From Longivirga aurantiaca (GTDB taxonomy: Bacteria > Actinomycetota > Actinomycetes > S36-B12 > CAIYMF01): 9,694 nucleotides of DNA. Position numbers and translations under genes: made by a program. The stretch is from NCBI RefSeq assembly GCF_042660085.1, contig NZ_JBHSTI010000006.1:1-9694 (forward strand). The letters are read 5' to 3'. Under the pieces are notes generated by a model. It was not told where the DNA came from. It saw nothing but the letters and a program-made list of their open reading frames with translations, and made no database searches. Positions 1 through 9,694 of the stretch are shown here, one piece after another (the stretch's first letter is position 1; each line of letters begins with the position of its first letter).

Positions 1-860
1 CCGCGGACGATCGAGCCCTCCTCGCGGCCATCGCGTCCTACGGGGCCATCGCGCTCAACGGCCTCGCGCACCGAGGTGGCGCGGAGTCGGTGCTGGGTCG
101 ACTGATCTCGGCCACGTCCGAGCGCGATGCCGTCGAGATCCTCGAGCGTCTCGGCTGGGCTGCCGGGACCGCCGTGGTCCCCGTGGTGATCCGGTGCGAC
201 CCCGAGCTCGCCCTGACCAGTCAACGCAGCCTCGACAGCGTGACCCAGACCGTGGAGTCGGTGTTCACCGGGACGCGCGGACGCGCGATCCCGGCGACCA
301 CAGGGGTTGTCGGGGCCCTGCTGACGGTCCCCGCCGGACACGTCGATCCCGCGGCCCTCGCATCCGAGCTGCGGCACGACATCGCCGGAGCGTTGCGGGA
401 CAGGGGGCAGTCCGCCGGCGCGGCGATCGGCGTGGGGCGACCGGCCACCAGCGGGCTGGAGGTCGCGCAGGAGTTCCGATCAGCCGCCTGGGCGGCGACC
501 TGGGCCGCCCTGAGCGAGGACGGGGTCAGGATCGCCCCCGGTGGCGACCAGCGCACGACGCAGCAGCTCTTCACGCTCGAGGTCGAGCTGGCGCCCGCGG
601 TCGCCGAGCAGATCGACCGGATCGGGCGGGTCCAGGCCCACGACCTGCGCCACGGTACGGACCTGCTCGAGACGCTCGCGGTCTTCGTCCGCGAGCGCGG
701 ATCGATCCACCAGACCTCCGAGCAGCTGTTCATCCACCGCAACACCCTGCGGCAGCGCCTCACCAAGATCTCGACGCTCATGGAGCAGCCGATCGAGCGG
801 GTGGAGGACTGGGTCCCGGTGGCGCTCGCGATCCGCGTGCTCCGCTCCCGCACGCCCTGA
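1..860 (+). CDS. PucR/CdaR-family transcriptional regulator, 5'-truncated by the window edge (C-terminal part only)
   Basis: The frame of ORF 90..860 stays open back to position 3 (ADDRALLAAIASYGAIALNG...), so the GTG at 90 is probably not the true start. The C-terminus carries the PucR-type HTH (SEQLFIHRNTLRQRLTKISTLMEQPIE..EDWVPVALAIRVL). This aligns by eye with the C-terminus of the 6834..8705 protein (AEVLGIHRNTLRQRLERITAITGLDLDSADDWLPLQLAVRIV). Stop TGA is at 858-860. Confidence 0.8.
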   Translation, partial: ADDRALLAAIASYGAIALNGLAHRGGAESVLGRLISATSERDAVEILERLGWAAGTAVVPVVIRCDPELALTSQRSLDSVTQTVESVFTGTRGRAIPATTGVVGALLTVPAGHVDPAALASELRHDIAGALRDRGQSAGAAIGVGRPATSGLEVAQEFRSAAWAATWAALSEDGVRIAPGGDQRTTQQLFTLEVELAPAVAEQIDRIGRVQAHDLRHGTDLLETLAVFVRERGSIHQTSEQLFIHRNTLRQRLTKISTLMEQPIERVEDWVPVALAIRVLRSRTP

Positions 861-1096
861 GCCCGCCGCCGTACCCACCTGTCGTCGCTCGACGCCGACG
901 TCGTCGACCGTCGACGGCCACGTCCCGGTCCGGGGCGGGCGCAGGCGGTTCTGCACTGGTCCCCCCGCCGGGAGTCGACATTCTGCCCATCGTCGCCTCG
1001 GCCGCCGACGGGAAGAGTGGGGCACGTCGTAGCGCCGTCCGGAGCGCGGCGGGCCGTCGCGCCGGAACTCTGCCGGCAGCGTGGGCAGATTGACTC

Positions 1097-1125
1097 TTGA
1101 CATAGGACAAACTTTGACCTACCTT
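1097..1125 (+). promoter_or_regulatory. Candidate sigma70-type promoter of the mutase operon (-35 TTGACA 1097-1102, 17-nt spacer, -10 TACCTT 1120-1125)
   Basis: This is the only AT-rich island in an otherwise GC-rich 300-bp intergenic region. It has a perfect TTGACA hexamer, a 17-nt spacer and a TANNNT-type -10, about 35-40 nt upstream of the first operon gene. Further TTGAC copies lie at 1090-1094 and 1114-1118. Confidence 0.45.
1103..1121. promoter_or_regulatory. Candidate operator: 19-bp near-palindrome TAGGACAAA-c-TTTGACCTA overlapping the promoter spacer and -10
   Basis: Left half TAGGACAAA (1103-1111); reverse complement of the right half (1113-1121) is TAGGTCAAA. That is 8 of 9 matching positions around centre c1112. 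The position between -35 and -10 is typical of a repressor site. Confidence 0.35.
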
Positions 1126-1160
1126 GGCAGGCATACCAGCACCAGGGTCGATCGAGGAGG

Positions 1161-1568
1161 ATGGTCGTGCCAGAGGACAGGTCCGCAGCCGCGGAGGCGG
1201 TGATTCGACTCCGGCTCGCTCCGAGCGATGCGCGCTACGCGGGAGGGCTGGTCGCCGGGTCGAAGGCGATGGAGATCTTCGCCGACCTCGAGACCGAGCT
1301 GTCTCTGCTCGAGGGCGGGGACGAAGGCCTGTGCGTCGCCTACAGCTCGGTGAACTTCCTGGCACCGCTCCGTGTGGGCGACTTCGTCGAGGGCAGGGCG
1401 CACGTCGTCGAGCGCGGCAACACCAGCCGCCTCGTCGAGGCGAGTCTCTACAAGGTCGCGAGCGTGGATGACCGCGGCAGGCTGATCCCCCAGGACGGGC
1501 CGATCCTCGCCGCCACGGCGGTCGCCACGATCGTGGTGGGTCGAGGGTTCGCCGGTCAGGAGAACTGA
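1161..1568 (+). CDS. Hotdog-fold protein resembling beta-alanyl-CoA / 3-aminobutyryl-CoA ammonia-lyases (Acl/Kal type); a thioesterase is the alternative
   Basis: 135-aa ORF with high GC3. The pattern RLRL.PSDARYAGGLVAGSKAMEIFADLETEL....GDEGL.VAY..V.FLAPL.VGDFVEG.A.VVE.GNTS......YKVA matches my recollection of the Acl/Kal signature (DAHY.G.LV.G...F.D..TEL...GD..L..Y..V.FLAP..VGDF.E......GN.S). SD GAGGAGG (1154-1160) abuts ATG 1161, so the in-frame GTG at 1167 (6-nt spacing) may be the real start. Stop TGA is at 1566-1568. Confidence 0.7.
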   Translation: MVVPEDRSAAAEAVIRLRLAPSDARYAGGLVAGSKAMEIFADLETELSLLEGGDEGLCVAYSSVNFLAPLRVGDFVEGRAHVVERGNTSRLVEASLYKVASVDDRGRLIPQDGPILAATAVATIVVGRGFAGQEN

Positions 1569-1569
1569 C

Positions 1570-3060
1570 GTGGCCGGCGCCGCGAGCACCCTCGTCTCCT
1601 GGATCGGCGCTGTGGTCCGGGCCCACCCGAACGACCCCGCCGTGATCTACGAGGGTCAGACCTGGACGTACAAGGAGCTGTGGCAGCGCTCGGCCGTGAT
1701 CGCCCGGGAGCTGCTGGCGTCGGGTGTCCGCCGGGGGGAGGCGGTCGGTCTGGTCGGTGCCAACGAGGCGGTCTACATCGCCACCTACTTCGGGATCATG
1801 CGCGCCGGGGCGACGGCGGTCCCCCTCAACGCCATGCTCGATGCCGCGTCGCTGCGCGACCAGCTCGTGATCGTCGAGGCCCGTACCGTCTTCGTGGGCC
1901 TCGTCGACGCGGAGGTCCGCGACGAGCTCTCCGAGTCCTTCCGGACCCTCCCGATGGGAGGATCGGGCGAGCCGTCGCCACGATCGTCCCTGCCGGCCCT
2001 GGGATCGAGCACGCCGTGCTCGATCATGATGACGAGCGGGTCGACCGGCAGGCCGAAGGGCGCGGTCCACTCCCAGGGGACGATGCTCCACGCCGCCATG
2101 CAGCTGGGATCGGTGTTCCCGTTCGGCTCGGGTCAGCGCGGTGTCGTGTTCCTCCCGCTGTACGCCTGCATCCCGGAGCAGGTCCTCCCGATGCTCTGCA
2201 TGGGTGGTGCCCTGGAGATCCTGCCGCGCTTCGACATCGAGCGCGTGGCCGACGCGTGCTCGCGCGCGACGACCTTCGACGCGGTGCCCACGATCATGGG
2301 CCGGCTCATCGAGCATGCCCCGCTGGAGAAGCTGGCCAAGCTCGAATGGGTGCTGTTCGCCTCCGAGCCCATGCCGCCGGCGCTGCTCCACCGCTGGTGG
2401 GACGAGCTGCCCACGGTCGAGACCCACCAGTTCTACGGGATGACCGAGATCCTGCCGCTCACGGCGGCGCCTCATTGGATCCTGCGCGCCGAGCCGAGCA
2501 CGGTGGGTCGGGCCTTCCCGACCACGAGGCTCGAGGTCCAGGCGGACGATGGCTCCGGCCACTCCGATGGGCAGGGCGAGCTCGTCGGGAGCAGCCCCGC
2601 TCGGCTCCTGAGCTACTACAACGACCAGGACGCCACGGCTCGCGCACTCTCCTCGGACGGCGCCTTCCACACCGGCGACCTCGGCCGCATCGGCGATGAC
2701 GGGCTGGTCTATCTCACCGGCCGGCTCAAGGACGTCATCATCTCCGGCGGCATCAACATCGCCCCGGCGGAGATCGAGCACGTCGCCTGCAACCATCCCG
2801 ACGTCCTGTCCGCGATCGTCGTCGGGATCCCCAGCGAGCGGTGGGGGGAGACTCCGGTGGTCGTCGCCGTCGCCAAGCCAGGTCGTCGGCTGACCGCGGA
2901 CGACATCCTCGCCCACTGCCGGGACAACCTGTCCAGCTACAAGCGCCCCTCCGGTGCTGCCGTCGTCCCCACCATCCCGGTCACGGGGATCGGCAAGGCG
3001 GCCAAGTCGTCGGTCCGGCAGCAGATCATGGATGGGGTGATCCAGCTTGTTCGCGCCTGA
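1570..3060 (+). CDS. AMP-dependent acyl-CoA synthetase/ligase (ANL superfamily), probable short-chain substituted-acid CoA ligase
   Basis: 496 aa. Motifs: TSGSTGRPKG (2032-2061), FYGMTE, HTGDLGRIGDDGLVYLTGRLKDVIISGGINIAPAEIE, and C-terminal GIGKAAK with the catalytic-type Lys. The GTG start is 1 nt after the upstream stop, with AGGAG at 1558-1562 (7-nt spacing). Confidence 0.92.
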   Translation: MAGAASTLVSWIGAVVRAHPNDPAVIYEGQTWTYKELWQRSAVIARELLASGVRRGEAVGLVGANEAVYIATYFGIMRAGATAVPLNAMLDAASLRDQLVIVEARTVFVGLVDAEVRDELSESFRTLPMGGSGEPSPRSSLPALGSSTPCSIMMTSGSTGRPKGAVHSQGTMLHAAMQLGSVFPFGSGQRGVVFLPLYACIPEQVLPMLCMGGALEILPRFDIERVADACSRATTFDAVPTIMGRLIEHAPLEKLAKLEWVLFASEPMPPALLHRWWDELPTVETHQFYGMTEILPLTAAPHWILRAEPSTVGRAFPTTRLEVQADDGSGHSDGQGELVGSSPARLLSYYNDQDATARALSSDGAFHTGDLGRIGDDGLVYLTGRLKDVIISGGINIAPAEIEHVACNHPDVLSAIVVGIPSERWGETPVVVAVAKPGRRLTADDILAHCRDNLSSYKRPSGAAVVPTIPVTGIGKAAKSSVRQQIMDGVIQLVRA

Positions 3061-3976
3061 CGCCCTGCGCGCCATGGTGGAGGGCGGGAGAGCGGGCTCG
3101 TGGGGTCCGCTCGCCCGGGCCATCACCGTCGTCGAGAACAGCGCGCCGTGGGACGTGGTCATCCCGCGGGCCGAGAAGCCCGCGCACATCGTGGGGATCA
3201 CCGGGCCACCGGGGGCGGGGAAGTCGACCCTGACGGGGGCTCTCATCGCGGAGTACGCCGACGCCGGATGTCGCGTCGCCGTGCTGGCGATCGACCCGTC
3301 GAGCCCCCTGAGCGGCGGGGCCGTTCTCGGTGATCGCCTGCGGATGGAGACCCACCTGAACGGTCGGCCCGACGTCTTCGTCCGGAGCCTCGCCAGCCGG
3401 GGGACGCACGGGGCCGTCGCCGGCTCCACCCGCAACATCGCGCGGCTCCTCGAGCTCTCCGGCCTGTTCGACGTCATCCTCATCGAGACCGTGGGGGCCG
3501 GCCAGACCGAGGTCGCGATCGTCGAGGTGGCCGACACGGTCGTCCTGGTCACGGTCCCCGGGCTGGGGGATGCCGTGCAGACGATCAAGGCAGGGCTCAT
3601 GGAGGTGGCCGACATGTTCGTCGTGAACATGTCGGACCGCCCCGGAGCGGCGGAGACGGCGCGTCACCTGCGGCTCGCGGCCGGGCGCGGGAGCGCCGTG
3701 CTCCAGACGACGGCCCGCGACGGTGTCGGGGTCGACGAGGTCCGGCTCGCGCTGGACGCGCGCTGGGAGGAGCTCTCGCGGGACGCGCGGCTGGAGGAGC
3801 TCAGGGCACGCAAGTGGGGGACCGACGCGGCGCTGATCGCGGAGGCGTGGGTCGGGGCATGCGCGCACGCGCTGCCGATGGAAGACGGCCGAGGCATGGC
3901 TCAGACCGTGGACGACATCCTCAGGGATGCGTCGGAGCGGTGGCAGATTCAACGACAGGAGCGCAGTGATGACTGA
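3047..3976 (+). CDS. meaB: MeaB/ArgK-type G-protein chaperone for a B12-dependent acyl-CoA mutase
   Basis: 309 aa. P-loop GITGPPGAGKSTL (about 3194-3232). Switch I-like AIDPSSPLSGGAVLGDRLRM. Switch II ETVGAGQTE. G4-like VNMSD (3626-3637). N-terminal LARAITVVEN is typical of MeaB. The TTG start at 3047 (GGGGTGA 6 nt upstream) overlaps the ligase stop by 14 nt. In-frame ATG 3074 is an alternative start without an SD. Confidence 0.9.
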   Translation: MFAPDALRAMVEGGRAGSWGPLARAITVVENSAPWDVVIPRAEKPAHIVGITGPPGAGKSTLTGALIAEYADAGCRVAVLAIDPSSPLSGGAVLGDRLRMETHLNGRPDVFVRSLASRGTHGAVAGSTRNIARLLELSGLFDVILIETVGAGQTEVAIVEVADTVVLVTVPGLGDAVQTIKAGLMEVADMFVVNMSDRPGAAETARHLRLAAGRGSAVLQTTARDGVGVDEVRLALDARWEELSRDARLEELRARKWGTDAALIAEAWVGACAHALPMEDGRGMAQTVDDILRDASERWQIQRQERSDD

Positions 3977-5639
3977 GACCACCGACGCACGGGTCGAGGC
4001 GTGGAAGCGGGAGAACCTCGCTCGGGACTACGAACGGGTCCCACCGCGACGTGAGCGCTTCGAGACCTTGTCCGGGATCGAGGTCGACGACATCTACACG
4101 CCGGCATCGGTCAGCGGGTTCGACCCCGACCGGGATCTCGGCCTCCCCGGTCAGTACCCCTTCACCCGTGGTGTGCACGCCAGCATGTACCGCGGGCGCC
4201 CGTGGACCATCCGCCAGGTGGCCGGGTTCGGCCAGGCCGAGGACACGAACAACCGCTACAAGTACCTGCTCAAGACCGGTCAGACGGGGTTGTCGACGGA
4301 CTTCGACCTGCCGACGCTGCTCGGCTACGACTCCGATCACGAGGTCTTCCGTCGCGAGGTCGGGAAGATCGGCGTCGCCGTCGACACCGTCGTCGACATG
4401 CATGCGCTGTTCGACGGGATCCCGTTGGACCAGATCTCGACGTCGATGACCATCAACCCGACCGCGGCGATCCTGCTCGCCATGTACCGGGTGGTCGGCG
4501 ACGAGCGCGGGTACCCGGGCCATGTGCTCACCGGCACGACGCAGAACGACATCCTCAAGGAGTACACGGCTCAGAACGAGTTCATCTTCCCGCCCCTTCC
4601 CGCCGTGGAGCTCGTCGTGGACACGATGGAGTACGGGGCGGACGTCATGCCGCGCTTCAACCCGTTGAACGCCTGCGGGTATCACATCCGCGAAGCGGGC
4701 GCGACCGCGGTGGAGGAGGTGGGGCTGACCCTCAGCGCCGCCCTGTGCTACCTCGAGCACGCGGTGGCGCGCGGCATCGACGTGGACCGGCTGGCCCCGC
4801 GGGTCTCGTTCTTCTGGGACGTCCACAACAACTTCTTCGAGGAGGCGGCGAAGCTGCGGGCCGCTCGGCGGCTCTGGGCGCGTCTCATGCGGGAGCGGCT
4901 CAACTGCAAGGACCCGAAGTCGTGGCTGATGCGTGCCCACTGCCAGACCGCCGGGGTGTCGCTGACCGCTCAGCAGCCGTACAACAACGTGGCGCGGACT
5001 GCGCTCCAGGCGATGGCAGCCGTGCTGGGCGGGACGCAGTCCCTCCACACCAACTCCCTCGACGAGGCGCTGTCCATCCCGTCGGAGAGCGCGATCAAGA
5101 TCGCGGTCCGGACGCAGCAGATCATCCTCCACGAGACGGGTGTCGCCGATGTCGTCGATCCCCTCGCCGGTTCCTACTTCGTCGAGGCGCTCACCACGCA
5201 GATCGAGGAGGAGGCCCTCGCGCTGATCGAGCGCATCGACGCGATGGGCGGGATGATCCAGGCCGTCGAGTCGGGGTACGCCGGTCAGCTCATCGCCGAC
5301 TCGGCGTGGGAGCAGCAGGTCCGGCTCGAGAGCAACGAGCAGATCCAGGTGGGCGTGAACGACTTCGTGGACGAGGGCGAGCAGCAGCAGATCGAGATCG
5401 ACCGTCCGATCCCGGGGGTCATGGAGCGCCAGATGCAGCGGCTCGCCGACGTCAAGCGCTCGCGCGAGCAGAAGCGCGTGACGGAGACGCTTCGCGCCAT
5501 CGAGTCCGCCGCACCGAACCTGCACACCAACCTGATGCCGCTCATCGAGGACGCCGTGCGCGCTCGTGCCTCCGTCGGGGAGATCTCCGACGTCCTCCGG
5601 GGCACCTGGGGCCAGTACCAGCCCTCAACCGTCTTCTAG
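3969..5639 (+). CDS. Adenosylcobalamin-dependent acyl-CoA mutase, large (substrate-binding TIM-barrel) subunit; 2-hydroxyisobutyryl-CoA mutase (HcmA)-like
   Basis: Hallmarks of the methylmalonyl-CoA mutase family: [109 protein letters not shown] chose ATG 3969 (AGGAG 3957-3961, 7-nt spacing; 8-nt overlap with the meaB-like stop) over the track's 3927. This gives 556 aa. Stop TAG is at 5637-5639. Confidence 0.93.
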
Positions 5640-5664
5640 TCCAGCAACCGAGGAGATCACTGAC

Positions 5665-6102
5665 ATGGAAACCCCCTCTGGGACGAGGTCCGCCCCGCTC
5701 AAGGTCGTCGTGGCCAAGCCGGGCCTGGACGGGCACGACCGTGGCGCCAAGGTCGTGGCGCGGGCGCTGCGCGACGCCGGGATGGAGGTCGTCTACACCG
5801 GCATCTACCAGACCCCCGAGTCGATCATGCGCGCGGTCATCCAGGAGGACGCCGACGTCCTCGGTCTGTCGAGCCTCTCGGGCGCCCATCTCGAGTACGG
5901 CGAGGAGCTCGGCCGGCTCCTCAAGGAGAACGACAGGGCCGACGTGCTCTTCGTGGCCGGCGGGACGATCCCGCCCGAGGACGCGGCGGTGCTCAAGGAG
6001 CACGGCGTGCACGAGGTCTTCGGCCCCGGCACGCCGACCACGACCCTGGTCGAGTACGTGCGGCAGTACGCGCGGAACGTGTCCGCGATCCCCCGGGGGT
6101 AG
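5665..6102 (+). CDS. Acyl-CoA mutase small subunit, cobalamin-binding (Rossmann-like B12 domain; HcmB/IcmB-like)
   Basis: 145 aa from ATG 5665 (GAGGAG 5650-5655). DxHxxG base-off/His-on motif LDGHDRG (5728-5745, His codon 5734-5736), followed by SSLSG and VAGGTIP. The N-terminal 33 codons of track ORF 5566..6102 are Pro/Ser-rich, overlap the end of the large subunit and are unlikely to be coding. Confidence 0.92.
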
Positions 6103-6106
6103 TCGA

Positions 6107-6694
6107 GTGGTCACGCTGACGAGGATCTACACGCGGGCAGGGGACGGCGGGCAGACCCGGCTCGGCGACATGAGCCGGGTCAGCAAGCTGGACTCGCGTC
6201 TCCAGGCCTACGCCGATGTCGACGAGGCCAACAGCCACATCGGGCTCGCGATCTCCCTGGGGGGCCTCGGCGGCATGGAACCGGACGTCGCCGATGTGCT
6301 CCGCCAGATCCAGAACGAGCTGTTCGATGTCGGGGCGGACCTGTGCCGGCCCGTCGTCGAGGCGGACTCGGCGCCGCACCTCAGGATCGAGCCCGCCTAC
6401 ATCCAGCGGCTCGAACGGTGGTGCGACACGTTCAACGCACCCCTGCCGGAGCTGAGCTCCTTCGTCCTGCGGGGCGGCACGCCGGCCGGAGCCGCGATCC
6501 ACGTCGCCTGCACGGTGACCCGGCGAGCCGAACGCTCGACGTGGGCGGCGATCGAGGAGCACGGATCAGGTGTGAACGTCCTTGCCGCGAGCTACCTGAA
6601 CCGTCTCAGCGATCTGCTGTTCGTCCTGGCCCGGTACACGAACCGCCACCACGGAGATGTCCTGTGGGAGCCGGGACGAGCCCTGGACCTGTGA
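6107..6694 (+). CDS. PduO-type ATP:cob(I)alamin adenosyltransferase (MMAB-like)
   Basis: 195 aa from GTG 6107, 4 nt after the upstream TAG. The N-terminus VTLTRIYTRAGDGGQTRLGDMSRVSKLDSRLQAYADVDEANSHIG is the classic PduO/MMAB signature. It continues with IQNELFDVGADL, FVLRGGTPAGAAIHVACTVTRRAER and LNRLSDLLFVLAR. Only the last 195 codons of track ORF 4202..6694 are real. Confidence 0.92.
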   Translation: MVTLTRIYTRAGDGGQTRLGDMSRVSKLDSRLQAYADVDEANSHIGLAISLGGLGGMEPDVADVLRQIQNELFDVGADLCRPVVEADSAPHLRIEPAYIQRLERWCDTFNAPLPELSSFVLRGGTPAGAAIHVACTVTRRAERSTWAAIEEHGSGVNVLAASYLNRLSDLLFVLARYTNRHHGDVLWEPGRALDL

Positions 6695-6833
6695 GGCGCC
6701 GGGTCCCGGTCGGCTCGGAGCCGCACCCGACCCGCTTCTCACCCACGGCCCCGACGGCGGGCTTCCGCAGCCGGATCACCTGGCCTGGGCCACCGCCGCG
6801 TGACACCATGCAGAAGGACCTGGGGACGAGGAG

Positions 6834-8705
6834 GTGAGGTCCCTGACGGCAGAGCCGGTGCTCGATGCGATGGCGAGGCCCGGTGCCGCGGACCTCACCG
6901 AGGTCGGGCGCGCCCTGGACCGGGCCGAGCGGCTCCGGTCCGCACTCGCGCAGCTGCTGACCGCTGTGGGGATGAACCTCGAGTTCTCCGAGTTCACGGG
7001 CCGTGCGGTGGAGATCGTCAGGGATGCGGTCGACGCCGATGGAGTCTTCCTGCACCTGTGGGACTCCGAGCGCCAGATGCTGGTCCTGACGGCCGCCACC
7101 GAGGGTGTCGCGAAGGGCTACCTCCATCGGATCGAGGCGCAGCTCGGGCAGGGGCTCAACGGGCTCGCCGCGCTCCGCCAGCAGCCCGTGGTCGTCAATG
7201 CGGCTCCTGCCGACGACCCGCACTTCCGCAGCTTCCCCGAGCTGAACGAGGGCGACTACCAGTCGACCGCCAAGCTGCCGCTGTTCCGCGCGGATCGGAC
7301 TCTCGTCGGGGTGCTCTCGCTCAACGCCCGCACGCCGGGTCGGTTCGGGGACTCCCATCTGGCCGTGGCGACGGAGCTGGCGGGACTGTTCGCGGGACTG
7401 ATCGACTCCGCGTCGACCGGCGGCGCGGTGGCCCGCCGTGCCCGCATGCTCGACACGCTCACCGAGCTCACCGCCTCCCTGGCATCCGCGGGTCCGGCGT
7501 ACGAGGTGCTCGGCAGCGTGACCAATGCGGCCGTGTCCGCCATGGATGCCGACCTGTCCGTCCTGGTGCTCCCCGACCCGGAGACCGGTGAGCTCGCGGT
7601 GCGCTCCGTCGCCCCGTTCAGGTCGGACGTCCTGGACGAGCTGGCGGCGCTGGGGGTTCGTCCAGGCATGTCGGTGCCGCATGCCGAGGCGAGGTCGTCG
7701 CAGCTGCAGGGGTACCTGAAAGGCGACCTCGTCGACCGATTCGGCTTCATGGAGTCTGCGGCCCTCGCCCCCGGTGACGACAGCGCGGGGTTCCTCGCCT
7801 GCTACCGGCGCCGCAGGTTCTGCTCGGAGGATCTCCATCTGCTGTCCGTGATGGCTCATCACGTCGGCCTGGCGCTCATGGACCCGTCCACGCGCTGGGA
7901 CGGACGTGACCAGTCCTGTCGCGTCGTGTTCGAGCGTCTCGCCCGCGGAGTCTTCGATGACGAGACCGCGTCCCTGGCGAGCGGCATGGGTCTTGATCCG
8001 GCCAAGCCGCTGGTGCTGCTACGTGGCCGGCTGGCCGCGTCGGCCACGCCGCGTCGCGACGCCTCGCCCCCGGACATCAGCCGTGCTGTCGAGTCCGTCA
8101 TGTCGATGATCGTCAGCTTCTACCCCGGGTCCCTGACCTACGTGGCCCTCAATCAGATCTACGGACTCATCGAGGTCGCTGACAGCGATGGAGACCGCAG
8201 GCTGCTCAAGCGCCTGGGCGAGCTCTCGGATCGCGCCGGTCAGAGGGGCGTCGTGCTCGAGGCGGGTGTGAGCGGTGTCGTGCCTCACGCGGTCGACATC
8301 CCGCGGGCCTTCCGCGAGTCCAACGACGCGCTGGTGATCGGGGCGAAGGTCGGCGGATCGCGGGTCAATCATTACGAGGACCTCGCCGGCTCCATGCACC
8401 TGTATCGGGTGGCCGTCGACCCGGCCTTCGATCACGACCCGACGGTCTCCCAGCTCCTCCACCTGCTGGAGCACGACCGGAGACGCGGTACCCGGCTGCT
8501 TCCGACGCTCGACGTCTACCTGTCGTCGCGAGGAAACGGCAGCCACGCGGCAGAGGTGCTCGGAATCCATCGGAACACCCTGCGTCAACGTCTCGAACGG
8601 ATCACCGCGATCACGGGACTCGACCTCGATTCGGCCGACGACTGGCTCCCGCTCCAGCTCGCCGTGCGGATCGTGGCCATCCGGCGATCCGCGGCTCAGT
8701 CCTGA
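6834..8705 (+). CDS. Tandem-GAF-domain PucR-family transcriptional regulator
   Basis: 623 aa. There are two GAF-like sensor regions, roughly residues 25-200 and 205-350 (e.g. VFLHLWDSERQMLVLTAA...LPLFRADRTLVGVLSLNA, and LSVLVLPDPETGELAVRS...AGFLACYRRRRFCSEDLHLLSVMAHHVGLAL). A central PucR-type domain follows, then the C-terminal HTH AEVLGIHRNTLRQRLERITAITGLDLDSADDWLPLQLAVRIV. The GTG start overlaps SD-like GAGGAGG, so the exact start is uncertain. Confidence 0.88.
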   Translation: MRSLTAEPVLDAMARPGAADLTEVGRALDRAERLRSALAQLLTAVGMNLEFSEFTGRAVEIVRDAVDADGVFLHLWDSERQMLVLTAATEGVAKGYLHRIEAQLGQGLNGLAALRQQPVVVNAAPADDPHFRSFPELNEGDYQSTAKLPLFRADRTLVGVLSLNARTPGRFGDSHLAVATELAGLFAGLIDSASTGGAVARRARMLDTLTELTASLASAGPAYEVLGSVTNAAVSAMDADLSVLVLPDPETGELAVRSVAPFRSDVLDELAALGVRPGMSVPHAEARSSQLQGYLKGDLVDRFGFMESAALAPGDDSAGFLACYRRRRFCSEDLHLLSVMAHHVGLALMDPSTRWDGRDQSCRVVFERLARGVFDDETASLASGMGLDPAKPLVLLRGRLAASATPRRDASPPDISRAVESVMSMIVSFYPGSLTYVALNQIYGLIEVADSDGDRRLLKRLGELSDRAGQRGVVLEAGVSGVVPHAVDIPRAFRESNDALVIGAKVGGSRVNHYEDLAGSMHLYRVAVDPAFDHDPTVSQLLHLLEHDRRRGTRLLPTLDVYLSSRGNGSHAAEVLGIHRNTLRQRLERITAITGLDLDSADDWLPLQLAVRIVAIRRSAAQS

Positions 8706-8710
8706 TCCAC

Positions 8711-8726
8711 CCCGGGTGCTGCCGGG
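8711..8726. terminator. Weak GC hairpin between convergent genes (possible bidirectional terminator)
   Basis: CCCGG (8711-8715), loop GTGCTG, CCGGG (8722-8726), within the 28-bp gap between stop 8705 (+) and stop 8734 (-). The stem is only 5 bp and there is no U-tract. Confidence 0.2.
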
Positions 8727-8733
8727 TCGGGGG

Positions 8734-9659
8734 TCACCCCTCGTTCCGCCCGCTCTTCGCGAGCCGCAGCTCCCTGACGACGTCGGCGACCATGTGGACC
8801 GATGCGTGATCGAGGATGTTGCCGAACTCCACCACGCGCACGCGTCCCTCGAGCTGGCGGCGCAGCTCAGGCATCTCGCTCGGAACGACGACGAGGTCCA
8901 CCCCCTGAAGATCCTCGTCGGAGGTGCCGCGCAGCACCGAGATGTTCGAGAAGCCAGACTGGGTGAGCGAGTCCCGGATGCTGACCGCCTGCTCCTCGGT
9001 CGAGTAGCAGATGCCCACCGACCGGCTCCGGGGCACCTGGGAGATCTGGACGAGCGTCTGCACGTGGGGTCCCACGACGAGTCCTACGACCTCGGTCCTC
9101 GGCCGACGCATCATCTTGCGCACCTCGGCGAGATGGAAGAACGTCGTCAGGACGAGATCCGGGCTCTCGTCGGCCGGCTCGAAGGCTCCCAGCACGAGCG
9201 GTCGCACCGGAGTGCCGACGTGCGCCTCGATCTCGCTCGCGAAGTACTTGGCCCGGTCGCTGTTGCACTCGACGAAGACGATCTCCAGGTTCCCCGCGTG
9301 CGCCCGGGCGGCGAAGGATACCGCGAGCGAGTGCACCTCGGCGGCGGCCAGTCCGAGCGCCATGCTCTCCGCCACCGCCGACTCCAGCAGGGCTGCCGCG
9401 CGGTCGCCGTCGACCGAGGATGGCTGCGTCCGGTCACCACTGACGACGACCATGCCGTTGCGGCCCTTGGACTCGAGCAGACCCGTGTCTCTGAGCTCTG
9501 CGTAGGCGTGGGCGACGGTGTTCCGGTTGATGTGGAGTTGTCGGCCAGCAGGCGTGCGCTGGGGAGCCGCTCACCCTCCTTGAGCTGGCCCATCTCGATC
9601 ATGAACGCGAGCTGCGACACGATCTGGCGGTAGACAGGCAGGTCGGAGTGGTGCGTCAC
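8734..9659 (-). pseudogene. GntR-family transcriptional regulator with an uncharacterised ~230-aa C-terminal effector domain, interrupted by an apparent 1-nt deletion in the HTH
   Basis: Frame A (9659 downwards) reads MTHHSDLPVYRQIVSQLAFMIEMGQLKEGERLPSARLLAD, then junk. Frame B has a stop at 9571-9573, then reads RQLHINRNTVAHAYAELRDTGLLESKGRNGMVVVSGD... through to 8734. Joining them at about 9540-9542 restores a canonical GntR winged HTH (LPSARLLAD-QLHINRNTVAHAYAELRDTGLLES). The frame stays open upstream of 9659 to the window edge, so the N-terminus could also lie outside the window. Confidence 0.75.
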
Positions 9660-9694
9660 GAAGATGCTGTTGGCAAGGTGGATGCCGTCCTCCA

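Follow-up and report, generated by a model that had tools for sequence, protein, structure and literature searches.

A conserved actinobacterial operon joining a Kal/Acl-like hotdog protein to a B12-dependent acyl-CoA mutase: a candidate 2-aminoisobutyrate pathway

The 2-hydroxyisobutyryl-CoA mutase (HCM) system of Aquincola tertiaricarbonis, Methylibium petroleiphilum PM1 and Mycolicibacterium sp. ELW1 comprises a split AdoCbl mutase (HcmAB) with its own G-protein chaperone (MeaH), a CoA ligase (HCL), a nearby adenosyltransferase and a GntR-type regulator, and the operon described here has components of the same kinds, with another type of ligase. The HCM operon is associated with HCL as a specific ligase (PMC7176365). 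In this system, the CoA-carbonyl group undergoes a 1,2-shift that bypasses a tertiary carbon, a chemical logic that the route proposed below would have in common with it. The ipu system (Pseudomonas sp. KIE171 and plasmids of Paenarthrobacter aurescens TC1) degrades isopropylamine through gamma-glutamylation, and orthologs of its TC1 genes recur in the flanks of our locus: a P450 with its ferredoxin and reductase, an ADH, two ALDHs, a C26 hydrolase and a GAF regulator. The ipu product is alanine and no skeleton rearrangement is required, and the ipu clusters lack the mutase, MeaB and adenosyltransferase genes, all three of which the operon has. Kal acts in lysine fermentation as 3-aminobutyryl-CoA ammonia-lyase, and Acl (PDB 4MTU) is a beta-alanyl-CoA:ammonia lyase. 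2-Aminoisobutyrate (AIB), which is beyond the reach of ordinary enzymes, is a common model for a non-metabolisable amino acid, and the only routes for its catabolism that we know of use dialkylglycine decarboxylase (DGD) or a monooxygenase. DGD is PLP-dependent and yields acetone and CO2, whereas the route proposed here, with the same substrate, would keep the four carbons together as crotonyl-CoA and set ammonia free.

A six-gene operon in Longivirga and its core across Actinomycetota

We analysed a 9,694-nucleotide stretch of Longivirga aurantiaca DNA (the window; Table 1); its mutase matches that of L. aurantiaca at 100% identity. The original prediction had described six co-directional, tightly spaced genes, and all six are present at 1167-6694, separated by gaps of 1-25 nt or overlapping by 8-14 nt. 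For the hotdog gene, GTG 1167 is a more likely start than ATG 1161, since GGAGG occupies 1156-1160 and the protein in the database, P0001, has 133 aa.

Table 1. Features of the 9,694-nt window
Feature	Position	Strand	Basis
GAF/PucR-type regulator, C-terminal 285 aa	3..860	+	HTH_30, GGDEF_2 domains
Promoter-like element TTGACA, 17-nt spacer, TACCTT (tentative)	1097..1125	+	Read from sequence
Kal/Acl-like hotdog protein, proposed 3-aminobutyryl-CoA ammonia-lyase	1167..1568 (ORF from ATG 1161)	+	Profile, fold, pairwise identity
AMP-forming acyl-CoA ligase, proposed AIB-CoA ligase	1570..3060	+	AMP-binding (E 8e-60) and AMP-binding_C
MeaB-type G-protein chaperone	3047..3976	+	PF03308 E 1e-66; TIGR00750 232.8 bits
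Acyl-CoA mutase large subunit, VDQ clade	3969..5639	+	PF01642 E 2e-204; signature, clade analysis
B12-binding mutase small subunit	5665..6102	+	PF02310 E 4e-25; TIGR00640; DxHxxG motif is DGHDRG
PduO-type ATP:cob(I)alamin adenosyltransferase	6107..6694	+	PF01923 E 3e-57; TIGR00636 157 bits, above cutoff
GC-rich inverted repeat 3' of last gene	6700..6734	+	Without T-tract
GAF/GGDEF_2/PucR-HTH regulator	6834..8705	+	Domain search
GntR-type regulator	8734..9694	-	Family-conserved regulator

Through the hotdog gene, 27 loci were found, and four loci were picked through the mutase. The hotdog-ligase-MeaB-mutase core recurs in 24 independent regions of Actinomycetota and in four of the four mutase-picked loci; Streptomyces boninensis and Jiangella spp. 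are among its carriers. Nearly all of the 27 loci show the gene order hotdog-ligase-MeaB-large-small, and every locus reached from the mutase contains the hotdog gene. The operon is real, and its arrangement is not due to chance. The predicted association of the Kal-like gene with the mutase clade was borne out: the two co-occur strictly, whether the search starts from the hotdog protein or from the mutase. The likeness to the 2-hydroxyisobutyrate (2-HIBA) locus that had also been proposed does not extend to gene order, which in hcm loci is hcmB-hcl-meaH-hcmA; furthermore, the Kal-like gene is always in the operon and is absent from hcm clusters.

Neighbouring PucR-type regulators had been cited as weak circumstantial support for amine or amino-acid catabolism. 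The PucR regulators are not conserved in other loci of the operon family, where the conserved regulator is of the GntR type. In the window, loss of 1 nt near 9536 puts a frameshift into the GntR-type gene, whose start codon falls 2 nt outside. The truncated regulator at the window's 5' end is 603 aa long in the full contig, as seen in L036/L037, and shares 34% identity with its GAF counterpart in the ipu cluster of pTC1. The promoter-like element, which a scan with the E. coli consensus did not call, is kept in part upstream of the paralogous operon, and the inverted repeat is a possible terminator.

Family placement of the hotdog protein, mutase and ligase

By profile, pairwise comparison and fold, Kal/Acl is the nearest group to the hotdog protein and every thioesterase or hydratase hotdog family is more distant, in line with the original assignment of the 135-aa protein. 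The NCBIfam Kal profile NF052388 gives 98.6 bits (E 2.9e-28), the best thioesterase profile, YciA, gives 17 bits (E 3e-3), and no MaoC match was obtained in the profile search. The protein is 46% identical to authentic Fusobacterium Kal, which is encoded in a kal-kce-kdd-kamA cluster. Acl 4MTU is the top match both among PDB sequences (E 8e-13) and in Foldseek (TM 0.78, rmsd 1.7, 30% identity), and thioesterase fold matches have 18-24% identity. The motifs DA(R/H)Y and [FW][AG]D..TEL are common to Kal, Acl and the operon protein. Within this shared subfamily, the operon protein differs from Kal and Acl in scoring below the Kal equivalog cutoff (160 bits; the authentic Fusobacterium Kal reaches 196.6 bits), in its aerobic actinobacterial hosts and in the fusion of some members to a RidA domain; unlike Kal, it is tied to a B12 mutase and not to kce, kdd or kamA.

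The general features of AdoCbl acyl-CoA mutases are all present, namely the PF01642 barrel, PF02310 with DGHDRG and PF03308 with the P-loop GPPGAGKST, and the MeaB-type chaperone is 44% identical to PM1 MeaH. Contrary to a premise of the original prediction, the large subunit has no special closeness to HcmA overall: identity is 48-49% with HcmA and 53-55% with split MCM or ICM-like enzymes. In a neighbour-joining tree its clade is monophyletic in 100/100 bootstraps, with HCM as sister in 6/100. By sequence, the mutase is classed as a separate, new clade of B12 acyl-CoA mutases and not as an ordinary HcmA, as the proposed phylogeny had been meant to decide. Val90, Asp117 and Gln208 (HcmA positions, with the numbering checked on PM1 HcmA) are invariant in all aligned members, 27 in the first alignment and more in later ones, and we call this the VDQ signature. 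HCM has Ile-Asp-Gln at these positions, so the window mutase shares the Asp and the Gln and not the Ile; the roles of these three HcmA residues were reportedly described by Kurteva-Yaneva and co-workers in 2015. In addition, Lys209 of HCM and ICM is replaced by Asn. The full signature occurs in none of 150 cluster representatives (P0149 only has Val-Asp at 90/117, and Met at 208); a distantly related neighbouring mutase at locus L053 also has V-D-Q. The retained Asp, which binds the 2-hydroxyl group in HCM, would suit an ammonium group as well. Judged from the aligned residues, the pocket has almost the HCM signature, and the active site does not distinguish OH from NH3+.

The ligase, originally taken as the hcl counterpart, has no BLASTP match to PM1 or ELW1 HCL at E<1e-3, and in a profile search it reached no curated family cutoff. 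These comparisons assign it to an ANL subfamily other than that of the 2-HIBA ligase, that is, it is not HCL-type. In an alignment by eye, the ligase has a Tyr where NRPS adenylation domains have their amino-group-binding Asp.

Genomic neighbourhoods

Independent evidence in the direction of the original prediction comes from DGD orthologs adjoining the operons and from an alkylamine oxidation cluster of ipu type that surrounds the window locus. DGD genes lie within 10 kb of the operon in 9/24 regions and in L050. The best of them scores 580 bits to PDB 1D7R, with the next family at 229 bits, which classes it as an ortholog of the solved Burkholderia DGD; 11 of the 12 family members in hotdog-selected loci are mutually 56-100% identical. 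Peptidases, peptide transporters or peptide-binding proteins are encoded in 15/24 regions. Gamma-glutamyl-amine modules (Gln-synt_C, SDR, C26 and ALDH) are found in three (L017, L026 and L027), with a GS-like synthetase 41% identical to IpuC. The operon neighbours thus suggest a function with amines and amino acids.

Genes around the window locus are orthologous to the P. aurescens TC1 isopropylamine (ipu) genes, including P450 (60% identity), ADH (63%), two ALDHs (64% and 56%), Fdx, FdR, C26 and the GAF regulator; the P450/ferredoxin/reductase/ADH/ALDH/C26 set is 35-64% identical to pTC1 AAur_pTC10058-10068. The best matches of the P450 are all on ipu-bearing plasmids, and an amino-acid permease is also nearby. 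The Longivirga contigs stop at the C26 gene, and because of this contig end no GS-like IpuC gene is visible up to there.

The candidate AIB route and its alternatives

The analysis shows what the genes are, which families they belong to, how the operon is conserved and what surrounds it; all substrates and reactions of the route are inferred. We lean slightly towards the view that the operon suffices by itself for a pathway that depends on CoA and B12 and handles an alpha,alpha-dialkyl amino acid, with AIB the likeliest candidate. The ligase would convert AIB to AIB-CoA; the VDQ-type mutase, which the MeaB-like chaperone and PduO-type adenosyltransferase would load, would shift the CoA-carbonyl group to give 3-aminobutyryl-CoA; and the hotdog protein would remove ammonia to give crotonyl-CoA, which could enter beta-oxidation. 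As 3-aminobutyryl-CoA lies outside central metabolism, it would need a lyase of its own, which would explain why the hotdog gene is never absent. The original AIB interpretation stands in part: every in-silico check proposed with it came out in its favour, and several of its premises (on the ligase, the gene order, the mutase kinship and PucR) proved wrong. A literature search found no publication on this operon-encoded AIB route. In Longivirga, the ipu-like cluster could turn a tert-alkylamine into AIB: gamma-glutamylation would be followed by P450 hydroxylation, oxidation of the alcohol and the aldehyde, and hydrolysis by the C26 enzyme. Elsewhere the source may be AIB-rich peptides, as the peptidases and peptide transporters of other genomes suggest. 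Several points count against the AIB reading: the hotdog protein scores below the Kal cutoff, the pocket residues fit OH and NH3+ alike, the ligase has the Tyr noted above, and no IpuC gene is seen beside the window locus. Since DGD alone suffices for AIB, two routes side by side need explaining.

A variant 2-HIBA operon, in which 2-hydroxyisobutyryl-CoA is converted to 3-hydroxybutyryl-CoA and the hotdog protein is a 3-hydroxybutyryl-CoA dehydratase (e.g., for the R-isomer) or a thioesterase, is unlikely. It is kept alive by homologs of the actinobacterial 2-hydroxyacyl-CoA lyase in 9/24 regions, at times within the operon (622 bits, cutoff 600), which count against the AIB reading; to our knowledge, this lyase is known only for 2-hydroxyisobutyryl-CoA. 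Such TPP lyase homologs are also present in the PM1 and ELW1 hcm clusters and often lie near both kinds of locus. The conserved Asp117 and Gln208, HcmA as the best solved-structure match, and the GntR-type regulator and 3-hydroxybutyryl-CoA dehydrogenase nearby, as in known clusters, would also fit. However, the operon has no HCL-type ligase, differs in gene order from true hcm clusters, which have no hotdog gene, and in the neighbour-joining tree its mutase does not nest in HCM. The hotdog protein is not MaoC/PhaJ-like, and 3-hydroxybutyryl-CoA would need no special enzyme. Furthermore, the neighbours are DGD, peptidases and amine modules, and not MpdB/MpdC or alkene oxidation genes.

The same enzyme logic acting on another aminoacyl-CoA pair is decidedly improbable. 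Candidates are isovaline (as 2-amino-2-methylbutyryl-CoA), 2-aminobutyryl-CoA to 3-aminoisobutyryl-CoA with the lyase giving methacrylyl-CoA, alanyl-CoA to beta-alanyl-CoA with the lyase giving acrylyl-CoA, and 3-aminoisobutyryl-CoA to 4-aminobutyryl-CoA. Replacement of Ile90 by Val would enlarge the pocket, and the two paralogous operons or extra large subunit found in many genomes suggest more than one substrate. Homologs of the ECH_2 3-hydroxyisobutyryl-CoA hydrolase (six regions) would fit a methacrylyl-CoA product, and YbaK-type editing proteins, relatives of which deacylate 2-aminobutyryl-tRNA, are also encoded in six regions. Isovaline, too, is accepted by DGD. On the other hand, alanine and 2-aminobutyrate carry an alpha-hydrogen, and for such amino acids transamination is easy and a B12 route unnecessary; 4-aminobutyryl-CoA would cyclise; and a linear C4 product is in keeping with the 3-hydroxyacyl-CoA dehydrogenase gene found immediately 3' of the operon in the Longivirga paralog and four regions.

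Acetone salvage, in which DGD would convert AIB to acetone, the TPP lyase in reverse would join acetone and formyl-CoA to 2-hydroxyisobutyryl-CoA, and the mutase would yield 3-hydroxybutyryl-CoA, can draw on the co-occurrence of DGD and lyase homologs in six regions, on a lyase-plus-mutase acetone route proposed for Desulfococcus biacutus (PMC7176365) and on the resemblance of the window ligase to small-acid ligases (oxalate, malonate), among others, but is very improbable, given that DGD and lyase are usually both absent at the core operon, the window included, that the Kal-like protein would be left without a role, that ketone condensation is thermodynamically poor and that the cleavage direction is the one shown for the actinobacterial lyase.

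Returning to AIB, we see about an even chance for the broader claim that a first carbon-skeleton mutase acting on an aminoacyl-CoA (AIB-CoA to 3-aminobutyryl-CoA) and an aerobic Kal-type lyase form a widespread actinobacterial pathway. It would open alpha,alpha-dialkyl amino acids to soil bacteria, whether these derive from peptaibols of fungi or from tert-alkylamines, for instance the s-triazine side chain tert-butylamine. Such a pathway would be the nitrogen counterpart of the MTBE/tert-butanol/2-HIBA pathway, make alpha-aminoacyl-CoAs a new substrate class for acyl-CoA mutases, assign a function to the Kal-like proteins of aerobic Actinomycetota, and explain the mineralisation of tert-alkylamines and AIB-rich peptides in soil. 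For pathway engineering, the mutase-lyase pair would be of interest as a means of interconverting C4 amino acids, branched and linear, or beta-amino acids. The route would also provide a role for the unexplained hotdog/ligase pair of the published TC1 ipu cluster, whose Kal-like hotdog protein scores 139.5 bits; a Kal-like hotdog gene and a ligase gene likewise occur together with ADH and ALDH genes of ipu type at a locus on a Rhodococcus megaplasmid.

Operon layout, conservation and regulation

The window is an actinobacterial segment with a G+C content of 70%, and the six co-directional genes that the original prediction had placed at 1161-6694 are all found there, separated by gaps of 1-25 nt or overlapping by 8-14 nt. 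The mutase has 100% identity to a Longivirga aurantiaca protein. For the hotdog gene, GTG 1167 is the more likely start, given the GGAGG six bases ahead of this codon and the agreement with a 133-aa database protein. The promoter-like element upstream is partly kept ahead of the paralogous Longivirga operon, and this partial conservation makes the TTGAC/TTGACA-17-TACCTT region a candidate promoter or operator. A promoter/terminator scan with the E. coli consensus over 800-1250 gave no match, and an Rfam scan of the window returned zero families at the gathering threshold, and hence no cobalamin riboswitch.

Features of the operon and its surroundings in the window
Feature	Position	Strand	Remarks
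Promoter-like element	1097-1125		TTGACA-17-TACCTT; three TTGAC repeats in 1090-1125
Hotdog protein, 133/135 aa			First operon gene
AMP-forming CoA ligase			Second operon gene
MeaB-type G-protein			Third operon gene
Mutase large subunit			Fourth operon gene; PF01642, E 2e-204
B12-binding small subunit			Fifth operon gene; DGHDRG motif
PduO-type adenosyltransferase			Sixth operon gene
GC hairpin	6700-6734		Closes the unit; possible terminator without a T-tract
GntR-type regulator gene	8734-9694	-	1-nt deletion near 9536; start codon 2 nt past window end

An alignment of the hotdog protein was used to scan one genome per species and yielded 28 loci. In 27 of them, genes for the ligase, MeaB and the mutase come after that of the hotdog; merging of overlapping loci left 24 independent regions. 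The hosts belong to Solirubrobacterales, Gaiellaceae, Streptomyces, Jiangella, Nonomuraea, Nocardioides, Haloechinothrix and Mycobacteriales. All four loci picked through the mutase carry a Kal-like hotdog (49-72% identity) together with the Val90-Asp117-Gln208 (VDQ) signature, so the co-occurrence of hotdog and mutase holds from whichever gene the loci are selected. Many genomes, Longivirga among them, have two operon copies. In the Longivirga-like contigs L039-L041 (L039 9420-16136), the second operon, with a hotdog protein 81% and a mutase 91% identical, is followed by genes for a 3-hydroxyacyl-CoA dehydrogenase, an SDR and two Peptidase_C26 proteins. Duplication is common in the family (L009/L013, L022/L023), and the copies may serve different substrates.

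The conserved regulator is of GntR type, present in 17 of the 24 regions. PucR regulators, from which the original prediction had drawn weak support, were rejected as a conserved part of the system, being confined to Longivirga loci. The deletion in the window's GntR gene (GACAA-CTCC), seen relative to the near-identical contig L036, shifts the frame within the HTH domain and is either a real inactivation, leaving the operon derepressed, or an assembly error.

Family placement of the hotdog protein and the mutase

The curated family that best matches the hotdog protein is the equivalog of 3-aminobutyryl-CoA ammonia-lyase (Kal; E 2.9e-28; 98.6 bits, below the 160-bit cutoff), while the best-scoring thioesterase model, YciA, reaches just 17 bits and profile searches gave no MaoC match. 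Beta-alanyl-CoA:ammonia lyase (Acl; 4MTU) is the nearest solved relative both by sequence (8e-13) and, using an AlphaFold model of pLDDT 86, by fold (Foldseek E 5e-10, TM 0.78, rmsd 1.7 Å, 30% identity), followed in the fold search by hexameric thioesterases at 18-24% identity. The proposed profile and structure comparison thus favors Kal/Acl over the thioesterase and MaoC families. A Fusobacterium gene above the Kal cutoff, located in a kal-kce-kdd-kamA cluster, encodes a protein with 46% identity to the window hotdog over 79 residues. Furthermore, the hotdog family has an invariant Phe at the alignment position of the catalytic Asp of YciA-type thioesterases and shares a [FW][AG]D..TEL motif with Acl and Kal. 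Together, the profile, fold, identity and motif data classify the protein as Kal/Acl-like rather than as a strict Kal ortholog. In L053 (6815-7624) and in proteins P0033, P0044, P0076 and P0079, a RidA domain (PF01042, imine deaminase family) is fused to the Kal-like hotdog, a puzzling arrangement given that an enoyl-CoA-forming ammonia-lyase makes no imine.

The best solved match of the mutase is HcmA, the large subunit of 2-hydroxyisobutyryl-CoA mutase (HCM; 4R3U), with 569 bits against 490 for human MCM. Its identity to HcmA of PM1 and ELW1, strains with known 2-hydroxyisobutyrate (2-HIBA) clusters, is only 48-49%, and it is closer to a Brevibacillus split MCM (53%) and a Deinococcus ICM-like protein (55%). 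At HcmA positions 90, 117 and 208 (numbering checked on PM1 HcmA, which has I, D and Q), every member of the window clade has V, D and Q, where MCMs have Y, A and R and ICM-like proteins F, A and Q. In a set of 150 proteins that each represent a 50%-identity cluster, the full V-D-Q is absent and I-D-Q is confined to HCM representatives; one of the set, P0149, has Val-Asp at 90/117 but Met at 208. V-D-Q also occurs in one distantly related neighboring mutase, in L053. The suggested phylogeny of the large subunit, run by neighbor-joining, yielded a separate clade, with VDQ members monophyletic in 100/100 bootstraps and HCM as their sister in only 6/100, and the position of Lys209 in HCM and ICM is Asn in the VDQ clade. 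In HCM, Asp117 binds the hydroxyl group of the substrate. Its carboxylate would fit an ammonium group equally well, so the mutase pocket gives no discrimination between the two. The VDQ mutases are an acyl-CoA mutase clade in a new pathway context and probably one with a new substrate class.

The L053 mutase (1863-3918) is a further split enzyme, only 48% identical, in which 'GAYQ' replaces the 'GYH' of all other mutases examined; it adjoins a thiolase, a class-III aminotransferase, a second ligase and Peptidase_M24. At L050 10816-12528 and L005 19499-20362, a further large subunit of VDQ type (80% identical), lacking a small subunit of its own, lies behind 2,2-dialkylglycine decarboxylase (DGD) and M19 dipeptidase genes. 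In Sphaerisporangium and Dactylosporangium (L001 and L002, 11846-13276), the small subunit directly follows the MeaB gene, with no large subunit within the 20-kb locus.

Ligase, genomic neighbors and ipu context

The window ligase falls below the cutoff of every curated family, and the PDB structures related to it are ligases of a generic kind (fatty-acyl, malonyl, oxalyl). It had been likened to hcl, a comparison that did not hold, as BLASTP against the 2-HIBA ligase (HCL) of PM1 and ELW1 gave no match at E<1e-3; a PDB search gave no match labelled HCL. No acidic amino-binding residue was found in the ligase pocket by eye.

In 9 of the 24 regions, and also in L050, a class-III aminotransferase is encoded within 10 kb; it is orthologous to DGD (580 bits to 1D7R, the next family scoring 229). 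AIB (2-aminoisobutyrate) and isovaline are classic DGD substrates. Of the 24 regions, 15 have peptidases (S58, M19, S9, M14, M20, M24) or peptide-binding proteins of family 5, six have ECH_2 hydrolases, four have a 3-hydroxyacyl-CoA dehydrogenase after the operon, and three have an amine gamma-glutamylation module (Gln-synt_C, SDR, Peptidase_C26 and ALDH). In six regions (L009 5638-6138 and five others), the DGD and GntR genes flank a gene for an aminoacyl-tRNA editing protein of YbaK/ProX type, which might protect translation against a non-protein amino acid.

Near-identical metagenome contigs extended the window and show the GntR gene and an amino-acid permease downstream of the operon. The upstream order is Peptidase_C26, ALDH, Zn-ADH, ferredoxin, ALDH, then P450, ferredoxin, reductase and PucR regulator. 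These upstream genes have their orthologs in the isopropylamine (ipu) cluster published for Paenarthrobacter aurescens TC1 (PMC1713258), with identities of 60% (P450), 63% (ADH), 64% and 56% (ALDH), 49% (ferredoxin), 37% (reductase) and 34% (GAF regulator). The TC1 cluster, on plasmid pTC1 (L049 1211-3270, AAur_pTC10059/10060), also pairs a Kal-like hotdog (139.5 bits; annotated 'acyl-CoA hydrolase', its start placed too far downstream) with a CoA ligase as in the window, but without a mutase, and a Rhodococcus megaplasmid has the same pairing. Neither TC1 protein is used by any published ipu pathway step. Known 2-HIBA clusters have the order hcmB-hcl-meaH-hcmA and no hotdog gene.

Candidate substrates

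The most economical reading, as in the original prediction for AIB and to our judgment slightly better than an even bet, is that AIB or isovaline would first be activated; rearrangement would then give 3-aminobutyryl-CoA, and loss of its amino group crotonyl-CoA, all these substrates being putative. This reading accounts for the presence of the Kal-like lyase without exception, for a ligase that is not HCL, and for the DGD, peptidase, amine-module and ipu-like neighbors. The ipu-like surroundings point to tert-alkylamines as one AIB source; oxidation of tert-butylamine to AIB, for example, would mirror the conversion of tert-butanol to 2-HIBA, with nitrogen in place of oxygen. The peptidase neighbors suggest AIB-rich peptides as another. 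No paper on such an aminoacyl-CoA mutase was found in the searchable literature, whose coverage excludes subscription journals; searches on aminoisobutyryl-CoA, on AIB with acyl-CoA mutase or adenosylcobalamin, on 3-aminobutyryl-CoA with mutase and on tert-butylamine with AIB gave nothing relevant.

A hydroxy-acid variant of the pathway, which we consider unlikely, draws on a TPP enzyme that occurs in 9 of the 24 regions, inside the operon in some (L005, L052), and may mark such a substrate. This enzyme exceeds the NCBIfam equivalog cutoff for actinobacterial 2-hydroxyacyl-CoA lyase (622 bits; cutoff 600), an enzyme that cleaves 2-hydroxyisobutyryl-CoA (PMC7176365). With the TPP proteins from the 2-HIBA clusters of PM1 and ELW1 it shares 44-49% identity. 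It may instead provide a bypass that needs no B12, in which the amino analogue is the substrate and an imine is formed (compare the RidA-fused hotdogs). Other aminoacyl-CoA pairs as substrates have a still smaller chance, and acetone salvage, for which the lyase homolog may serve in acetone re-assimilation, is quite improbable. The homologs within or beside operons lie at L005 13580-15334, L052 13744-15543 and L016/L018 about 15946-17844. Their partner in several loci is a second ligase, 60% identical and from the same family as the window ligase, rather than HCL.

Follow-up and report, generated by a model that had tools for sequence, protein, structure and literature searches.

Acyl-CoA mutases are a small family of B12-dependent radical enzymes. 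Methylmalonyl-, isobutyryl-, ethylmalonyl-, 2-hydroxyisobutyryl- and pivalyl-CoA are the substrates known so far, and in each known case two or three residues of the pocket determine the specificity. The locus described here encodes a mutase that carries Val, Asp and Gln at these positions (V/D/Q), and the question it raises is which thioester such a pocket accepts. We analyzed a stretch of 9,694 nt from Longivirga aurantiaca (assembly GCF_042660085.1, contig NZ_JBHSTI010000006.1, positions 1-9,694, forward strand; hereafter the window), which contains the following genes:

3..860, forward strand: C-terminal part of a PucR-type regulator, truncated by the contig end (PF13556, GGDEF_2)
1161..1568, forward strand: hotdog protein, a member of the Kal/Acl (aminoacyl-CoA ammonia-lyase) family, whose gene leads the operon (NF052388, 4mtu)
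1570..3060, forward strand: AMP-forming acyl-CoA ligase of the FadD/MenE type, not a PaaK-type HCL (profile and PDB matches)
3047..3976, forward strand: MeaB-like G-protein chaperone (TIGR00750, 232.8 bits, slightly below the cut-off of 240.75)
3969..5639, forward strand: large (substrate-binding) subunit of an acyl-CoA mutase, 556 aa, V/D/Q clade (TIGR00641, 697.4 bits)
5665..6102, forward strand: small B12-binding subunit with the DxHxxG motif (DGHDRG; TIGR00640, E 9.7e-46)
6110..6694, forward strand: PduO-type ATP:cob(I)alamin adenosyltransferase (PF01923, E 2.6e-57)
6834..8705, forward strand: GAF-PucR regulator (GAF_2, GGDEF_2, HTH_30)
8734..9659, reverse strand: GntR-family regulator in two reading frames, whose N- and C-terminal parts match separately

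The large subunit clears the TIGR00641 cut-off of 303.8 bits and also matches PF01642, and the partner set of the mutase family is present with it: the B12-binding subunit with its DGHDRG motif, a MeaB-type chaperone and an adenosyltransferase. The catalytic pair of methylmalonyl-CoA mutase (MCM), Tyr243/His244, is kept as Tyr238-His239, with CGYHIREAG aligning to sgYHmqeag of MCM. The GntR-family regulator is a conserved neighbor of V/D/Q operons; at other loci it is a single ORF of 317-338 aa, and its GntR domain was confirmed in one orthologue.

An earlier note on this DNA had claimed that three pocket residues of the large subunit, numbered from the ATG at 3969, are equivalent to Ile90, Asp117 and Gln208 of HcmA, the large subunit of 2-hydroxyisobutyryl-CoA mutase, and that the first and last correspond to Tyr89 and Arg207 of MCM. 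Starting at ATG 3927 instead would change the numbering only. Counting codons places all three residues where they had been reported:

4218..4220, forward strand: Val84, codon GTG (HcmA Ile90, MCM Tyr89, Phe in isobutyryl-CoA mutase)
4299..4301, forward strand: Asp111, codon GAC (HcmA Asp117, MCM Ala116)
4572..4574, forward strand: Gln202, codon CAG, in the context KEYTA-Q-NEF (HcmA Gln208, MCM Arg207)

Both the presence of these residues and their mapping are confirmed. In a phmmer search against solved structures, the best relative of the large subunit is HcmA 4r3u_A (E 1.3e-169), and the alignment, gap-free around each site, sets V84 opposite the Ile of wtmrqIagf, D111 opposite gistDfd and Q202 opposite keymaQke. 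Numbered natively, the Methylibium PM1 and Xanthobacter Py2 proteins have exactly I90, D117 and Q208 in the matching columns. The earlier note had allowed that a proper alignment might place other residues at the Tyr89, Ala116 and Arg207 equivalents; a gap-free alignment to P. shermanii MCM, in which the literature residue number is the chain index plus 1, returns the same ones. Between 5req and 1req, the sole difference in this alignment lies at the column paired with V84 (F versus Y), which agrees with the identity of 5req, which we take to be the Tyr89Phe mutant of MCM. The spacings are also equal, at 27 residues from V84 to D111, as had been claimed for I90 to D117, and 118 residues from V84 to Q202.

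As the earlier note proposed, this pocket matches no characterized class: MCM carries Y/A/R, isobutyryl-CoA mutase (ICM) F/A/Q and HcmA I/D/Q. (According to the earlier note, the (R)-specific enzyme of Kyrpidia tusciae carries Val117.) Its further claim, that the Asp and Gln of HcmA are kept while Val replaces Ile, Phe or Tyr, is supported by the alignment and by a survey of 150 family representatives clustered at 50% identity, whose counts exclude human MCM and HcmA, the sequences included for reference. The query is the sole V/D/Q sequence in this set, and among the rest are 74 Y/A/R, 17 F/A/Q and two I/D/Q. Within its own group the signature is fixed: all 120 of the closest homologues (73-90% identical to the query) carry V/D/Q, in a set where only 35% of columns are invariant overall, as do all 12 related genome loci and a paralogue on contig C15 of the same genome. 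The V/D/Q sequences are actinobacterial and form a monophyletic clade (support 100/100) on a long stem of 0.58, sister to a monophyletic I/D/Q clade that contains HcmA (support 96/79, with a very short joining branch); the query thus lies outside the clade of characterized HcmA sequences. I/D/Q is found in every hcm locus inspected, namely those of the Aquincola 4r3u protein, Methylibium PM1, Xanthobacter Py2, Mycobacterium ELW1 and three Nocardioidaceae genomes. Val84 replaces Ile90 throughout the V/D/Q clade, and Asp117 and Gln208 are retained as Asp111 and Gln202. No characterized V/D/Q enzyme was found among the inspected hcm loci or the known classes, including any already described as a 2-hydroxyisobutyryl-CoA mutase, an outcome for which the earlier note had made provision. 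V/D/Q is the signature of a separate, uncharacterized actinobacterial clade of AdoCbl-dependent acyl-CoA mutases that is sister to HcmA. A putative role as determinant of substrate specificity is, in our view, the best explanation of this signature; Val84 is one among many clade-specific changes, and any enlargement of the pocket by it is putative.

Since Asp and Gln are identical to those of HcmA, and HcmA belongs to the nearest clade in the tree, 2-hydroxyisobutyryl-CoA stays a natural candidate substrate. The main alternative to an amino substrate is that the V/D/Q enzyme is an ordinary actinobacterial isozyme of HcmAB in which the change from Ile to Val is tolerated, and that the hotdog protein is a dehydratase, a thioesterase or unrelated. 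We consider this less likely, though it has real points in its favor. One is the clustering of split mutase subunits with a MeaB-type chaperone, a CoA ligase and a GntR regulator, as in HcmAB/HCL/MeaH of Aquincola tertiaricarbonis and PM1 (4r3u), so that the GntR/ligase/MeaB/large/small logic is shared with hcm clusters (PMC7176365). Against it, identity to HcmA is only ~48%, and the two clades differ at many further places in the pocket region, including (HcmA in brackets) Asn193 (Ala199), Asn203 (Lys209), Ser280 (Ala286), Gly-Val-Ser 329-331 (Ala-Ala-Thr 335-337) and Ser-Leu 363-364 (Gly-Tyr 369-370). Moreover, a secondary compilation gives a fall in kcat/Km from 481 to 10.9 M-1 s-1, about 44-fold, for HcmA I90V (PMC12025749), so that Val is not neutral for the hydroxy substrate.

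Gene context separates the two types further. The earlier note had called for a survey of how frequent V/D/Q is and which genes accompany it, and alongside clade-wide invariance we find an operon context of its own: the order Kal-like gene, FadD-type ligase, MeaB, large subunit, small subunit recurs in the window, on contig C15, in 10 of the 12 genome loci and on one metagenome contig, with the Kal-like gene adjoining the mutase genes in those 10 related loci. The classical I/D/Q loci (PM1, Py2, ELW1 and the three Nocardioidaceae genomes) differ in gene order; all carry the specific PaaK-type 2-hydroxyisobutyrate-CoA ligase HCL, and the Kal-like gene is absent from every one of them. A 3-hydroxybutyryl-CoA dehydrogenase is present in the PM1 and ELW1 loci, which are both of the fully annotated HCL-bearing ones. 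Among the loci inspected, gene context splits perfectly with residue 84/90 (Val versus Ile). The types co-occur within one bacterial family, each retaining its own context, which argues against a simple isozyme; in a sample of 400 Nocardioidaceae genomes, three are I/D/Q and carry HCL, and a single one is V/D/Q. Given this distribution, the enzyme of Nocardioides JS614, which grows on 2-hydroxyisobutyrate (PMC2847961), is probably of the I/D/Q type; its mutase was not found on the plasmid record.

The window lacks HCL, and its ligase belongs to an unrelated family. Searched with tblastn, it matches none of the HCL genes at the PM1, Py2 and ELW1 loci, and its PDB matches at E up to 1e-40 do not include HCL (6hdw), whereas the PM1 HCL matches the 6hdw sequence over its full length (E 0). 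This again speaks against an HcmAB isozyme. We rejected the ligase family as a clue to the substrate itself because the solved structures related to it are those of generic FadD or feruloyl-CoA enzymes.

The best family match of the hotdog protein is the 3-aminobutyryl-CoA ammonia lyase model NF052388 (E 2.9e-28), at 98.6 bits against an equivalog cut-off of 160, a shortfall that we count against an amino substrate, and orthologues are already named 3-aminobutyryl-CoA ammonia lyase by NCBI and UniRef. Among solved structures, its closest relative is beta-alanyl-CoA:ammonia lyase (4mtu, E 8.2e-13, residues 13-126). To our knowledge, the sole activities in this family are ammonia eliminations from beta-aminoacyl-CoA (NF052388, 4mtu), though the protein could have another activity, such as that of a dehydratase or thioesterase. 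Its position at the head of nearly every V/D/Q operon, together with its absence from the classical hcm loci inspected, speaks against an HcmAB isozyme.

The wider neighborhood points in two directions. 2,2-dialkylglycine decarboxylase is specific for 2-aminoisobutyrate and isovaline, and an orthologue matching 1dgd (E 2.6e-179) is present in all five V/D/Q genomes examined, as against 4 of 400 sampled actinobacterial genomes, and lies within 10 kb of the V/D/Q operon in three genomes of three genera. At four loci, the gene immediately after the small subunit encodes a peptidase of family S58, and an M19 dipeptidase, a gamma-glutamyltranspeptidase and a family-5 peptide-binding protein (of a peptide transporter) recur near V/D/Q loci. 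These decarboxylase and peptidase associations would be without a role in a 2-hydroxyisobutyrate route. In the other direction, a close homologue of actinobacterial 2-hydroxyisobutyryl-CoA lyase (7pt1, E 5.5e-127), a TPP enzyme, is found at 6 of 12 V/D/Q loci and at two classical hcm loci, pointing to 2-hydroxyacyl-CoA chemistry nearby, and a 3-hydroxybutyryl-CoA dehydrogenase homologue follows the paralogous C15 operon; both favor the isozyme alternative. We count both against an amino substrate, along with the result for the window's own genome, where a search found neither the decarboxylase nor the TPP lyase.

From the observed residues, clade and gene associations, we infer a substrate, roles for Asp111 and Val84, and an activity for each enzyme of the operon. 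We propose, at a probability of about 0.5, that the V/D/Q enzyme is a 2-aminoisobutyryl-CoA/3-aminobutyryl-CoA mutase, a proposal whose basis is comparative throughout. The FadD-type ligase would first activate 2-aminoisobutyrate (Aib); the mutase, with MeaB and the PduO-type adenosyltransferase, would then shift the carbon skeleton through a reversible 1,2-shift of the thioester between 2-aminoisobutyryl-CoA and (S)-3-aminobutyryl-CoA, converting the tertiary amine into a beta-amine; and the Kal-like hotdog enzyme would finally remove ammonia to give crotonyl-CoA. Isovaline may take the same route. Within the pocket, Asp111 would act as counter-ion to the ammonium group, binding the protonated amine in the way that Asp117 holds the hydroxyl in HcmA, Gln202 would stand in for the carboxylate-binding Arg of MCM, and Val84 would shape the pocket together with the clade-specific Asn193 and Asn203. 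The earlier note had suggested that the Asp could serve a protonated amine, and this suggestion gains independent support from the ammonia-lyase, decarboxylase and peptidase genes nearby. Somewhat more tentatively, the enzyme may be the first AdoCbl-dependent mutase to act on an alpha-amino acyl-CoA (2-aminoisobutyryl-CoA, possibly also an isovalyl-type dialkylglycyl-CoA), with this counter-ion and pocket, in a three-enzyme B12 route through which soil actinobacteria would use the Aib residues of fungal peptaibols. We know of no acyl-CoA mutase that acts on an alpha-amino thioester; the literature searched yielded no description of the proposed reaction, and the library searched no mention of aminoisobutyryl-CoA.

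A different amino or branched acyl-CoA could also be the substrate, with Aib not physiological: alanyl-CoA/beta-alanyl-CoA, with the hotdog protein a beta-alanyl-CoA ammonia-lyase as its best solved relative would suggest, or only a larger 2,2-dialkyl substrate, whose ethyl group a smaller residue 84 could fit. HCM-type mutases can be evolved to interconvert the hydroxy counterparts of the alanyl pair, lactyl-CoA and 3-hydroxypropionyl-CoA (PMC11599936). We nonetheless find this improbable. Alanine does not need a B12 route, the small size of Val relative to Ile speaks against a smaller substrate, the hotdog protein lies closest to Kal by NCBIfam, and the decarboxylase association points to dialkylglycines generally, of which Aib is the commonest.

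Where decarboxylase and TPP enzyme are both carried, the mutase might instead serve acetone metabolism: the decarboxylase would release acetone, the TPP enzyme would join it to formyl-CoA to form 2-hydroxyisobutyryl-CoA, and the mutase would yield 3-hydroxybutyryl-CoA, as in Desulfococcus biacutus. The decarboxylase, TPP lyase homologue and mutase are indeed neighbors in Nocardioides and Jiangella loci, and a lyase-plus-mutase acetone route has been described in a sulfate reducer (PMC7176365; PMC7888143). This reading seems to us the least probable, since the Kal-like gene would have no part in it, both additional enzymes are absent from the window's genome, a TPP lyase homologue was not found in Nonomuraea, and the always-conserved core consists of the Kal-like gene, ligase and mutase.

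In fold, cofactor, chaperone system and type of reaction, a radical 1,2-shift of the thioester, the proposed 2-aminoisobutyryl-CoA mutase resembles ICM (IcmA/IcmB, IcmF) and MCM, at 49-51% identity, but it has an Asp that both of these lack. The substrate of Kal in lysine fermentation, 3-aminobutyryl-CoA, is the predicted product of the V/D/Q mutase. Tertiary amines are not removable by transaminases, dehydrogenases or oxidases. The dialkylglycine decarboxylase route of Burkholderia cepacia (1dgd) starts from the same presumed growth substrate, and its orthologues lie beside or near V/D/Q operons, but it proceeds by PLP-dependent oxidative decarboxylation to acetone and involves neither CoA nor B12. 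The beta-valine pathway of Pseudomonas sp. SBV1, which uses a CoA-dependent ammonia-lyase, has the logic of our proposed route: the same argument about tertiary amines was made for it, and CoA activation is followed by elimination of the amine; since beta-valine carries its amine at the beta carbon from the start, a carbon-skeleton mutase is unneeded (PMC4619459). If our proposal is correct, the pocket code of the acyl-CoA mutases would be extended by a natural enzyme for amino-substituted substrates; this enzyme would explain how tertiary amines could be removed in bacteria without dialkylglycine decarboxylase, and would provide a catalyst connecting Aib with the beta-amino acid 3-aminobutyrate.

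A plasmid collection yielded no V/D/Q member, and its top matches (Deinococcus, Brevibacillus, haloarchaea) lie in methylmalonyl-type or unrelated contexts. Distant Kal-like genes (39-50% identical, in other actinobacterial families) were set aside and add nothing to the argument because no mutase lies nearby. The window's hotdog protein belongs to the same small family as Kal and Acl (4mtu), but carries DARY where Acl has DAHY, and unlike Kal it is encoded in aerobic actinobacteria beside a B12 mutase and not in a lysine fermentation cluster. In some V/D/Q operons, a RidA-like domain (imine deaminase family) is fused to the Kal-like domain.

The mutase large subunit of the window is encoded in a compact plus-strand operon in high-GC DNA, flanked by two PucR-type regulators and one GntR regulator.

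Genes of the operon
1161-1568, +, hotdog protein related to 3-aminobutyryl-CoA ammonia lyase (Kal-like)
1570-3060, +, AMP-forming acyl-CoA ligase
3047-3976, +, MeaB-like GTPase
3969-5639, +, acyl-CoA mutase large subunit
5665-6102, +, B12-binding small subunit
6110-6694, +, PduO-type adenosyltransferase

From sequence and gene context, we propose at roughly even odds that this enzyme interconverts 2-aminoisobutyryl-CoA and 3-aminobutyryl-CoA. The main competing explanation, which we consider rather unlikely, is that it is an ordinary isozyme of 2-hydroxyisobutyryl-CoA mutase, the enzyme whose large subunit is HcmA.

The earlier note had read an unusual pocket combination, Val84, Asp111 and Gln202 (V/D/Q), from the sequence. 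Numbering from the ATG at 3969, the codons are as it claimed, GTG at 4218-4220, GAC at 4299-4301 and CAG at 4572-4574, and its residue equivalences are correct, with ungapped matches to solved structures at all three positions. HcmA (4r3u) has Ile, Asp and Gln (I/D/Q) in these columns, as do the Methylibium PM1 and Xanthobacter Py2 proteins (I90, D117 and Q208 in native numbering), and the equivalents in P. shermanii methylmalonyl-CoA mutase are Tyr89, Ala116 and Arg207 (Y/A/R). The sole difference between 5req and 1req in the printed alignment, Phe versus Tyr, lies opposite V84 and agrees with 5req being the Tyr89Phe mutant. The catalytic Tyr-His pair is present as Tyr238-His239. Val84 is among 53 positions fixed differently between the V/D/Q and I/D/Q clades, several of which fall in segments adjoining known pocket residues, namely (HcmA in brackets) Asn193 (Ala199), Asn203 (Lys209), Cys236 (Ser242), Ser280 (Ala286), Trp283 (Phe289), Gly-Val-Ser 329-331 (Ala-Ala-Thr 335-337) and Ser-Leu 363-364 (Gly-Tyr 369-370). 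A secondary compilation gives HcmA I90V a kcat/Km of 10.9 versus 481 M-1 s-1 for the wild type (PMC12025749), so that, with HcmA as background, Val carries a cost for the hydroxy substrate.

V/D/Q is present in each of the 120 homologues closest to the query in a collection of 5.8 billion proteins (73-90% identity), in 12 of 12 close genome loci and in a further copy of the gene on another contig of the same assembly, C15. Invariance is by itself only mildly informative, since about 35% of the columns in these sequences do not vary. Hosts of these homologues are Nocardioides, Jiangella, Streptomyces, Nonomuraea, Amycolatopsis and Haloechinothrix, along with Solirubrobacterales, Thermoleophilales and many metagenomes. 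The 150 best representatives of the family at 50% identity, counted without two added references (human methylmalonyl-CoA mutase and HcmA), include 74 with Y/A/R, 17 with the F/A/Q of isobutyryl-CoA mutase, two with I/D/Q and, as the sole V/D/Q protein, the query. Plain identity is about equal to HcmA (48%), isobutyryl-CoA mutase (51%) and methylmalonyl-CoA mutase (49%). In a careful maximum-likelihood tree, the V/D/Q clade (support 100/100, stem 0.58) and the I/D/Q clade, which contains every classical HcmA (100/100, stem 0.35), are sisters with support of 96/79 and a very short joining branch, and a quick tree agrees. This sister relationship, with both polar residues kept, counts against an amino substrate and is what an HcmA isozyme would show.

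The most informative result is the gene company of each signature. The classical hcm loci of Methylibium PM1, Xanthobacter Py2 and Mycobacterium ELW1 have the order GntR, small subunit, ligase, MeaB, large subunit. Their ligase (HCL) is of the PaaK type, the PM1 copy being essentially the 6hdw sequence, and a 3-hydroxybutyryl-CoA dehydrogenase lies near the mutase genes in PM1 and ELW1. A Kal-like gene is absent from these three loci, and no similarity was detectable between their ligases and that of the window. The V/D/Q order is Kal-like hotdog, FadD-type ligase, MeaB, large subunit, small subunit, an arrangement shared by the window, C15, 10 of the 12 genome loci and one metagenome contig. 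The exceptions, L009 and L010 (8001-9653; Dactylosporangium and Sphaerisporangium), have a lone V/D/Q large subunit beside a TPP enzyme and GntR, with no adjacent small subunit, MeaB, ligase or Kal-like gene; the Dactylosporangium genome carries a Kal-like gene about 25 kb away. In a sample of 400 Nocardioidaceae genomes, three I/D/Q genomes have HCL and MeaB directly upstream of the mutase, and one V/D/Q genome has the Kal-like gene. Since both types occur in this family, each with its own context, residue 84/90 tracks context with no exception among the loci inspected. The survey of accompanying genes that the earlier note envisaged thus pairs V/D/Q with the Kal-like gene and FadD-type ligase, and the inspected I/D/Q loci with HCL.

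The best family for the hotdog protein is the NCBIfam 3-aminobutyryl-CoA ammonia lyase (E 2.9e-28), at 98.6 bits, below the equivalog cut-off of 160; among solved structures, only beta-alanyl-CoA:ammonia lyase is clearly related to it. The Streptomyces boninensis and Jiangella orthologues are already named '3-aminobutyryl-CoA ammonia lyase' by NCBI and UniRef. An N-terminal RidA/L-PSP-like domain of about 90 residues precedes the Kal-like domain in operons of the Solirubrobacterales type (Pfam 23.5-30 bits versus a cut-off of 27.3; L043:9001-9696; proteins P0425, P0443 and P0468). The main chromosome contig of the window's genome bears a third Kal-like gene (C8:1580746-1581099), which is distantly related (40% identity) and not near a mutase.

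Because 2-aminoisobutyrate is a tertiary amine and has no alpha-hydrogen, its amino group is beyond the reach of transaminases, dehydrogenases and oxidases. This argument parallels the reason why 2-hydroxyisobutyrate requires a mutase. In the proposed route, 2-aminoisobutyrate would be activated to its CoA ester, a B12-dependent 1,2-shift of the thioester group would give 3-aminobutyryl-CoA, and beta-elimination of ammonia would yield crotonyl-CoA, a sequence that employs exactly the three always-conserved catalytic genes. Asp111 may pair with the ammonium group much as HcmA Asp117, reportedly found by Kurteva-Yaneva et al. in 2015 to hydrogen-bond the substrate hydroxyl, does with its own substrate; provided that stereocontrol is the same as in HcmA, the reaction would form the (S)-isomer, the substrate of Kal. 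PMC4619459 makes the same tertiary-amine argument for beta-valine. The searchable literature, which leaves out most subscription journals and so is no proof of novelty, holds no mention of aminoisobutyryl-CoA, nor of 2-aminoisobutyric acid combined with a B12 mutase. Characterised 2-hydroxyisobutyryl-CoA mutases are named from Aquincola, Kyrpidia and Bacillus massiliosenegalensis (PMC7176365, PMC11599936), and Nocardioides JS614 reportedly encodes the mutase and grows on 2-hydroxyisobutyrate (PMC2847961).

Other genes near V/D/Q operons suggest a link with 2,2-dialkyl amino acids and with peptides.

Genes near V/D/Q operons
2,2-dialkylglycine decarboxylase orthologues, beside or <8 kb from the operon: Nocardioides L007:13525-14835; Nonomuraea L014:3467-4756; Jiangella G702:C8:125579-126865
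Peptidase S58 genes: L011:10108-11223; L018:10098-11204; L012:10105-11190; L013:10103-11170
2-hydroxyisobutyryl-CoA lyase homologues: L012:11272-13050; L007:10190-11944; L015:11720-13585; L009:5934-7673

2-Aminoisobutyrate and isovaline, for which dialkylglycine decarboxylase is the classical enzyme, are the residues that typify fungal peptaibols. At the Nocardioides furvisabuli locus, a class-III aminotransferase in the same gene string matches 2,2-dialkylglycine decarboxylase 1dgd (E 2.6e-179); in Nonomuraea the gene just upstream of the Kal-like gene is a copy with 75% identity, and in Jiangella endophytica an orthologue lies 7.6 kb upstream. Orthologues occur in 5/5 V/D/Q genomes searched whole (five genera) versus 4/400 sampled actinobacterial genomes, the five having been found through the mutase and related genomes not being independent. 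Peptidase S58 (DmpA/BapA family) lies immediately 3' of the small subunit in four Streptomyces and Jiangella loci, with a family-5 peptide-binding protein and permease nearby; M19 dipeptidase, gamma-glutamyltranspeptidase, DUF885 and family-5 peptide-binding protein recur as neighbours. Six of 12 V/D/Q loci, like the PM1 and ELW1 hcm loci, contain a strong homologue of the 2-hydroxyisobutyryl-CoA lyase known from actinobacteria (7pt1, E 5.5e-127), suggesting 2-hydroxyacyl-CoA chemistry nearby and counting against the amino substrate. So do the 3-hydroxybutyryl-CoA dehydrogenase homologue that follows the C15 operon (16101-16937) and the window's own genome, where neither decarboxylase nor lyase was found. 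We give greater weight to the perfect context split, the unrelated ligase and the association with the decarboxylase, which brings the aminoisobutyryl-CoA assignment to about one half. Often another FadD-type ligase, with 57-60% identity to the one in the window, accompanies the lyase homologue.

The second operon (C15:10245-15881) is complete, with Kal-like, ligase, MeaB, large subunit, small subunit and adenosyltransferase genes, and is also V/D/Q; its large subunit is 91% identical to the window's and its other genes 73-87%. The genome additionally encodes two Y/A/R large subunits and a fused IcmF-type mutase, the latter called from a 1108-aa open frame and the NCBIfam IcmF model (C2:563283-564851; C8:730363-731868; C3:18116-19768), so the V/D/Q enzymes are additional to the standard set. 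G+C content is 69.8% in the window, a whole 9.7-kb contig, 64.0% in the 24-kb contig C15 and 72% genome-wide, and no V/D/Q mutase was found in 62 other genomes of the same family or in 300 sampled from the same order; the operons were thus either gained recently or brought in from another organism by binning. The deviant composition of the two contigs may reflect horizontal acquisition, a plasmid or a binning error, and the origin of the operons leaves the enzyme-level conclusion unaffected. The conserved GntR regulator is broken across two reading frames in the window (8734-9659, minus strand); in related loci it is one open reading frame of 317-338 aa, and on C15 both matched parts share one frame.
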